From Alcanivorax sp. (GTDB lineage Bacteria; Pseudomonadota; Gammaproteobacteria; Pseudomonadales; Alcanivoracaceae), in contig NZ_JABURH010000100.1 in NCBI RefSeq assembly GCF_014762765.1, positions 454 to 64,453 on the forward strand: a stretch of DNA of 64,000 bases, in the 5' to 3' direction. How positions within the stretch are numbered: position 1 is the first letter of the stretch; the number at the start of each line of letters is the position of its first letter. Under the pieces are notes generated by a model, which had not been told where the DNA came from, ran no database searches, and was given only the letters and a program-made list of their open reading frames with translations. Below, in pieces: positions 1 through 64,000 of this stretch. Both the position numbers and the translations under genes were made by a program.

Positions 1-49
1 CCCCGGGCAGCTACATCGGCAATGCGCCCCAGCAAGCGCGCAATATCTG

Positions 50-1183
50 ATGACCGACGCTTCGGGCCTGCCCACCTTCACGCTGCCGCTCACCCCGGCA
101 GCGTTTTTGCGTGATTACTGGCAGAAAAAGCCCCTGTTCATGCCCGGCGCCGCCAGCGGCCTGGATGAGCCTGACGCCGACACTCTGGCCGGGCTGGCGC
201 TGGAAGAGAATGTAGAAGCCCGCATCATTCGCGGCGCCAATGCCGGCCCCTGGGAGCTAAAACAGGGGCCGTTCGAGGAAACCGTGTTTGCCGAGCTGGG
301 CGAGCGGGACTGGACCCTGCTGGTACAGTCCGTGGACCACTATCTCACCGACGTCTCCCTACTGCTGGATAGCTTCAACTTCCTGCCCAGCTGGCGGCTG
401 GAAGACATCATGATGAGCTATGCCGCCAAGGGCGGCAGCGTCGGCCCCCATTTCGACCGCTATGACGTCTTTCTGATTCAGGCCGCCGGTAGCCGCCGCT
501 GGCAGATCGGCGACGCCTGCGACGAAAAAACCGCGAAATTGCCGCATCCTGAGCTGAAGTTGCTGGCCGACATGCCTGTGCGGGAAGAGTTCGTGGCCAA
601 TCCCGGTGATGTGCTCTACCTGCCACCCGGCGTAGCTCACCATGGGGTCGCCGAAGACAGCGACTGTATCACTTGGTCGGTGGGTTTCCGGGCCCCGGAT
701 TACCAGATGCTGATGGCGGAAATCGCCGGTGAATGCCTGGCCGATGCGGACAGCGAGCTGTTTACCGACGCGGACCGGCAGGTGCCCAAGGACCCGGCAG
801 TCCTGGCCGATGGCGACCGTCAGCAACTGATTCGCGGCGCCCTGGATCTGCTCAATCCGGCCGCCATCGAACGGGCAGTTTATCGCTGGCTGTCCACCCC
901 CCGGCTGGATGGACTTGAATTTGCCGTCGATGATGCCCATATTCGCCAGCGCGATCCGTCGATCGCCCTGGTGCGCCATGGTAGTGTGCGCCTGATTTTG
1001 CAGGGCAACATTGCCTGGCTGAACGGTGAGCCACACTCACTGACAGAACAACAACGACCACTGGTACAGCTGCTGGCCCGCCAGCGCTGTTATACCCGTG
1101 AAGCGCTGGATGCCGTGCTGCAGCCAGCCGGGAGTGAATTGCTACATGACTGGATTGAACAGGGCTTCTTCGCCCCACTATAA
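50..1183 (+). CDS. roxA: JmjC/cupin ribosomal protein uL16 arginine 3-hydroxylase (YcfD/RoxA)
   Basis: 377 aa. Cupin_4 motifs GGSVGPHFDRYDVFLIQ and PGDVLYLPPGVAHHG with the HxD...H iron triad. Confidence 0.85.
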   Translation: MTDASGLPTFTLPLTPAAFLRDYWQKKPLFMPGAASGLDEPDADTLAGLALEENVEARIIRGANAGPWELKQGPFEETVFAELGERDWTLLVQSVDHYLTDVSLLLDSFNFLPSWRLEDIMMSYAAKGGSVGPHFDRYDVFLIQAAGSRRWQIGDACDEKTAKLPHPELKLLADMPVREEFVANPGDVLYLPPGVAHHGVAEDSDCITWSVGFRAPDYQMLMAEIAGECLADADSELFTDADRQVPKDPAVLADGDRQQLIRGALDLLNPAAIERAVYRWLSTPRLDGLEFAVDDAHIRQRDPSIALVRHGSVRLILQGNIAWLNGEPHSLTEQQRPLVQLLARQRCYTREALDAVLQPAGSELLHDWIEQGFFAPL

Positions 1184-1193
1184 CGAGACCCCT

Positions 1194-1619
1194 ATGGCTA
1201 TCAGCATTATCGAGACCCGCTGGGACGAAAACGAAACCGCCCTGCGAGCCCTTCGCCAGAAGGTCTTCATCAGTGAACAGCATGTTCCCGAAGAGCTGGA
1301 ATGGGATGGCGAAGATGACAAGGCCATCCACTTTCTGGCACTGGACCGGGAACAGAACCCGGTAGGCTGCATTCGCCTGCTGCCAAGTGGCCAGATCAGC
1401 CGCCTGTGTGTGCTCTCCGAGCAACGCAACAATGGTGTCGGCAGTTCCCTGCTGGTGGCTGCGGAAGAAGCCGCCCGCGCCAAGGGCATGGAAGAAATCT
1501 TTCTGCACGCCCAGACCCACGCCACCAGCTTCTACGAAGCGGCCGGTTTTGCGGTTTCCGGCGGCATCTTCATGGATGCCAACATTCCCCATCGCCAGAT
1601 GTTCAAACCCCTGGTCTGA
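1194..1619 (+). CDS. GNAT family N-acetyltransferase (YjcF/ElaA-like)
   Basis: ATG at 1194, in frame with ORF 1098..1619. Motifs LRQKVFISEQHVP, RNNGVGSSLL (acetyl-CoA binding) and LHAQTHATSFY. Confidence 0.85.
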   Translation: MAISIIETRWDENETALRALRQKVFISEQHVPEELEWDGEDDKAIHFLALDREQNPVGCIRLLPSGQISRLCVLSEQRNNGVGSSLLVAAEEAARAKGMEEIFLHAQTHATSFYEAAGFAVSGGIFMDANIPHRQMFKPLV

Positions 1620-2116
1620 TGCCCTTTGTCATCGGCGACGACGACACCCTGCTCCACCCGGAATTCCGTGAGGCCAGCGCTGCGCTGGCCACGCTGATCG
1701 CGGCCTGCCGGCGCAGTCTGTGGCTGCGGATACCGGCGCTGGATGGTCTGACCGCCAACCGCGACCTCTGTGACACCCTCAAGCTCTTGGCCTTGAGCAG
1801 TGCCAAAGTGGATATCCGCATTCAGTACGACAGCGAGGACAACGCCGTACGCAACGGGCACCGCCTGATCCATCTGGCCCGCCGACTGCCGTCGCGCATC
1901 CAGCTTCGCCAGAGCCAGGAGGATGACCGGGACGGCCAGCTCTGCTTTGCCATCGGCGATGGTACCGGGTTATTCGAAGCTCCGGGCTGGCCACGCCCCA
2001 GCCGCCTCGACCTGTGCGCCCACCGCCTGCCCCGGGCACCGCGCCTGGCCCGGCAGTTTCAGGAGCAATGGGAGCGAGCCGCAACCTCAACAGAGTTGAG
2101 AGAGCTCCGTCTGTAG
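1619..2116 (+). CDS. conserved hypothetical protein, translationally coupled to the GNAT gene
   Basis: ATG overlaps the GNAT stop (TGATG at 1617-1621). 165 aa in the frame of ORF 1406..2116. Confidence 0.65.
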   Translation: MPFVIGDDDTLLHPEFREASAALATLIAACRRSLWLRIPALDGLTANRDLCDTLKLLALSSAKVDIRIQYDSEDNAVRNGHRLIHLARRLPSRIQLRQSQEDDRDGQLCFAIGDGTGLFEAPGWPRPSRLDLCAHRLPRAPRLARQFQEQWERAATSTELRELRL

Positions 2117-2210
2117 GGTGGATTAGCCCAAAGGGCATAATCCACCAGAGACATCTTGCCGGGCTTCATATCTTGTGAGGGTGGTGGATTACGGCCTTCG
2201 ACCGGAAATC
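2113..2210. repeat. GTAG-type REP hairpin with a truncated second copy
   Basis: GTAG-GGTGGATTA-GCCCAAAGGGC-A-TAATCCACC at 2113-2146. Second arm GGTGGATTACGG... starts at 2183 but lacks the closing TAATCCACCCTAC. Confidence 0.65.
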
Positions 2211-2214
2211 ATTA

Positions 2215-2290
2215 TTTTCCACAAAGGCACAGAGCACACAGAGATAAAGTATCATTTCCTCAGTGAACTCTGTGCCCTCTGTGGTAAAAA
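2215..2290. repeat. CACAGAG 9-nt-period palindromic element, copy A
   Basis: Right arm TTTCCTCAGTGAACTCTGTGCCCTCTGTGGT is identical to copy B and is the exact reverse complement of the left arm of copy C. Confidence 0.9.
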
Positions 2291-2298
2291 CCATAGCC

Positions 2299-2967
2299 TC
2301 ACAGACGCGCTGTCAACCGCCAGTTCACCTGACCGCTGGCCTGGTATTTTTCCTCGAAATCCGTCAACGGCTCGCTCTGCATCGGCAGCTCTGACAGCTC
2401 CGCCCTGATACCAGTGATCGCCAGTGCCGCCTGCACTTCCTGCAGATACAGTGGCCAGTTACTGCGAATTTCCAGCTCGCCGCCCAGCGACAACACCGTG
2501 GGCCAGACCGGGTGGCCGTGCCAGCGACGCTTCAGATGGGCGCTTTTCGGCCAGGGGTTGGGATAGAGAATCTGATGACGGGCCAACAGCCAGCCCTCCC
2601 CGACCATCAACCGCCACAGGCCAGCGCAATCTGCTCGCAACAACCGCAAATTGTCCGGCAAAGCATCAAATCGCCGCTCCGCCCGCTGCAACCGCACAGC
2701 AGACTGGTCCACCCCTACCACCAACGCCTCGGGGTGCTGGCTGGCCAGCAACAAGGAAGAACGCCCGGTGCCGCAACCGGAATCCAGCATCAACGGCCGC
2801 TCTGCCCCCTGCTCCATTCGCCATTGCTGCAGTTGCGCAAACGCCTGAACATCATGGTCCGCAATTGGCGCCCGCCAGGGGCTTTGCAGGTGTCGACGGA
2901 CCACCCTCTCAAGATCATCGTGGATTCCGCTTTGGTTAGAGGTAACGCTACGGCTATTGGCAAACAT
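2299..2967 (-). CDS. TrmB-like SAM-dependent methyltransferase
   Basis: LDSGCGTG (motif I), VGVD and YPNPWPKSAHLKRRW (cf. TrmB FPDPWPKxxHxKRR). Confidence 0.75.
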   Translation of the reverse strand: MFANSRSVTSNQSGIHDDLERVVRRHLQSPWRAPIADHDVQAFAQLQQWRMEQGAERPLMLDSGCGTGRSSLLLASQHPEALVVGVDQSAVRLQRAERRFDALPDNLRLLRADCAGLWRLMVGEGWLLARHQILYPNPWPKSAHLKRRWHGHPVWPTVLSLGGELEIRSNWPLYLQEVQAALAITGIRAELSELPMQSEPLTDFEEKYQASGQVNWRLTARL

Positions 2968-3059
2968 GGCAACTCTGGGACAACTTCAGGCGGCGGCCAT
3001 TATGCCTGTGATCCTGTAAAGATGCGCAATGAAGCAGCCATGTTAGAGTGAGAAAAAGC

Positions 3060-3848
3060 ATGTCGGAGCCGACCATGATGCAACGAATACAGCGCTGCCG
3101 AAATCTCGTTCTGCTGCTCAGCCTGCTGCTGGCGATGTTCGGCCAGAGCCTGGCAGACTCCATGCGCATACATGTATTGCCCCGCCCGGATGCAGCGGCC
3201 CTACTGCCGGTTATCCAGCCGCTACTGGCGCCTGGCGGCAGCGTGCGTGCTTATCAGGGCAAGTTGATCATCCGCACCACCGACAGCAATATGGCCGAAC
3301 TGGAAGGTGCGCTGGGCAGCCTGGAGGCAAAACCCAGCGCCCTGGTTGTTCATCTTCGTCGTCAGGGCAGCAGCAGCGAACAACGCAACGGTGTGGACAC
3401 CCGTATTGAAGGCCACATTCCCGGCGGCGTATCCGGTGATATCCGCATTGAACAAAGTCAGCGGCAAACAAGCCAGCAGGACCATTACCGGATCCGCACC
3501 CTCAGCGGTTACCCCGCCCATATCAGCCAGGGCACCCTGCTCGCCCTCGGCGGCGGCTATTACGGCACCGTGTTTGCCGAGCTGCAACAGGGGATTCAGG
3601 TGGTGCCGCAACTGACCCCGGATGGCAGCGTCGTCCTGCAGATCCGCCAGCGCTACGACCAACCGGGCGGCCAGGGCGTGGCATACACCCAATCCAGCGG
3701 CACCACCCTGCGGCTACAGCCGGGTGTCTGGCAACCCATGGGCAGCATCCGCGTAGACCGCCAACAGGACCAGCATGGTTTTGGCGGGGTGCAGAGCAGC
3801 AGCCAGCAGGTCAATCTGCCGCTGGAGGTAATGGTGGAAAAGGAATAG
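3060..3848 (+). CDS. exported protein with a secretin N-terminal (NolW-like) short domain
   Basis: Signal peptide (LVLLLSLLLAMFGQSLA) and a Secretin_N-like segment LLPVIQPLLAPGGSVRAYQGKLIIRT. Start uncertain (3048/3060/3075). Confidence 0.6.
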   Translation: MSEPTMMQRIQRCRNLVLLLSLLLAMFGQSLADSMRIHVLPRPDAAALLPVIQPLLAPGGSVRAYQGKLIIRTTDSNMAELEGALGSLEAKPSALVVHLRRQGSSSEQRNGVDTRIEGHIPGGVSGDIRIEQSQRQTSQQDHYRIRTLSGYPAHISQGTLLALGGGYYGTVFAELQQGIQVVPQLTPDGSVVLQIRQRYDQPGGQGVAYTQSSGTTLRLQPGVWQPMGSIRVDRQQDQHGFGGVQSSSQQVNLPLEVMVEKE

Positions 3849-3865
3849 CGTCTCACTCGAAGCCG

Positions 3866-4107
3866 CTGTAGGAGCGGCGCTTGAGCCGCGAACCTTGCGC
3901 AGCAAGGAAGTCGCCCGTAGGGCGATCAGGGCTCCCAGAGCTCGACAGGTTTCTACACTGTGTGCGGCGCCTACATGGTCCCCGATAACGTTGTGGGAAA
4001 CGTGACTGGAAGCGTGTTACTGCGTTTGCCTGAGACTGCAATGCTTGATCGCCCTACAGGCGATTCCGCGCTCCGCGCGGTTCGCGGCTCAAGCGCCGCT
4101 CCTACAG
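3866..4107. repeat. REPIN-like element bounded by a perfect 29-bp GTAG inverted repeat
   Basis: CTGTAGGAGCGGCGCTTGAGCCGCGAACC (3866-3894) and its reverse complement (4079-4107). A nested inner repeat GTAGGGCGATCA/TGATCGCCCTAC is present. Confidence 0.85.
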
Positions 4108-4152
4108 TCGCTTCGTAGAAGGCATTTCCAGCGAAGCGTAGCTTGTAGCGAA

Positions 4153-4179
4153 AAAAAGCCCCGCGGTGCGGGGCTTTTT
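4153..4179. terminator. bidirectional intrinsic terminator
   Basis: AAAAAGCCCCGC-GGT-GCGGGGCTTTTT between convergent genes, next to the glcB stop. Confidence 0.85.
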
Positions 4180-4182
4180 GTC

Positions 4183-6342
4183 TTACTGGGCTTTCAGCTC
4201 ACGGCGACGACGGTGCAGAACCGGCTCGGTGTAGCCGCTGGGCTGGGAGCAGCCCTCGAACACCAGCTCTACCGCTGCCTGGAAGGCGACGGAGTTGTCG
4301 AAGTCCTTGGCCATGGGCACGTACAGCGGATCGTTGGCGTTCTGACGATCGACCACTTCGGCCATGCGCTTCAGGGTTTCCATCACCTGTTCCTGGTTGG
4401 TGATGCCGTGGTGCAGCCAGTTGGTCACGTGCTGGCTGGAGATACGCAGGGTGGCGCGGTCTTCCATCAGGCCCACATCATTGATGTCCGGCACCTTGGA
4501 ACAACCGACGCCCTGGTCGATCCAGCGTACCATGTAACCCAGAATACCCTGGGCGTTGTTATCCAGCTCCTGCTGGATCTCCTCGGCGGACAGCTCACGG
4601 GTGAGCAGCGGCACGGTGAGGATGTCGTCCAGGGAGGCACGCTTGCGGTTGGCCAGCTCTTTCTGCACCTGGGCCACGTTCACTTCGTGGTAGTGGGTCA
4701 CGTGCAGGGTAGCGGCGGTCGGGGACGGCACCCAGGCGCAGTTGGCGCCGGCTTTCGGGTGACCAGCCTTGGTGGCCATCATCTCGGCCATCTCGTCCGG
4801 CTTGGGCCACATGCCCTTGCCGATCTGGGCGTGGCCCGGCAGGCCGCACTCCAGGCCGATATCCACGTTCCAGTCTTCGTAGGCGTTGATCCACGGCAGG
4901 GCTTTCATGTCGCCCTTGCGCGCCATGGGGCCCGCTTCCATGGAAGTGTGCATTTCGTCACCGGTACGATCCAGGAAGCCGGTGTTGATGAAGATCACAC
5001 GCTCCTTGGCCTGACGGATACACTCCTTCAGGTTGACGGTGGTGCGGCGCTCTTCGTCCATAATGCCAATTTTCAAGGTGTTAGCAGCCAAACCTAAGGC
5101 TTTTTCTACACGCTCGAACAGCTCAACAGCGAAAGCCACTTCTTCCGGGCCGTGCATCTTGGGCTTCACGATGTACATGGAACCGGTGCGGCTGTTGCTC
5201 AGTGTGTTGAGCTTCTTCAGGTCATGCAGACCCGCCAGTACGGTCACCATGCCGTCCATGATGCCTTCCGGAGTCTCTTCCCCGTTCATCAGGATGGCCG
5301 GGTTGGTCATCAGGTGGCCCACGTTACGGACCAGCAGCAGGGAGCGACCGTGCAGGGTCAGGGTGGAGCCGTCCAGGGCGGTGTACTCGCGATCCGGGTT
5401 CATGGCGCGGGTCATGGTCTTGCCGCCCTTCTCGAAGGACTCCTGCAGGTCGCCCTTCATCAGGCCCGCCCAGTTGCGGTACACCTCGACCTTGTCTTCC
5501 GCATCCACGGCAGCCACGGAGTCTTCGCAGTCCTGGATGGTGGTGATGGCGGATTCCAGCAGCACATCCTTCATGTTCGCCGCGTCTTCAGCACCAATCG
5601 GGTGGCTGGCGTCGATCTGGATTTCCGCATGCAGGTTGTTGTGCTTGAGCAGGATGCCGGACGGAGCCGCCGCATCGCCCACGTAGCCCTGCAGCTGGGA
5701 CTCGTCTTTCAGGCCGCTCTTGTCACCGCCCAGAGACACTTCCAGCTTGCCATCGACGATGGCGTAGCCAGTGCTGTCCTTGTGGGAGCCGCTGGCCAGG
5801 GGGAAATAGTTATCCAGGAAGTCGCGGGCCCAGGCGATCACCTTGGCGCCACGCTTGGGGTTGTAGGCACCGCCTTTCTCGGCGCCGCCTTCATCGGAAA
5901 TCACGTCGGTGCCGTACAGGGCATCGTACAGGCTGCCCCAGCGGGCATTGGCCGCGTTCAGGGCGAAGCGGGCATTCTTCACCGGTACCACCAGCTGCGG
6001 CCCGGCGATGGTGCCGATCTCGTCATCCACATTCTCGGTGGTGACCTTGAAGTCGTCGCCTTCCGGCAACAGGTAGCCGATCTCGGTCAGGAACTGCTTG
6101 TACTCGGCCATGTCGATGGCCTGGCCTTTACGGGCCTTGTACCACTCATCCAGTTGCGCCTGGATGGTTTCACGCTTTTCCAGCAGCGCCTTGTTCTTGG
6201 GCGCCAGGTCCTTGAGGATGCTTTCCAGCTCGGCCCAGAAGTGTTCCGGGTCCACGCCGGTGCCCGGCGCAATCTCGTTGACTACCAGATCATGGAGTTC
6301 GGCAGCGATTTCGAGGCTACCCTTCTGAATACGATCGGTCAT
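4183..6342 (-). CDS. glcB: malate synthase G
   Basis: 719 aa from MTDRIQKG. Motifs [44 protein letters not shown] and [11 protein letters not shown]. Confidence 0.97.
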
Positions 6343-6569
6343 GGTGCTCCTACCCTTCTGGTCGAGAGAGTCTTGGTTAATCGGGACATTCAGCGAAAAC
6401 CCAAGGGCCGATCTCACGTCAGTGAGCTCGGAGGAAGTCGCAGAAGCCCGGGGAAACGGTTACATGGCCATCCGATGGACAGCCCCGCAAAAAGGCGCGG
6501 GCATTTTACCGGAAACGTGGCCGTGAATCATGTTTAGTGGCAAATCAGGGGAAATCGTTGCTTTTTTAA

Positions 6570-7427
6570 TCAACCGAACAGGTTGACCACATCCAGTCGA
6601 TGGGCCTGCTCGCCGCCCTGCTGCTGGCCGTCTTCCAGGTTCTCGAAATCAAACAGACGGGTATCGGCCAATTGGGAGGGGGCAATATTCTGGATCGCGG
6701 CAAAGATGTTCTCGATGCGCCCGGGCTGGTCCCGGTCCCACTTGTTGAGCATCTCCTTGATCACCTGTCGTTGCAGGTTTTCCTGGGAGCCGCAAAGGTT
6801 ACAGGGGATGATCGGGAAATCCTTGAAGTTGGAGAACTCGATGATGTCCTTTTCGCGGCAGTAGGCCAGCGGGCGAATGACGATATTGCGGTTATCGTCG
6901 CTGCGCAGCTTGGGCGGCATGGCTTTCATCTTGCCGCCGTAGAACATGTTCAGGAACAGGGTTTCAATGATGTCATCGCGGTGATGGCCCAGGGCGATCT
7001 TGTTGGCGCCGATTTCCTCGGCAAAGCCGTACAGGCTGCCCCGGCGCAGGCGGGAACACAGACCACAGGTGGTTTTGCCCTCGGGGACCTTCTCCTTGAC
7101 GATGGAATAGGTGTCCTTTTCCAGGATGTGGTAGGCCACCCCTTCCTTTTCCAGGTATTCGGGCAGTACATGCTCCGGGAAGCCTGGCTGCTTCTGGTCC
7201 AGGTTCACCGCCACCAGCTCGAAATTCACCGGTGCCGAATGCTGCAGATTGCGCAGGATTTCCAGCATGGTGTAGGAATCCTTGCCGCCGGACAGGCACA
7301 CCATCACCTTGTCGCCCTCACCGATCATGTTGAAATCGGCAATGGCACGACCGACCTCACGCCGCAGCTTCTTCTGCAACTTGTTGAGGCGGGTCCGTTG
7401 TTTGGCGTCCAGGGCATCCACAGACAT
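6570..7427 (-). CDS. ttcA: tRNA 2-thiocytidine(32) synthetase
   Basis: PP-loop [16 protein letters not shown] and CNLCGSQ. Start overlaps the SDR stop (TAATG). Confidence 0.95.
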
Positions 7428-8224
7428 TACGTCACCTTCATTTTGCGGATCAATCGGCGGTACAGCGCGGGGCTCCAGCGTTTCAGGTAGACGCCCGCCC
7501 CTTCGCGGCCGGCGATGATAACCTGATCACGGCCACGCTGCACGGCCTTCACCAGCCGTTCGGCGCATTCTTCAGGGGGAATACCGGCTTCCTGGGCCTC
7601 GTCCATGCTGCCCTGGGCGGAACCATCCGCGGTGAGCGCATTGAGCGAGACATTGGTACGGATAAAGCCGGGCATCACCAGGGTCACCCGGATTCCGGCA
7701 TCGTACTCTTCCGCGCGCAGGGATTCGAAGAACCCATGCAAGGCATGCTTGCTGGCGCTGTAGGCGCTGCGCAGGGGCGTGGGCAATTCACCCACCAGTG
7801 AGGTGACCACCACAAACCGGCCACTGCCCTGCTCTTTCAGCCAGGGCAGCACCGCCTTGGTCAGTGCCACCGCCCCGAAGAAATTCACCTCCATGATGCG
7901 CCGATCCACCTCAAGATCGGTATCAGCCACCAGGGAACGCTGTGAAATGCCGCCGTTATGGATCACCTGATCAAGGCGATCAAAGCGGTTACGTACGGCC
8001 TCCACCGCCGCAGGCATGGCGCCGCTATCCGCCAGGTCCAGCGGCAGGACCAGATGATCATCGCCGTTGACCAGCCCCTCGCGGACCCGTTGCAGCTCCG
8101 CTTCCCGGCGGGCAGAAAGCACCAGCGTTGCGCCGCGGCGGGCATATTCCTTCGCCACTGCCTCGCCAATGCCGGAGGATGCTCCGGTAATCCATACCAC
8201 CTTGCCAGCCAGCGTTTCGGCCAT
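7427..8224 (-). CDS. SDR family oxidoreductase
   Basis: [12 protein letters not shown] and the catalytic YSASK. Confidence 0.9.
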
Positions 8225-8320
8225 CTAACACGCTCCTTGAAGTGAAAAGACACCGCAAGGGTAATGCTATGGACAGGAAATCCAAAGACTGAAACGCCAA
8301 ATACGCCAACTACACAGCCG

Positions 8321-8534
8321 CTGTAGGAGCGCCTCTCGAGGCGCGAACCGGCCGTGGCATGCTTTAGCTTACAGACTAACCTGCATACAACTGGCGAGCC
8401 CTGAAACGCCTGATCGCCCTGCGGACGATTTCCGTGCAAGCGCGGTTCGCGCCTCGAGAGGCGTTATTCGCTGCACTCACCCTTCGGGCCGCACGGAACT
8501 ACGTGTGTTACTCCGCTACGCTCCGTTCCTACAG
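8321..8534. repeat. REPIN-like GTAG element whose right arm is interrupted by a ~63-nt insert
   Basis: Left arm CTGTAGGAGCGCCTCTCGAGGCGCGAACCG. Right arm is CGGTTCGCGCCTCGAGAGGCG (8443-8463) + insert + TCCTACAG (8527-8534). Inner TGATCGCCCT is shared with the 3866 element. Confidence 0.8.
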
Positions 8535-8549
8535 CAGCCTTGTCGCTAA

Positions 8550-9743
8550 TTATTTCAGCTCTTTGGAGGACAGCCCCAGCAGGTGCCGTGCGACGATCAA
8601 CTGCTGGATCTGCTGTGTACCCTCGAAGATGTCGATGATCTTGGAATCCCGGGCCAGCTTTTCCAGCAAAGTCCGCTCGGAATAACCCAGCTCGCCGCAC
8701 AGGGCCACACACTTGAGCGTTACCTCGTTGCCCATGCGCCCGGCTTTAGCCTTGCACATGGAAGCCTCCTTGGAATTGGGCTGGCCATTGTCGGCCATCC
8801 AGGCGGCCTTGAGGGTCATCAGCCGGGCCGCTTCCAGGTCGGCTTCCAAGCGATAAAGCTCCAGCTCCCGGGCCGTAGAATTATAAGGTTGTTTCGAGAA
8901 ATCAGCGGCAACCCCTTCTTTTTCAAATAATTCCCGGGTGATTTCCAGCGCAGCACGGGCCACACCCAGGGCCATGGCAGCCACTTGCGGGCGGGTGTTA
9001 TCGAAGGTCTGCATGACCCCACCGAATGCCTTCTTGCGGGCTTCCTCGGTGTCACCGATCTCCGCAGAACCGAGAATATGGTCCTTGGGAATGCGGCAGT
9101 TGTTGAAAGACAGGGCCGCGGTATCGGACACCCGCAGCCCCATCTTGTCTTCTACCCGCACCAGCTGCAGGCCCGGGTTATCGCGGGGGACAATAAAGGA
9201 TTTGATCGCCGCCTTGCCCAGGGATTTATCCAGTGTCGCCCAGACCACCACCGCGTCGCAGCGCTGGCCGGCGGTGCAGTAGATTTTCTCGCCATTGAGC
9301 ACCCACTCGTCCCCGTCCAGTTCGGCGGTGGTGCTGACGGCGGCGGAATCCGAGCCGGCACCCGGCTCAGTGATGGCCATGGCACAGTAGAGTTTGCCGT
9401 ATTTTTCCTTCTGTTCCGGGGTCCCCACCGCCATGACGGCCGCATTGCCAAGCCCCGAGCCCGGGATCGAGAGCATGAGTCCCACGTCCCCCCAGCACAT
9501 GGCTTCCACCGCCAGGATGCCGGTCATGTTGCTGCCATTTTTGATCTCGTCGCCACCGCCCTTGCCGCCGCTGCCACGAGGCATGGCCGCCATCATCTGT
9601 GCAACCGGTTTCAGTTCTTCCGGGGTGTCGCAGTGCTCGATGGCGTCGTATTTACGGGCAATGGGACGAAAGACACCCGCCGCCAGTTGCTGGGCCATCT
9701 GCTGGACCTGTTGGAGCTTGGCCGGGATTTCCAGGTTGATCAT
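8550..9743 (-). CDS. acyl-CoA dehydrogenase (catalytic Glu present)
   Basis: AITEPGAGSD, LNGEKIYCT and RDSKIIDIFEGTQQIQ. Confidence 0.9.
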   Translation of the reverse strand: MINLEIPAKLQQVQQMAQQLAAGVFRPIARKYDAIEHCDTPEELKPVAQMMAAMPRGSGGKGGGDEIKNGSNMTGILAVEAMCWGDVGLMLSIPGSGLGNAAVMAVGTPEQKEKYGKLYCAMAITEPGAGSDSAAVSTTAELDGDEWVLNGEKIYCTAGQRCDAVVVWATLDKSLGKAAIKSFIVPRDNPGLQLVRVEDKMGLRVSDTAALSFNNCRIPKDHILGSAEIGDTEEARKKAFGGVMQTFDNTRPQVAAMALGVARAALEITRELFEKEGVAADFSKQPYNSTARELELYRLEADLEAARLMTLKAAWMADNGQPNSKEASMCKAKAGRMGNEVTLKCVALCGELGYSERTLLEKLARDSKIIDIFEGTQQIQQLIVARHLLGLSSKELK

Positions 9744-9752
9744 GTCTCTCTC

Positions 9753-10847
9753 CTATACCATCAGGCTGCCGTGCAACACGGCGATGCCGCGCAGGTTGCG
9801 GTACCACATTTCCAGCGGGTAATCGCGCACAAAGCCGGCACCACCGAACAGCTGGATACCGTTGGTACCAATCTCCATGGCTTTTTCCATGCACTGCAGC
9901 TGGGCCAGATAGGCCTCCCTGTGGAAATCCAGTCCCTGCTCAGCGCGGCTGGCGGCACGCAACATCATCAGGCGCATGCCTTCAATCTCGATGCCCATAT
10001 TGGCCACCATAAAGGCCACGGACTGACGCCAGGCGATGGGCTCACCAAACGCTTTACGCTCTTTCACATAGGGAATGCTGTATTCCATCAGCGCCTGGCA
10101 GCAGCCCACCGCCAGGGCGCATTGGCCAATGCGACTCAGGTCCAGCATTCGATTCAGATCGAAGTTCGGCAACTTTTCCCGGGCCGGGACCAGAACGTTT
10201 TCCAGGGTCAGCGAGGCCATATTGGCACTGCGAAGCCCCATGTAGGGCTCGGGTTCAATGCTCAGGCCTTCCGCATCCGCGGGCACCACAAACGCCGCCA
10301 CGTCGCCATCAAGGGCAGCGGTCACCACGAACCACTGGCATTGAGCCGCCATGGGAACCAGACTTTTCACGCCATTCAGCGTATAACCATCCCCTGCTTT
10401 ATTGGCAGTGGTAGCCGGCGCACCAGGTTCGAAGGTGGCGCGGGGTTCGTTGAGCGCCACAGCCGCACCAGCAAAGTTTTCCGCTGCCAGGGCCGGCAGC
10501 CAACGCTCCTGTTGCTGCTCGTCACCAAAATCCATCAGCGCATTTACCGCCGCCATGGGCTGCAACGCAGCCAGAGTATGGGACATATCCCCCTGGGCCA
10601 GGTCTTCCACCGCCAACGCATTGGACAGTGGTGAACGGGGCATGCCAGCACCACCCAGCGCTTCCGGCATTGGCATCAACGCCAGCCCAAAACCACTAAT
10701 GGCATCCAGCAGCGCCGGGTCTGCAGCCACAGCGTCATCAGCGGCTCTGGCCTGGGACGACAGGGTATCGCGGGCAAGACGGCGCATGCTCTCGCGGGTA
10801 ATACGCTGCTCTTCCGTCAGCGTGAGATCAAACAGTGGGGTCGACAT
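9753..10847 (-). CDS. acyl-CoA dehydrogenase family protein lacking the catalytic Glu (probable partner subunit)
   Basis: ACAD fold motifs ALNEP, LNGVKSLV, RKAFGEPI and IQLFGGAGF. C-terminus reads IAVLHGSLMV. Confidence 0.85.
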   Translation of the reverse strand: MSTPLFDLTLTEEQRITRESMRRLARDTLSSQARAADDAVAADPALLDAISGFGLALMPMPEALGGAGMPRSPLSNALAVEDLAQGDMSHTLAALQPMAAVNALMDFGDEQQQERWLPALAAENFAGAAVALNEPRATFEPGAPATTANKAGDGYTLNGVKSLVPMAAQCQWFVVTAALDGDVAAFVVPADAEGLSIEPEPYMGLRSANMASLTLENVLVPAREKLPNFDLNRMLDLSRIGQCALAVGCCQALMEYSIPYVKERKAFGEPIAWRQSVAFMVANMGIEIEGMRLMMLRAASRAEQGLDFHREAYLAQLQCMEKAMEIGTNGIQLFGGAGFVRDYPLEMWYRNLRGIAVLHGSLMV

Positions 10848-10881
10848 GGTCGGGCCTCGGAACGTCGGGTTAACACAACCA

Positions 10882-10899
10882 ATCAAACGATTGTTTTAC
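10882..10899. promoter_or_regulatory. putative PsrA (TetR family) operator upstream of the ACAD pair
   Basis: ATCAAACGATTGTTTTAC resembles the known PsrA palindrome CAAAC-N4-GTTTG, upstream of fatty-acid degradation genes. Confidence 0.5.
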
Positions 10900-10956
10900 T
10901 CGAGACAGTCTGTCAGCCCTTGTCTACCTCTCACAATGACATCCCTGTGACCTACG

Positions 10957-12108
10957 ATGAGAAAAACGGTAAAGTCGAATAAAAAGCCATCAGGCAACCA
11001 ACAGGATCCTATCTTTTACGTGTTTACCCTGATCCCCGCTGAGCCGCCGGAGCGCGCCATCCGCCTCCGCCGCCAGATCATGGCCATTTACTCCTACTGC
11101 CTGCTATGGGCTGGCACCATTATCGGCGTTGAACTCAGCGCCTTTGCCCCGGATACACCACACTTGGCGATTTTCTCGGTGTTATTCGCTATCAATCTGG
11201 TGTTTTTCCTGCTGATCCGTAGCGGCCTCAGCGAACGGCTTGGTGATCCGAGCCTGACGATCCTGCAAATGGCCACGGGGATCATCCTGACCACCGTGAT
11301 TCTCCACTACACTCGCGAGTTACGCGGTGCCATGTTGAGTATCTACTTCATGGTGATGACCTTCGGCATTTTTGCCCTGGATCGCCGCAGGCAAATGGCC
11401 ATGGCCGGGTTTACCCTTTTCTGCTTTACCGCTCTGCAGGTTTATGAATGGCAGGAGACGCCTCAACAAGCGATCTTTTCGTTTCTGATCGGGCATTGGA
11501 TCATCCTCGCCCTTATCCTCTGTTGGTTCATTTATATGGGTGGTTATATCCACAACCTGCAAAACAGGGTCCGGGATCAACGGGAAAATTTGCGTGATGC
11601 TCATTCACGTCTGGAGGCTATTGCCGTACGTGATGATCTCACCGGGCTGTATAATCGCCGCCATTTTCTGGAGCGGCTGGAAGAAGAACTCTCCCTCGCC
11701 AATCGCAATCACACGCCTCTGTACTTGGCAATTATCGACCTGGACCACTTCAAGCAGGTCAACGATAACTACGGCCATCACAGCGGTGATGAGGTCCTAA
11801 GCCGGTTTGCCCGTATCGCCAGCCAGAGCCTGCGCAAGTCGGACCTGCTGGCCCGCTATGGTGGCGAAGAATTCGTAGTGCTGTTTCCTCATGCCTCCGA
11901 GGTTGCCAGCGAGGCCGCTCTTGAGCGCTTGCGCAGCCAGTTCTCAGACCAAAACTACGAGTTTGCGCCAGAACTGCATACCACCTTCTCTGCAGGGCTT
12001 ACCGCTTTTCAGGAAGGAGAAACCGCTGACCAATTAACCAAACGGGCGGATGCCGCCTTGTATGAAGCCAAATCCCGGGGACGAGACCGGATAGCAAAAC
12101 TGCCCTGA
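10957..12108 (+). CDS. membrane-anchored diguanylate cyclase
   Basis: Several N-terminal hydrophobic segments, DDLTGLYNRR, RxxD I-site (RKSD) and an intact GGEEF. Confidence 0.92.
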   Translation: MRKTVKSNKKPSGNQQDPIFYVFTLIPAEPPERAIRLRRQIMAIYSYCLLWAGTIIGVELSAFAPDTPHLAIFSVLFAINLVFFLLIRSGLSERLGDPSLTILQMATGIILTTVILHYTRELRGAMLSIYFMVMTFGIFALDRRRQMAMAGFTLFCFTALQVYEWQETPQQAIFSFLIGHWIILALILCWFIYMGGYIHNLQNRVRDQRENLRDAHSRLEAIAVRDDLTGLYNRRHFLERLEEELSLANRNHTPLYLAIIDLDHFKQVNDNYGHHSGDEVLSRFARIASQSLRKSDLLARYGGEEFVVLFPHASEVASEAALERLRSQFSDQNYEFAPELHTTFSAGLTAFQEGETADQLTKRADAALYEAKSRGRDRIAKLP

Positions 12109-12177
12109 GCCATAATGCCGGGAATGCCTGGAGCCACTGAACAACTCCCGGTATGCTTGCCGCCAGCGGAGGACTCC

Positions 12178-12732
12178 ATGTCAGATATCACCAACCCCAG
12201 CCTGAAAAATACTGTTCGACAATACTTCCAGGAGCAAGGCGAAGACGCCCCTACCTGGACGGAAATCCATGGCATGCTCTGTGCCCTGGCCGTGGGGCCA
12301 GAGGTGGAGTCAGTGGATTATGCTGCGGAGCTGGAGATGCCGGTTCCCGGGGAAGTCAGCGATGCCCTCAACCGGCTGCGCGAGCGGCTGGTCACCCAGT
12401 TGCTCGGTGGCGACGCCATCAACCTGCCCTGCCTGCTGGACCCATACCAGGAAGAGGACGGCCAGGATCTGGCAAGCTGGTGTGCCGGCTTCATGACCGG
12501 GGTTTTCGTCGATGAGGAAAACTGGTATCAGGATGATGAAGAACAAATGGCGCAACTGCTGCTGCCCTTCATTCTGATCTCCGGCCTGGACGATGACGAA
12601 GCCCTGGACACGCTGTGGGAAAACACCCAGGTGGTGCGGCAAATGGCCCTGAGCATTCCAGAAATACTGGAAGAGCTGTACCTGGCATTTCATGGCCCGG
12701 ATCAGGGTGACGCCTCCACCCCGGCGGATTAG
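12178..12732 (+). CDS. UPF0149/YecA family protein
   Basis: EIHGMLCALAVGP and WCAGFMTGV. SD GAGGA before ATG 12178. Confidence 0.75.
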   Translation: MSDITNPSLKNTVRQYFQEQGEDAPTWTEIHGMLCALAVGPEVESVDYAAELEMPVPGEVSDALNRLRERLVTQLLGGDAINLPCLLDPYQEEDGQDLASWCAGFMTGVFVDEENWYQDDEEQMAQLLLPFILISGLDDDEALDTLWENTQVVRQMALSIPEILEELYLAFHGPDQGDASTPAD

Positions 12733-12760
12733 CCTGGCTTCAGGCACAAACCGGTGCGGG

Positions 12761-13327
12761 TCAGTCCTCCTGCAAAGACAGATGACTGATATCCGGTGAC
12801 ACCGGCGTTTTTTCCTCTTTTTTCTGCCCCAGCACTTCCCCGGCCTGGGCCATGCTCAAATGACTGACATCCGGCGCCGGCGGGGGGGCGATCTTATCGC
12901 TGTTATCCATATCCGCCCCCACTTCTGCCACAGAGAACGCCCCGGAAAAACCGGTGCCCCCGGTGCGGATGGTGCCCACCGTTTCCAGATCTCCTGACGT
13001 CTGCTCTGACTGCTGCTGACTTTCAGGGTCCGGAGAAGCCGTACTGGGCTCCGGTGCCGGAGCTGACGGTGTCGATGGCGGCTGAACAGGATCTGCTACC
13101 GGCCGCAATTCGCACTCGGCACCGGCCTGTTTCAACACCGCGCGAAATTTCATGGCGGTGGCCTGGTCCGCATCCTTCTTCAGCACCACCGGTTGCCCGG
13201 AGAACAGTTTCTCCACCCGGGCCGCATCCATTTTGAAAATTTTTCCCAAATTGGCCTTCACCGTAACCGGGTCCGACCCTTTCACCAGCTGACCGGCAAA
13301 GACAATATGAAAACGGGCATCGGCCAT
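12761..13327 (-). CDS. conserved hypothetical protein
   Basis: N-terminal domain FHIVFAG...VKANLGKIFK...VEKLFSG followed by a Pro/Ser-rich linker. Confidence 0.65.
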   Translation of the reverse strand: MADARFHIVFAGQLVKGSDPVTVKANLGKIFKMDAARVEKLFSGQPVVLKKDADQATAMKFRAVLKQAGAECELRPVADPVQPPSTPSAPAPEPSTASPDPESQQQSEQTSGDLETVGTIRTGGTGFSGAFSVAEVGADMDNSDKIAPPPAPDVSHLSMAQAGEVLGQKKEEKTPVSPDISHLSLQED

Positions 13328-13444
13328 TGTGAATTCCTCTCTCATTCTCGTTCACTACCAATGTAGCGCACTCGACCATGGGCAGCACGGTTGCTCAAAG
13401 CCTGTTGACCTGTGTTGCGTGACGCATGCAGCTTGAAGCAGCCA

Positions 13445-15010
13445 TCACGCCATTTCACTGGCGGCGTATTCAGCCAGCGCAGCAATGGTGCGCGACGGAT
13501 TCAGGCCCAATGCACGGGGCACCATGGCACCATCAATCACAAACAGATTGGGATAGTTGAACACCTCTCCCCGGTGGTCTACCACGCCCTGCTCCACAGA
13601 ATCCGCCATATTGCAGCCGCCCAGTGGGTGCGGGGTTACCAGGTCCTTGAACCAGTCCCAGGTCGCCGGCGTCATCGGATCGCCGCCCGTGGCAGCGGTC
13701 AGCGCCAGATGACGGTCTGCCAGCCCCTGGACCGCCTTTTCTGCCTTGCGATAGTCCCAATCCAGTTTCAAGCGGTCTTTCTTCCAGGGCCAGTACCAGC
13801 GGCGGCCCAGGTAGAAACGGCCGCCGGGATCGTCCATGGCCTGCCCGAACCAGGGCATCATCTTGGCAAAGGGGTCACTACTCTCTCCGTACTTGAGCAT
13901 GGCGTCACCCAGCCGGGTGCTGGCAAAACGTGGATCCTTGCCCAGTCGCTCCATCCAGCTGCCGAGAATATCCGGCACGCCCCCATCTTCCACAAAATAA
14001 CGGGCTCCACCATCTGCCCCATCCAGGTAATCAATGGCGCTGGTAATGGTCGGCCCACGAGTGGGGGAAATCTGGCGTTCGTCATAAAACGCCATGGTGG
14101 CAAAGTCACCATTGCAGGACCAATTATGGCCAAGCTTGCGGCTAAGTTTTGGCAGAGTTTTGTACTGATCCCGGCAGCGCAACAGCAATTCCGTGGAACC
14201 CATTGAGCCGGCAGCCACGATCACTTTTTCTGCCTTGAAGCGGCGCCAGCAGTGGCCGTCCAGGTCCCGGGCCAAAACTTCATAGCCGCCATCCACGGCA
14301 CGAATGGTCCGCACATGATGGAGGGGGCGAACATCCGCACCGGCATTTTCCGCCGCCGCCAGGTAATTCAGATCCAGGGTGTTCTTGGCCTGCACCGGGC
14401 AGCCCAGATCGCAGTTACCACAATGTACGCAGGTGCCCTGGGTTTTGCCTTGCGGATTCACCCAGGTCTTGCTGTGGCCATAGGAGTAAGGATCATCCCG
14501 TTGCGTGTTCCAGTCAGGGTCAAAGGTGATCGCTTGAGGCACAACATGAAACCGGTCACCGGCGCCGACGGCGTCGGCTCCCTCCTTCATCAGATGGGTT
14601 CGCGGCGTCCATTGATTTCCCGGCAGCTCCTGCACGTTGAGCATGACCCCAGTGGTATCATAATGGGGCTTGAGCGTGGTGTAGTCGATCGCCTCTGGCC
14701 ACCCTTGGGCAAAGGCCTCCGGCTTGGCCTCGATACTGACATTCGCGTAGATCAGCGAGCCGCCGCCCACCCCGGCCCCCATAGCAATACTCATGTCGCC
14801 AAAGTAGCGGAAATCGATCCAACCGTTCTGTTTTTCCGGTTCGTCTTCATCCCAGAACCAGTCGCGCTGAGATACCGAAGGGTAATCATCCGGCAACCAA
14901 CGCCGCCCCCTTTCCAGCACCACCACCCGGCTTCCCTTCTCCGCCATCCGGCAGGCCATCACCGAGCCGCCGAAGCCGCTGCCGATGATCAGGACATCCA
15001 CATTTTCCAT
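13445..15010 (-). CDS. GMC family oxidoreductase (cholesterol oxidase-like)
   Basis: IIGSGFGG FAD motif, GVGGGSLIYANV, CVHCGNCDLGC and HPLGGC. No signal peptide. Confidence 0.85.
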   Translation of the reverse strand: MENVDVLIIGSGFGGSVMACRMAEKGSRVVVLERGRRWLPDDYPSVSQRDWFWDEDEPEKQNGWIDFRYFGDMSIAMGAGVGGGSLIYANVSIEAKPEAFAQGWPEAIDYTTLKPHYDTTGVMLNVQELPGNQWTPRTHLMKEGADAVGAGDRFHVVPQAITFDPDWNTQRDDPYSYGHSKTWVNPQGKTQGTCVHCGNCDLGCPVQAKNTLDLNYLAAAENAGADVRPLHHVRTIRAVDGGYEVLARDLDGHCWRRFKAEKVIVAAGSMGSTELLLRCRDQYKTLPKLSRKLGHNWSCNGDFATMAFYDERQISPTRGPTITSAIDYLDGADGGARYFVEDGGVPDILGSWMERLGKDPRFASTRLGDAMLKYGESSDPFAKMMPWFGQAMDDPGGRFYLGRRWYWPWKKDRLKLDWDYRKAEKAVQGLADRHLALTAATGGDPMTPATWDWFKDLVTPHPLGGCNMADSVEQGVVDHRGEVFNYPNLFVIDGAMVPRALGLNPSRTIAALAEYAASEMA

Positions 15011-15161
15011 TATCTCCCCCAACCCCTGTTTTTATCGTCACCCTTGCGACAACGCTTTTTTAATCAAGGTTTTGCACTATAAAATTAACTGTCAATCCTG
15101 TCTATTTGCAGCACTTTCCAGTAATCTGGCGACTGTCTTCGCCGGCCTCATTGCAGCACCC

Positions 15162-15419
15162 ATGGAACAGATCGATTTCGTTACTATTGAAGAGCAGCAA
15201 CGCCCTCGCAAGCGCAATGGCGCCGCGCGTAAACCTGTTCCGAAGAAAGCCGCGAAGCCGCAGCGCCCGGGAGCCGTTCGCGACGGCTACCGCCGCCTCA
15301 CAGCCGATATCCCCGCCGATCTGCACAAACGCCTGAAAATGCAGGCTCTGATGGAGGACCGCTCCGTCACTGAACTGATCGTGCAAGCCGCAGAGTGTTT
15401 TCTGCGCAATCGGGACTAG
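15162..15419 (+). CDS. small ribbon-helix-helix (CopG/ParG-like) DNA-binding protein
   Basis: 85 aa. Basic flexible N-terminus, then RRLTADIPADLHKRLKMQALMEDRSVTELIVQA. Confidence 0.65.
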   Translation: MEQIDFVTIEEQQRPRKRNGAARKPVPKKAAKPQRPGAVRDGYRRLTADIPADLHKRLKMQALMEDRSVTELIVQAAECFLRNRD

Positions 15420-15546
15420 TAAAAGCAAGCAGCATACCTGCCAGGTTAGCCCCCTCTTCTTTCACACAATCGTAACCCCCCTGTCATTCCTCCGCACCGA
15501 TCCATAACCATCCTGACAATTGACGCCACCGTTGAGGAGCTAGCAG

Positions 15547-16656
15547 ATGGCTGCGGATCTGTTTTTGTTAGGGTGCACCCTGGTCTTCGGGGTGAGCTTT
15601 CGCTTTCTCTTCCATCACCTGCCGCAAGAACGCTGGCAATTCGTCGCCTCGTTACCCCTGAAGAAAAACAGCGATGGCTCCTGGCAAGGCCTGAACCTGA
15701 CTTTCTATGGGTTATTTACCGGCATTGCAGGCGGGCTCGGGGTTGCCGCCTTCATTCTGCTCACCGCCTCCGCTGGCGTAGCCCTTGGTACTGCCCTGCT
15801 GCTAACGCTGGGAGTGCTGACCATTTGCCTGCCTGCGGCCAAGATAATTGCCACTGTGGTGGAAAAAAACCGCCATGGTTTTACCGTGGGCGGCGCCAGC
15901 TTTGTGGGCATTATCATCGCCCCGCTTTTTCTCTGGCTGGCTGACCTGGCCAGCCAGAGCTGGTGGGACACGGCCCTGCCGATTCTGCCCATGCTGGCGG
16001 CCATGTCCATTGCCTATGTGCTGGGTGAAGGCATCGGCCGGCTGGCGTGTATCAGCTTCGGCTGCTGTTACGGCAAGGCACTAAATCGCTCACCACGGTG
16101 GGCCCAGCGCCTGTTCTGTACCCTTAATCATGTGTTTATCGGCAAGACCAAGAAGATTGCCTTTGCCGGGGAAATGGAGGCGGTAAAGGTGATCCCCATC
16201 CAGGCAGTCACCTGCGTCATTTATACCGCCCTGGCCCTGCTCTGCAGCGCCCTGTTTTTCCATCGGCAATTTGCCCTGGCCTTTGCCCTGAGCCTGGTGG
16301 GCAGCCAGTTGTGGCGGGTGTATTCCGAGACACTGCGGGCAGATTATCGGGGCGGCAGCAAGCTGTTCTCCGTCTACCAACTGATGGCACTACTGGCCGC
16401 GCTCTATGGCGTTGCCATCAGCCTGGCGTTACCTGCCCATGCCGCCCTTGCCCCGGATCTGGCTGCCGGGCTGGGCGCCCTGTGGTCACCGGGCGTCATC
16501 CTCAGCCTGCAGGTCATCACCCTGGTCATGTTCTTCTTCTCCGGCACCAGCACCATCACCACCGGCGAACTCCGCTTCGGCCTGGCCGCAGACTGGCGCA
16601 GCCAGGCGGGGTGTGAAAAGGAAGGGTGCAAGGGAGAAGGCAAAGCTGTGGCATAA
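15547..16656 (+). CDS. prolipoprotein diacylglyceryl transferase (Lgt)-like membrane protein
   Basis: Multi-TM, with GFTVGGA, GIGRLACISFGCCYG and RVYSETLRAD. SD GAGGAG. Confidence 0.65.
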   Translation: MAADLFLLGCTLVFGVSFRFLFHHLPQERWQFVASLPLKKNSDGSWQGLNLTFYGLFTGIAGGLGVAAFILLTASAGVALGTALLLTLGVLTICLPAAKIIATVVEKNRHGFTVGGASFVGIIIAPLFLWLADLASQSWWDTALPILPMLAAMSIAYVLGEGIGRLACISFGCCYGKALNRSPRWAQRLFCTLNHVFIGKTKKIAFAGEMEAVKVIPIQAVTCVIYTALALLCSALFFHRQFALAFALSLVGSQLWRVYSETLRADYRGGSKLFSVYQLMALLAALYGVAISLALPAHAALAPDLAAGLGALWSPGVILSLQVITLVMFFFSGTSTITTGELRFGLAADWRSQAGCEKEGCKGEGKAVA

Positions 16657-16664
16657 AACCCATA

Positions 16665-16738
16665 TTTCACCACAGAGGGCACAGAGGACACGGAGAAAAA
16701 CGCTTTCCTCAGTGAACTCTGTGCCCTCTGTGGTGAAA
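16665..16738. repeat. CACAGAG 9-nt-period palindromic element, copy B
   Basis: TTTCACCACAGAGGGCACAGAGGACACGGAG...CTCAGTGAACTCTGTGCCCTCTGTGGTGAAA, between convergent genes. Confidence 0.9.
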
Positions 16739-16767
16739 CAGGTCTTTTGCACAAGCCCGGCAAAGCA

Positions 16768-17817
16768 TCACCCCAACGCCACCGCCTTCACCTGTGCGTA
16801 GAGCTGGGCACCTGGAAATACTTCCAGCTCCCGGGCGGAGCGGCTGGAGATGCGGGCCAGCAGGCGTTGATCGCCCAGGGCCAGCTGCACCATGGCCTGG
16901 CCCGGGCCGACTTCGCGCAGGCCGACCACCTGCACCGGATGGATATTGAGGATGCTGGAATCCTGCGGCGTCTGGCGACACAGACTCACATCCCGGGCGG
17001 CAATACGGAGGCGCACCGGTTCATCGCCCGCCACCGGCTGTGCCGCCGGCAGCCAGAAGGTCTGCTGCGCAACGGTCACCGCCTGCAAATGATCCTGGCT
17101 GTCGTAATCCCCCAGCTCGCCGTACAGCAAGGCGGTGGCATCGCCCCGCTGGGCCAGCGGACCATCCAGCCGGGACAGCTCCTCATGGGCCTTGCCACTG
17201 GCCACGATACGGCCCTGCTCCATCAGCCAGACCTGCCGCGACAGGGTCAGTAACTCATCCAGATCATGAGTGACGTAGATCACCGGCACCCGCCTGGCAA
17301 TCTCACTGACCATGCCCAGCAGTTCCTGCTTGTGACCGTGATCCAGGCCTGACAGGGGTTCATCCAGTAACAGCAGTTCCGGCCCAGCCAGTAGCGCTCG
17401 AGCCAGTGCCACCCGTTGAGCCTCGCCACCGGACAGTGTCGCCACTGAGCGATCCAGCAAAGCTTCGATTCGCGTTTGGTTGACCACCCTGTTCAGGTCC
17501 CCTGCCTTTCCCCGGCGCTTCATCACGTAGGTCAGATTGCCGCGTACACTCAAATGGCGGAACAGGGTCGGCTCCTGAAACATCATGCCCAGGGGGCGCT
17601 CCCAGGGCGGCAGCTTGACCTCATCGGTTTGCCATAACTGCTCACCGAAGCGAACCTCGCCATCGCAATCCTGAAGGCCCGCGAGCATACGCAGCAGCGT
17701 GCTTTTACCGGAACCGGAAGGGCCGAACAGCACTGTCACTCCCGTGGCCGCGAGCTGTGCCTGCACCTGCAGGCGGCACTGCCCCACCTGTCCGGACAGG
17801 GAGAATGCCAGGCTCAT
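16768..17817 (-). CDS. modC: molybdate ABC transporter ATP-binding subunit
   Basis: [22 protein letters not shown] and a C-terminal Mop/TOBE domain ([11 protein letters not shown]). Confidence 0.93.
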
Positions 17818-18497
17818 GGCAGCACCCCCGCGGTCTGTTTGCGCTGCCAGCGAAACAGGGCCCACAGCATCAGCACCGAGGCCACCAGCAACACGGCGGC
17901 CAGCCGGTGGGCATTGGCGTAATCCCCCGCCTCCACATGCTCATAAAGCGCCACAGAGGCCACCCGGGTTTCACCGGCCAGGCTGCCGCCGATCATCAGC
18001 ACCACACCGAATTCTCCCAGGGTATGGGCAATACCAAGAATGGCCGCAGTGGCATAACCCTGGCGGGCCTGTGGAATCACCAACGAAAAGAAGCGGTCCA
18101 TGGGTCGTGCACCGGACACCGCTGCCATATCCAGCTGGCGGGGCTCAATGGCTGCGAAGGCATTCTTGAGGGGTTGCAGGACGAACGGCAGCGAATAGAC
18201 CAGCGAGCCAATCACCAGACCGGTAAAGCTGAACGCCAGGGAGCGTGCATCCTCCCATTGCGCGAACCAGCCGCCCGGACCATTCGGGCCCAGCACGATC
18301 AGCAGATAAAAACCCAGTACCGATGGCGGCAGTACCAGCGGGAGCGCCAGCAAGGCTTCCAGCAGCGCCTGTCCGGGCAAGCGGCGTCGGGCCAGCCACC
18401 AGGCCAGCGGCGTACATAGCATCAGCAGGATGACGGTGGTGACCAGCGCAAGTTTGATGCTGACCCACAGGGCCAGCCAGTCGCCATCATTCAACAT
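17814..18497 (-). CDS. modB: molybdate ABC transporter permease
   Basis: [15 protein letters not shown] and [15 protein letters not shown]. Confidence 0.95.
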
Positions 18498-19224
18498 TAT
18501 CGGCGACCTCATCGGTACGGTAACCCAGCTTGCGAATCATTCCCTGGGCCTCGGCAGAAAACAGAAAATCATAGAAATGGTGTATTGAGGGAGAATCTGT
18601 CAGCAAACCTGCCTGCTGAAGAATGGGCGGATAATACGCATCGGGGATACGCCATTGTCGCCCCCCCTGGCCTCGTATCTGACTCAGTGCCACAAAGGCG
18701 GCCTCGGCGGCGCCGCTGTGGGCAAAATGATAGCTCTGCCCTACGTTCTCCGCCTTTACCAGAACCACCGAATCCGGCAGCGGAAATCGTTCCATAACTG
18801 CCTGAGCGGCCTCCCCATAGGGCGCGGTACGCGGGTTAGCCATAGCTACTGGTGTGACCATACCGGCTATCAGCGATTGGCCATCGAGTACTTCGCCGGC
18901 GCCCGGAGACCACAGCACCAGCCTGCCAATGGCATAGGTGCGCACAGTGCCCGCCAGAATCAGCCCTTCCGACGCCAGCTCTTGCGGCCGTCGAGCATCT
19001 GCGGCAAGGAAAATATCGTAGGGCGCCCCCTGTCTAATCTGCGCCGCCAGTTTTCCGCTGGAACCCACGGTGATCTGAATATCCGCCTGGGGATTGTGCT
19101 GGCGATACTGCGTGACCAATTGTTTCAGCGGAGAGAAAAAATTGGCAGCGACAGCAACCTGCACGGGCTCAGCAGCCGCGATGGCGGCAACCACCAACAG
19201 CAGGCTGGCAAACAAACACTTCAT
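18487..19224 (-). CDS. modA: molybdate ABC transporter substrate-binding protein
   Basis: Signal peptide, VAVAANF, GSSGKL and ANPRTAPYGEAA. Confidence 0.95.
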   Translation of the reverse strand: MKCLFASLLLVVAAIAAAEPVQVAVAANFFSPLKQLVTQYRQHNPQADIQITVGSSGKLAAQIRQGAPYDIFLAADARRPQELASEGLILAGTVRTYAIGRLVLWSPGAGEVLDGQSLIAGMVTPVAMANPRTAPYGEAAQAVMERFPLPDSVVLVKAENVGQSYHFAHSGAAEAAFVALSQIRGQGGRQWRIPDAYYPPILQQAGLLTDSPSIHHFYDFLFSAEAQGMIRKLGYRTDEVADNVE

Positions 19225-19325
19225 GGAGGCTCCACGACGATGACCTGGCAGGGCCCAGTCTATGTCATCACGCCGGGCGGCACTATTGGTGATCCGTACC
19301 GGAAACTGGTCTCCTACAACAGAAG

Positions 19326-19395
19326 CGAGGTACGAGTAGTGAGTAACGAAAACAAGCTTTTTGCTCTTCGCTACTCGTCACTCGTGTCTCGAAAC
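19326..19395. repeat. CGAG 7-nt-period palindromic element, copy 1
   Basis: Left arm CGAGGTA CGAGTAG TGAGTAA CGAAAAC; right arm TTCGCTA CTCGTCA CTCGTGT CTCGAAAC. Confidence 0.75.
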
Positions 19396-19403
19396 TGGAT
19401 CAC

Positions 19404-20354
19404 TCAGGACGGCTTGCGGGGGTTCTGGCCGCGATGCTGGCGGCCACGGGCGCGGGCCAGCTCGATCTGCTTCTGGCGTTCGGCAAAACGCGCCTTCTGT
19501 TCCGGCGACGATTCGTCGTAGCACTTGGGGCAGGACACGCCCAGCTGGAATTTTTCCGATGCCTTTTCCTCATCGCTGATGGGCCGACGACAGGCGTGGC
19601 ACTGGTCAAACTCACCAGGGTTGAGATCGTGGTCAACGGTCACCCGTTCGTCGAAGACAAAACATTCGCCTTCCCACAGGGAGTCTTCCCTGGGCATTTC
19701 CTCCAGGTATTTGAGGATGCCGCCCTTCAGGTGATAGACCTCTTCAAAGCCCTGCTCTTTCAGGTAAGCGGTGGATTTTTCACAACGAATCCCGCCGGTG
19801 CAGAACATTGCCACTTTCTTGTGTTTGGCCGGGTCCAGAGTGTCCTTCACATAATCGGGGAATTCCCGGAAGGTGCGGGTTTCCGGATTGATGGCGCCCT
19901 TGAAGGTGCCCACTTCCACTTCGTAATCGTTCCGAGTGTCGATCAGGATGGTTTCCGGATCGCTGATCACCGCGTTCCATTCTTCCGGGCTCAGGTAGGT
20001 CCCCACGGTGCGGTTCGGGTCGATCCCCTCCACGCCCATGGTGACGATTTCCTTCTTGAGCTTGACCTTGGTGCGCAGGAAGGGATGCTCGTCGTGGAAG
20101 GACTCCTTGTGCTCCAGATCTGCCAGACGCGGATCCTCATGGAGCCAGCCAAGCACCGCATCGATGCCGGCCCGGGGCCCGGCGATGGTGCCATTGATCC
20201 CCTCATTGGCCAGTAACAGGGTGCCACGCACATTCTGCGCAAGCATCAGCGCCAGCAGTGGCTCTCGCAACTGCTCGAAATCGTCCAGACGGACAAACTT
20301 GTACAGGGCAGCAACGACAATGCTGTCCGATCTTTCCACTTTATGCTGACTCAC
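19404..20354 (-). CDS. trhO: rhodanese-related tRNA uridine(34) hydroxylase (YceA/TrhO)
   Basis: [19 protein letters not shown] and [18 protein letters not shown] start overlaps the bolA stop. Confidence 0.92.
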
Positions 20355-20683
20355 GCCTTGAACTCCGGATCGTGCTTGCTGCCACCAAGACAGTCAGGGG
20401 ATGCACTGACTTCACCGCCCTTGGCCTGCCACTCCGACACAGTATAGGTGTGCAACGCCAACGCATGCACAGGCCCCGCAAGCTCGTCGGCCAGTACCTT
20501 GTAGAGCATCTGGTGACGACGCACTGGCAGCATGCCGTCAAAGGCATCACTCACCAGCACCAGCTTGAAGTGCGTTTCCGAATTGGGCGGCACACTGTGC
20601 TTATGGCTTTCGTTTTCCAAGACAAAATGTGCCACAGGGACGGACTCGGAAACCTTGCGCTCGATCAATGTTGCTACGCTCAT
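20351..20683 (-). CDS. bolA: BolA family protein
   Basis: [17 protein letters not shown] and [10 protein letters not shown]. Confidence 0.9.
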
Positions 20684-20808
20684 GGCACTCACCACACGGG
20701 AATTTTGCAGATCAAAATCAGTATAACGCGGCGCTGAAGCCGCGCGGGGGCGGTATTCTACGCGCTTTCGACGACCCTGAGAAATGTCCGGCAGTCAGAC
20801 ACTATCGC

Positions 20809-22332
20809 TCACTGCGGGACTGGAATGATCGGTTCCCAGAGGGCCTCGGCAGCCTCATCGAGTAAACTTGCCATCTCCTCTCCCGGCCCTAGCTGGCGCA
20901 CCTGACGCTGCGCGGACCAGCACTGCCAGCCCGGACCATCGCCGTGGGCAAACGCCCCCCAGACAGCCTGCACCTTACGGGACAAGGCCCTGGCGGCATC
21001 ACCACCGCCAGTAAAGTACATTCCCGCCGGAGTATCGGTGACACCAAAGACAAAGGGCACATCTACCACATGGCAGGCTCCCAGCGGCAGGCCGAAGGGC
21101 TCGCTCTGCCAGGTAAACTGGAATCCCCAGCAATCCGTGCTATGGCGACTCTGGGCATCCAGCAGACGGACTGTGGGCACCCGGAACAGACGATCGGATT
21201 CCATGGCCGAAAACACATCCAGCGGGCTGCGACGGGGATCCGGCTTGACCGTGGTGCGGTAATAATCGAACGCCCGGGCACCATTGCCCGGCAGCCCCCG
21301 TTCAAAGCGGCGCAGGATTTCCTGATCATCCACGTCCCGCAGGGATGCCATTTTTACTGTTCCGGCCAACACCCCGGCGTACTGGAAAAAGTGATATTCA
21401 TCCTGGCAGACCCCGGCCAGCAGTCGCTTGTCCGCGGCAGCGCCAGCGGCAATGGCTTCAATCGGTAGCTGTGGCAACAGATCACCATCCACCATGGGTA
21501 GAAAATTCATCGCAAACTGTGGTGTTGTCGTGCGCAGGCCGCGCTCAACCAGCACTTTTACCGCCTGATTCTGGGCCTTGATCCAGTCTTTGTCGGAGCA
21601 GTCGCGCAGCCTCTCTGCGGCACTGCCATCACCGGGCAGAGCGGCCACAAAGGCATCGGTGACCTTGCGGACCTGTTCCGGAGCCAGAACAAAATCTGCC
21701 GCACCGGACTGCACGATGGCAGCATGGAACAGTGAGGCCGCCCGCGGACATGCCAACAGAGCACAGACGCTGAAGCCACCGGCGGATTCTCCGAATACGG
21801 TGACCCGGCCGGCATCACCGGCAAAACCGCTGATGTTTTCCTGCACCCACTCCAGAGCCGCCAGTTGATCTCGCAGCCCAAGATTGCTGTCGGCTTCAAG
21901 TTCCGGCGCCACCTCCGAGAAATCGGCAAAGCCCATGGCCCCCAGTCGATAGGCCGCATTCACCACCACCACCTGCTGGCTACGGGCCAGTTCCGCACCG
22001 TTATACAGCGGCTGGGAAATGGAGCCGGCCAAGTAGGCACCACCATGGAACCAGACCATCACCGGAAAGGGCCCTTCCCCCTCCGGCACCCAGATATTCA
22101 GGTACAAGCAATCTTCACTGGACTCGTTAACTCCCATCAACGGGTTCTTCATCTGCAGGGAGGGTTGGGGATAGTGGTCGGCTGCCACTGCATTATCACC
22201 CTCCGGCAACGGTCGGGGGGCCTTGAAGCGATGCTCGCCCAGCGGCGGCAAAGCATACGGGATGCCTCTGTATTCGGTGACACCGTTACCGGTCAGTCCC
22301 TGATAGCGTCCCTGACGAATTACTGCTGACAT
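20809..22332 (-). CDS. carboxylesterase type B
   Basis: SEDCLYLNIW, WFHGGAY, nucleophile FGESAGG and GACHVVD. Confidence 0.92.
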   Translation of the reverse strand: MSAVIRQGRYQGLTGNGVTEYRGIPYALPPLGEHRFKAPRPLPEGDNAVAADHYPQPSLQMKNPLMGVNESSEDCLYLNIWVPEGEGPFPVMVWFHGGAYLAGSISQPLYNGAELARSQQVVVVNAAYRLGAMGFADFSEVAPELEADSNLGLRDQLAALEWVQENISGFAGDAGRVTVFGESAGGFSVCALLACPRAASLFHAAIVQSGAADFVLAPEQVRKVTDAFVAALPGDGSAAERLRDCSDKDWIKAQNQAVKVLVERGLRTTTPQFAMNFLPMVDGDLLPQLPIEAIAAGAAADKRLLAGVCQDEYHFFQYAGVLAGTVKMASLRDVDDQEILRRFERGLPGNGARAFDYYRTTVKPDPRRSPLDVFSAMESDRLFRVPTVRLLDAQSRHSTDCWGFQFTWQSEPFGLPLGACHVVDVPFVFGVTDTPAGMYFTGGGDAARALSRKVQAVWGAFAHGDGPGWQCWSAQRQVRQLGPGEEMASLLDEAAEALWEPIIPVPQ

Positions 22333-22608
22333 GGAGGGGTCCTTTTCTGATTTCTGTCCGACAGCCTTGCCCTGCCCAATGCGCTCTCACGCCGGGCAAT
22401 CACCGTATAGATGCCACCATAGCCCACACCTAACAGGCTGGATGTAGACCTTAGCAAATTACCTACTGATGAGTAGGCCAAACCTAATGTTTAATTGTTA
22501 GACAACATTAACAACACTGTCAGAATCCTGACTTACACTTGTTCACGCCCTCGCAGCCACCGCCAGAGGGCTTTGCTAATCCATTTTTTCTACGGAGGGA
22601 AGCCCCCT

Positions 22609-22962
22609 ATGAGCAACGCTACGATCGAGCAACTCAACGAGCGCTATGAACAAGTCACCACTGAAGCCAAAGCGGCCTTGGAAAAACTGAACACTGCCGT
22701 GCGTGGTGCCTACACCCGTCTGGAAGAAAACGGCAACGAGCTGTTCCAGACTCTGGTGAAAACTGGCGAGAAGCGCCAGAAAGCCCAGACCAAACCCCAG
22801 AAAAAAACCGCTGCCAAGAAGCAGCCGTCCCAGCTGGACGAAGTGCGTGGCAAGGTTGCTTCCGCTCTGGGTCTGCCTACCCGCGACGAGGTAGAAGCCC
22901 TGAACAAGAAGCTGGCCTCACTGACCCGCAAGGTCAACAAGCTGGCCAAAGAAACGAAGTAA
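22609..22962 (+). CDS. phasin/PHA granule-associated-like protein
   Basis: LFQTLVKTGE and ALGLPTRDEVEALNKKLASL (PhaI/PhaF-like). SD GGAGG. Confidence 0.7.
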   Translation: MSNATIEQLNERYEQVTTEAKAALEKLNTAVRGAYTRLEENGNELFQTLVKTGEKRQKAQTKPQKKTAAKKQPSQLDEVRGKVASALGLPTRDEVEALNKKLASLTRKVNKLAKETK

Positions 22963-23093
22963 TCGTTCTTTAACCAGCCCGGGGCGGCGCCGCCGCCCCT
23001 GCTCCCCGCGCTTTGTCTCACCTGAACCGTTGACTTCCCCGCTCGCCTCTCGTTATCTAGTCCTCTCTATAGATAACAAAAACCACGCGAGCC

Positions 23094-24149
23094 ATGATGT
23101 CCGCCAGCCTGTCTTCTTCACTGAAATTACGAACCGTCGCCCCCTTCTGGCTGGAATTCCTGCTGGACGCCGCCCTGCGTGCCGGCGTTGATCTGAGTGC
23201 CGCCCTGGTGGATCTGGGTATCAGCAACGATGATCTGGAAAATCCCCAGTCCCGCATTCCCATGACGGTGGAAAACCAGCTGCTCAAACAGGCTATGCTG
23301 GAAAGTGGTGATCCGCTTTTCGGTCTGCACATGGGCGAAGGGATCCGCCCGCGGTTCATGGGCGAGCTTGGCTATGCCAGCATGTCCAGCGCTACCCTGG
23401 GGGATGCCATCGAGCTGATGATTCCCTTCACCAAAGTCACCAGTGAATGCGCCCAGTTACGCTTCGAATGGCGCGACAAGTCCCTGTGGCTGATCTGGGA
23501 AAGCGACCTGGAAGCGCTGCCCACTTACCCGGCCCGTATTGATGCCAACTTCGCCGGGGCCATCGTTTACGGTCGCTGGTTAATCGGCAAGGAGATGTCG
23601 CCCACCCAGGTACTGTTTCGCCACCCGCCCCAGGGAGATAAGCAGGAATATCAGCGGATCTTCCGTTGTGAGATAGCCTTCGAACAGCCCCTGAATGCCA
23701 TCGTACTGGACGCCGGTTTGCTGGACCTGCCCCTGCGTGATGCGGATCCGGAAATGCACAAGGTGGCACGTTCTCGCATGCAGCGGGCGGTCACCCAGTA
23801 CCACGCCCGCGACAATCTGCTGGAACAGGTGCGCCTGGAGATCCAGAAACGCCTGCAGCAGGGTGTACCGCAACTGGAACCTATCGCCGACCAATTGGGT
23901 ATCAAGCCCTGGACCTTGCGCCGCCAATTACGTGCAGAGAACACGGATTTTTCCAGCCTGCTGGAAGATGAACGTCGCCGCCTGGCCTGTGACTGGTTAT
24001 TGCACAGCGACCGCTCGGTAAACCAGATCGCTCTGGATTTGGGCTATTCGGAACAAAGCGCCTTCAACCGGGCCTTCAAACGCTGGTTCGGCGTCACCCC
24101 GGTGCACTACCGGGAACAACAAGGTAGCGCTTTATCTCCCGACGATTGA
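23094..24149 (+). CDS. AraC family transcriptional regulator
   Basis: N-terminal ligand domain and C-terminal HTH (IALDLGYSEQSAFNRAFKRWFGVTP). Confidence 0.92.
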   Translation: MMSASLSSSLKLRTVAPFWLEFLLDAALRAGVDLSAALVDLGISNDDLENPQSRIPMTVENQLLKQAMLESGDPLFGLHMGEGIRPRFMGELGYASMSSATLGDAIELMIPFTKVTSECAQLRFEWRDKSLWLIWESDLEALPTYPARIDANFAGAIVYGRWLIGKEMSPTQVLFRHPPQGDKQEYQRIFRCEIAFEQPLNAIVLDAGLLDLPLRDADPEMHKVARSRMQRAVTQYHARDNLLEQVRLEIQKRLQQGVPQLEPIADQLGIKPWTLRRQLRAENTDFSSLLEDERRRLACDWLLHSDRSVNQIALDLGYSEQSAFNRAFKRWFGVTPVHYREQQGSALSPDD

Positions 24150-25217
24150 CGCGCCGCGCCAGCGGCGCTTGCATTGCCCCAGGGTAAGCCCCCGGGCAAA
24201 CCCGTCCACCAGGGTCTCCCCCAGATTGCGCTGCAAAATGCGGGTGGACAGCGGCATTAACGGGTAAAAGAGTCGCGCCAGCTGCTCCACAGTCGCCATC
24301 TCTTCGCGCCAGCCCGCCAGCCACTGGGGATAGCTCGCCAGTTGCCCGGCCAGAATCGCCTGGGCGGCCAGCTGGCCGCTGAGAACAGCACCATAAATCC
24401 CCTCTCCCAGCAACGCTTCGGTGCAACCGGCCGCATCACCGGCAAACAGAATTCTCCCCTGGCACAGACGAGCATGAGGCAGCCAGGTGCCCAGCGGGTA
24501 ACCCTGTACCCCCAAGGGGCTGGCACCCAGCTGTTGCCGACTGTAGCGGTCGAGCTGCTCACGGCTCGGCGAAGCAATACCCTGACGCCACACGTAAAGC
24601 CCTACGTTGACATGATCCCCCTTGGGAAACAGCCAGCCATACCCTCCTTTGATGGCCGCAAAATCCAGTGTCATCCCAGGGTATCGGGAGAGCTGATCCC
24701 GAGGCACACATCCCTCGATGGCCACAGCGCCGGCATAACGGCGCTCCCCCAACAGCTTGCGCACCGGACTGTGGGCGCCATCGGCAGCAATCAGTGCGCT
24801 GGCCTGGAAGCAGTCGCCCTCGCGGGTGGTCAGGGTGACAGAGCTGCCATTCTGATGCAGGGACTGAATCCCACGGGTTTCGGCAAAGTGGGCTCCCTGT
24901 TCCTGGGCCTGTTGACGGCAGAACGCATCAAGTTCAGCACGTTCAGTCATCACACAGAAGGGGCTCGCCGCATGCAAAGCCTGGCTATCAGAAGGAAAGC
25001 GACCAACCCACAGTGTGGACACCACTTCACGAACAACCGGGGCAATGGAAAATCGGTAGCGATTCAGGGCCTTCGCCGTCACCCCACCAGCGCAGGGTTT
25101 ACCCTGTTCGGCAGGCCGTGACAGGACCAGCACACGCTGCCCCGCCGCTGCCAGGTCCCAGGCGGCAGCACAGCCGGCCTGAGCGGCGCCAATCACAACC
25201 ACATCCCATTTCGTCAT
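24132..25217 (-). CDS. geranylgeranyl reductase family FAD-dependent oxidoreductase
   Basis: KPCAGG, LIAADGAHS, YGWLFPKG and FAGDAAG...GEGI. Confidence 0.85.
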   Translation of the reverse strand: MTKWDVVVIGAAQAGCAAAWDLAAAGQRVLVLSRPAEQGKPCAGGVTAKALNRYRFSIAPVVREVVSTLWVGRFPSDSQALHAASPFCVMTERAELDAFCRQQAQEQGAHFAETRGIQSLHQNGSSVTLTTREGDCFQASALIAADGAHSPVRKLLGERRYAGAVAIEGCVPRDQLSRYPGMTLDFAAIKGGYGWLFPKGDHVNVGLYVWRQGIASPSREQLDRYSRQQLGASPLGVQGYPLGTWLPHARLCQGRILFAGDAAGCTEALLGEGIYGAVLSGQLAAQAILAGQLASYPQWLAGWREEMATVEQLARLFYPLMPLSTRILQRNLGETLVDGFARGLTLGQCKRRWRGASIVGR

Positions 25218-25404
25218 TCATTGCCTCGTGTCAAATCAGCCCGCTCCGGGATAGCACCCCGGTCCAAGTATGAATAGGCCTGTGCTTCCTTTATAATGCG
25301 CCCCGTCCGGGACCCCTGACCCATGGCGGAATTCGCCATTGCTCAGTGGCTCCCCTGGTTTCAGCCCCCATAAGTTCTCCCGAATTCAAGCTAGGAGATT
25401 GTTA

Positions 25405-26385
25405 ATGAAAGCACCCGTACGCGTAGCCGTTACCGGCGCCGCTGGCCAAATCAGCTATTCCCTGCTGTTCCGTATCGCCTCCGGCGACATGCTCGGCAAA
25501 GACCAGCCCGTTATCCTGCAACTGCTGGAAATCACCCCGGCCATGGAAGCCCTGAAGGGCGTTATCATGGAACTGGAAGATGGTGCTTTCCCGCTGGTCG
25601 CCGGCATTGTTGGCACCGACGATGCCAACGTGGCCTTCAAGGACGCCAACTACGCCCTGCTGGTTGGTGCTCGTCCGCGTGGTCCGGGCATGGAGCGTAA
25701 AGATCTGCTGGAAGCCAATGCAGCAATCTTCTCTGCCCAGGGCAAAGCCATCAACGACAACGCCAGCAAGGACATCAAGGTCCTGGTTGTCGGCAACCCG
25801 GCCAATACCAATGCCCTGATCGCCCAGCGCAATGCGCCGGACATCGACCCCCGTCAGTTTACTGCCATGACCCGCCTGGACCACAACCGTGGCATGGCGC
25901 AGCTGGCCAACAAACTGGGCAAGACGGTCAACGACATCACCAAGATGACCATCTGGGGCAACCATTCCTCTACCCAGTACCCGGACCTGCATCACTGCGA
26001 AGTGGACGGCAAGGTCGCCATCGACCAGGTTGAGCAAGACTGGTACGAAGGCACCTACATCCCGGAAGTACAGCAGCGCGGTGCCGCCATCATCAAGGCT
26101 CGTGGTGCGTCTTCTGCCGCTTCCGCCGCTTCTGCCGCTGTTGACCACATGCGTTCCTGGGCCCTCGGCACTGCCGACGGTGACTGGGTATCCATGGGCA
26201 TCTACAGCGACGGCTCCTACGGCATCCAGGAAGGCCTGATCTACTCCTTCCCCTGCACCTGCAAGGATGGCGACTGGAGCATCGTTCAGGGTCTGGAAGT
26301 GAACGATTTCTCCCGTGGCAAGATGGAAGCCACCGAGAAGGAACTGGCGGAAGAACGTGACGCCGTTTCCCACCTGCTGCCGTAA
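25405..26385 (+). CDS. mdh: malate dehydrogenase (type 2)
   Basis: [27 protein letters not shown] and TRLDHNR. Confidence 0.97.
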
Positions 26386-26400
26386 GGTTTCGCAGGCATG

Positions 26401-26430
26401 AAAAAGGGGCTCTTCGGAGCCCCTTTTTTT
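26401..26430. terminator. bidirectional intrinsic terminator
   Basis: AAAAAGGGGCTC-TTCG-GAGCCCCTTTTTTT. Confidence 0.9.
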
Positions 26431-26453
26431 ATGGCCGGATAACGCAGATTTGC

Positions 26454-27041
26454 TCAGTAGTCGTAGTCATACTGCATTTCAGAAGCCGCCTGAGCCCGCT
26501 CCACATATTGATTGTAGGCCGGCACAGCCACTGCCATCAGCACACCGATATAACCTACGAACAGCACCGCAACCACAACAAAAGCCGCTATCACCCCACC
26601 GCTGTTTGCCACCGGCTTGGGTCCGAACTTGTTCGCCCCCTTGGTGCCAGGCATGAAGATCAACAACAACCCCATTATCAGGTTCACGATGGGAACCAGA
26701 AATAGCAACACAAACCAACCGCTGGCGTTGATGTCATTCAACCTTCGGATTGCATAGATCACCGTCATCACCAGGATAAACAGCATCACCACCATGGCCA
26801 GGAAACCCAGAAACATGGTGGCCCCGGAATTGGCAGAAGCGCTGTCAAAGCCACCCATAATCGCTGCCAGAATGCCACCCACGACAGCAATCGCCAGGTA
26901 GGACAGCATGGTCAAACCAAAGGCATAGACTACATAACGCATACGACCGATACGGCCCGATGCTGCCAGGAACTTTGGCTGATAACTTTCGTCAACATTT
27001 GCGGACAGCTCCGCCGATGGAGCCTGATAAGGCTGATTCAT
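26454..27041 (-). CDS. DUF805 membrane protein
   Basis: GRIGRMRY and IRRLNDINASGW. C-terminal tail resembles the pilin alpha-1 helix. Confidence 0.8.
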   Translation of the reverse strand: MNQPYQAPSAELSANVDESYQPKFLAASGRIGRMRYVVYAFGLTMLSYLAIAVVGGILAAIMGGFDSASANSGATMFLGFLAMVVMLFILVMTVIYAIRRLNDINASGWFVLLFLVPIVNLIMGLLLIFMPGTKGANKFGPKPVANSGGVIAAFVVVAVLFVGYIGVLMAVAVPAYNQYVERAQAASEMQYDYDY

Positions 27042-27072
27042 GGTTCCCCCCCTTGGGATCGCTGCCAATAAA

Positions 27073-27483
27073 TTACAGGGTGTGCCGGCGACTGAAATCA
27101 TCCATGGCGCGCAACAGATCACGGCGGCTGATTTGGCCCACCAGGCGACCACCTTCCAGCACCGGCAAGCGCCGGCGATGATCTGCCAGAAACACTTCCG
27201 CCACATCCAGAATGGAGGTTTCCCCAGTCACGGTCTGCAGGTCCACACTCATGTATTCCTTCACCGGCCCGATTTCCGTGCCATGGTAGCTGGCTTCCAG
27301 AGCGCCTTTCAGGCAGTCGGATTCAGAGAAGACACCCACCAGACGGCCGTTTTCATCAACCACAGGCGCACCGGAAATCTTGTGTTCCAGAAACACACGA
27401 ATGGCTTCGTTAACCGACATTTCCGGTGTGATAGTAATCAGGCGGCGGGTCATATAGTCCGCCACTTTAATGGACTTGAGCAT
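27073..27483 (-). CDS. CBS domain protein
   Basis: Tandem CBS repeats (ISGAPVVD, RRLPVL...GQISRRD). Confidence 0.88.
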   Translation of the reverse strand: MLKSIKVADYMTRRLITITPEMSVNEAIRVFLEHKISGAPVVDENGRLVGVFSESDCLKGALEASYHGTEIGPVKEYMSVDLQTVTGETSILDVAEVFLADHRRRLPVLEGGRLVGQISRRDLLRAMDDFSRRHTL

Positions 27484-27694
27484 AATGCCTTCCCTGTTAT
27501 TGGCGACCAACGGGCCGGGTTCCTCTGCCTGACGCTCACGTCATCGGCTGGCGCAACCAGCCTCCTTTATAGCAGAAAAAAGCTATAAGACCACTGCATT
27601 CCACTCCATATAAGCATAAGACGAACGGCTGTGGCCAAAGCAACTCCTATAAGAGTAATTTTGCAGGAAAAATATAAGCCTATGGGGATGCGCA

Positions 27695-27928
27695 ATGAAC
27701 CGAAGAAAAGAGGATCTAACAACCTGCACCAGGTTTCGTAGTGACCGCTTTTTCACCGAAGGCAGTCAGTGGTACTTCGCTACAAGGGAAAATACTGTCG
27801 AAGGCCCCTTTATCAGCCGCGAAGAAGCAGAAAATGGCCTGATGCTTTACCTGAGAGACATTCAGGCCAAAGAGAGCTTCGGCCTGAAACCGGCCAGGGC
27901 ACCCGGCAACCCGGTTATCCGTCAATAG
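27695..27928 (+). CDS. small protein, DUF6316-like
   Basis: 77 aa. RSDRFF...QWYFATRE...GPF motif. Confidence 0.65.
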   Translation: MNRRKEDLTTCTRFRSDRFFTEGSQWYFATRENTVEGPFISREEAENGLMLYLRDIQAKESFGLKPARAPGNPVIRQ

Positions 27929-27929
27929 A

Positions 27930-28412
27930 TTACAGTAAAGCCTTAGGGGCAGTAATAATGCCGTTGTTATCAGCGTAGACATATTCGCCGGATTTAAAGG
28001 TAACGCCACCGAAGGTCACATCAATATCGAGTTGGCCTTCGCCGCGGCGCACAGATTTGATCGGTACACAGCCCAGCGTGATAACGCCAAGATCCAGTTT
28101 GGCCAGTTCGTCCACATCCCGGCAGGCACCGTAGATGATCACCCCTTCCCAGCCATTCTTGACCGCGTTTTCGGCGATCATGTCGCCGATCAAGGCATTG
28201 CGGAGACTCCCACCACCGTCAACCACCAGCACCTTGCCCTTACCGTCGGTACCCAGGTGTTCCTTGACTCGACTGTTGTCCTCGAAACATTTCACCGTGA
28301 CAATTTCACCGCCAAAGGCACTGCGTCCGCCGTAGCTGAACCAGTTATAGCCGGTTACCACAGAAACACTGTCTGCGTTGTCGTCACACAGATCACAGGT
28401 CACAAAGGTCAT
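27930..28412 (-). CDS. rraA: RraA family protein
   Basis: [21 protein letters not shown] and GACRDVDE. Confidence 0.9.
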
Positions 28413-28483
28413 ACTGACTCCTTAATACAGAGGCGAATACGTTATTGCGGACGAGACAGGCATCCCCACTCCATCCGTTTGCC

Positions 28484-29179
28484 CTACTCGCCTTTCGCTT
28501 CTCGTTGATTGCGGAACTTGCCGGCAAACACCAGAAAGTCCCGATAGCGTAATTTATAAAGGCCGGTCTGCGGCCCTTCCAGCGCCATGCCCACCATGGC
28601 ATCCGCCACTTTGTGGCTGTCCACTGGCAACCAGTGGGCATCGGTCCAGCGAGTCAGCGGCTCGATGACCCGATTGAAGATATTGCCCCAGTCTTCCGCC
28701 GGGCGCCGGTCTTCACGCTGGCCACGCAACAGGGATGGCTGCAGGATCGCCAATAATGGCAACTCCAGCTTGATCAGCGCTCTTTCCGCCTGCCCCTTTA
28801 CCCGGGAATAGAAAAACGGAGAGCGGGCGTTGGCATTGATCGCTGACACCACCAAAAAGCGCTGCACACCGGCACGCAGAGCCATTTGCCCGGCCAGCAC
28901 CACCAGATCATGATCCACATGGCGGAACGCCTGCCTGGACCCGGCCTTCTTCATGGTGGTACCCAGGCAACAGAACACATCATCCACCTGAAAATGTGGC
29001 TGATAGGCTTCCATGTCATCCAGGTCAACCACTTGCACATCCAGCTTGGGATGCTCCACGGAGAGGGGCCGCCGACACAGTACCCGCACCTGTTCATATT
29101 CGTCGCTTTCCAGCAGATTGGTGAGGCAATCGCTGCCCACCAGTCCTGTTGCCCCCAGCAGCAAGGCTTTTCTTGTCAT
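28484..29179 (-). CDS. NAD(P)H-binding protein (HTATIP2/YraR-like)
   Basis: LGATGLVG, FCCLGTT and YSRVKG. Confidence 0.85.
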   Translation of the reverse strand: MTRKALLLGATGLVGSDCLTNLLESDEYEQVRVLCRRPLSVEHPKLDVQVVDLDDMEAYQPHFQVDDVFCCLGTTMKKAGSRQAFRHVDHDLVVLAGQMALRAGVQRFLVVSAINANARSPFFYSRVKGQAERALIKLELPLLAILQPSLLRGQREDRRPAEDWGNIFNRVIEPLTRWTDAHWLPVDSHKVADAMVGMALEGPQTGLYKLRYRDFLVFAGKFRNQREAKGE

Positions 29180-31389
29180 TCTGCATCCTCATCCTGGTCC
29201 GGCTCCGCTGGCAACCAGCGCCGCAAAACCGTCTCCAGTGCGTCCAGGTGCACTGGTTTCGCCAAAAAATCATCCATTCCCGCCGCCAGGCAGCGCGCCT
29301 GTACCCCTTCTGCTGTGTTGGCAGTGATTGCAACCACCGGCGTACGCAGCCCATCGTTCTGTTTTTCTCGCTCACGGAGCTGGCGGGTTACCTCAAAGCC
29401 GTCCATTTCCGGCATCATGCAATCCATCAGAATCAAATCGAAGCCCTCCTGGTCCACCAGGGCCAAGGCAGTCTCACCATTACTGACGGTTTTCACCTGA
29501 TAGCCCAGCTTGCTGAGCATGCCGCGGGTCACCAGTTGGTTGACCTCGTTATCTTCCACCAGCATCAACCGGAATTGCTTGCGTCGCAGGCGCTCCTCAC
29601 GGGTCTGCATAGGGGCATCACCCACCGGCTGCTGGCGCTGCAGCCCCACCAGTCGGGCCAGAGCGCTGCGCAAACTGCGACGGTGGGCCGGGCGCACCAG
29701 CACCACCAGATCATGTTTATCGATCAGTTTCTGGACCGCCGGGGTACCACGCTCTTCGATGGTGGCCAGAAGAATCAGTCGCACCGGCCGCAGGGACGGG
29801 TCCTCCAGGACATTACGGCACAGATTCAGGGCCAGTTCCGGCCGCGTCCAGGTGTCTACCAGCAGCAGATCAAAATCGCTATGTTCCCGGTGACCGGCCC
29901 GCAGGGCCTGCAGGGCATGGTCGTAACCCTGGGCCGACGAACACTGACAATCCAGGGTTTCCAGTTCTTCCTGCAAACAGGCCACGGTGCCGGAAGCCGC
30001 TCCCACAACCACGGCCTCTGCGCCATCCAGCGCCCGCACCAGATCCTGGGATTCGCGCATGTCCGGTTGCATCTGCACCGGCACCGTAAACCAGAAGGTC
30101 GACCCTTCACCGGGCACACTCTCTGCCCCCAGTGTGCCACCCATGGCGTCAATCAGCCCCTTGCAGACCAGCAAGCCGAAACCGGTATGGCGGCTGCTGT
30201 AGACATCCTGCCCTTCATCGATAAACCGATCCTGGAACAGATGACGCAGGGTTTCCGGGTCCATGCCCACGCCCTCGTCACTGAGCCTTACCCGCAGTAC
30301 GCCACTGCTTTCGCTTTCCACGGTGAAATCCACATCCAGGCGGATTTCCCCGTTATCGCTGAACTTGATGGCATTACTGAACAGATTGTTGAGCACCTGC
30401 ATAAGGCGCTCACGGTCACCGCGGATGCGCTTGGGCAGCAACCGGTCGATGACACAGGTCAGCTCCAGCCCGGTGTTCTGTGCCATAGGGCCAAAGGCTT
30501 CCAGGGCCTGTTCAATGGCGGTGCGGAAATCGAAAAATTCGGAATTGAGAGTGATTCGGCGCGACAGGATGCGGGAATAATCGAGCACATCATCAATCAA
30601 CGACAGCAACAGCTTGCCGCTGCGACCGGCCACCTGAAGGTAATCTTTCTGCTCGTCATCCAGGCGGGTGTCTTCCAGCAATGACATCATGCCCATGAGG
30701 GAATTCATTGGCGTACGCAGTTCATGGGCAAGCCGGTACACGAGGCTGAGCTGCACCTCCGTACTGCTTCGCACCGGCTGCTGGCTGCTGCTTTCACCGC
30801 GTCCGCGCCGCTCCCGCGTCATGGCATGCCAGAAGGTTTCATACTGGCCGCGGTAGAGTCGGAACAGGTAGAAAGCATAAATGCTGATCATGATCGCGAT
30901 CACCCAGTCGTGCAGGGACCCGGTGATCAGCAGTACCAACACGGTGGGCAGGAACATCAGCACGATATAGGCCTGACGCACCCGCAGCCCGGCCATCCAG
31001 GAGCTGCCCAGAGCCGTGGTCACGCCGACGTTATAAAGCAGTACCGCGAAGAAATTGAAGCCGGAACCCAGCCGCCAGGCCAGCCAGGCGGGGAGTATCC
31101 CCCACAGCAGGGCATGCATGGCCAGACCGGCGCCAAACAGCTTGCGCCAGCGTGCCGGCCCCGAGCCATAGAGGGCATCGAATCGGGCAACCAGCCATAA
31201 CCGATAGGCGGTGACGGCCAGAACGGCCCCGCCTCCGATGAGCGCTTCCAGTTCGAAACTCTGATAAACCTGCCCCCAGGCAAAAACCAGGGCATAAATC
31301 AGAAGGGCCGCCAAAACCCCCATCAGGGAATTCTTGGCGGCCCCGTAATCGACGCGCTTGAGAACCTTGCGATCTTTCTTGTATGTCAC
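29176..31389 (-). CDS. membrane-bound hybrid sensor histidine kinase with two receiver domains
   Basis: TM region, H-box AHELRTPMN, N-box NLFSNAIKF, G-boxes DEGVG and GFGL, and a C-terminal REC (MDCMMPEMDG). Confidence 0.92.
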   Translation of the reverse strand: MTYKKDRKVLKRVDYGAAKNSLMGVLAALLIYALVFAWGQVYQSFELEALIGGGAVLAVTAYRLWLVARFDALYGSGPARWRKLFGAGLAMHALLWGILPAWLAWRLGSGFNFFAVLLYNVGVTTALGSSWMAGLRVRQAYIVLMFLPTVLVLLITGSLHDWVIAIMISIYAFYLFRLYRGQYETFWHAMTRERRGRGESSSQQPVRSSTEVQLSLVYRLAHELRTPMNSLMGMMSLLEDTRLDDEQKDYLQVAGRSGKLLLSLIDDVLDYSRILSRRITLNSEFFDFRTAIEQALEAFGPMAQNTGLELTCVIDRLLPKRIRGDRERLMQVLNNLFSNAIKFSDNGEIRLDVDFTVESESSGVLRVRLSDEGVGMDPETLRHLFQDRFIDEGQDVYSSRHTGFGLLVCKGLIDAMGGTLGAESVPGEGSTFWFTVPVQMQPDMRESQDLVRALDGAEAVVVGAASGTVACLQEELETLDCQCSSAQGYDHALQALRAGHREHSDFDLLLVDTWTRPELALNLCRNVLEDPSLRPVRLILLATIEERGTPAVQKLIDKHDLVVLVRPAHRRSLRSALARLVGLQRQQPVGDAPMQTREERLRRKQFRLMLVEDNEVNQLVTRGMLSKLGYQVKTVSNGETALALVDQEGFDLILMDCMMPEMDGFEVTRQLREREKQNDGLRTPVVAITANTAEGVQARCLAAGMDDFLAKPVHLDALETVLRRWLPAEPDQDEDAE

Positions 31390-31428
31390 CGTGTCTTGTT
31401 CCGTGGAACGTTTCCGGACAATGTGGCG

Positions 31429-33744
31429 CTACGTTAGCACTGCTTTTCCGGGCTGGCTACTCCGCCGCGCACGATCCAGTGCAATCAGTAACGGCACAAA
31501 GAAGAAAAAGTCCACAAACAGCGCCATGGCAATGGTGATCGCCGATAGCAGCCCCATGCTGGCATTGGGATAGAAGTGGCTGGTGCCAATAATTGCGAAA
31601 TTGGCCACCAGCACCACAGAGGTAGCGACCAGGGCCACCCCCACGGTGCGGAAGGCATAATCCACCGCTTTCTCGGTATTCAACCCCAGCTCCCGCTTGG
31701 CACGCACATACTTGCTGAGGAAATGCACCGTATCATCCACCACGATCCCCAGTGTCATGCAGGCCACCACCGACACGGCCAGGCCGATCTCACCATTGAT
31801 CAACCCCCAGAGACCGAACGCCATGGCAGCCGGCAGGAGATTGGGAATCAGCGACAGCAGTCCGTAGCGAACCGAACGCAGAGCCAGAATCAGAAGCAAT
31901 GAGACGCTGACCAGCGCAATCAGGGCACCGCCCAACATACTTTCGATATTACGCATGGTGACCCGACCGAACAGGATATCCATACCTGTCCCTTTGGTCT
32001 GCATGGCCGCTGGCCAGTTATCCTGCATCCACAGCTCTACCCGGTCGTTGAAATCCAGTACCGGCTTGGAACCTATGTTTTCCAGCACCACGATGGCCCG
32101 CGCCTGGCGCTTGTCGATATCCAGCTGATCTTCCAGGCCAAGCCCCTGGGGCAGCGACAACTCATACAGCAGGGTGTATTGGGAAATCAATTCCCGGGAA
32201 TCCGGAATGCGATAGTAAGCGGGATCACCACCGTGCAGGTCACGGTTAAGGCGTTTGATCACATTGGTATAGGAGGTGGCGTAGACCACTTCATCTTGCT
32301 GCTCCAGCCATGTCATCAGATTATCAAGATGCTGCAGATACTCCGGCTCCATGGTGCCGCCGGATTCTCCGGAAGGCACCGCATAATCAATGCGGTGCAT
32401 CCCGGTCATTTCCGACATGGCAAAATCGTTGACCCGCCTTACCTCGAACGTCTCGTCAAAGTATTCGTTGAAGACATCATTGGTACGGTTAAGCCCCACG
32501 CTCGCCGTCAGCACCACGACGACAACCGACATGCCTGCCAGCCAGCGCTTGTAATGGCGGCTGAGATGGCCGGCCAGAGCGCTCATCCAGGGGGAATAAT
32601 CACGCTGTCTGCCGGGTTCAATGCGATGCGGCAACAGCATCACAAGCGCCGGCAGAAGTAGCACAGAGAACACAAAGGCCAGCAAGACGCCGATCAGCAC
32701 CACATTCCCCAGTGCCCGGAACGGTTGTGACTCGGAAAAATTGAGGATGGCAAAGCCGATTGCCGTGGTCAGGCTGGTCAACCAGATTGGCTGCAGATTG
32801 ATTCGCAGGCTTTCCAGCAGGGCCGGTGTTTTGGCAATGCCCTGCAGGCGCTCATGGCGATAACTGGCGAGCAGATGCACGGAGTCCGCCACCGCCAGTG
32901 TCAGGATCATGGCCGGCGCCATACCCACGATGGGCGAAAACTCGATACCCAGCCACATGGCCACGCCCATTGCCGAAGCAATGGAGAAAGCGATCACCAC
33001 CACGGTTACCGCCACAAACATGGCACTACGCAGGATCAGCCAGAGACACAACAGCATCACCAAAAAGGCCAAAGGCAGCGTGGTCACCATGGACTGTTCC
33101 GTGGCTTCGGCAGAGGCCTGGGAGAACACTACAGTGCCGGTCACCATGAATTCGATATCCGGGTATTGCTCACCATAGGCCCGGGCCATTTCCCGGGCGG
33201 CGGCGGTGATTTCCGGGGCCTCGGTATTGCCCTCGCTCATGGTCACTGTTGCCACTACCCCGGCCACATGCCCCTTGTCCGAAATCAGTCGGCCAACCAG
33301 TGCGGGTTCGTCGAGGGCAATCTCCCGGGCTTGGTCGATATCCTCCGCCGACATGGACAGGGCGTCTTCCACCAGCGGCGCCACGAAGAGGTCATCGCCC
33401 TCCACTTCCGTGTGCTGAAAATTGGTCAGCGAATCCACCCGGGTGGAATGTGGCAGCGTCCAGGCATCGTCGGTCAGGGCTTCGATCGCCGCCAGGGCCT
33501 GCGGCTCAAACACCCGGTCATTCTTCGGGTGCACGACGAACAACACCATTTCGTTGGCCGTGAAGCTGTCTTCCAGGGAGACAAAGCGTTTGAAATCCGG
33601 GTTCTCTTCCGTGAAGAAAATGCGCGGATCGTTGTTGTTGTGGAAATGGCTCATACCCGCAGCCATGGCAAGGCACAGGCCGGTACAGACCAGCAGCACC
33701 CACACCGGATGGGCGACCACCCAGCGACTCCAAGCGTCTTTCAT
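31429..33744 (-). CDS. MMPL/RND family transporter
   Basis: Duplicated 6-TM halves with LAVADSVH and GIVVDDTVHF. Confidence 0.88.
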   Translation of the reverse strand: MKDAWSRWVVAHPVWVLLVCTGLCLAMAAGMSHFHNNNDPRIFFTEENPDFKRFVSLEDSFTANEMVLFVVHPKNDRVFEPQALAAIEALTDDAWTLPHSTRVDSLTNFQHTEVEGDDLFVAPLVEDALSMSAEDIDQAREIALDEPALVGRLISDKGHVAGVVATVTMSEGNTEAPEITAAAREMARAYGEQYPDIEFMVTGTVVFSQASAEATEQSMVTTLPLAFLVMLLCLWLILRSAMFVAVTVVVIAFSIASAMGVAMWLGIEFSPIVGMAPAMILTLAVADSVHLLASYRHERLQGIAKTPALLESLRINLQPIWLTSLTTAIGFAILNFSESQPFRALGNVVLIGVLLAFVFSVLLLPALVMLLPHRIEPGRQRDYSPWMSALAGHLSRHYKRWLAGMSVVVVVLTASVGLNRTNDVFNEYFDETFEVRRVNDFAMSEMTGMHRIDYAVPSGESGGTMEPEYLQHLDNLMTWLEQQDEVVYATSYTNVIKRLNRDLHGGDPAYYRIPDSRELISQYTLLYELSLPQGLGLEDQLDIDKRQARAIVVLENIGSKPVLDFNDRVELWMQDNWPAAMQTKGTGMDILFGRVTMRNIESMLGGALIALVSVSLLLILALRSVRYGLLSLIPNLLPAAMAFGLWGLINGEIGLAVSVVACMTLGIVVDDTVHFLSKYVRAKRELGLNTEKAVDYAFRTVGVALVATSVVLVANFAIIGTSHFYPNASMGLLSAITIAMALFVDFFFFVPLLIALDRARRSSQPGKAVLT

Positions 33745-33826
33745 TCGTTACCCCCATTGATCTGGGACGGAAGTCTAGGCAGAGGTAAACACCGTGTCAC
33801 GGACCGAACAGGCCAAAATCAACAAC

Positions 33827-33842
33827 TTTACGTTAACGTAAA
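33827..33842. promoter_or_regulatory. LiuR operator
   Basis: Perfect palindrome TTTACGTTAACGTAAA, 20 nt upstream of liuR, matching the known LiuR box. Confidence 0.85.
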
Positions 33843-33861
33843 CTTCCCCTATTCTTTTTCC

Positions 33862-34251
33862 ATGAGTAAAAAACAGACCTACAGCATCGGCGAGCTGGCC
33901 CGGGAATTTGATGTCACCACCCGCACCATCCGCTTTTACGAAGACCAGGGCCTGGTGACTCCGCAACGACGGGGCCAGACTCGGGTCTACACCCCCGCCG
34001 ATCGGGTCACCCTGAAACTGATACTGCGCGGTAAGCGACTGGGATTTTCCCTGGCCGAATCCAAAGAGTTGATCCGCATGTACCAGCCCCAGGGCGATAA
34101 CCGCAGTCAGCTTCTCGCCCTGCAGGGAAAGATTCACCAGCGCCGAGCACAATTGGAACAACAACTTCGGGATATTCAGGTCATGCAGCGGGAACTCGAT
34201 GACGCCGAGCAGCGCTGCCTGGACGCCCTTCACGATCTGGAGACACAATAA
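33862..34251 (+). CDS. liuR: MerR family regulator LiuR
   Basis: [22 protein letters not shown] and [14 protein letters not shown]. Stop overlaps the liuA start. Confidence 0.92.
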
Positions 34252-35414
34252 TGTTCAACAGCACTTTCAATTTTCATCTGGGCGAAACTATCGATGCGCT
34301 CCGTGATACGGCCCGTGCCTTTGCCCAGAAAGAAATTGCCCCCCTGGCCGCCGAAATCGACCGCAGCAATGAGTTCCCCCTGCCGTTGTGGAAAAAAATG
34401 GGCGATCTGGGCCTGCTGGGTATTACCGCTGACGAAGAATACGGCGGCGCCAACATGGGCTACCTGGCCCACACCATTGTGGTAGAGGAAATTTCCCGGG
34501 CTTCTGCGTCTATCGGTCTCTCCTACGGCGCCCACTCCAACCTGTGCGTCAACCAGATTGTTATCAACGGTACCGACGAGCAGAAAGCCCGGTATCTGCC
34601 CAAACTGATCAGCGGTGACCATATCGGTGCCCTGGCCATGAGCGAGCCCGGTGCCGGGTCCGATGTGGTCAGCATGAAGCTGCGCGCCGAAAAGAAAGGC
34701 GACCGCTACATCCTCAATGGCAACAAGATGTGGATTACCAACGGCCCTGACGCCCATACCTATGTGATCTACGCCAAGACTGACAGCAATGCAGGCCCCC
34801 GAGGCATCACAGCGTTCATCGTCGAGCGTGATTTCCCCGGCTTCTCCCGCGCTCAAAAGCTGGACAAACTGGGCATGCGTGGCTCCAACACCTGCGAGCT
34901 GGTGTTCGAAGACTGCGAAGTCCCCGCCGAAAACATCCTCGGCAAGGAAAACGAGGGTGTGAAAGTGCTGATGAGCGGCCTGGATTACGAGCGCACCATT
35001 CTTTCCGGGGGCCCGGTAGGCGTGATGCAGGCCTGTATGGACGAAGTGGTGCCCTACATCCACGAGCGCAAACAGTTTGGTCAGGCCATCGGCGAGTTCC
35101 AGCTGATACAGGGCAAGATCGCCGACATGTACGTGATGCTCAATACCAGCCGCAGCTATCTCTACCATGTGGCTCAGGCCTGTGACCGCGGCGAGACCAA
35201 CCGCAAGGATGCCGCCGGCGTGATCCTCTACTGCGCCGAAAATGCCACCAAGATGGCACTGGAAGCGATCCAGACCCTGGGCGGTAACGGCTACATCAAC
35301 GACTACAACACCGGTCGCCTGCTGCGCGACGCCAAGCTCTATGAAATCGGCGCCGGCACCAGTGAAATCCGTCGCATGCTGATCGGCCGCGAGCTGTTTA
35401 ACGAAACCGCCTGA
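34251..35414 (+). CDS. liuA: isovaleryl-CoA dehydrogenase
   Basis: [26 protein letters not shown] (IVD catalytic Glu) and [10 protein letters not shown]. Confidence 0.95.
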
Positions 35415-35432
35415 CCAAGCCAGCAAAAGAAA

Positions 35433-35503
35433 TTTTCACCACAGAGGGCACAGAGTTCACTGAGGAAAACCTTATCTCTGTGTGCTCTGTGACCTCTGTG
35501 GTA
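35433..35503. repeat. CACAGAG 9-nt-period palindromic element, copy C (inverted relative to A and B)
   Basis: ACCACAGAGGGCACAGAGTTCACTGAGGAAA...TTATCTCTGTGTGCTCTGTGACCTCTGTGGT in the liuA-liuB spacer. Confidence 0.9.
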
Positions 35504-35527
35504 AGAAACGGTTTTTGCGAGACTCCT

Positions 35528-37135
35528 ATGCCCAAGATCAATAGCCAGATCAATCCTGCCAGCCCGGAATTTCAGGCCAATCGGGAACACAACCTGACAC
35601 TGCGCCAGCAGCTGCAGGAAAAACTGGACCACATCGCCCACGGCGGTGGCGAAGCCGCCGAACAGCGCCTGCGCGAGCGCGGCAAGCTGCCGGTCCGTGA
35701 ACGTATCAACCTGCTGCTGGACCCGGGCTCCCCGTTTCTGGAGATTTCCGCCCTGGCCGCCGAAGGGGTCTATGGGGAAGACGTGCCGGCGGCGGGCTGT
35801 GTGGGCGGCATCGGTCAGATCCACGGCGTGGAATGCATGATCGTCGCTAACGATCCCTCGGTAAAAGGCGGCAGCTACTACCCGCTGACCGTGAAAAAAC
35901 ACCTGCGGGCCCAGGCCATTGCCGCCGAAAACCGGCTTCCCTGTGTCTATCTGGTGGATTCCGGCGGTGCCAACCTGCCCCGTCAGGATGAGGTCTTCCC
36001 GGATCGCGAACACTTTGGCCGCATCTTCTTCAACATGGCCAACATGTCCGCCCGCGGCATTCCCCAGATCAGTGTGGTACTGGGCTCCTGCACCGCTGGC
36101 GGCGCCTACGTGCCGGCCATGGCCGACGAAGTGATCATGGTCAAGGAACAGGCCACCATCTTCCTGGCCGGCCCGCCGCTGGTGAAAGCGGCCACCGGCG
36201 AGGTAGTCACCGCCGAGGAGCTGGGCGGCGCCAACCTGCACTGTGAACAATCCGGGGTGGCCGATCATCTGGCCGAAGACGAACCCCACGCCCTGGAACT
36301 GGCCCGCCGCTCCATTGCCCACCTGAACTGGCACAAGCCCGATCAGGTCAACCGTCAGCCGGTACGGCCGCCAGCTTACGATCCCAACGAGCTTTACGGC
36401 GTCATTCCCACCACGACCCGCCAGCCCATGCCGGCACGGGAACTGATTGCGCGCATCGTGGACGGCTCCGAACTGGATGAATTCAAGGCCCGCTATGGCA
36501 CTACCCTGGTGTGCGGCTTTGCCCATATCCACGGCTATCCGGTGGGCCTTCTTGCCAACGATGGGGTGCTTTATTCCGAGTCTGCCCAGAAAGGCGCGCA
36601 CTTCATCGAACTGTGTAACCAGCGAAAGATTCCGCTGCTGTTCCTGCAGAACATCACCGGCTTCATGGTGGGCAAGAAATACGAGTCCGAAGGCATCGCC
36701 AAACACGGCGCCAAGATGGTCAACGCTGTGGCCTGTGCCAGCGTGCCCAAATTCACCGTGATCACCGGTGGCAGCTTCGGCGCCGGTAACTATGGCATGT
36801 GTGGACGCTCCTACGATCCGCGCTTCATGTTCATGTGGCCCAATGCCCGTATTGGCGTAATGGGCGGGGAACAGGCCGCCAGCGTGCTGACTCAGGTAAA
36901 GCAGGCCTCGTTGAAGAAGAAAGGTCAGCAATGGAGTGACGAGGAAGCTGCCGCCTTCCAGGCAGATATGACCGAGCGCTACGAAGAAATGGCGCAACCC
37001 TGGTACGCCAGCGCACGGCTGTGGGACGACGGCGTGATCGATCCCGCCGACACCCGCGATGTGCTCGGCCTGGCCATTTCTGCCAGCTTGAATGCGCCGA
37101 TTGAAGAGACACGGTATGGCGTGTTTCGGATGTGA
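35528..37135 (+). CDS. liuB: methylcrotonoyl-CoA carboxylase beta subunit
   Basis: [24 protein letters not shown] and ARLWDDG. Confidence 0.95.
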
Positions 37136-37139
37136 TTGG

Positions 37140-37168
37140 GTCGGACGTCCGACGTCTGACGTCCGACG
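37140..37168. repeat. heptamer tandem repeat TCNGACG x4
   Basis: TCGGACG TCCGACG TCTGACG TCCGACG, including the perfect palindrome GTCGGACGTCCGAC. Confidence 0.75.
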
Positions 37169-37189
37169 CTCAAAAACCTGGAGCAGGAT

Positions 37190-37963
37190 ATGAGCGTAAC
37201 AATACAAACAGAAGGTTCGGTGGCCAGAATCACTCTGGACAACCCGGAAAAACGCAACGCCTTCGATGACCGCATCATTGCCTCGCTGACGGAAGCTTTT
37301 GAGCAAGCCGGCAGCGATGACGGTGTCCGCGTGGTGGTGTTGCAGGCCGCCGGCAAACATTTTTCCGCGGGCGCCGACCTCAACTGGATGCGCGCCATGG
37401 GAAAACTGGATGCGCAACAAAACCGGGACGATGCACTGAAACTGGCGCGGCTGATGCAGTCTATCGACCAGTGCCCCAAGCCTGTTATCGCCCGGGTTCA
37501 GGGCGCAGCCTTTGGCGGTGCTCTGGGCCTGATCTGCGCCGCCGACATGGCGGTGGCCGCCGACAATGCCCGCTTCTGCCTCAGCGAAGTGAAGCTGGGC
37601 ATCGTGCCAGCGGTGATCAGCCCCTATGTGGTGCGGGCTATGGGCGCCCGGCAGGCCAATCGTTATTTCATGACGGCGGAAGTGATCCCCGCCGAGCGGG
37701 CCGTAGCGCTGGGCATTGCCCATGAGGTCGTTCCGGAAAGCGAGCTGAACGACAGCGTGGATTCCCTGATCAACGCCCTGCTCGCCGCCGCCCCCCAAGC
37801 ACAGATCGAAGCCCGCAACCTGATCGCCCGCGTCAGCCACGGCCCCATTGATCAGGCCATGCTCGACGACACCGCCGACCTGATCGCCCGGCTGCGAACC
37901 GGAGAAGAAGGCCAGGAAGGGCTGAGTGCCTTTCTGGAAAAACGAACACCCAACTGGATCTGA
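37190..37963 (+). CDS. liuC: methylglutaconyl-CoA hydratase (crotonase family)
   Basis: FSAGADLNWM, FGGALG and SEVKLGIVPAVISPYV. Confidence 0.9.
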   Translation: MSVTIQTEGSVARITLDNPEKRNAFDDRIIASLTEAFEQAGSDDGVRVVVLQAAGKHFSAGADLNWMRAMGKLDAQQNRDDALKLARLMQSIDQCPKPVIARVQGAAFGGALGLICAADMAVAADNARFCLSEVKLGIVPAVISPYVVRAMGARQANRYFMTAEVIPAERAVALGIAHEVVPESELNDSVDSLINALLAAAPQAQIEARNLIARVSHGPIDQAMLDDTADLIARLRTGEEGQEGLSAFLEKRTPNWI

Positions 37964-37972
37964 TCCACTACC

Positions 37973-38037
37973 CGTAGGAGCGTCGCTGGCGGCGCGATAA
38001 GCCACGACGAAATCGCGCCGCCAGCGACGCTCCTACG
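37973..38037. repeat. GTAG REP doublet, perfect 26-bp inverted repeat
   Basis: CGTAGGAGCGTCGCTGGCGGCGCGAT, 13-nt spacer, then its reverse complement. Confidence 0.85.
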
Positions 38038-38056
38038 GCAGGACAAAGGCAACACC

Positions 38057-40006
38057 ATGGCAACGATAAAAAAACTCCTGATCGCCAACCGAGGCGAAAT
38101 CGCCCGGCGCATTATCCGCACCTGCCGCCAGCAAGGCATCGCTACCGTGGCGGTCTACTCCGATGTGGATGCCTCTCTGCCCCATGTCCGTGAGGCAGAT
38201 CAGGCAGTCTGCCTGGGTCCGGCGCCGGCGCGGGAGAGCTATCTGGTGATCGACAAGGTCATCGCCGCCGCCAGAGAAACCGGCGCCGATGCCATTCACC
38301 CGGGGTACGGATTCCTTTCCGAGAACACCGCCTTTGCTGCCGCCTGTGAAAACGCGGGTATCATTTTTGTCGGCCCCAATGCCCGAGCCATTGAGGTCAT
38401 GGGCGACAAGGCCGCCGCCCGGCAATTGATGGCGAACAGCGGCGTGCCGGTATTGCCCGGTTTCGATGAGGAAGGCGCCAGTGATGATGACCTGGTTCGC
38501 GCCAGCGAACAGGTGGGTTTTCCACTTCTGATAAAGGCCGTAGCCGGCGGTGGTGGCAAGGGCATGCGAGTGGTCAATAGCGCCAGCGAATTCAACGAAG
38601 CGCTGGCAGCGGCACGCCGCGAAGCCAGCGGCGCCTTTGGCGATGACCGGGTGCTGCTGGAGCGCTATCTGCCAACAGCCCGCCACGTGGAGGTCCAGGT
38701 ATTCGCTGACAATCACGGTAACGCGGTGCATCTGTTCGAGCGGGACTGTTCGGTACAGCGTCGCCACCAGAAAATCATCGAGGAGGCCCCGGCGCCGGGG
38801 CTGGACGAGGCCACCCGGAACGCCTTTGGTGACGCCGCGGTCCAGGCCGCCAAGGCCATTGATTACCGCGGTGCGGGTACCGTCGAGTTCCTCTACGGTC
38901 CCGATGGCCAGTTCTACTTTATGGAAATGAACACTCGCCTGCAGGTAGAACACCCGGTGACGGAAATGATCACCGGCGAAGACCTGGTCGCCTGGCAGCT
39001 GGCCGTCGCCGCCGGCGATCCACTGCCCAAAGCGCAGCACCAGATCGAACGTCACGGCCACGCCATGGAAGTGCGTCTCTATGCGGAGAACCCGGAACAG
39101 GGCTTCCTGCCCTCTTCCGGCCTGCTCAGCCATCTGCGCTGGCCCCATGAGGTGGCCCGGGTGGATGCCGGATATGAGCATGGCGACCGGGTGGACGATC
39201 ACTACGATCCCATGATCGCCAAGTTGATCTGCCATGGTGGGTCCCGCCATGAGGCCCGCCGGAAACTGATCACGGCTCTGGACGCCCTGGAGCTGAAAGG
39301 CATCCACCACAATGCCCCCTTCCTGCACCGGGTGCTCAACGACGATGCCTTTGCCGATGGCGACCTGGATACCCGTCTTCTGGAACACCGCCCACACCTG
39401 CTCGAGGCCACGGTGACCGAACTGGCGCTGCTGGCCCTGGCCGCCAGCCAGGTAATCGCTGCCGACAGCATCAACGACTCCCCCTGGCAAAGTCTGCAAG
39501 GCTGGCGACCCATGGGCCGGCGTTTTCGGCAAACCCTGCTTCAGGTGGATGGCGACCTGATCACCGTCCGCGAACAGGACGGCGTTGCCTCCGTGGGCGA
39601 CAAACAGGCGCCCCTTGTTGCGACACGGGATGCCCAGACCATCAACCTGCATTGGGGCACCAACGGTTTGCGCGCACGCCATGCCCGCAAAGATGACAGC
39701 ACCCTGCTGTTGTTCGTGGCCGGACAGGCCCATGAAATCACTCTCAATCCCAGCCGCGACAGTGCCCAACATGACGATGCAGCCGGCTTCATCGCGCCCA
39801 TGAGTGGCACCATCGTTGCCCTGCATGTGTCCGCGGGCGATGCCGTTGCTGCTGGCGATGCAGTCATTACACTGGAAGCCATGAAAATGGAGCACACCCT
39901 GCGCGCAACGGTGCCGGGGACCGTGCATGACTTTCATGTGGCAACCGGAGACAGCGTCAGCGAAGGCACCTTGCTGGTGGAATTTGAAGAGGCCGCTGAC
40001 GACTGA
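38057..40006 (+). CDS. liuD: methylcrotonoyl-CoA carboxylase alpha (biotin) subunit
   Basis: ANRGEIA, GGGGKGMR, MNTRLQVEHPVTE and the biotin site EAMKMEH. Confidence 0.93.
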   Translation: MATIKKLLIANRGEIARRIIRTCRQQGIATVAVYSDVDASLPHVREADQAVCLGPAPARESYLVIDKVIAAARETGADAIHPGYGFLSENTAFAAACENAGIIFVGPNARAIEVMGDKAAARQLMANSGVPVLPGFDEEGASDDDLVRASEQVGFPLLIKAVAGGGGKGMRVVNSASEFNEALAAARREASGAFGDDRVLLERYLPTARHVEVQVFADNHGNAVHLFERDCSVQRRHQKIIEEAPAPGLDEATRNAFGDAAVQAAKAIDYRGAGTVEFLYGPDGQFYFMEMNTRLQVEHPVTEMITGEDLVAWQLAVAAGDPLPKAQHQIERHGHAMEVRLYAENPEQGFLPSSGLLSHLRWPHEVARVDAGYEHGDRVDDHYDPMIAKLICHGGSRHEARRKLITALDALELKGIHHNAPFLHRVLNDDAFADGDLDTRLLEHRPHLLEATVTELALLALAASQVIAADSINDSPWQSLQGWRPMGRRFRQTLLQVDGDLITVREQDGVASVGDKQAPLVATRDAQTINLHWGTNGLRARHARKDDSTLLLFVAGQAHEITLNPSRDSAQHDDAAGFIAPMSGTIVALHVSAGDAVAAGDAVITLEAMKMEHTLRATVPGTVHDFHVATGDSVSEGTLLVEFEEAADD

Positions 40007-40095
40007 CAGCCGCGGCCTGTGGGCCCGCGCAATGAGCAACCTGATGAAAACCACCGGACACTTGCTGCCGGACACCAGACACTTGGGAGAACAGA

Positions 40096-42036
<1,941 letters not shown>

Positions 42037-42047
42037 CCACCCGTTTA

Positions 42048-42067
42048 CCGGGCCATTGACGGCCCGG
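42048..42067 (+). terminator. GC hairpin after the liu operon (no U-tract)
   Basis: CCGGGCC-ATTGAC-GGCCCGG. Confidence 0.4.
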
Positions 42068-42114
42068 CATAAAGGCGCATCATGTAAGGTTGTACCGGCC
42101 AAGTGATGTAAAAG

Positions 42115-43383
42115 ATGAAGAATAATAAATGCTTGCCGATGATAACGGCTGCTCTGTTGCTGTCGGCATTGTCCGGCGCCATGCACGCCCAGATCATTAC
42201 ACTCACCGGCGAAAGCTTCAAAGCACTGCATGGAAAACAGAGCGGACTGTATTCATTCTTCACCATGCAGGATGGCCGCCTGGCACCAGTGCCACACCAG
42301 TGGGTGCAATGGTCCGAACAGGGTTACCCCTATTTTGAACAGGACGATAGCACCGACCTGGTGGGAGATCCGGCCCGTATCGATGCCGAGGACCGGCTGT
42401 TACTGCGTTTTGAAGATGGCGGTCAGCCGCTTGATGGCCCGGTTACCGAACAGGTGGCAGCCGAACTGGCCGTGGAACAGGCCGGAGAAACGCGCTTTTT
42501 CTATCTGGTAAAGAACGCCTACCTGCAGAATACCGATCGCTACGTACAGTTCGATCCGCAGTCGATGACCATCAAAAGCACCGACTATGCCCTGAGCATG
42601 GCAGACGGCAACCTGTTCAAGTGGAGCGACTTTTACTTTCGTGGCTTTGAGGGCGAAAACGGTGAGCGCCAGAGCATCCTCGACACCCTGAAATTACGGC
42701 TCAGTGCCGGCCTGTTCGGCGAAAACAATCGAGTCACATTGAACAACAACAATCTGGACCCCAAGGTCAAACAGGTAATCAATGGCCCCCTCGCGGCACT
42801 GGTTTACGCCTCGACTTCTGTGACGGTGGCCAAGGTCCCCGTGCTGCGAATCAATAATTATTTCCTGGTGATGCCCAGACAGATGGAGATCCATAGTCGT
42901 TTTACCCTACCCGGTATCGCTGAAACCGTAGTGAAACGCCCGGCACTGGATATCTCTCTGGACGGTAACGGGCTCTATGACAGCCAACTGATGACCAGCT
43001 GGACCGGCAATCATATGGCTATCACTGATGGCCGACTCTCGGATGCGGAAAAAGCCATGCTCAATCAGCCCCTCAGAGGAGACAACTGGATCTGGTTCAG
43101 TACAGGTCGCGGTTTTGATTTGCTCGCCCAGCTGGCTTTCCTGAAAGGATTTAATACCCCTGCCCGCCTCCTTTACCAAGATGATGCGTCATTAGCCAAC
43201 GAGCCTGAGCGTTTTCCAGGCCAACTTCCCAATGTGGGCTTTTCGTTGACAGATATCCCATACGGCCAGGAGTTTTATTTTGTTACGCGGCTGTTCTACA
43301 GCAAGGATAGCCAGGGGCTCACACCCGACCAATATGCAAGCCAGCAACTGGACACCCCGCGTACCCGCATGACGTTGCAATAA
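42115..43383 (+). CDS. exported hypothetical protein
   Basis: 422 aa with a signal peptide (MITAALLLSALSGAMHA). No recognisable catalytic motif. Start 42115 or 42139. Confidence 0.7.
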   Translation: MKNNKCLPMITAALLLSALSGAMHAQIITLTGESFKALHGKQSGLYSFFTMQDGRLAPVPHQWVQWSEQGYPYFEQDDSTDLVGDPARIDAEDRLLLRFEDGGQPLDGPVTEQVAAELAVEQAGETRFFYLVKNAYLQNTDRYVQFDPQSMTIKSTDYALSMADGNLFKWSDFYFRGFEGENGERQSILDTLKLRLSAGLFGENNRVTLNNNNLDPKVKQVINGPLAALVYASTSVTVAKVPVLRINNYFLVMPRQMEIHSRFTLPGIAETVVKRPALDISLDGNGLYDSQLMTSWTGNHMAITDGRLSDAEKAMLNQPLRGDNWIWFSTGRGFDLLAQLAFLKGFNTPARLLYQDDASLANEPERFPGQLPNVGFSLTDIPYGQEFYFVTRLFYSKDSQGLTPDQYASQQLDTPRTRMTLQ

Positions 43384-43440
43384 CATGAGCAAGGGTACCA
43401 ACGACGGAACACTTGTCATTACTGCCATCGGGTTTGTAGA

Positions 43441-45183
43441 GTGAAAGCTCACCCGGTCAGGCGTTCGTTCATGCAGGTACTGTGTTCCGATACGCAGCGG
43501 CAACCACTCACCCACTCCGGGTTTCGTGCTTCCTGGCTGGCGGTTACCTTGTTGTTCTGGCCCTTCTCCGGGTGGGCGTCCTCCGTTTCTGATGAAAACT
43601 GCGAGCTGGTCTACGATTACGGCGATCCTGCGCTGTTTGAATTTGTCGAGACCCGACAGAAAGTGGATTTTAGCCAATACCAAGGGCGTCCCGTCGGCAA
43701 GATTCACTTCACTGTACTCCCCATCTTCAATGAAGAGGATCCGGCAGAAGATAACTGGCTTTATCGTGCTGCGAATTTTCTGCATATCGAAACGCGTAAA
43801 ACCACCTTGCAAAAGCAGATGATCCTGAACAGTGGTGAGCCGCTGGATCGGGATCACCTCAGGGAGAATGAACGGTTGTTACGGGGTAACGACTACCTTG
43901 TAGACGCCATGATCGTACCGCACCAGGTTTGTGCAGATCGTATAGACCTACTGGTAGTGGTCCGGGATGTGTGGACATTTTCACCATCTGCTTCCGCATC
44001 TCGCTCTGGTGGCGATGACAGCACCAGTGCCGGCTTTACCGAAAGCAACTTGCTCGGTACGGGCCAGCGAGTTGCCACCGGTTACTTTGATGATGCAGAC
44101 CGCAGTGGCCACTTCTTCAGCTATCGGAACCCGCTTCTTCCCTCACGAATGCAGCTGAACCTCAGCTACACCAATGCCAGCGACGGAGAATCACTTTCCG
44201 GCGGCCTGCTTCGTCCTTTCTATCAGCTGGACAGCCGCTGGTCTGCAGGTATCGATGTGCAGCGTGAGAATCTTCTTGAGCGCATTGAGGTGAACGATCA
44301 GACGGTGAACCGCTATCGCCTTGAAGACAACCGCTACCAAGCCTTTGTCGGCTGGTCTCCAGGGGTCAATGGCAATAGCGTTACCCGCTGGCGATTTGGC
44401 ATGACCGACGAGGAAGAACGCTTCAGCGATGTGCCAGGAGAAACCACTTCACTGCCCGACAACGAACGTCGCGTTTATCCCTGGCTATCCTGGGAATATC
44501 AGGAGAACGAGCATTTAGTCGCTTCAAACCTTAACCGCGCCCAGCGCCAGGAGGATATTCGTCTGGGCTGGTATCATTTTGTGCGCGTAGGCCATGCCAG
44601 TAAGTCCTTCGGCAGCAATGCGGAATCCGTCATTTTCAACCTGAGCACCAGCGACACCCGTTTTATACGCCAGCATCATCTGTTTCGTAGCAGTCTGTCT
44701 GCAAGCGGACGTTATCAGGATGAGGATTTTATTAGCACAATCTATGGTGGCGGCCTCAGTTATTACTATTTTCTCAACCAGAATAACCGCTGGTTCGCAC
44801 GCCTCAACCTGACTGCCGGCAGTAATCTGCGCCAGGACGAGCAATTAACCATTGGCGGCAACGACAACCTGCGCGGTTACCCCACCAACTACCAGCGTGG
44901 CGACCGCCGTTGGGTATTTTCCGTGGAACGGCGCCGTTTTACCAACTGGCAGATTTTCAATCTGGCCTATGTGGGTGGCGCCGTTTATGTGGATGCCGGG
45001 CAAGCCTGGGAGCAGGGCCAGCCCCGCGGTAGTACCCTGGCCAATGCTGGGCTGGGACTGCGCCTCAGCCCCAGCAAGTTCCGCGTGGACCGAGTACTGC
45101 ACCTGGATGTGGCAACCCCGCTGGTGGATCAGGATCAAGTGGACGATGTGCAGTTCATCGTTACAGGAAGGGTGGATTTTTAG
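43441..45183 (+). CDS. Omp85/BamA-TamA family outer-membrane protein
   Basis: POTRA-like segment (RENERLLR...YL), ESNLLGTG, loop-6-type LRGY and C-terminal Phe (VTGRVDF). Start 43441 or 43471. Confidence 0.75.
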   Translation: MKAHPVRRSFMQVLCSDTQRQPLTHSGFRASWLAVTLLFWPFSGWASSVSDENCELVYDYGDPALFEFVETRQKVDFSQYQGRPVGKIHFTVLPIFNEEDPAEDNWLYRAANFLHIETRKTTLQKQMILNSGEPLDRDHLRENERLLRGNDYLVDAMIVPHQVCADRIDLLVVVRDVWTFSPSASASRSGGDDSTSAGFTESNLLGTGQRVATGYFDDADRSGHFFSYRNPLLPSRMQLNLSYTNASDGESLSGGLLRPFYQLDSRWSAGIDVQRENLLERIEVNDQTVNRYRLEDNRYQAFVGWSPGVNGNSVTRWRFGMTDEEERFSDVPGETTSLPDNERRVYPWLSWEYQENEHLVASNLNRAQRQEDIRLGWYHFVRVGHASKSFGSNAESVIFNLSTSDTRFIRQHHLFRSSLSASGRYQDEDFISTIYGGGLSYYYFLNQNNRWFARLNLTAGSNLRQDEQLTIGGNDNLRGYPTNYQRGDRRWVFSVERRRFTNWQIFNLAYVGGAVYVDAGQAWEQGQPRGSTLANAGLGLRLSPSKFRVDRVLHLDVATPLVDQDQVDDVQFIVTGRVDF

Positions 45184-45254
45184 GTTGCGAGAAGCGGGTT
45201 ACAAGGAGCGAAAAGCTGCTTTTTTTCGGAACTCGTACCTCGTGACTCGCAACT
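45184..45254. repeat. CGAG 7-nt-period palindromic element, copy 2 (inverted relative to copy 1)
   Basis: Reverse complement shares CGAGGTACGAGT and the AAAA..AGC..TTTT..TTCGCT core with 19326-19395. Confidence 0.7.
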
Positions 45255-45288
45255 AGGGACGGTTTACCTCATCTGCAAAATATTCAGC

Positions 45289-45534
45289 TTAGCCCGCCCC
45301 ATTATTGAGACGATGGTACACCTCGTCTTTCAATCGAATCCTTTCTTTTTTTAAACGCTCCATATCCAGATCGGCAATCGGGCTCTCACGCATTTCCAGG
45401 CCCCGTATTTGTTTGTCCAGTTTGTCATGATCCACCACCAGAGCCCGGAAACCGGGATCGTAACTGACCAGCTCGTCAATTTTCTGGCGCTGATCAGGGA
45501 ATTCATGGTGGATGCTGTGATTCTCTCCCAACAT
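45289..45534 (-). CDS. YdcH/DUF465 family protein
   Basis: HEFP...HDKLDKQIRGLE...LKKERIRLKDEVY. SD AAGGAG. Confidence 0.85.
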   Translation of the reverse strand: MLGENHSIHHEFPDQRQKIDELVSYDPGFRALVVDHDKLDKQIRGLEMRESPIADLDMERLKKERIRLKDEVYHRLNNGAG

Positions 45535-45693
45535 GGACATTTCTCCTTTGCGGTAACGTTGAGTAACCCGCTGAGGGCTACGTCTAACTCTCCGACACAA
45601 AAAGCTGCGTCACTGTTCCCATACATCATTAAATCACCACATTTTCTGATTAGATTCAATCAGGCAGGCCCGTAAGATGAAAGGGAGCCTCTA

Positions 45694-45911
45694 AATAACT
45701 CCTTGGATGCTCAGCCTTCCCCACTGGCTCGCAACCGATACTGGCAGAGCACAGAGGGCGCGATTTTGAAGGTGCCCCCTTAAGGGTAATCGAGGTATGT
45801 CCATCGACATTTCACCTTCAACACGCAACAACGAGTGCGGGCCAGCCAGGAAGACCCGGAAGCACTCGCAAAGCATAAAGGCGCGACCTTAAGGGTTCGC
45901 AAGGAGTTATT
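45694..45911. ncRNA. candidate structured non-coding RNA, family unassigned
   Basis: 12-bp terminal inverted repeat enclosing 9-bp and 7-bp hairpins, in a ~460-bp intergenic gap. Confidence 0.4.
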
Positions 45912-45992
45912 CAGAGTCTCGCCTGAGCGCTACGTTGTCACCGGGCAGCTCGGTGGTAGTCGGAACCCTCACTGCACAAAGGAGGCGTGCAC

Positions 45993-46937
45993 ATGGCGTT
46001 ACCGCAATTACTGACCCGCGACCATATCCAGACCGGCCTGACTCAGGCCAGCGAACAATGCCATCAACCTGATGCAGGACTGTTCGGCCCCGGCTCCATC
46101 TGCTGGCAGTTGATGCGCGAAAACCTTACCTGCCTGGCACACGGTCGAGTGATACTGCTGGCACTGGCGGATAGCCGTCTGTCGCAGCTGCTGGTGGATT
46201 CCCATGATCTGGTGCAGCGATTACAGCACACCCAGGTGTTCATGCTGAAGCTGGTCTTCGGCAACCTGGACCAAGCCTTGCTGACACTGGACAGTCCGCG
46301 CATGCGACGCAAGACCCTGTTCGACGTGGATGACAGCGAAACACTGCTGTATGCGCTGACAGCCTGGATGGATTCCTGTCTGACGGTCTATCAAGAGGTG
46401 ATTGAACCGCTGAATTCCGCCCATCAGGAGCGGTTGTTCGAGGAAACCATGCTGCTGGCGCAGGTAATGGGTATCCCTGAAGAACGACGGCCTACAGACT
46501 GGCACGCTCATCGCCGCTGGTGGCAACGTCGTCTTAATCACTCCGGGCCGGTAAGTGATCGGCGCCGCCGACTTGGCCACGAGCTGATCCGTGAACAGGG
46601 TTACCCTGGAAGACTGCCCTACGGCCAGTATCTGCCATTGGCCGCCTTCCAGGTTCCCGAACACCTGAGACAGACATTCCGCTTGCCGCCAACCGGGCTG
46701 GACAGCCATCGGGCCTACCAGAGACATCTAAGCAAGTTGATGGAGATAACCCGACGACTGCCACCACGATTGCGCTATCAACCCGCTTACCATGAAGCTA
46801 GTCAGCGACTGAACGGCCGAGCCCGCGCAGACCTGGCTACCCGATTGCTGAATCGATGGTGGACGGGGGAAAGTGACCTGGTTAACAGCGGCTGGTCAAT
46901 TCCGAAAGTGGATCGGTTGCCCAGCGTGAGTTACTGA
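45993..46937 (+). CDS. DUF2236/oxygenase MpaB family protein
   Basis: GLFGPGSICWQL and the usual domain layout. SD GGAGG before ATG 45993. Confidence 0.65.
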   Translation: MALPQLLTRDHIQTGLTQASEQCHQPDAGLFGPGSICWQLMRENLTCLAHGRVILLALADSRLSQLLVDSHDLVQRLQHTQVFMLKLVFGNLDQALLTLDSPRMRRKTLFDVDDSETLLYALTAWMDSCLTVYQEVIEPLNSAHQERLFEETMLLAQVMGIPEERRPTDWHAHRRWWQRRLNHSGPVSDRRRRLGHELIREQGYPGRLPYGQYLPLAAFQVPEHLRQTFRLPPTGLDSHRAYQRHLSKLMEITRRLPPRLRYQPAYHEASQRLNGRARADLATRLLNRWWTGESDLVNSGWSIPKVDRLPSVSY

Positions 46938-46968
46938 GCATAGATAACAAGCAACAGACTGCACGCCA

Positions 46969-46994
46969 AAAGCCGCACCCGTTGGTGCGGCTTT
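46969..46994. terminator. hairpin terminator between convergent genes
   Basis: AAAGCCGCACC-CGTT-GGTGCGGCTTT. Confidence 0.75.
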
Positions 46995-47009
46995 GGGGGA
47001 TTGCAGAAG

Positions 47010-47828
47010 CTATTTAAAACCGCGATTGTCTTTGACCATTTCATAGGCCTTGCTGATTTCCGCAGTCTTCTCGGTAGCCATACGGATCATCTCTTCCGGC
47101 ACCCCTTTCGCCGCCAGCTTGTCCGGGTGATGTTCACTCATCAGCTTGCGGTAGGCCTTCTTGATCTCCTGATTGGACGCCGACTCACTGACACCCAGCA
47201 CCTGATAGGCCTGCCCCAGCGAAGGCCGCGATGGGCCAGCAGCCCCCTGCCCGGCTCGATATGCACCGCCAGCACCAGAGAACTGGGCCTGGGCCAGCAG
47301 CATGTTGAGAATCTGCTGGAACTGGGCCCTTGGCACTCCCAAACCTTCTGCGACCCGTACCAGCACCTCTTCTTCCGCCTGATGAATCTGGCCGTCGGCC
47401 AGGGCTACCTGCAAAAGAATCTCCAGCAACACCAGAATCAGTTGCTTGCGATGTTTAACGGTGTTGGCGAAATCCGCCACAGTGGCATCCAGCGGAAAGT
47501 CAGCTTCCTTGCCACGGTTGAACAGGGCAATGGCTTCGCGACGCTGCTCCTCGTTGAGCTGCATGCGATCCATCACCGCCCGGGCCTGGGCAATTTCATC
47601 CTCACTGACCCGACCATCCGCCTTGGCCAGGTGCCCCATGATGGAAAACACCGTATCAAACAGGGCTTTCTGAACTTCCGCCTGTTGCGGGCGAACGTTC
47701 TGCACCTGGGCCGCGCCCTTGTCGAGCATGTGTCCGATCAACACCCCGACCCCAAGGCCAACGGGCCCGCCCACCAGCATCCCGAGCAAGCCGAGAATAA
47801 TCTTGCCGCCCCAGTTAAGTTGCATCAT
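47010..47828 (-). CDS. djlA: co-chaperone DjlA
   Basis: N-terminal TM, TerB-like domain (GHLAKADGRVSEDEI) and a C-terminal J domain with HPD. Confidence 0.95.
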   Translation of the reverse strand: MMQLNWGGKIILGLLGMLVGGPVGLGVGVLIGHMLDKGAAQVQNVRPQQAEVQKALFDTVFSIMGHLAKADGRVSEDEIAQARAVMDRMQLNEEQRREAIALFNRGKEADFPLDATVADFANTVKHRKQLILVLLEILLQVALADGQIHQAEEEVLVRVAEGLGVPRAQFQQILNMLLAQAQFSGAGGAYRAGQGAAGPSRPSLGQAYQVLGVSESASNQEIKKAYRKLMSEHHPDKLAAKGVPEEMIRMATEKTAEISKAYEMVKDNRGFK

Positions 47829-47831
47829 TGA

Positions 47832-48614
47832 TCAGCTAATCCGTGGTCTGAACCAGCCAAGGCTGGTCTCGGTGTCCTGTTGCGGACGATACTCCGCACT
47901 GACCCAGCCCTCATAATTCAGGCTATCAATGTGGGCAAACACCGTATCAAAATGAATTTCGCCGGTACCCGGTTCATGGCGCCCCGGGTTATCGGCAAAC
48001 TGAATGTGTCCTATATGGGGACAAAGTCGTGAAAGGGAACGGCACAGGTCCCCCTCCATGATTTGCATATGGTACAAATCGAACTGCAGGCGGATATTGT
48101 CCCGTCCCGCTGCGTCGATAGCCGCCATGGCAGTCAGGGAAGTATCAAGAAAGAAACCCGGCATATCCACTTTCGAGTTGATCGCTTCTACCGTCAGGGT
48201 GATTCCCTTCGCTGCCAGCAGATCAGCGGCAAAGCGCATGTTTTCCATCAGGGTCTGAAACCCCACCTCATAAGGCAATGAGTCCGGACGAATCCCGGCC
48301 AGGCAATTAATCCGCTGGCAATCCAGTTCTTGCGCATACTCCAGGGCCTGAAATACCCCTTCGCGAAACTCCTCCACCCGGTCCGGCAGGCAGGCAATGC
48401 CCCGCTCACCGGCCTGCCAGTCGCCGGGCGGCAGATTGAACAGCACCTGGGTCAGATTATGTTGTTTCAGTTTTTCCGCCAGTGTCGCCGCCGGCCAGTC
48501 ATAGGGAAACAGGAACTCCACCCCCTGGAAACCCGCGTCGGCCGCGGCAGCAAAGCGATCCAGAAACGGCAACTCGGTGAACAGCATGGACAGGTTGGCG
48601 GCAAATCTTGGCAT
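47832..48614 (-). CDS. hyi: hydroxypyruvate isomerase family protein
   Basis: ANLSMLFTE, VEFLFPY, DLYHMQIMEG and HIQFADNPGRHEPGTGEI. Confidence 0.88.
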   Translation of the reverse strand: MPRFAANLSMLFTELPFLDRFAAAADAGFQGVEFLFPYDWPAATLAEKLKQHNLTQVLFNLPPGDWQAGERGIACLPDRVEEFREGVFQALEYAQELDCQRINCLAGIRPDSLPYEVGFQTLMENMRFAADLLAAKGITLTVEAINSKVDMPGFFLDTSLTAMAAIDAAGRDNIRLQFDLYHMQIMEGDLCRSLSRLCPHIGHIQFADNPGRHEPGTGEIHFDTVFAHIDSLNYEGWVSAEYRPQQDTETSLGWFRPRIS

Positions 48615-49513
48615 CAGTGTTCCTCGTCAGCGCTGCCAAGTCGGACGCCATTGAGCCGCTCCAGTTCCAGCAACAAGCCACTGTGGTCCACCTCGCCATT
48701 ACCGCTGGCAAGCAAGGCCCGGTATTCCTCGAACACCCTTTGGCTGAGCGGTAACGTCAGGCCTTCACTACGAGCTTCATCAAGAATCATGCGTAGGTCC
48801 TTGAGCTGAATCCGCGCCGGCGCTCCGGGCTCGAAATTACGCTGCAGCATGCGCTCGCCATGCTGTTCGAGAATCTTGCTGCCGGCAAAACCACCCAGCA
48901 GTGCCTCACGGACTTTTTCCGGCCTTGCCCCGCCTTTTGCCGCCAGCAACAGGGCTTCAGATACCGCCCCGATAGTGATACCGACAATGGCCTGATTGGC
49001 GAGCTTGGCCAACTGGCCACTACCCACCGGGCCGATATGCGTTACCGCTCCCATGGGCTGGAATACCTCTGCAGCACGCACAAACGCCTCATCACCGCCG
49101 CCCACCATGATGGACAGCGTGCCGGCCTCTGCGCCACGGGTGCCACCGGACACCGGGGCATCCAGGTAATCACCGCCCAGTGCTTCGATGCGCGCCGCAT
49201 GGCCACGGGCAACCCCAGGCTCGATAGAACTCATGTCGATCACCAGGGCTCCCTGACGAAGCTGGCTGACTGCACCACTCTGGTAAAGCACCTGCTCCAC
49301 CACCTGGCCACTCTCAAGCATGGTGATCACCACATCCGCGTCAGCGACAGCCTCCGCCGGACTGGCAGCCAGGCGCACTCTGCCAGCAAAAGCTTCCGCC
49401 TTTGCCGGGGTACGGTTCCAGAGCGTCAGGGAAAAGCCGGCATCCAGCAGGCGCGCCACCATGGGGGCGCCCATCAGACCGACACCGAGAAAACTGATTG
49501 AGGGTTGTGACAT
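48614..49513 (-). CDS. beta-hydroxyacid dehydrogenase (2-hydroxy-3-oxopropionate reductase-like)
   Basis: FLGVGLMG, DAPVSGG and KLANQ. Confidence 0.88.
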   Translation of the reverse strand: MSQPSISFLGVGLMGAPMVARLLDAGFSLTLWNRTPAKAEAFAGRVRLAASPAEAVADADVVITMLESGQVVEQVLYQSGAVSQLRQGALVIDMSSIEPGVARGHAARIEALGGDYLDAPVSGGTRGAEAGTLSIMVGGGDEAFVRAAEVFQPMGAVTHIGPVGSGQLAKLANQAIVGITIGAVSEALLLAAKGGARPEKVREALLGGFAGSKILEQHGERMLQRNFEPGAPARIQLKDLRMILDEARSEGLTLPLSQRVFEEYRALLASGNGEVDHSGLLLELERLNGVRLGSADEEH

Positions 49514-49657
49514 GTGGATACCACTTTCACACAGCGCACCGTCAAAGATGCACGCGACAGGAAAAATCTCACGAGCGCCTCAACCGACGCTCTTGAGTGA
49601 TACTGGCGGCAATTATTGCTGATTAGGCCGGATTACACACCCATACAGGCCTGGGGG

Positions 49658-51571
49658 TCAGGCCTGTTGCTTGCTACCCCGCACCCACAACACCACACCC
49701 AACACTACTGCCACAGCCTGTGCAAGCACGCCCTGTACCGTGGGAAAGAAACCCAGCCACTCGATGGTAGGCACGCCCAGGTAATAGGCATTCAATACGC
49801 CTGCTTCCTGCAGGGCGGCAATGCCTCGGCCCAGCAGCACCACCGAGAGCACCAGCAGCACCAGACTGGTCACCCGGAAGAACAGGCTCAGGGGCAGCTT
49901 CATACCAATGCGGAAAAACAGGAAGCAGACCACCGCCAGGGCTGCCACAGCTGCACCGATACCATAAAACAGGAAGGCCTGGGTCGCCGCAGTCACCTGA
50001 CTCCAGAGGGCCTGGTAGAACAGGATGGTTTCGAAGATTTCCCGATACACCGAAATAAAGGATACAAACGTCAACACCCAGATGGTGCCGCTGCCCAGGG
50101 CATCGTCCACCTTGTTGCGGATATACCCCAGCCATTTCTGACTGTGGCTGTTGCTGTGCATCCAGAACCCCACGTAGAACAGGATCAGCGCCGCGACCAC
50201 CCCGGCCACCCCTTCGGTCATTTCCCGGGAGGCGCCACTAAAGGTAATCAGGGAGCTGGCCGCGTACCAGGTCAGGCCACCGGCCACCAGAGCAGCGATC
50301 CAGCCCAGATGAATATGGCGGGTGGCGCTGATCGCATTGGCCTTACGGGTAAAGGTAAGCAGGGCTGCCACCACCAGCAGTGCTTCGAGCCCCTCGCGAA
50401 ACAGAATGAAAAAGCTGGCAGAAAAGGTTGCCGCCGGACTCAGGCCGTCACCGGACAACGCATCCGTTGCTTCAGCCAGGGAGGCGCGCGCAGTCGCCAC
50501 CCGCTCGCTGACAATATCTGCCTGGTGGCTGCGATCAATGGCTTCCCGCACGGCCATGAAATCCGCCTCGGCACGACGCATGAGATCACCATCCACCGCC
50601 GCCAGCTGCTGCTCAATCATCTCGAAACCGTCCAGATAGGCGGACAAAGCCGCGCTGCGGGCGGCCTGCCGATCACCGTTGCGGTACGCCAGCCCGGCTT
50701 CCTTCAAACGCTCATCACTCAAGGCAATAAAGCGGTTTTCGTTGAACAGTGCCGACGGCTCCCGGCGCAGATAGCCCAGGGCTGCATAGGCCTGCTCGCC
50801 CTGCTCTTTCAGCACATCTTCCGGGGCTTGGGCCACCAGGGTGTCCAGGGTCAGGGAGGTCTTCATGCCTGGAATCGTGTTGAAAGCCGCCTTCCCGGTT
50901 TCGGCCATCTCATCGCTGACCGCTTTTGCGCCCACGTAGAACGCCAGAGCCCAGCGATCCTCATCTCTGAGGGTATCCCCGTAAGCCGCCATGCCGGTGC
51001 CATCAACGCCCTGAGTGATGGTGGTATGCAGACCCAGTAAGGAGCGGCCGTTGTAGCGGGCCACTTCGGTAAAATCGGTGGGCGCCGGTTCCATTGCCGC
51101 GCCAGCAGGCCCATCGCCGCGCCCCTCGGCACCATGACAGGCGGCGCACTGGTTTTGATACAGCTCGGCCGCTCGCTCCAGATCCGGCACCACTTTTGGT
51201 GACACCGGGATACCATAAACGGTGACCAGAGTGGCACGGATAGACTGAGCCAGCGTCTTGATACGCGGTTCCCCGGCCTTGTCGGTCACCGCCTGCTGCA
51301 GGGCTTCTGCCTGATCCTGCAGGCCTTGTTTTCCCTCAGCATCCGGCAGCTGTGCTACCCCTTCCGCCAACAGGCTCGTGAACTCCTCCATCTCGGCATA
51401 TTCTTCCGGGCTGACGATAACGCCACCCTCTACCGCATTGATGTAATCCGCGCCCACGTATTCCACCAACTGCACCAGGGCGGTCTGGTTGCTGGCAAAG
51501 GCGGGCAGGCAAAGGAAGATAAGTGAAGTCAGAACGGCGGCGAGGCGCCCCGGAGCGGGAACTGCAGTCAT
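49658..51571 (-). CDS. cytochrome c-FTR1 fusion iron permease (PbrT-like)
   Basis: Signal peptide, CAACH heme site, and REGLE and REIFE motifs. Confidence 0.9.
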   Translation of the reverse strand: MTAVPAPGRLAAVLTSLIFLCLPAFASNQTALVQLVEYVGADYINAVEGGVIVSPEEYAEMEEFTSLLAEGVAQLPDAEGKQGLQDQAEALQQAVTDKAGEPRIKTLAQSIRATLVTVYGIPVSPKVVPDLERAAELYQNQCAACHGAEGRGDGPAGAAMEPAPTDFTEVARYNGRSLLGLHTTITQGVDGTGMAAYGDTLRDEDRWALAFYVGAKAVSDEMAETGKAAFNTIPGMKTSLTLDTLVAQAPEDVLKEQGEQAYAALGYLRREPSALFNENRFIALSDERLKEAGLAYRNGDRQAARSAALSAYLDGFEMIEQQLAAVDGDLMRRAEADFMAVREAIDRSHQADIVSERVATARASLAEATDALSGDGLSPAATFSASFFILFREGLEALLVVAALLTFTRKANAISATRHIHLGWIAALVAGGLTWYAASSLITFSGASREMTEGVAGVVAALILFYVGFWMHSNSHSQKWLGYIRNKVDDALGSGTIWVLTFVSFISVYREIFETILFYQALWSQVTAATQAFLFYGIGAAVAALAVVCFLFFRIGMKLPLSLFFRVTSLVLLVLSVVLLGRGIAALQEAGVLNAYYLGVPTIEWLGFFPTVQGVLAQAVAVVLGVVLWVRGSKQQA

Positions 51572-51598
51572 GAAAATGAATCCGGTTCATTTTGAAAA

Positions 51599-51618
51599 GG
51601 AGAGTCATTATCATTTAT
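51599..51618. promoter_or_regulatory. putative Fur box
   Basis: GGAGAGTCATTATCATTTAT (minus strand AATGATAATGACTCTC), ~30 nt upstream of the FTR1 gene. Confidence 0.6.
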
Positions 51619-51664
51619 ATGCAGCGCGCCATCAAGGACCGCATAGCAATAGAAATGCGACGTT

Positions 51665-52333
51665 TCAGCCGACGGTAAATGCCAGCACCTTGCTGATATG
51701 CGCCTGGGGCCAACCACTCTCTTTTTGCCAGACGTTGAACGCGGCCTGGGCAGCCCGCTGGTCGCGCTGGCTGGCCGGTGGCTTGTCGATGATGTTCTGG
51801 GCCTTCAGGGCAGCGATAACATCCCCCGTTGGGTACCAGGTGTCACGCCCCACCATGCGCAGAAAAGCCGCCCCGGAGTTGCCTCCCAGTTGCTTACCGC
51901 GCTTCTTGAGCAGCAGCCACATGCCCACGGTGTCATCGGCCGGCCAGTCCGCCAGCCAGTTGCCTACGCTGCCGTACTCCTCGGCAAGATCGAGCACCAG
52001 CTGAGCATTGTGCCGAATGGCTTTCATTTTCCCCCAGTGCCGGATCAAACGGGTGTCTTGCATACGCTCGTCCAGCATGGTGTCCGGCATCAGCACCAAC
52101 TTTTCCGGGTCAAAGCCGAAAAACGCTTCCTCGAAAGCCGGCCACTTGTTGTCCACCAGGGAATGCTTGAGCCCGGCCCGGAAAATGCGTCGGGTCAGGG
52201 CGGAAAGATAGAAAGCATCATCGCGGCTGCGCAGCATATCTGCATCCGCCACGGTGGGCAGCTGCCCCTTGACGGCCTGCAGAGAGCCTTTGCGGTTCAC
52301 CGCCAGGGCCAACAAATCCTTGAATGGGGTCAC
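51665..52333 (-). CDS. DNA-3-methyladenine glycosylase I family protein
   Basis: GTG start at 52333. IFRAGLKHSLVDNKWPAFEEAF and IRHWGK. The longer computed ORF overlaps alaA antisense. Confidence 0.75.
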   Translation of the reverse strand: MTPFKDLLALAVNRKGSLQAVKGQLPTVADADMLRSRDDAFYLSALTRRIFRAGLKHSLVDNKWPAFEEAFFGFDPEKLVLMPDTMLDERMQDTRLIRHWGKMKAIRHNAQLVLDLAEEYGSVGNWLADWPADDTVGMWLLLKKRGKQLGGNSGAAFLRMVGRDTWYPTGDVIAALKAQNIIDKPPASQRDQRAAQAAFNVWQKESGWPQAHISKVLAFTVG

Positions 52334-52438
52334 AGTGTGCTCCGGTAAAGTCAGGAAGCCAGAGGTTCCCTTGATATACAGTAATTTAGCGACATTGTAG
52401 AATCGGTGGCTTGCGCTATCCAATTGAACAGGACCGGC

Positions 52439-53668
52439 ATGACAATCGACCAATACCACGTCAACAAATCCGACAAACTGCGCGGCGTATGTTACGACAT
52501 CCGCGGCCCGGTGCTGCGTGAAGCTCACCGCCTGGAAGACGAAGGCCATCGAGTGATCAAGCTGAACATTGGCAATCCGGCCCCGTTCGGCTTCGAGGCA
52601 CCGGAAGAGCTGCTTCAGGACGTGATCAGCAACCTGCCGGAATCCACCGGTTACTGCCACTCCAAGGGCCTGTTCCCGGCACGAAAAGCGGTCATGCAGT
52701 ATACCCAAACCAAGGGCATTGAAGGCGTCACCGTAGACGATGTGATCATCGGCAACGGCGTCTCCGAGCTGATTGTCATGTCCATGCAGGCCCTGCTCAA
52801 CAGCGGCGACGAAGTGCTGTTGCCGGCCCCGGATTACCCTCTCTGGACCGCTGCCGTTCGCATGTCCGGTGGCACCCCGGTTCACTATTTGTGTGATGAA
52901 CAGCAAGACTGGCAACCGTCACTGGAAGATATCCGTGCCAAGGTGAACAAGAACACCAAGGCCCTGGTGATCATCAACCCGAACAACCCCACAGGCGCCA
53001 ACTATGAACCGGCCATGTTGCAGGAGTTGTTGCAGATTGCCCGGGAGAACAACCTGATCGTGTTCGCCGACGAGATCTACGACAAGATCCTCTACGACGG
53101 CGAAGAGCACACCTCTATCGCCTCCATGGCCGACGATCTTCTGTTTATAACGTTCAACGGCCTGTCAAAAAATTATCGCGCCGCCGGTTTCCGTGCTGGC
53201 TGGATGGTGATCTCAGGCGCAAAACACCGTGCAGAAAGTTATATCGAAGGCCTGGATATGCTGGCCAGCATGCGCCTGTGCGCCAACGTGCCCAGCCAGC
53301 ATGCCATTCAGACGGCTCTGGGTGGGTATCAGAGCATTGGTGATTTGGTGCTGCCCACCGGGCGCCTGGGGCGCCAGCGTGATCTGGCCTGGGAAATGCT
53401 CGATTCCATTCCCGGGGTCAGTTGTGTGAAACCCAAATCTGCCCTGTATCTGTTCCCGAAACTGGACCCGAAGGTCTTTCCCTTCGAGGATGATGAAGCC
53501 TTTGCCTTGGATTTACTGCGCGAAGAAAAGGTCTTGATCGTCCAGGGCACCGCCTTCAACTGGCCAGACCCGGATCACTTCCGCGTGGTCTTCCTGCCTC
53601 GGGTGGATGATCTTGAAGATTCCATCGGCCGCATTGCCCGTTATCTTGATCGGGCAAGAAAAAAATAA
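52439..53668 (+). CDS. alaA: alanine transaminase (class I PLP aminotransferase)
   Basis: YDIRGPV, KLNIGNPA, NPNNPTG, DEIYD and NGLSKNYR. Confidence 0.9.
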   Translation: MTIDQYHVNKSDKLRGVCYDIRGPVLREAHRLEDEGHRVIKLNIGNPAPFGFEAPEELLQDVISNLPESTGYCHSKGLFPARKAVMQYTQTKGIEGVTVDDVIIGNGVSELIVMSMQALLNSGDEVLLPAPDYPLWTAAVRMSGGTPVHYLCDEQQDWQPSLEDIRAKVNKNTKALVIINPNNPTGANYEPAMLQELLQIARENNLIVFADEIYDKILYDGEEHTSIASMADDLLFITFNGLSKNYRAAGFRAGWMVISGAKHRAESYIEGLDMLASMRLCANVPSQHAIQTALGGYQSIGDLVLPTGRLGRQRDLAWEMLDSIPGVSCVKPKSALYLFPKLDPKVFPFEDDEAFALDLLREEKVLIVQGTAFNWPDPDHFRVVFLPRVDDLEDSIGRIARYLDRARKK

Positions 53669-53692
53669 CAGGGATTCATGCCCGAACCGACT

Positions 53693-53723
53693 GGTGGGCG
53701 CGTCTCTAGGCGCCGCGCCCACC
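53693..53723. repeat. 10-bp inverted repeat hairpin
   Basis: GGTGGGCGCG-N11-CGCGCCCACC downstream of alaA. Confidence 0.5.
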
Positions 53724-53741
53724 GTTGCCTGAGAGCCGCCC

Positions 53742-54257
53742 ATGTCACACCTGCACATCGACGACTTCAGTCACGACGTTGCCCGCATTCTAATGCAGGC
53801 CTATATGAGCTTCCCTCGCCCTGGCGCGCTGTACGTTGAAGACATTATCGGACCCACGGAGATGGACGATGTGGGATTGCACAGCAGCCGTCATATGGCC
53901 TGCCTGGGCGCCATGCTGTGGCTGGCGGAAGAAGGGCTGCTGCGTTATGAGGCGACAATCTTTCAGGAAGGTATTGAGCAGGCAGTACTGACTAACAAAA
54001 CTTTTGTGCTACTGACTGCCATCAGTGAACTACGCTTCGACAACACCGACCCGGCCCTCCCCGCCACCGTAAAACACGAGAAGGCAACTCTTGCCGAACA
54101 GTTCCTGCAGGCCATCCGTGCGCAGGATTCGGTGCGAACAACGGCTGTGGTACGTTATCTGTTATCACGGAACCCGGAGCCGGTACAGGCCGAAGAGTTT
54201 GCCGATCTAATCAAACAGGATGGCAGCCAGCACTTCGTCACCGAAGACGGCCTTTAA
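53742..54257 (+). CDS. conserved hypothetical protein
   Basis: 171-aa ORF filling the gap. LHIDDF...FPR...LYVEDI and WLAEEG segments. Confidence 0.65.
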   Translation: MSHLHIDDFSHDVARILMQAYMSFPRPGALYVEDIIGPTEMDDVGLHSSRHMACLGAMLWLAEEGLLRYEATIFQEGIEQAVLTNKTFVLLTAISELRFDNTDPALPATVKHEKATLAEQFLQAIRAQDSVRTTAVVRYLLSRNPEPVQAEEFADLIKQDGSQHFVTEDGL

Positions 54258-54276
54258 TCCCCTTCCTTTGCCGATG

Positions 54277-54315
54277 CGTAGGGTGCACTGAGCCGAAGAC
54301 GGACTGCACCCTACG
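54277..54315. repeat. GTAG-type REP hairpin
   Basis: CGTAGGGTGCA-N17-TGCACCCTACG between convergent genes. Confidence 0.65.
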
Positions 54316-54351
54316 GAGGCTATTGCGAATACAGTAGCCAGCGATCTGGCC

Positions 54352-55284
54352 TCAACTATCAAGTTCTGCCGGGCGCCGGTAATGATAATGCACAGTCTTC
54401 AAGGCCGGTTCCTCCGCTTCGTCGAAGCCCGGAGCTCCCGGTAACCGTCCTGCCCGTTCCGCCCCCGGCAGATTCTCCTCGATACAGGTTTCCAGCCATT
54501 CATAGTCCAGCCAGGGGGCATTCACACAGGCCAGGATCTCCGCTTGCGGGGCCAACAGCCTGTGCAGTTTCCTCAACACTTTGGGGTAATCCTTCTCCAC
54601 CATGAAACTGCCCTTCTGGGCGCTGGGGGGATCAATCACGATAATGTCGTAACGGCCCAGGCTGTGGAGTTTTTTCCAGCTGCGGAAGATGTTGTGTGGC
54701 AGGTAATGCACCTTGGCATTCTCGAATCCGTTGAGCCCATGATTCTGCTGTCCCAGTCTGAGCGCGGGGTCGGAGAGATCAATATTCACCACGGATTCGG
54801 CTCCACCGGCCAGGGCCGCCACGGAAAAACTGCAGGTAAAGCTGAACAGGTTGAGGACTTTCTTGCCCTCGGCGCGCTCACGAATCCAGCGCCGCCCTTG
54901 CGCCATATCGGCAAAAAAACCCAGATTCTGTCCGCGCTGGAAATCCAGCTTGTAGACCAGCCCATCCTCCTGCGCCAGCGGCGAAGCGGGCAGTTCCCCA
55001 CACACCAGCACATTCTCCGCTCTGCCGTCATATCGATGCTGGACGACCAGAGTGTCACAGCCCAGGGCGACCAGTGATTTTGTCAGGCAGGCCTCCAGCG
55101 CTTTCAGCATGGCCTCGTCCTGGGCACGGAATACCGTGGCCACCAGTACCGGCGCAAAGCTGTCGATGGTCAGCCACTCCAGGGCCGGCACAGTTTTTCC
55201 CCGGCCGTGGAAAAGGCGGTGGCGTGGTTGCGTGCGGGGAACCAGATAAGGGGAAAGCAGGTCTGACAGTTCGGAGGGTTGCAT
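54352..55284 (-). CDS. class I SAM-dependent methyltransferase (RlmI/RlmK-like)
   Basis: [21 protein letters not shown] and IVIDPP. Confidence 0.85.
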
Positions 55285-55393
55285 AGGACCGGGAGTGCAT
55301 GTGGCGGGTAAATTTTGCCGCGCAGTATACCTTGCCTTCACGCCCCTCGCCCCCATAATCAAGTTTTCCGATGAAACGTGGAGACAACCGACG

Positions 55394-56290
55394 ATGATGC
55401 GCATTGCGCTTTATCTACTGACCAACCTGGCGGTGATTGTGGTCGCCAGCATTACCCTGAGCCTGCTCGGGGTGAATTCCTATTTTGCCGCCAGCGGTTC
55501 CGGGCTGGACCTGACCAGCCTGCTGATTTTCAGTGCCGTATTCGGTTTTGCCGGCTCGCTGATTTCCCTGTTGATCTCCAAGCCCATGGCCAAATGGTCT
55601 GCGCGGGTGAAGATCATCGAGCAACCCGGCAATGACGCTGAGCGTTGGCTGCTGCAGACCGTTAAAGAGCTGTCTGACAAGGCTGGCATCAAAATGCCGG
55701 AAGTGGGTATTTTCCCGGCCCAGCAATCCAATGCCTTTGCCACCGGGTGGAACAAGAATGACGCTCTGGTAGCGGTTTCCCAGGGTCTGCTGTCCCGCTT
55801 CCGCCCGGAAGAAGTGCGCGCGGTATTGGCCCATGAAATCGGCCATGTGGCCAATGGCGACATGGTTACCCTGAGCCTGGTACAAGGCGTGGTGAACACC
55901 TTCGTCATCTTTGCCGCCCGCGTGGTGGGCTATGTGGTGGACAGCTTCATGCGCCGTGACGGCGGTGGCGGTCTGGGTTTCGGTTACTACATTGTGGTGA
56001 TCGTGGCGGAGATCATCTTCGGTATCGCTGCCAGCGCCATTGTCATGTGGTTCTCGCGCTTTCGGGAATACCGGGCCGATGTGGCCGGCGCCCAGCTGGC
56101 AGACCGCCGCGACATGATCTCGGCCCTGCAACGGCTGAAGGCGGAATCCCAGATGCCCAACCAGATGCCCGACACCCTGGTTGCCTTCGGTATCAACTCC
56201 GGCCTCGCCAGGGGCCTGAAAGCGTTGTTTGCTTCTCACCCGCCGCTGGATGATCGTATTGCCGCGCTGCAGGAGAAGCGGCACGGGTGA
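55394..56290 (+). CDS. htpX: membrane zinc protease HtpX
   Basis: [21 protein letters not shown] and [10 protein letters not shown]. Confidence 0.96.
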
Positions 56291-56294
56291 GAGG

Positions 56295-56384
56295 CAATTG
56301 AAAATTGATAATGAATAATTGATAACGAAAGAGGCGCCCAATCAAAGCGCCTCTTTTTTTGTTTTAGCTATCAATTGTCAATTA
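56295..56384. repeat. inverted AATTGA heptamer arrays flanking a terminator
   Basis: CAATTGA AAATTGA TAATGAA TAATTGA TAACGAA ... TATCAATTGTCAATTA. Confidence 0.8.
56328..56360. terminator. intrinsic terminator of htpX
   Basis: AAAGAGGCGC-N9-GCGCCTCTTTTTTT. Confidence 0.85.
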
Positions 56385-57516
56385 AGGCTGCCTCCGTACT
56401 CACCCGATACAACACCTGATCCTCATAACCGGTAGTCACCGGCCACAATCCGCATAACTCCCGATCGAGTTCCGCGTCGCCGGTATCTACCACCAGCGGA
56501 CGCCCTTCCAGGGTTTTCAGTTTGGTGCGGCTGGCGAGAATATGAATGTTATCCTTGCCCAGGCGGCGAATCAGGGCCGGGCTGAACTGCTGGTTGCCAC
56601 GACCGAACAGGTGGCCCTGGCCGCCGATAACGGTAATAACCGCCCGGGCCGGAGTATCTCCGATCTGCTCCAGCAAGGCCCGTGCTCCCAGGTCCCGACC
56701 TACCACTTCGTAGTTGTAGACCAGGTCCACCCCCAACAGCGTGTTTTCCAGACCCAGCTGCTCCATCACCAGCGCCACGGTGGAACCGGACCCCATCAGA
56801 TAATAGGTATCGTCTTCAAGACTGTCCGCCATCCAGGCGGCAACTTCGGTAACCACCAGATCTTCCACTTCCCGTCCGCCACACTTGACCTGCTGCAGGT
56901 AACGGGCTTCGGCCGGGACCTGTAGTTCACCGTAATGGCGAGCGCGAACGACACCTTCTCGAAACGCTACCTCATCAATATCACGGACTTCAGCCAGTTC
57001 AAGGCCCACCAGTTCGCCACTAGCCAGCTCTGCCAACAGGCTGCCGGCCGCCTCTGGATTTATGGCGTAAACCGCAGAATGCATCTTGCAGCCGGCAGGC
57101 ACGCCCAGTACCGGCGTTCCCTGGCCCAACACATCCACCAGATCCCGGGCCGTACCGTCCCCACCAGCGAACAGAATCAGCTCGGCACCGGCGCTTTTCA
57201 GGGCCTCCGCTGCCCGACGTGTGTCCTGGGGGCCGCTGGGCATGGTGGACTCACCAACCACCTGGCAAGGCAATCCTGCTTCCCGGCAACTTGTCTCCCC
57301 CATCTCGCCGGCCCAGGTCAGTACTGTCAGGTTCTTGGCGCCGGACAAGGCCTTGAGTGCACGCCTCATACGGGCAGGCGCCTGCGGCTCGGCTCCCCGT
57401 CGCAGGGCCTCTTCACGGGTTGCCTCCCCATCACTCCCTTTCAGAGCCACGCTGCCACCGAGCCCCGCGTAAGGGTTTACCAGCACACCGAGACAGAGAC
57501 TTTGGTCGACTTTCAT
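56371..57516 (-). CDS. ATP-NAD kinase family protein
   Basis: VNPYAGLGG, FAGGDGTARD, GVPAGCKMHS and GRGNQQFS. Confidence 0.8.
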   Translation of the reverse strand: MKVDQSLCLGVLVNPYAGLGGSVALKGSDGEATREEALRRGAEPQAPARMRRALKALSGAKNLTVLTWAGEMGETSCREAGLPCQVVGESTMPSGPQDTRRAAEALKSAGAELILFAGGDGTARDLVDVLGQGTPVLGVPAGCKMHSAVYAINPEAAGSLLAELASGELVGLELAEVRDIDEVAFREGVVRARHYGELQVPAEARYLQQVKCGGREVEDLVVTEVAAWMADSLEDDTYYLMGSGSTVALVMEQLGLENTLLGVDLVYNYEVVGRDLGARALLEQIGDTPARAVITVIGGQGHLFGRGNQQFSPALIRRLGKDNIHILASRTKLKTLEGRPLVVDTGDAELDRELCGLWPVTTGYEDQVLYRVSTEAALIDN

Positions 57517-57613
57517 AAAGTGGTCATATCCAGATACAAAAATGGCATTGCTGTCCACAAGGGGCAGCCCCTAAATGAACGACTCAATCATGCATATTTA
57601 CAGGGATGCAGCC

Positions 57614-57790
57614 ATGAACCTAGACAGCCAGCAACCCGGCAACAATTTCCACGGTGGCGCCATCATTGATGAACAAGGCCGGGAAATACCCATTACCGAG
57701 GCTATGATCCAGCAGGCATTTCAACGCCTGGAAAAAAGCTGGCAGCCCCCTGCCCAGTCACTCAACTCCGGGCGAAAAGCTGGCGCATAA
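57614..57790 (+). CDS. small protein, PA1571-like
   Basis: 58 aa. [22 protein letters not shown] motif. Confidence 0.65.
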
Positions 57791-58877
57791 TCGGTTGCCA
57801 TGGTGCGGCGATCTCGCCCTGGTAGTGCCAGTTATGCAGCTCGTGGCGCACCGGGTACTGCTTGCGCAATTGGTCAAAGGCCCTGCCCGGGTCGGCTGAG
57901 GTCAGGCTGTCTCCCAAACGCTGATGATCCTCCGATAACCGATACGCCACCTGCAACACCCTGAGCAGATCCCTCTCGTTTGCCACCGGCAGCTCAATGA
58001 TCTCGTTGCTGGCTGACACCGGCGCCGGTTCAGCCTTCACATCCAGCCACTTGCAGAACGCCTGATAGAGCAACTCTGTCCCCTTGAGCTTGCCTTCCGC
58101 GCTGTAGCCCGCGATATGCGGCGATCCCAACAGCACCCGCTCAAACAGCAAGGGCGGCACCAGGGGTTCGCTTTCCCAGACATCCAGAATCGTTGCCGGC
58201 CCCCGGCCTGCCTGTAGATTCGACAATAACGCCCCGTTATCGATCACCGCCCCCCGGCAGGTATTGATCAGCATCTGCGATTCAGACAGCCGCGACAGCC
58301 GGCGCGTATCCAGCAGATGCCGGGTGGCATGGTCACCTCTGTCTGTCAGCGGCACATGCAAGGTGATCAGGTCCGCATCAAGCACGGCATCCAGCGGCTC
58401 CAGCTCGTAGGGTCCCTCATAGCCCTGTTCCGCCAGTGGTGGGTCACAGGCTCGCACGCTCATTCCCATCTCAGTCAACCAGTCAGCCACCCGGTGTCCC
58501 ACATTGCCCAGCCCAACCACCGCCGCCGTTGACCCACGTGGGGAACGGTTGCCAGCCTGACAGAGCAATAGCAATGCCTGGAGCACATACTCCGCCACCG
58601 CCCGGGCATTACAACCCGGCGCGTGGGCGAAATGGATGCCCTGCTGTTGCAGATAGGCCAGGTCGACATGGTCGGTGCCGATCGTCGCCGACCCCACAAA
58701 ACGCACCCGGGACCCTGCCAGCAGACCCGCATCCACCCGGGTCACCGAGCGCACCAGCAACACCTCCGCCTGCCCCAGCTGCTGCCGGGTCAGGCTGCGA
58801 CCATCAACCCGGGTCACGGTGCCCATAGCTTCAAAGGGCTCCAGGCCCGGCATGTTGGCATCGGCAATAATCTGCAT
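57762..58877 (-). CDS. pdxB: 4-phosphoerythronate dehydrogenase
   Basis: LLVRSVT, ATIGTDH, HAPGCNA and [12 protein letters not shown]. Confidence 0.93.
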
Positions 58878-58888
58878 CGGTTTTCCTG

Positions 58889-59749
58889 TCAGCGGGTGGT
58901 GAGCAGGCGGCGGGCGGTGTCATCCACTGCCCGGGCATACTGTCCACCGAAAAGGTTGTAGTGATTCAGCCAGTGATACAGGTCATACACTGGCCAGGCC
59001 TGGTATCTCAAGGTAGTGGGATACTCCGCCTGATAGCCCTGATAGAACGCCGCCGGCACACCGCCAAACAGGTTCAACATGGCCAGATCCACCTGCGGAT
59101 CGCCATGATAACAGGCCGGATCGTAGAACACTGGCTCGCCATTTACTTGGCCCAGGTTGCCCTGCCACAGATCACCATGCACCAGGGCACAGGGCGGCCG
59201 GGAAGGCAGCCAGCGGTCCAGCTGCTCGATAACCTGCCCGGTCCGCTCTGCGGCCTGTGCCGGCAGCCCCCTCTCACGCGCCCGTTGCAGTTGGGGCGTC
59301 AACCTTTCGTTGGCAAAAAAGGCGACCCAGTCGCTGTGATCCGCGTTGCTTTGCAGACTGGCACCGATAAAGTTGTCCGGGTGACTGCCGTACCGGGCAG
59401 GCCCTTCAACCCGGTGCAGGCGACCCAGCGACGCTCCGGCGGCTATCCACTGGCGGCTGCCCGTCAGGGAGGCAATGGGCAGGTACTCAAGAATCAGCAC
59501 CCCGCCCTCACTGGCAGAATAACAATGCACTACCCGGGGAACGCTCAGGCGTGCTGCCAGTGCCTCCAGGCCGCGCGCTTCCGCTTCCAGCAGCAGAGGA
59601 TTGCGATGCTGCTTGACAAAATAACGACTCACTCCACCCTCAAGTAGGCCACTACGGGCGGTGTCACCACCGCCAACCGGCGTCAGAGTCCAATCCCCCT
59701 GCAAACCAGCCTGATTCAAGGCCTGCCGCACTAATACTGGCAATTTCAT
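58889..59749 (-). CDS. fructosamine kinase family protein
   Basis: [19 protein letters not shown] and [15 protein letters not shown]. Confidence 0.88.
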
Positions 59750-59884
59750 AGCAATTAAACGCAACTCCTTGACTATAGAAGCCACCAAAATCGGATCTCA
59801 CGGCCAATAATGACTGACTGTTCCCCTTGATTTAAGGCATTCTTCTGATTACAACTAGGCACTACGCCAGCCGGGTTACCGGCC

Positions 59885-59900
59885 AATAACAACAACACAA
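59885..59900 (+). promoter_or_regulatory. A-rich leader motif (putative Hfq/Crc site)
   Basis: AATAACAACAACACAA, 15 nt upstream of ATG 59916, fitting AAnAAnAA. Confidence 0.45.
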
Positions 59901-59915
59901 AGCGATCGCCACCCC

Positions 59916-60434
59916 ATGAAAGCACTCTTGCCCTTGTGCGGCGCCTTCCTTGTCGGCCTGTGTACGGTCGCCATCGCCGCCGATGATGATGGTCTGTCCG
60001 AGCAGATCCGCCAGCTGAAAAGCGAAGCCCTGGACCTGAACCGGGATCTCACCCTGCTGGAGCAGGAACTACTTTATGCCACTCCACAAACCAGCATCTT
60101 TGTTTCCGTGGATGTGGGCACTCCGATTCGTCTGGTCGACATCAACCTGACTATCGATGGCGAACATGTGGGTTACCACTTCTACAGCGATCAGGAATTC
60201 GAAGCTCTCACCAAGGGCGGCATCCAGCGTCTTTATACCGGCAACCTGGCCAGTGGTCGTCATGTCATGGAAGCCACCATCACCGGCTACGATCCGCTGG
60301 GCAAGGATTACCAGAAAACCACCAGTTACACCTTCACCAAGGGGGCCGGCAAGAAAATGGTGGAGATGCAGGTGGTAGACGACCTGAACAAGCAACAGCA
60401 CAAGTTTGAATTCCGTGAGTGGAACCAGCAATGA
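59916..60434 (+). CDS. exported hypothetical protein (coiled coil plus beta domain)
   Basis: Signal peptide. Stop overlaps the next start (ATGA). Confidence 0.75.
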   Translation: MKALLPLCGAFLVGLCTVAIAADDDGLSEQIRQLKSEALDLNRDLTLLEQELLYATPQTSIFVSVDVGTPIRLVDINLTIDGEHVGYHFYSDQEFEALTKGGIQRLYTGNLASGRHVMEATITGYDPLGKDYQKTTSYTFTKGAGKKMVEMQVVDDLNKQQHKFEFREWNQQ

Positions 60435-62347
60435 CACAGCTGCGGCGAAAACGGTGGCTGGTCGCGGCGTGCCTTGCCACTCTGTTATCTCCAGCCCAGG
60501 CGGCAAAAGTCGAATTTTTCGATGACATCAACCAAGGCCCGATTCCTCTCGGTGTGGAGGAACACCGCTATCTGGCTTTTGGTGAAGTCATGTTCGACTA
60601 CTATCGCCATGCCAATTTTAATGCCATCAACAAGCTGCTGGTCAATCAGGAGCAGGCGCTATTCAACGAGGATACCGACTACGCCGAGCTGCTGCTTGGC
60701 GACCTCTATGTCACCTACGGGCTGCCGGGCAAGGCAGAGGTAATCTTCAACCGCCTGCTGGAAAAGGACATTCTTAGCCGTACCCGGGCCCAGACCTGGC
60801 TGCATAAGGCCGCTCTGCACTATCGCGAAGGTAATCTGGCGGAAGCCGCCATGATTCTTGACGGCGACAACGTGGAGGGCCTCGATCCCGCGGACGACGC
60901 CAGGCGGCGTCTGATGCTGGCCAATATCTTCATGACAGAAGGGGATTTCGCTGGCGCGCTGGACTACCTGCACTCTGTTCCCGTGAACACTGACGAAGGG
61001 CGCTACGCCACCTACAACATGGGTGTCGCGTTGATTCGTGGCGGCCATCGGGCTCAGGGTGTTGCCCTTCTCAAATCCCTGCTGGAAGCCGGTGGCAGCT
61101 CAGATCAGGCTCTCGCCCTGCGTGACCGGGCCGCTCTGGCCTCCGGCCTGACCGAATTGCGCGAAGGCAACTTGCAAAGCGCCCGTGCCGACCTGCGCCA
61201 AGTACGTAGCGATGGCCCCTTTTCTGAAGACGCACTGCTGGCGCTGGGCCTGGCGAACTATCGGGCAGGGGATGTAAAACGCGCCCTGCCGTTGTGGCTT
61301 GAAGCCGTTCGTCGTAACAGCAGCCATCCGTCAGTACAGGAAGCACTCATGCTTGCCCCCCGGGCCTATGAGGAACTGGGCGGCCTGCCCCAGGCTCTGG
61401 CCGGCTACCAGTATGCCGCTACAGAATACCGGCAGGCACTGAAGGATATCCAGCGGGCTATCGACAACATCGCCAAGCCGGGCTGGTCAGAAGCGCTGTT
61501 GCCTGAAGACAGCAACCAGGCCGGTCTGCTACCCGCCAACAGCAATGATCTGGCTCAGGGCAGCGAGCTCTCCTATCTCTACAAGATGTTTTCCGGCAAT
61601 ACCTTCGCCCAACGCTTCGAGCACTACCGGCAGATACACCAGATCAAGAGCATGGTGAAAAAATGGCAACAATCACTGCCCGCACTTGAGGAAACCTACC
61701 AGATCCAACAGCAAAGCCTGAGTCGCCACCTTCCCCATGTGCGAGGTGAAATGACTCGTCACATGAGTCGTCAGGAACAGCTTGCCCTTTCCAGCGACAA
61801 GGTATCCTCCGCCATTCCCAATTTTGTCGACATGAGCAAGCCGGAAGACGTTGCCAGTGCCGAACAGGCCATCATGTGGAAAAAAGTGGATGCCATGGCT
61901 CGCCAGTTCGGTTCCCTGCCCGGCTCTACCCATGACAATGCTCTACGTCTGCGCCGCATGCGTGGCCTGCTATTGTGGGATATTGCCCACCAGTCGATAG
62001 AACAACGGGAAAAACAGGAGCAAGCTGCTACTCAATTACGAGTAGAAAGCGGTGTTCTGGGCGAGCGAATCGCTGCCGTTCAACAGCAGATCCGTGATGC
62101 CACCCTGCGCACCCGGGACGACCTTGGCCAACGCTTGGCCGAACAGACTCAGCGAATTGAAAAAATAAAGCGTCTTACCGAAGACACGCTTGAGGCTCTG
62201 GAAAAGAGCATGCAGGCCGATGCCCTTGCGCTTTTGCTGGCCAACCAGCAAACGCTGGCTGATCAGCTGGCCGAAGCTCACCTGGCCATTGCCCGCCTGC
62301 AGGACTCTTCGGTATCAGACGGCAGCAAACAGAGGAACGAATCGTGA
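60431..62347 (+). CDS. exported TPR/coiled-coil protein
   Basis: Signal peptide MTQLRRKRWLVAACLATLLSPAQA, TPR-like helical repeats and a C-terminal coiled coil. Confidence 0.75.
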   Translation: MTQLRRKRWLVAACLATLLSPAQAAKVEFFDDINQGPIPLGVEEHRYLAFGEVMFDYYRHANFNAINKLLVNQEQALFNEDTDYAELLLGDLYVTYGLPGKAEVIFNRLLEKDILSRTRAQTWLHKAALHYREGNLAEAAMILDGDNVEGLDPADDARRRLMLANIFMTEGDFAGALDYLHSVPVNTDEGRYATYNMGVALIRGGHRAQGVALLKSLLEAGGSSDQALALRDRAALASGLTELREGNLQSARADLRQVRSDGPFSEDALLALGLANYRAGDVKRALPLWLEAVRRNSSHPSVQEALMLAPRAYEELGGLPQALAGYQYAATEYRQALKDIQRAIDNIAKPGWSEALLPEDSNQAGLLPANSNDLAQGSELSYLYKMFSGNTFAQRFEHYRQIHQIKSMVKKWQQSLPALEETYQIQQQSLSRHLPHVRGEMTRHMSRQEQLALSSDKVSSAIPNFVDMSKPEDVASAEQAIMWKKVDAMARQFGSLPGSTHDNALRLRRMRGLLLWDIAHQSIEQREKQEQAATQLRVESGVLGERIAAVQQQIRDATLRTRDDLGQRLAEQTQRIEKIKRLTEDTLEALEKSMQADALALLLANQQTLADQLAEAHLAIARLQDSSVSDGSKQRNES

Positions 62348-64000
62348 ACCGATTTCGCCTGCATGGCCTTGCCGCCGCAATCATTGCCCTTGGCGGCTGT
62401 GCGTCTTCGCCACAGAACGGCACCCTGGAGCAACAGGCCCGCTTCGGGGGAACCACCCTGGCGGATCTGGAAAGCACCGACATCATCATCGAAGAACAGC
62501 AACTGGAGAGCGCCAGTACTCAGGATGCCTTGAATAGCTACAGGCAGGCCGCCGAATTATTTGATGATCCAGAACGTCGCGCCAAAACCCTTCGTCGCAT
62601 GGCCGACCTTGCCCTCTCTTCCGCCACCGAACAGGAAATGGGCATTGATGACGCAGACAACGAGCGTCTCGAACAAAGAGTCGACAAGGTCGTCTACGAC
62701 AACACCATGGAACAGGTGAACACCACCCCGGATACCGAGCGCAAACTGGCACTGCTGGATCTGGCCGGCACCATGGCGCCCTCATTGGCCGACCAGGACG
62801 TGGACTACAACACTGCCATTTCCCTGTATCAGGAACTGCTGGACAGTACCACTGACCCGGACCAGCGCGCCGAAGCCTATTATCTGCTGTCCAAGGCCTA
62901 TGCCATGGATGGCAATCTGGAACAGGCCCGTGCCAGCCTGGATTCCCTGGTCGAACAATATCCGGACAGTGAATGGGCACTGGAATCCCAGTTCCGCCGG
63001 GGCGAAATGCTGTTCTCAGACGGCGATTATGAATATGCCGAGCGAGCCTATGCAGACGTCATCAAACGCGGCACCAACAATGAATTCTATAACCAGGCGC
63101 TCTACAAACGCGGCTGGAGTCATTACAAACTGGGCGACTACGAACAGGCTCAGGGCAGTTTCTTTACTCTGCTGGATAATCTGAACGGCGCCAGTGAGCT
63201 CGATGATGACACCAGTATGGAAAACAAACTGTTCGCTGATACCCAGCGCGTGGTGAGCTTGGCATTCAGTAATCTGGATGGCCCACAGTCGGTGAAGAAG
63301 TGGTTTTCCCGCAACGGCAAGCGGGATTATGAACCGGACATCTACCGTTCCCTGGGTCAGGTCTACCTGAGCCAGGAACGTTTCCGGGATGCGGCAGAAG
63401 CCTTCGACATGTTTGTTCAGGTCTACCCGGATTCCACCCTGGCACCAGAGTTTTCCAGCCTGCAGATCGATGCCTACCAGAAAGGTGGCTTCCCCACCCT
63501 GGTATTGCCTGCCAAGGAAAAATTTATCCAGCACTACGGCATAAACAGCGACTATTGGGGTCGTCACCCCGACATTCGTGAAGAGTATGTATCGCTGCTC
63601 AAGGGACACATCCTCGATCTGGCCGAATACCACCATGTGCTCGCCCAGAAATCCGGCAAGCCGTCGGATTACCGCGACCCGGCGCGCTGGTACCAGGAAT
63701 ATCTGGATACTCCGCCAGCCAGCGAAGACCAGCCCAAGGTCAATCACCGCTATGCGGAAGTCCTTTACGCTGCTGAAGATTACCCGGCTGCCATTAGCGA
63801 ATTCGAACGCACCGCCTATCAATACCAGGATTACGAGAAAGGCGGTGATGCCGCCTTCAATGCCCTGGTGGCCTATCAGCAGATTCTTGACAGCAGCCCG
63901 GATGCGGAACAGGAAAGCACCTGGCGGACAAAGAAGATCGCCAGCGCCCAGCAATACGGACAACGCTTCCCTGCACATCCGGAAGTCCCCAATGTGCTGC
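62344..64000 (+). CDS. large TPR lipoprotein, truncated by the window end
   Basis: GTG overlaps the previous stop. MNRFRLHGLAAAIIALGGC lipobox and TPRs such as ALYKRGWSHYKLGDYEQA. Absent from the ORF track, consistent with no in-frame stop before the edge. Confidence 0.8.
   Translation, partial: MNRFRLHGLAAAIIALGGCASSPQNGTLEQQARFGGTTLADLESTDIIIEEQQLESASTQDALNSYRQAAELFDDPERRAKTLRRMADLALSSATEQEMGIDDADNERLEQRVDKVVYDNTMEQVNTTPDTERKLALLDLAGTMAPSLADQDVDYNTAISLYQELLDSTTDPDQRAEAYYLLSKAYAMDGNLEQARASLDSLVEQYPDSEWALESQFRRGEMLFSDGDYEYAERAYADVIKRGTNNEFYNQALYKRGWSHYKLGDYEQAQGSFFTLLDNLNGASELDDDTSMENKLFADTQRVVSLAFSNLDGPQSVKKWFSRNGKRDYEPDIYRSLGQVYLSQERFRDAAEAFDMFVQVYPDSTLAPEFSSLQIDAYQKGGFPTLVLPAKEKFIQHYGINSDYWGRHPDIREEYVSLLKGHILDLAEYHHVLAQKSGKPSDYRDPARWYQEYLDTPPASEDQPKVNHRYAEVLYAAEDYPAAISEFERTAYQYQDYEKGGDAAFNALVAYQQILDSSPDAEQESTWRTKKIASAQQYGQRFPAHPEVPNVL

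Follow-up and report, generated by a model that had tools for sequence, protein, structure and literature searches.

Gene-less word-array palindromes at Alcanivorax gene junctions and their likeness to the arms of GxxExxY (PF13366) cassettes

The window, that is, the whole 64,000-nt stretch of Alcanivorax sp. DNA analysed here, contains three copies of one palindromic unit (Table 1). Copy 1 begins 8 nt past the stop codon of a TrmB-like methyltransferase gene. Copy 2 lies between two convergent genes: modC, for a molybdate ABC ATPase with a TOBE domain, and a gene for an LGT-like membrane protein, for which an exact-protein look-up gave no match. The stop codon of the lgt-like gene is 8 nt before copy 2, and that of modC is 29 nt from it, upstream in the sense direction of the copy. 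Copy 3 is found within the liu operon, in the spacer between liuA and liuB, and reads in the direction of the operon.

Table 1. Coordinates of the palindromic units, neighbouring genes and other repeats in the window
Feature	Position	Strand	Remarks
GTAG-type REP/REPIN-like palindromes	2110-2200, 3858-4115, 8312-8543, 37972-38038		GTAGGAGCG... and GGTGGATTA... types; cluster 2110-2200 abuts copy 1
Copy 1 (type A)	2216-2290	-	F arm 2255-2285; partner arm 2216-2246
lgt-like gene (LGT-like membrane protein)	15547-16656	+	Convergent with modC
Copy 2 (type B)	16665-16738	-	Read on the - strand: TTTC, F arm 16704-16734, loop 16700-16703 (4 nt), partner arm 16665-16699
modC	16768-17865	-	Relatives called at 349 aa
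CGAG-word palindromes	19321-19389, 45184-45253		Second periodic palindrome family
liuA (isovaleryl-CoA dehydrogenase type)	34251-35414	+	Stop at 35414, 5' of copy 3
Copy 3 (type A)	35433-35508	+	F arm 35438-35468; partner arm 35475-35502
liuB (carboxyltransferase subunit)	35528-37135	+	Start at 35528, 3' of copy 3
GACGTC-word short element	37139-37169	.	liuB-liuC junction
AT-rich heptamer arms (AATTGA-type)	56309-56384		32-nt centre; third word vocabulary in the window

Each unit is an imperfect palindrome of about 72 nt, in which two inverted arrays of three 7-nt words (CAC[A/T/G]GAG, or more loosely CACNGAG) at 9-nt spacing face each other across an A/T-rich loop of 4-15 nt. One arm, the 31-mer ACCACAGAGGGCACAGAGTTCACTGAGGAAA, is the same in all three copies; it occurs at exactly three sites in the window (Table 1), where shuffled sequences lead one to expect none, so that three palindromes sharing an identical 31-nt arm, as the first-pass annotation had them, are confirmed. 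We refer to this constant arm as the F arm, and its equivalent in the gene-bearing relatives discussed below sits upstream of the gene. Its words begin at offsets 2, 11 and 20, and the partner arms are periodic too. A search with the two-word pattern CACAGAGNNCACAGAG, allowing up to 2 mismatches, gave 12 matches against 0.39 expected, 11 of which are inside the three units. The period of 9 nt, repeated three times per arm, thus holds in general but has one exception, the first period of copy 1, which a 1-nt deletion has reduced to 8 nt. The units also conform to a more general design, CNCNRAG words at a period of 8-9 nt with about three words per inverted array. All three are bounded by TTT(C)ACC...GGT(G)AAA; in copy 2, which contains the word CACGGAG, the outer 22 bp are perfectly complementary. 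As a rule of placement, we considered that the constant arm always lies 3' of a gene in the sense direction, and dropped it in this strict form, with a fit of about 7 in 10 loci that itself depends on ORF calls that are ambiguous in high-GC DNA.

The second arm had been described as variable. It does differ between copies, but not freely, as two conserved subtypes can be distinguished. Type A (ATCTCTGTGTGCTCTGTGMCCTCTGTGGTAA) occurs in copies 1 and 3 as well as in A. jadensis T9, Alcanivorax sp. IL2 (locus L124) and A. nanhaiticus (L129), while type B is found in copy 2 and at a second IL2 locus (L127). The mismatches between the two arms of type A are identical at every locus, and complete 72-nt units, mismatches included, recur at unlinked loci in several species (three distinct loci for type A, two for type B). 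Sharing of the same mismatches at unlinked places indicates that whole units have been copied and did not evolve locally.

All three copies fold into very stable hairpins on both strands (dG -30 to -63 kcal/mol, z -4.9 to -10.9 relative to shuffles), and all three lie 8-29 nt past stop codons. Both facts agree with an explanation in which the units serve the host as RNA hairpins, whether by protecting 3' ends, by partial termination or by offering sites for RNase III-type processing, much as E. coli REP/BIME hairpins stabilise upstream mRNA; their likeness to cassette arms would then be incidental or secondary. Copy 2 is moreover the sole structure between its convergent genes, at a place where relatives have a GC-rich hairpin, and assembled metatranscriptome contigs run through copy 3. 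On the other hand, strong termination at copy 3 would be harmful, as it lies within an operon, and termination of the canonical kind receives no help from the sequence. We rejected an intrinsic (Rho-independent) terminator because none of the three sites matched a simple terminator pattern and the stem is followed in all copies by GAAA or AAGAAA, with no T-run. There was no Rfam match at gathering thresholds either, and a relaxed search yielded only sub-threshold eukaryotic miRNA-hairpin models, as a generic long hairpin would. Overall, we regard a host-useful RNA hairpin as an unlikely primary explanation of the units.

Several classes of known element were set aside as well. The units are not REPs or REPINs of the GTAG type, as had been stated at the outset: they lack a GTAG-type or any other REP head, they end in TTTCACC and GGTGAAA, and their arms are word arrays in place of a single short stem, while the GTAG-type REPs that the window does contain (Table 1) make up a separate family. 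Nor are they classical MITEs or other transposons, as no target-site duplication was found at any of 12 aligned copies, and neither a transposase relative, a related IS nor a clean empty site was seen. Integron attC sites were rejected because each copy stands alone between housekeeping genes and lacks a terminal GTTRRRY.

The family extends well past the window. The exact 31-mer was scanned once over the genome contigs of species representatives, with the window's own genome outside the set, and was found in nine stretches: three copies in Alcanivorax sp. IL2 and one copy each in A. jadensis T9, A. hongdengensis, A. nanhaiticus, Alcanivorax sp. S6407, an Alcanivorax MAG and an Acidobacteriota MAG. 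It is thus present in six Alcanivorax assemblies besides that of the window, the nearest of these being IL2 (about 90% identity) and T9 (about 88%). In DNA metagenomes where this organism is represented with 0-1 mismatches, the F arm was present at 38-75 times the depth of its flanks in three runs, and a fourth run of more mixed composition gave about 440 times; being imperfect ratios of summed contig depths that may include other organisms, these values are taken only as "tens of copies". In one run (X9) the F arm is joined to about 20 different flanks, many of them on contigs at the organism's own depth of 35-47. On summed contig depths, then, we take this Alcanivorax lineage to have tens of copies per genome, and the count of three given earlier is exact for the window but falls short of what lies outside it. 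Metagenome contigs representing other copies diverge from the window at 16665, 16704 and 16738-16740 (copy 2) and at 2255 and 2288-2290 (copy 1). These points agree with the unit boundaries originally drawn from the sequence alone, and at copy 2 they coincide also with the inner end of the F arm.

Two of the Alcanivorax genomes carry the arms 117-138 nt apart with other DNA between them (L123 3610-3815 and L128 6045-6230), including a REP-like hairpin in L123, which indicates that the loop accepts insertions. The copy from the Acidobacteriota, in a soil Candidatus Angelobacter MAG (L125 4169-4199), is a solo 31-nt arm after a small ORF beside bioB, about 1.2 kb from a CACNRAG palindrome of 8-nt period. 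We lean towards coincidence within a small vocabulary, rather than recent transfer, for this exact match, since fixing the words and ends leaves only about 8 of the 31 letters free to vary, and since the arm is solo and in an unrelated context.

What is conserved in these palindromes seems to be the words and not the stem. In 32 CACNRAG palindromes from phage contigs and Alcanivorax, the two arms match each other at 88% of word positions and at 38% of inter-word spacer positions, with 25% expected by chance; the word figure is partly built in, as the search pattern fixes 5 of 7 letters, so that only the low complementarity of the spacers is informative in this contrast. The F arm is invariant over tens of copies in six species while partner arm and loop vary, and two metagenomes show no variant at 4% of depth or more anywhere in 16708-16737. 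If pairing in RNA were the selected property, compensatory change would be predicted, whereas most inter-word spacer positions do not pair and the sequence of one arm stays fixed as its partner changes. Mostly unpaired spacers together with an invariant F arm lead us to infer sequence-specific reading of the words, and this suggests that a perfect stem is not what selection maintains. The arrays would most likely be read by a trans-acting protein, given that it is the words that are conserved and that one arm is invariant.

Comparison of orthologous junctions provides some history for the units. The liuA-liuB spacer is 35 nt or shorter in 22 of 55 relatives, down to 1 nt, and longer spacers hold assorted repeats; from these short spacers it follows that copy 3 is an insertion into a once-tight junction. 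A. jadensis T9 has the copy 3 unit at the same position, in a spacer 98% identical to that of the window as against 88-93% for the flanks, a difference that recent recombination alone could produce without any constraint. Copy 1 is similarly shared with IL2 (L124) at 93% identity versus 83% for the flank. In two comparisons between species the spacers show higher conservation than the coding flanks, a further point on the side of a useful RNA hairpin that has to be set against the absence of the unit from these junctions in close relatives. On the metagenome contig L130, whose flanks are 97-100% identical to the window, the liuA-liuB spacer holds an unrelated 97-nt palindrome of GACGTCTGA words (L130 2104-2200). 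This GACGTC-word allele is also present in a remoter relative (L131) and in two metatranscriptome assemblies; the short element at the liuB-liuC junction of the window (Table 1) shares its vocabulary.

The borders of this exchange can be located. In the window, the final ~35 nt of liuA (stop codon included) and the initial ~33 nt of liuB are like those of T9 and unlike those of L130, the otherwise closest strain. T9-like gene ends flanking a T9-like spacer imply that the liuA-liuB allele moved on a short homologous-recombination tract, with no precise insertion.

The junction between modC and the lgt-like gene is even more varied. In A. borkumensis-type genomes the two genes overlap by 23 nt, and the CACAGAG unit is seen there only in the lineage of the window. 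Four groups of closer relatives (ModC 87-95% identical) have spacers of 130-162 nt, composed of a word arm, CGCG, a GC-rich hairpin, CGCG and an inverted word arm. These relatives of 16657-16767 (L227-L232) share a homologous GC-rich hairpin, and each has a heptamer of its own (GTTGAAA, GTTGCAA or GCTACAA); the two arms of each copy are almost perfectly complementary, word variants included, which points either to co-evolution of the arms or to copying of one arm from the other. A spacer of just 20 nt, GTTGAAAGTTCAACGGCTCT, is found in GCA_043559425.1 and in one metagenome allele (L235 2077-2096; the allele of run X12 at window 16637-16768). Of each arm of the L227-type palindromes it retains the outermost word alone, as a 14-nt mini-palindrome, and it looks like the scar of a word-palindrome deletion.

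Words that differ from relative to relative in arms that still match almost perfectly, and a genome that retains just the mini-palindrome of outermost words, are what one would expect of local replication by-products, with slippage amplifying the words and intrastrand template switching making the arms symmetrical, no dedicated enzyme being involved and no function served. As an account of the CACAGAG units we consider this very improbable: it leaves unexplained the identical 72-nt units, mismatches included, at unlinked loci of several species, the invariance of the 31-nt arm over tens of copies and the outer ends held in common with cassettes of Bacteroidota.

The copies are therefore not fixed at orthologous positions, as a plain terminator or stabiliser might be: closer relatives have other palindromes in their place, and remoter ones have tight or overlapping junctions. 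None of the compared alleles displayed a clean gain or loss, with a filled site facing a precisely empty one; the alleles differ over the whole spacer. Of the empty, solo and gene-filled alleles that had been envisaged for orthologous loci, the comparison thus delivered junctions without the unit and junctions with unrelated palindromes, but neither a clean empty site nor, in the Alcanivorax DNA covered, a gene-filled copy.

A link between periodic repeats of this kind and GxxExxY genes had been proposed, and we examined it with a GxxExxY consensus as query, which scores 156 bits on TIGR04256. The search returned at least 8,000 candidate proteins of PF13366, and the DNA around 12 independent family members was read. 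In 11 of the 12 loci the gene has word-array arms or repeats next to it, L240 being the one outside this number. Inverted arms bracket the gene in six of them: L210, with CGCAGAG words; L221, from a Rhodocyclales MAG; L224, from Sphingomonas; L226, from Bernardetia, with CACAGAG and CTCTGTG words; L236, from Bacteroides finegoldii (NZ_OY725952.1), between radA and the gene of a FAD-dependent protein; and L239, from Treponema, with a simple 11-nt inverted repeat. The other five (L220, L223, L225, L237 and L238) have same-word arrays, complete gene-less palindromes or direct repeats beside the gene. Neither the window nor nine 8-kb Alcanivorax loci contain a GxxExxY ORF. The proposed link is accordingly borne out by arm design at independent loci, but not in the Alcanivorax DNA covered.

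The closest match to the window units is the B. finegoldii cassette, which has the same design and the same outer 13-14 nt. Its order is TTCACCACAGAGGACGCAGAGGACACGGAGGAG, 24 nt, the GxxExxY ORF, 9 nt and CTCTGTGACCTCTGTGTCCTCTGTGGTGAA, or, in a fuller reading, ggTTCACCACAGAGGACGCAGAGGACACGGAGGAG, 24 nt, the ORF from ATG to TAA, 9 nt and CTCTGTGACCTCTGTGTCCTCTGTGGTGAAaaa. Cassette and window units have in common the outer ends (those of the family, TTCACCACAGAG...CTCTGTGGTGAA, match the arms around the B. finegoldii gene), three words per arm, the 9-nt period, an A-rich inner tail and a site between co-directional genes; they differ in that the cassette has a 5' leader and a 375-nt ORF where the window units have only a loop of 4-15 nt. 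As they enclose no GxxExxY ORF, the window units are gene-less forms. Outer ends of the type TTCAC...GTGAA unite the window units (TTTCACCACAGAGG / CCCTCTGTGGTGAAA) with the gene-bearing cassettes of B. finegoldii (TTCACCACAGAGG / CCTCTGTGGTGAA) and Sphingomonas (TTCACGCGAAG / CTTCGCGTGAA).

In the cassettes, the array that reads CNCNGAG on the sense strand of the gene is located upstream of the start codon, and its last word together with a GGA/GAA tail often creates a Shine-Dalgarno-like sequence; the F arm of the window units ends likewise, in GAGGAAA. All nine annotated cassettes are co-directional with both neighbouring genes, which suggests that cassettes rely on read-through transcription from the host. 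The Sphingomonas example, on the S. parapaucimobilis plasmid NZ_CP155749.1, has CGCGAAG-word arms and lies 33 nt after fabD and 2 nt before fabG, and hence inside a core fatty-acid synthesis gene pair. With respect to the suggestion that the window units are empty or non-autonomous sites of a mobile cassette, "empty" is a fair term for their structure, as they share the architecture of the arms, and even the outer 13-14 nt, with gene-bearing loci (L236, L226, L224, L221 and L210), but transposon-type mobility does not emerge, the only resolved change being one by homologous recombination.

Arms of this kind are not confined to GxxExxY loci. More than 120 stretches of phage contigs carry CACAGAGNNCACAGAGNNCACNGAG, and no GxxExxY gene was found in 120 phage-contig loci with such arms, so the arms are widespread without the nuclease; what lies between them there is a short loop or an ordinary small phage ORF that gives no informative Pfam match. 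IMG/VR does not contain the exact Alcanivorax arm.

The GxxExxY protein has invariant D, E and K residues of a D...ExK catalytic core. It has no sequence relative in the PDB, and its AlphaFold model (pLDDT 84) shows its best, though weak, similarity to Cas4, AdnAB and lambda exonuclease (TM 0.41-0.55). A 2012 survey of PD-(D/E)XK proteins listed PDDEXK_3 as "function unknown, multiple transfers" (PMC3424549). Our literature search found no published description of the GxxExxY family and no published link between such word-array arms and a GxxExxY nuclease.

The type of element itself was noted in print in 2009, among the Geobacter metallireducens repeats. Aklujkar et al. reported 21 pairs of "class 2 predicted global regulator binding sites", each with three tandem 9-nt repeats TCTCCGTS[Y] (reverse complement CACGGAGA), the two members of a pair occupying opposite strands, with a variable distance between them, in spacers that follow genes or lie within operons (PMC2700814). 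Judged by the legend and site table of that report, the design is that of the window units and the word nearly the same, while the Alcanivorax arm sequence itself is different. The sites are treated there as multicopy sequences only, with no link to a nuclease gene, no turnover between strains and no invariant arm. They were annotated there as putative IHF sites, with IHF/HU given as a guess (PMC2700814). By analogy, the Alcanivorax arrays might be sites for a nucleoid-associated or global regulator of the host of the IHF/HU type. The shared design and near-shared word, operon junctions included, would favour this, as would conservation at the level of words and not of spacers, which fits repeated protein sites. 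Nevertheless, the sites are dispensable and are replaced between near-identical strains, and a host regulator could hardly account for the same design in phage contigs and around one nuclease gene across phyla. Nor do the words match the IHF consensus, WATCAANNNNTTR. We consider regulator binding of this sort quite improbable.

Among established pairings of a repeat and its cognate enzyme, REP-RAYT and Ssn-NTS come closest. REP, BIME and REPIN-RAYT sequences of enterobacteria and Pseudomonas are, like the units, extragenic imperfect palindromes in many copies, after genes and inside operons. The units even combine two arm types in inverted pairs, comparable to the Y and Z palindromic units of BIMEs, and in both cases presence varies between strains. 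The REP-RAYT system differs in its GTAG head, single short stem and HUH tyrosine transposase, where the window units have word arrays and a candidate PD-(D/E)XK nuclease. Small ORFs within long stems of inverted ends are known, too, from the intervening sequences of bacterial 23S rRNA genes (Leptospira, Coxiella), which RNase III removes from rRNA helices. These resemble the cassettes in having the ORF in the sense direction of a host transcript, and gene-less short versions exist too, but they reside in rRNA helices whereas the window units are outside rRNA.

In the Ssn system described by Chenal et al. (2025, PMC11893778), a small nuclease recognises its own many-copy repeat, the NTS/SRM, around other genes. 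The tie between a small nuclease gene and a repeat present in many copies around other genes is common to both cases. Ssn is, however, a GIY-YIG enzyme that has been shown experimentally to cut single-stranded DNA at a defined site (PMC11893778), whereas GxxExxY has a Cas4-like PD-(D/E)XK fold and its putative target repeat is a word array.

Taken together, we favour the reading, with a probability of about 0.55, that the window units are gene-less members of a family of word-array palindromes that bracket GxxExxY genes, and that their words are likely to be read by a trans-acting protein. In full form, the cassette has the gene for a Cas4-like PD-(D/E)XK nuclease of about 125 aa (GxxExxY, PF13366/TIGR04256) between arms of the same kind; the window units look like such a cassette with leader and ORF replaced by a short loop, and the constant 31-nt arm corresponds to the arm upstream of the gene. 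The comparison of junctions shows that the units entered sites that were originally tight, and that they pass from strain to strain as whole-spacer alleles when the genes on either side recombine homologously. The obvious candidate for the protein that probably reads the arrays sequence-specifically is a GxxExxY-type nuclease, and gene conversion or selection at the F arm would keep this arm uniform. In transcripts, the units would form a stable hairpin with periodic mismatches, probably with a side effect on the stability or processing of mRNA 3' ends, and without being a canonical terminator.

We may go a step further and speculate that the words are a modular code for small Cas4-like GxxExxY nucleases, with one word per subunit, and that the invariant arm is a site nicked or cut in trans, leading to gene conversion. 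Such conversion would keep tens of copies identical across species and renew whole spacers, in a system that would have arisen apart from REP-RAYT and Ssn-NTS and would extend through many phyla and into phages. This extension is doubtful, and we offer it as a conjecture. If the arms are indeed the substrate of GxxExxY proteins, a protein family that ranks among the largest in prokaryotes without an assigned function ("function unknown") gains a concrete and cheap biochemical test, and the gene-less units become a new counterpart to REP-RAYT and Ssn-NTS. Independently of the enzyme, the Alcanivorax data show that strains with 97-100% identity in the flanks can differ by a refilling of operon junctions and convergent gene ends with unrelated palindromes, which matters for operon annotation, strain typing and the turnover of intergenic DNA.

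Periodic repeats of other vocabularies are also found nearby and at the same junction elsewhere. The CGAG-word palindromes of the window, built from CGAG-type heptamers, have the same GAAAA-loop-TTTT centre as the CACAGAG units. In some other Gammaproteobacteria, the liuA-liuB junction is filled with direct tandem word arrays and not with palindromes, with units of about 14 nt (AGTAGAAAATAGCG-type) in L161 and of about 25 nt (GCCCAAAGCTGACAAC-type) in L169.

Follow-up and report, generated by a model that had tools for sequence, protein, structure and literature searches.

The 64,000-nt stretch of Alcanivorax sp. DNA analysed here (the window; GCF_014762765.1, NZ_JABURH010000100.1, positions 454-64,453, forward strand) carries a run of leucine-breakdown (liu) genes, all on the forward strand. 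liuR, encoding a MerR-family regulator (33862-34251; Pfam PF00376, PF13411 and PF09278), is followed by liuA for isovaleryl-CoA dehydrogenase (34251-35414; Acyl-CoA_dh domains), liuB for the methylcrotonyl-CoA carboxylase beta subunit (35528-37135; Carboxyl_trans), liuC for methylglutaconyl-CoA hydratase (37190-37963; ECH_1), liuD for the alpha (biotin) subunit of methylcrotonyl-CoA carboxylase (38057-40006; Biotin_carb_N, CPSase_L_D2, BT_MCC_alpha and Biotin_lipoyl) and a gene for acetoacetyl-CoA synthetase (40096-42036; ACAS_N, AMP-binding), the "ligase" of an earlier, sequence-only reading and of the junction names used below. In agreement with the overlap noted in that reading, the liuR stop and the liuA start have one base in common (TAATG). 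Structured spacers (z of about -3 or lower) were found in three of the four internal liu junctions and in 3 of 27 other co-directional gaps of the window, for which the hypergeometric estimate, calculated post hoc from these counts, is ~0.016. None of the eight divergent gaps in the window was structured and every element sits downstream of a gene. The pattern scan revealed no terminator or promoter patterns at any liu junction, and the Shine-Dalgarno regions there lie always outside the stems.

The liuA/liuB spacer is occupied by a nonamer-arm palindrome (35433-35507; no strand is assigned to this or the other repeats), recognised by inverted-repeat search, RNA folding and a periodicity test, which begins 19 nt past the liuA stop and finishes 20 nt ahead of the liuB ATG. 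Its 32-nt arms (35433-35464 and 35476-35507) are 81 % complementary and consist of three 9-nt units, CACAGAGNN; the left arm reads CCACAGAGG GCACAGAGT TCACTGAGG and is followed by an A-rich loop and the mirrored right arm. The RNA fold was estimated at -47.5 kcal/mol (z = -6.1) and the 9-nt periodicity of the arms (lag-9 match 0.65-0.67) was equalled by at most 2 of 5000 shuffles, which bears out the CACAGAG palindrome proposed for this junction. The window contains CACAGAG 20 times, where 8.7 copies are expected, and the motif clusters in three palindromes, this one and two located between convergent genes, at 2216-2295 and at 16655-16748, the last with 45-nt arms and fixed in 10 near-identical strains. 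In metatranscriptome contigs position 35433 is marked by many different flanks and a depth spike, and assemblies break at the repeats.

The inverted-repeat search and folding also confirmed a perfect GTAG REP doublet (REPIN) at liuC/liuD (37972-38038), beginning 8 nt past the liuC stop and made of two 27-nt units, CCGTAGGAGCGTCGCTGGCGGCGCGAT, in inverted orientation around a loop of 13 nt. Its arms (37972-37998 and 38012-38038) are 100 % complementary and fold at -62.5 kcal/mol (z = -10.6). Two other members of this REP family were found in the window, which thus holds three REPIN loci beside the three nonamer palindromes: a GTAG REPIN that encloses another GTAG REP pair (3858-4115), and a GTAG REP pair with 21-nt perfect inner arms at 8330-8350 and 8443-8463 (8312-8543). 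Like the RAYT-associated REPs and REPINs described for the GTAG super-family (Di Nocera et al. 2013, PMC3733652), the liuC/liuD doublet has two inverted units starting with GTAG, each a short imperfect palindrome, and its family has several copies in the window, all extragenic; the perfect complementarity of the doublet over 27 nt is unusually clean. GTAG REP variants are also present at liu junctions of relatives (L005, L006, L022, L026, L030 and L046). Across orthologues the folding energy of the REPIN drops from -62 to -25 kcal/mol, with a few compensatory changes such as GTAG/CTAC to GCAG/CTGC in L002. A search of the window and the 13.6-kb loci turned up no RAYT gene.

The liuB/liuC spacer contains, 4 nt past the liuB stop, the array GTCGGAC GTCCGAC GTCTGAC GTCCGAC G (37140-37168), detected by TRF as 4.1 copies of a 7-mer, by folding and by periodicity, so the TCNGACG heptamers described earlier are real. 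The four GTCNGAC heptamers show a lag-7 match of 0.86, equalled by 0 of 5000 shuffles, and are self-complementary, forming a 10-bp stem (-23.9 kcal/mol, z = -3.0). At liuD/ligase the decayed heptamers CACCGGA CACTTGC TGCCGGA CACCAGA CACTTGG (40052-40086) represent the weakest element: two 13-mers 21 nt apart match at 12 of 13 positions, CCGGACAC occurs twice, 14 nt apart, and the lag-7 match is 0.50, with p of ~0.004 for the hand-picked segment and 0.05 over any lag. Three of these units differ at a single position from the arms (CGCCGGA/CGCCAGA) that Alloalcanivorax elements carry, and the units of both junctions (CGTCCGA and CGTCTGA; CACCGGA, TGCCGGA and CACCAGA) are variants of one type, CGYCNGA; the description of four unrelated elements was therefore overstated. 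Two heptamer-arm palindromes with ACGAGNN units were found elsewhere in the window, one with an A/T-rich loop in a co-directional gap (19321-19389) and one whose first base directly follows the stop of the upstream gene (45184-45253). Cyanobacterial STRR heptamers are among the comparable known systems. A small GC-rich stem-loop directly 3' of the liuD stop (40009-40030, forward strand), identified by folding and comparison with relatives, is retained in L002 and L003 with different loops.

It might be that the heptamers at liuD/ligase, possibly together with the array at liuB/liuC, are chance or locally generated simple repeats with neither relatives nor function. Such an origin would agree with pattern searches at chance level in the window for both heptamer sets, with the single GTCNGAC array in 64 kb, with the unstructured liuD/ligase spacer (z = +0.8) and with the decay of its 13-mer direct repeat in L002 and L003. 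However, besides the periodicity of the liuB/liuC array, the CGYCNGA type builds full two-armed palindromes in relatives, those made of the liuB/liuC units lying at liuA/liuB in five of them (L001, L012, L014, L039 and L046); the liuD/ligase units differ by one mismatch from the arms of an element that is multi-copy in L023; and period-7 and period-14 arrays number 44 and 12 in Alcanivoracaceae loci against 14 and 4 in shuffles. The absence of any element is thus considered very unlikely, even if the GTCNGAC array may be a locally evolving simple repeat and not a mobile element.

Comparison of 48 Alcanivoracaceae genomes demonstrated that the liu junctions are highly variable. All 17 Alcanivorax sensu stricto genomes have filled spacers, and in most deeper-branching relatives the spacers are 0-23 nt long, which suggests that compact junctions are the older state. 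Among the other Alcanivoracaceae, spacers of at most 35 nt were found at liuA/liuB in 14 of 27, at liuB/liuC in 23 of 28, at liuC/liuD in 23 of 27 and at liuD/ligase in 24 of 24 cases. The liuA/liuB junction, occupied in 17/17 Alcanivorax sensu stricto genomes, holds the nonamer palindrome in the window and L002-L005 and one of three flavours of heptamer palindrome in the remaining ones, with at least seven different occupants across relatives. A heptamer-arm element is nested within the REPIN loop in L010, L012 and L045, a single core lies in opposite orientation in L004 and L006, and this core is bordered by different, co-varying arms in L006 and L010. In L023 one heptamer-arm element is present five times within 13.6 kb, and Litorivivens-type loci carry a REPIN-like insert of ~600 nt at liuB/liuC. 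The junctions of the genomes compared contained no inserted gene, and no gene-carrying cassette was found at any liu junction in the 80 loci.

Two strains of ~99 % identity, the window and L001, differ at liuA/liuB by a recombination tract of ~160 bp: the window is L003-like only across ~35384-35545 and L001-like on either side, against a background identity of 98-100 %. The difference is the product of homologous recombination and not of a fresh insertion. It was the sole difference between close strains to be resolved. The liu spacers of ten near-identical strains are identical, and comparison of near-identical strains gave no insertion/absence polymorphism, so that ongoing mobility in this genome is at most putative.

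The nonamer palindrome is not specific to Alcanivorax. Identical arms were found in metagenome contigs of 35-71 % GC, and in several of these they bracket a gene for a GxxExxY protein of ~125 aa (PF13366, PD-(D/E)XK). It was the sole recurrent neighbour gene in 120 loci, appearing three times, each time exactly between two inverted arrays. In the reciprocal check perfect arms were found in L216, variant arms in L211-L215 and L230-L231 and decayed arms in L232 and L217, and 77 of 120 close GxxExxY homologues have an arm at the 5' end, as an in-frame TExTE signature. The arms at liuA/liuB are tied to a very widespread, pan-bacterial single-gene cassette (arm, GxxExxY gene, inverted arm), of whose ends the palindrome is a gene-less, MITE-like form; neither the window nor the 13.6-kb loci contain a GxxExxY gene. 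As in MITEs, the gene-less derivative is short and palindromic and has the ends of a longer form that carries a gene; it is present in several copies and in either orientation, and assemblies break at it. Unlike in MITEs, the putative parent encodes a PD-(D/E)XK-family protein and not a DDE, serine or tyrosine transposase, the ends are arrays of three 9-nt units, and mobility and target duplication are putative.

Alternatively, the inverted 7- and 9-nt arrays could bind a chromosomal global regulator or nucleoid protein and act on liu transcription or DNA topology. The units are strictly periodic with conserved and variable positions, and conservation of one nonamer over so wide a GC range argues for a conserved protein partner; IHF/HU was proposed by Aklujkar et al. 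2009 (PMC2700814) for the class 1-3 paired sites of Geobacter metallireducens, although this proposal was a conjecture. A simpler candidate for the partner is the GxxExxY protein, whose gene is enclosed by the arms, and no array of the window sits in a divergent promoter gap; in close relatives the arrays are swapped for unrelated elements, so a regulatory binding role seems highly improbable.

The elements could also have been retained to tune expression, with hairpins selected to set decay or processing of the upstream mRNA, or to impede the terminating ribosome, and hence the LiuA:LiuB:LiuC:LiuD:ligase ratios; only a stable stem-loop at that place would be selected, and the identity of the element would be irrelevant. 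In E. coli, REPs stabilise the upstream mRNA in malE-malF and REPs near stop codons reduce translation; for the REP/BIME hairpins inside operons of that species, malE-malF and others, a stabilising or translational effect has been measured. Like those hairpins, the liu elements lie between co-transcribed genes as stable stem-loops that lack a U-tract, close to the upstream stop (4 nt at liuB/liuC, 8 nt at liuC/liuD). The stems at liu spare the Shine-Dalgarno region. In Alcanivorax sensu stricto dG is -20 or below in 17/17 genomes at liuA/liuB and 16/17 at liuC/liuD, whatever the element, and some changes in the REPIN are paired. The comparative pattern at liu, however, shows no constraint on the structures. 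No compensatory pairs were found in the liuA/liuB hairpin, the REPIN decays, most close relatives have a liuB/liuC spacer with essentially no structure (dG of -20 or below in 1/18), the liuD/ligase spacer is unstructured, no terminator- or promoter-like site is present, and sister clades with the same gene order manage with 0-23-nt spacers. Tuning of mRNA stability or stoichiometry, one of two readings offered earlier, is therefore not supported and is considered unlikely, even though the hairpin could be selected at liuA/liuB and liuC/liuD, where occupancy is conserved. Occupancy is kept in all 17 close genomes while the occupant changes, an observation in favour of tuning.

The preferred explanation, to which a probability of roughly 0.72 is assigned as a whole, is that non-autonomous palindromic repeats of three kinds land and are held in the four liu spacers: the nonamer-arm palindrome, as the miniature, gene-less form of the GxxExxY PD-(D/E)XK cassette; CGYCNGA heptamer arrays, intact at liuB/liuC and decayed at liuD/ligase; and the GTAG REPIN. 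Insertions just 3' of stop codons would damage neither the reading frame before them nor the ribosome-binding site of the next gene and would therefore survive. The Alcanivorax sensu stricto lineage would have been colonised, its occupants being later replaced, nested into or decayed, and close strains would swap whole spacer alleles by short-tract homologous recombination with the conserved gene ends as homology arms. REPINs are moved by RAYT transposases, and the same presumably applied here; the GxxExxY protein may act on its own 9-mer arrays, replication slippage may grow and homogenise the heptamer arrays, and altered segmental mRNA decay would be merely a by-product of the hairpins. The elements, their families and copies, their variability, one recombination tract, fixation in a strain cluster, the lack of terminator and promoter patterns and the link between arms and GxxExxY genes were observed directly, and this evidence fits colonisation by selfish repeats. 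The sequence-only reading is thus confirmed in part, as observation and as interpretation. Its three stronger repeats are real and the liuD/ligase one is weak; colonisation of the junctions by several families of small elements largely holds, and the junctions proved variable, nested and flipped. The notion of solo cassette scars agrees with the gene-less palindrome, but not with the lack of gene-carrying inserts in the 80 loci.

The suggestion of an undescribed system needs narrowing, since REPINs are well known and inverted arrays have been noted before (PMC2700814, PMC4692102); no paper linking nonamer or heptamer arrays to GxxExxY genes was found in the literature searched. The Geobacter class 2 and 3 paired sites (2009) and the Xanthomonas heptamer repeats (2015) are earlier sightings. 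As described in PMC2700814, class 2 numbers 21 pairs, in which two sets of three tandem TCTCCGTS[Y] units lie on opposite strands, a varying distance apart, and the reverse complement, CACGGAGA, matches by description a unit variant of many arrays here; class 3 consists of pairs of five MTYCTGA heptamers, one of them at an intra-operon junction, between proB and proA. The description there reads the sites as those of IHF/HU or global regulators and reports no gene between the arms, whereas the arms studied here are pan-bacterial and linked to GxxExxY genes. The heptameric repeats that Rehm et al. 2015 (PMC4692102) described in Xanthomonas and Nostoc have mostly four units, are intergenic, lie on average 28 nt past the upstream ORF and for the most part where both neighbouring genes run in the same direction, form 70-75 convergent inverted pairs per genome and differ in length and sequence between close species. 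They were examined for their ability to form G-quadruplexes and consist of G-rich units (GGGAATC), whereas the Alcanivorax units (CGYCNGA, CACGCNN, ACGAGNN and AAGCTTN) have no G-tracts and some of them flank a conserved core of ~100 nt.

The gene order liuR-liuA-liuB-liuC-liuD-acetoacetyl-CoA synthetase (the last gene called the ligase below) was confirmed by open reading frames and by the Pfam domains that identical genes carry in public contigs. The LiuB protein of the window is 99 % identical to that of Alcanivorax sp. DSM 26293 and 98 % identical to those of strain IL2 and A. jadensis T9. The genes liuR and liuA overlap, as the sequence-only reading had it, by a single base, and the liuA/liuB, liuB/liuC, liuC/liuD and liuD/ligase spacers are 113, 54, 93 and 89 nt long, respectively. 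The first of them contains an inverted repeat (35433-35507) with 32-nt arms of three 9-nt units each and a folding energy of −47.5 kcal/mol (z −6.1). The second contains 4.1 self-complementary heptamers (37140-37168) with a 10-bp hairpin (−23.9 kcal/mol, z −3.0), and the third a GTAG REP doublet (37972-38038) with perfect 27-nt arms (−62.5 kcal/mol, z −10.6). The liuD/ligase spacer (40052-40086) has two 13-mers 21 nt apart and a faint 7-nt period (lag-7 match 0.50); it is unstructured (z +0.8), and in a pattern search its pattern was at chance level for the window. The earlier description of four unrelated elements in four consecutive junctions was largely right, except that only three kinds of element are present: one heptamer, CGYCNGA, has its variants both at liuB/liuC (CGTCCGA, CGTCTGA) and, in three of the units, at liuD/ligase (CACCGGA, TGCCGGA, CACCAGA). 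On the gene map of the window, which is based on codon usage and approximate, all structured gaps lie downstream of a gene and none of the eight divergent gaps is structured. Three of the four internal liu spacers are structured vs 3 of the 27 other co-directional gaps in the window, a modest enrichment noted post hoc.

The liuC/liuD element is a REPIN, i.e. an inverted doublet of GTAG REPs as defined by Di Nocera et al. (2013; PMC3733652). It has the GTAG head at one end of each unit (GTAG at 37974-37977, CTAC at 38033-38036), its 27-nt unit is a short imperfect palindrome with the stem GCGUCGC-UG-GCGGCGC, its arms are 100 % complementary and 13 nt apart, and copies of the family are dispersed in extragenic DNA. 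The GTAG head recurs at 3868, 4105 and 8323 in further copies of the window, and the stems of other window copies are GCGGC..GCCGC and GCGCCTC..GAGGCGC. There are three GTAG REP loci in the 64 kb; the family also occurs in Alloalcanivorax loci, and in metatranscriptome contigs the REP was seen with many foreign flanks. Several variants of such contigs (depth up to 66) have a REP half joined to the start of a nonamer palindrome via approximately 20-26 nt of other sequence, so the two element types often stand side by side elsewhere in these genomes.

The liuA/liuB element is a nonamer palindrome, whose inverted arms each consist of three tandem CAC(A/G)GAGNN units; its outer end is TT..(A/G)CCACAGAG, and the third unit is followed by A-rich sequence. 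It is one of three copies in the window, the others lying at 2216-2295 and 16655-16748. The liuB/liuC element, with 86 % matches between its units, falls among arrays of about four or more heptamers and starts 4 nt after the liuB stop codon. Two further heptamer-arm palindromes were found in the window at 19321-19389 and 45184-45253, the latter beginning with the first base directly after the stop codon of the upstream gene. The heptamer repeats of Xanthomonas have mostly four units, lie about 28 nt behind the upstream ORF and form 70-75 inverted pairs per genome (Rehm et al. 2015; PMC4692102). The G-tract (quadruplex-capable) arrays of Xanthomonas and Nostoc have the same architecture but are a different subtype, since GGG is absent from the units GTCNGAC and CACCGGA of the window.

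All four spacers were extracted from 48 Alcanivoracaceae and 32 outgroup liu loci, the comparison that the sequence-only reading had proposed, and the junctions turned out to be far from invariant. The liuA/liuB spacer is occupied by the nonamer palindrome in the window and in the related loci L002-L005, by a GTCNGAC-heptamer palindrome in L001, L012, L014, L039 and L046 (where the CGYCNGA heptamer builds two-armed palindromes), by a GCGTCTG-type palindrome in L006, L007, L010, L011 and L013, and by a CACGCNN-type palindrome in L009, L025, L027, L029, L043 and L045. In Alloalcanivorax mobilis (L023) the occupant is a 172-nt element with heptamer arms and a core; multiple GTAG REPs fill the spacer of L022 and L030, other large palindromes that of L031, L033 and L037, and in ten genomes the spacer is 0-3 nt long. 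At liuC/liuD the REPIN is present in nine relatives, and the REPIN loop of L010, L012 and L045 contains an inserted element with heptamer arms around a core of about 105 nt. The same core lies at this junction in L004 and L006 in opposite orientations, between different arms that changed in concert on both sides. Among Alcanivorax sensu stricto the liuA/liuB and liuC/liuD spacers are filled in 17 of 17 genomes and the liuB/liuC spacer exceeds 35 nt in 17 of 18. In other Alcanivoracaceae spacers of at most 35 nt were found in 14 of 27 cases at liuA/liuB, 23 of 28 at liuB/liuC, 23 of 27 at liuC/liuD and 24 of 24 at liuD/ligase, and among the outgroups, Litorivivens-type genomes carry a REPIN-like insert of about 600 nt at liuB/liuC. 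Repeat-flanked inserted genes, one of the states in which the junctions were to be scored, did not materialize: no protein-coding gene lies at any junction of these 48 and 32 loci.

Several of these elements have features of their own. The CGYCNGA heptamer also forms the arms of the five-copy element of A. mobilis, whose (GACGCYG)n-arm copies lie within 13.6 kb (L023:273-406, 4002-4193, 5831-5989, 7617-7761 and 12514-12652) and share a conserved core with the hairpin GTGTTTCCTG..CAGGAAACAC; the element had no Rfam match. The core of about 105 nt, AACGCGA...CTGTGCCCAT...CGCGGGCAC...AAAACAT, was located at L006:8428-8593, L004:3250-3415 and L010:8470-8650 and occurs in both orientations; depending on the genome its arms are built of CAAGCTN or of AAAGTTN heptamers, and the change was concerted across every unit of both arms. 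In the liuA/liuB spacers of L016 (5847-5997) and L022 (5674-6000) a second copy of the last approximately 80 nt of liuA adjoins GTAG REPINs and in L022 also takes in the first bases of liuB; these spacers represent a junction duplication associated with REPs.

For one difference between close strains the origin could be resolved. Over the greater part of the operon the window and L001 are 98-100 % identical, but they have unrelated spacers at liuA/liuB and liuB/liuC. According to three-way informative sites, the window is A. jadensis-like only across about 35384-35545, a tract that extends from the final 30 nt of liuA through the complete spacer to 18 nt into liuB, and is L001-like on both sides; the liuA/liuB difference is therefore due to short-tract homologous recombination and not to a new insertion. 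The liuB/liuC spacer lies inside a mosaic tract (about 37042-37440), which points the same way and suggests recombination there as well. Thus, spacer alleles of the operon can be exchanged between strains via recombination tracts shorter than 200 bp, which matters when such repeats serve as strain markers. All four spacers agree among ten strains with identical LiuC, apart from a few SNPs and with an unchanged heptamer number. The elements are likewise shared by all of ten strains with identical ModC, and the nonamer copy at 16655-16748 is fixed in near-identical strains. Presence/absence pairs among near-identical strains, sought to define element borders and target duplications, were not found, the elements being always present. 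Upstream of liuR, the gene of an MMPL-family transporter (31900-33300) is only 82-88 % identical to that of L001 amid 96-100 % identical DNA, which marks another recombination patch and hence a mosaic region.

The sequence-only reading had offered two explanations for the filled junctions: that several families of small elements colonise them, leaving solo scars of cassettes, or that the elements are retained to tune mRNA stability and subunit stoichiometry. In the close clade it is occupancy of the junctions that is conserved and not the occupant, and this conserved occupancy keeps tuning alive as a minority view. The structures themselves give no sign of selection in the alignments: no compensatory pair occurs among seven copies of the liuA/liuB hairpin, the REPIN has a few paired changes but decays from −62 to −25 kcal/mol across orthologues, and the liuB/liuC spacer is unstructured in most relatives. 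Colonisation is the better of the two explanations, with the amendments that the kinds of element are three and that the close-strain difference which could be resolved arose by recombination. The liu locus itself is ordinary: as in many bacteria, its spacers collect selfish palindromic repeats, and there is no support for the notion of a designed element at each junction.

Other classes of element were also considered. None of the eight terminator-like hits (stem-loop followed by a U-tract) falls in a junction and the number of hits equals the shuffle expectation, which disposes of intrinsic terminators or attenuators; integron attC sites were discarded likewise, neither RYYYAAC nor GTTRRRY being present in any of the four spacers. 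The operon scan revealed no promoter-like sites in any liu junction. Rfam 15 gave no match in the window at gathering thresholds, the four spacer elements included, and in the related loci only spurious sub-threshold matches to generic (plant miRNA-like) hairpins. The RNA runs, searched as metatranscriptome contigs, showed the repeats to be multi-copy and included contigs that span the liuA/liuB, liuB/liuC and liuD/ligase junctions.

The part worth following is the link between the arms and a gene. A scan of metagenome contigs for CCACAGAGNNCACAGAGNNCAC gave at least 120 loci on contigs of 35-71 % GC. Among the matches listed, 161 of 215 arrays have three units, and there are 59 inverted array pairs, with a median gap of 40 nt and none wider than 379 nt. 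Clustering of the neighbouring ORFs in the same matches revealed one recurrent small family, found at three loci and each time exactly between two inverted arrays, and no other recurrent neighbour. It is the GxxExxY protein (TIGR04256, PF13366 PDDEXK_3); the three proteins are only 45-68 % identical to one another and their contigs have 41-60 % GC. No further GxxExxY ORF was present in the window or in the loci examined at that stage. The reciprocal search, starting from the protein, yielded a homologue with perfect arms behind uvrB (L216), seven cassette copies with variant five-unit arms in one metagenome assembly (L211-L215, L230-L231) and two further contexts with decayed arms. The family is very large, with at least about 8000 homologues at E ≤ 1e-10, and most of the best 120 of these lie on contigs of 1-2 kb. 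For 77 of these 120 homologues the start was called ahead of the left arm, and the 9-mer array is then read in frame as a putative N-terminal ..TTExTExTE... In the metagenome locus L149 the arm is in a different frame.

The ends of the window liuA/liuB copy, TTTTCACCACAGAGG...GAGGAAAAC, recur in the metagenome array loci (L091-L210) and in L216, and the Alcanivorax nonamer copies have the outer end (TTTCACCACAGAGG) in common with the cassettes, as well as the A-rich inner end. There is no GxxExxY gene between the liuA/liuB arms and no GxxExxY ORF in the window or any Alcanivorax locus, and the loop is only 11 nt long. For these reasons the liuA/liuB copy was filed as a gene-less derivative and not as a full cassette; the Alcanivorax copies are the gene-less form. 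We tentatively propose, with a probability of roughly 0.3, that GxxExxY is the nuclease or recombinase of pan-bacterial minimal mobile cassettes whose ends are arrays of three 9-nt protein-binding units, that the abundant periodic-arm palindromes with 7-, 8- and 9-nt units, noticed here as well as in Geobacter, Xanthomonas and cyanobacteria, are sister families of these cassettes or derivatives that lack the gene, and that their target is the first few bases after a stop codon, operon junctions included.

Similar arrays have been reported before. The article by Aklujkar et al. (2009; PMC2700814) on G. metallireducens describes 21 pairs of three tandem TCTCCGTS[Y] units, the reverse complement of which, CACGGAGA, is a unit variant present in many of the nonamer arrays. 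It also describes eight pairs of five MTYCTGA heptamers, one of them between proB and proA, and guesses that the paired sites bind IHF or HU. In the searchable library no paper was found that links periodic arrays to GxxExxY genes or describes the cassette. The link joins palindromes that genome papers have recorded since 2009 with no explanation to a huge protein family without an assigned function, and makes both directly testable through binding or cutting by the protein of its 9-mer arrays, (CACAGAGNN)3, and through movement of the cassette.

Solved structures included no relative of the GxxExxY protein by sequence, defence-system models gave only a weak resemblance to Cas4, and no GxxExxY relative was confirmed in viral contigs. 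The AlphaFold model is poor (pLDDT 64.5), and the fold search made with it gave no significant match, only scattered PD-(D/E)XK folds with E above 0.07. Directly upstream of each of the seven copies in one metagenome assembly lies a transposase gene of the IS630 family (HTH_29/HTH_33/DDE_3) or what remains of one, and the outer flanks differ; the unit is either a composite mobile unit or an IS targeting the cassette end.

Two observations concern other intergenic DNA. Between two genes of the window, at 56296-56384, an AT-rich unit of 14 nt (TGAAAATTGATAA) is repeated in tandem and has an inverted partner; the repeats look like an operator, presumably Fur-box-like, unlike the palindromic repeat families. 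The acetoacetyl-CoA synthetase gene follows liuD directly in Alcanivoracaceae (40007-42036 in the window), without an intervening gene. The two genes are about 900-940 nt apart in the loci of Litorivivens and Bacterioplanes (L049, L053, L054, L058 and L069), a distance sufficient for a candidate HMG-CoA lyase (liuE) gene.
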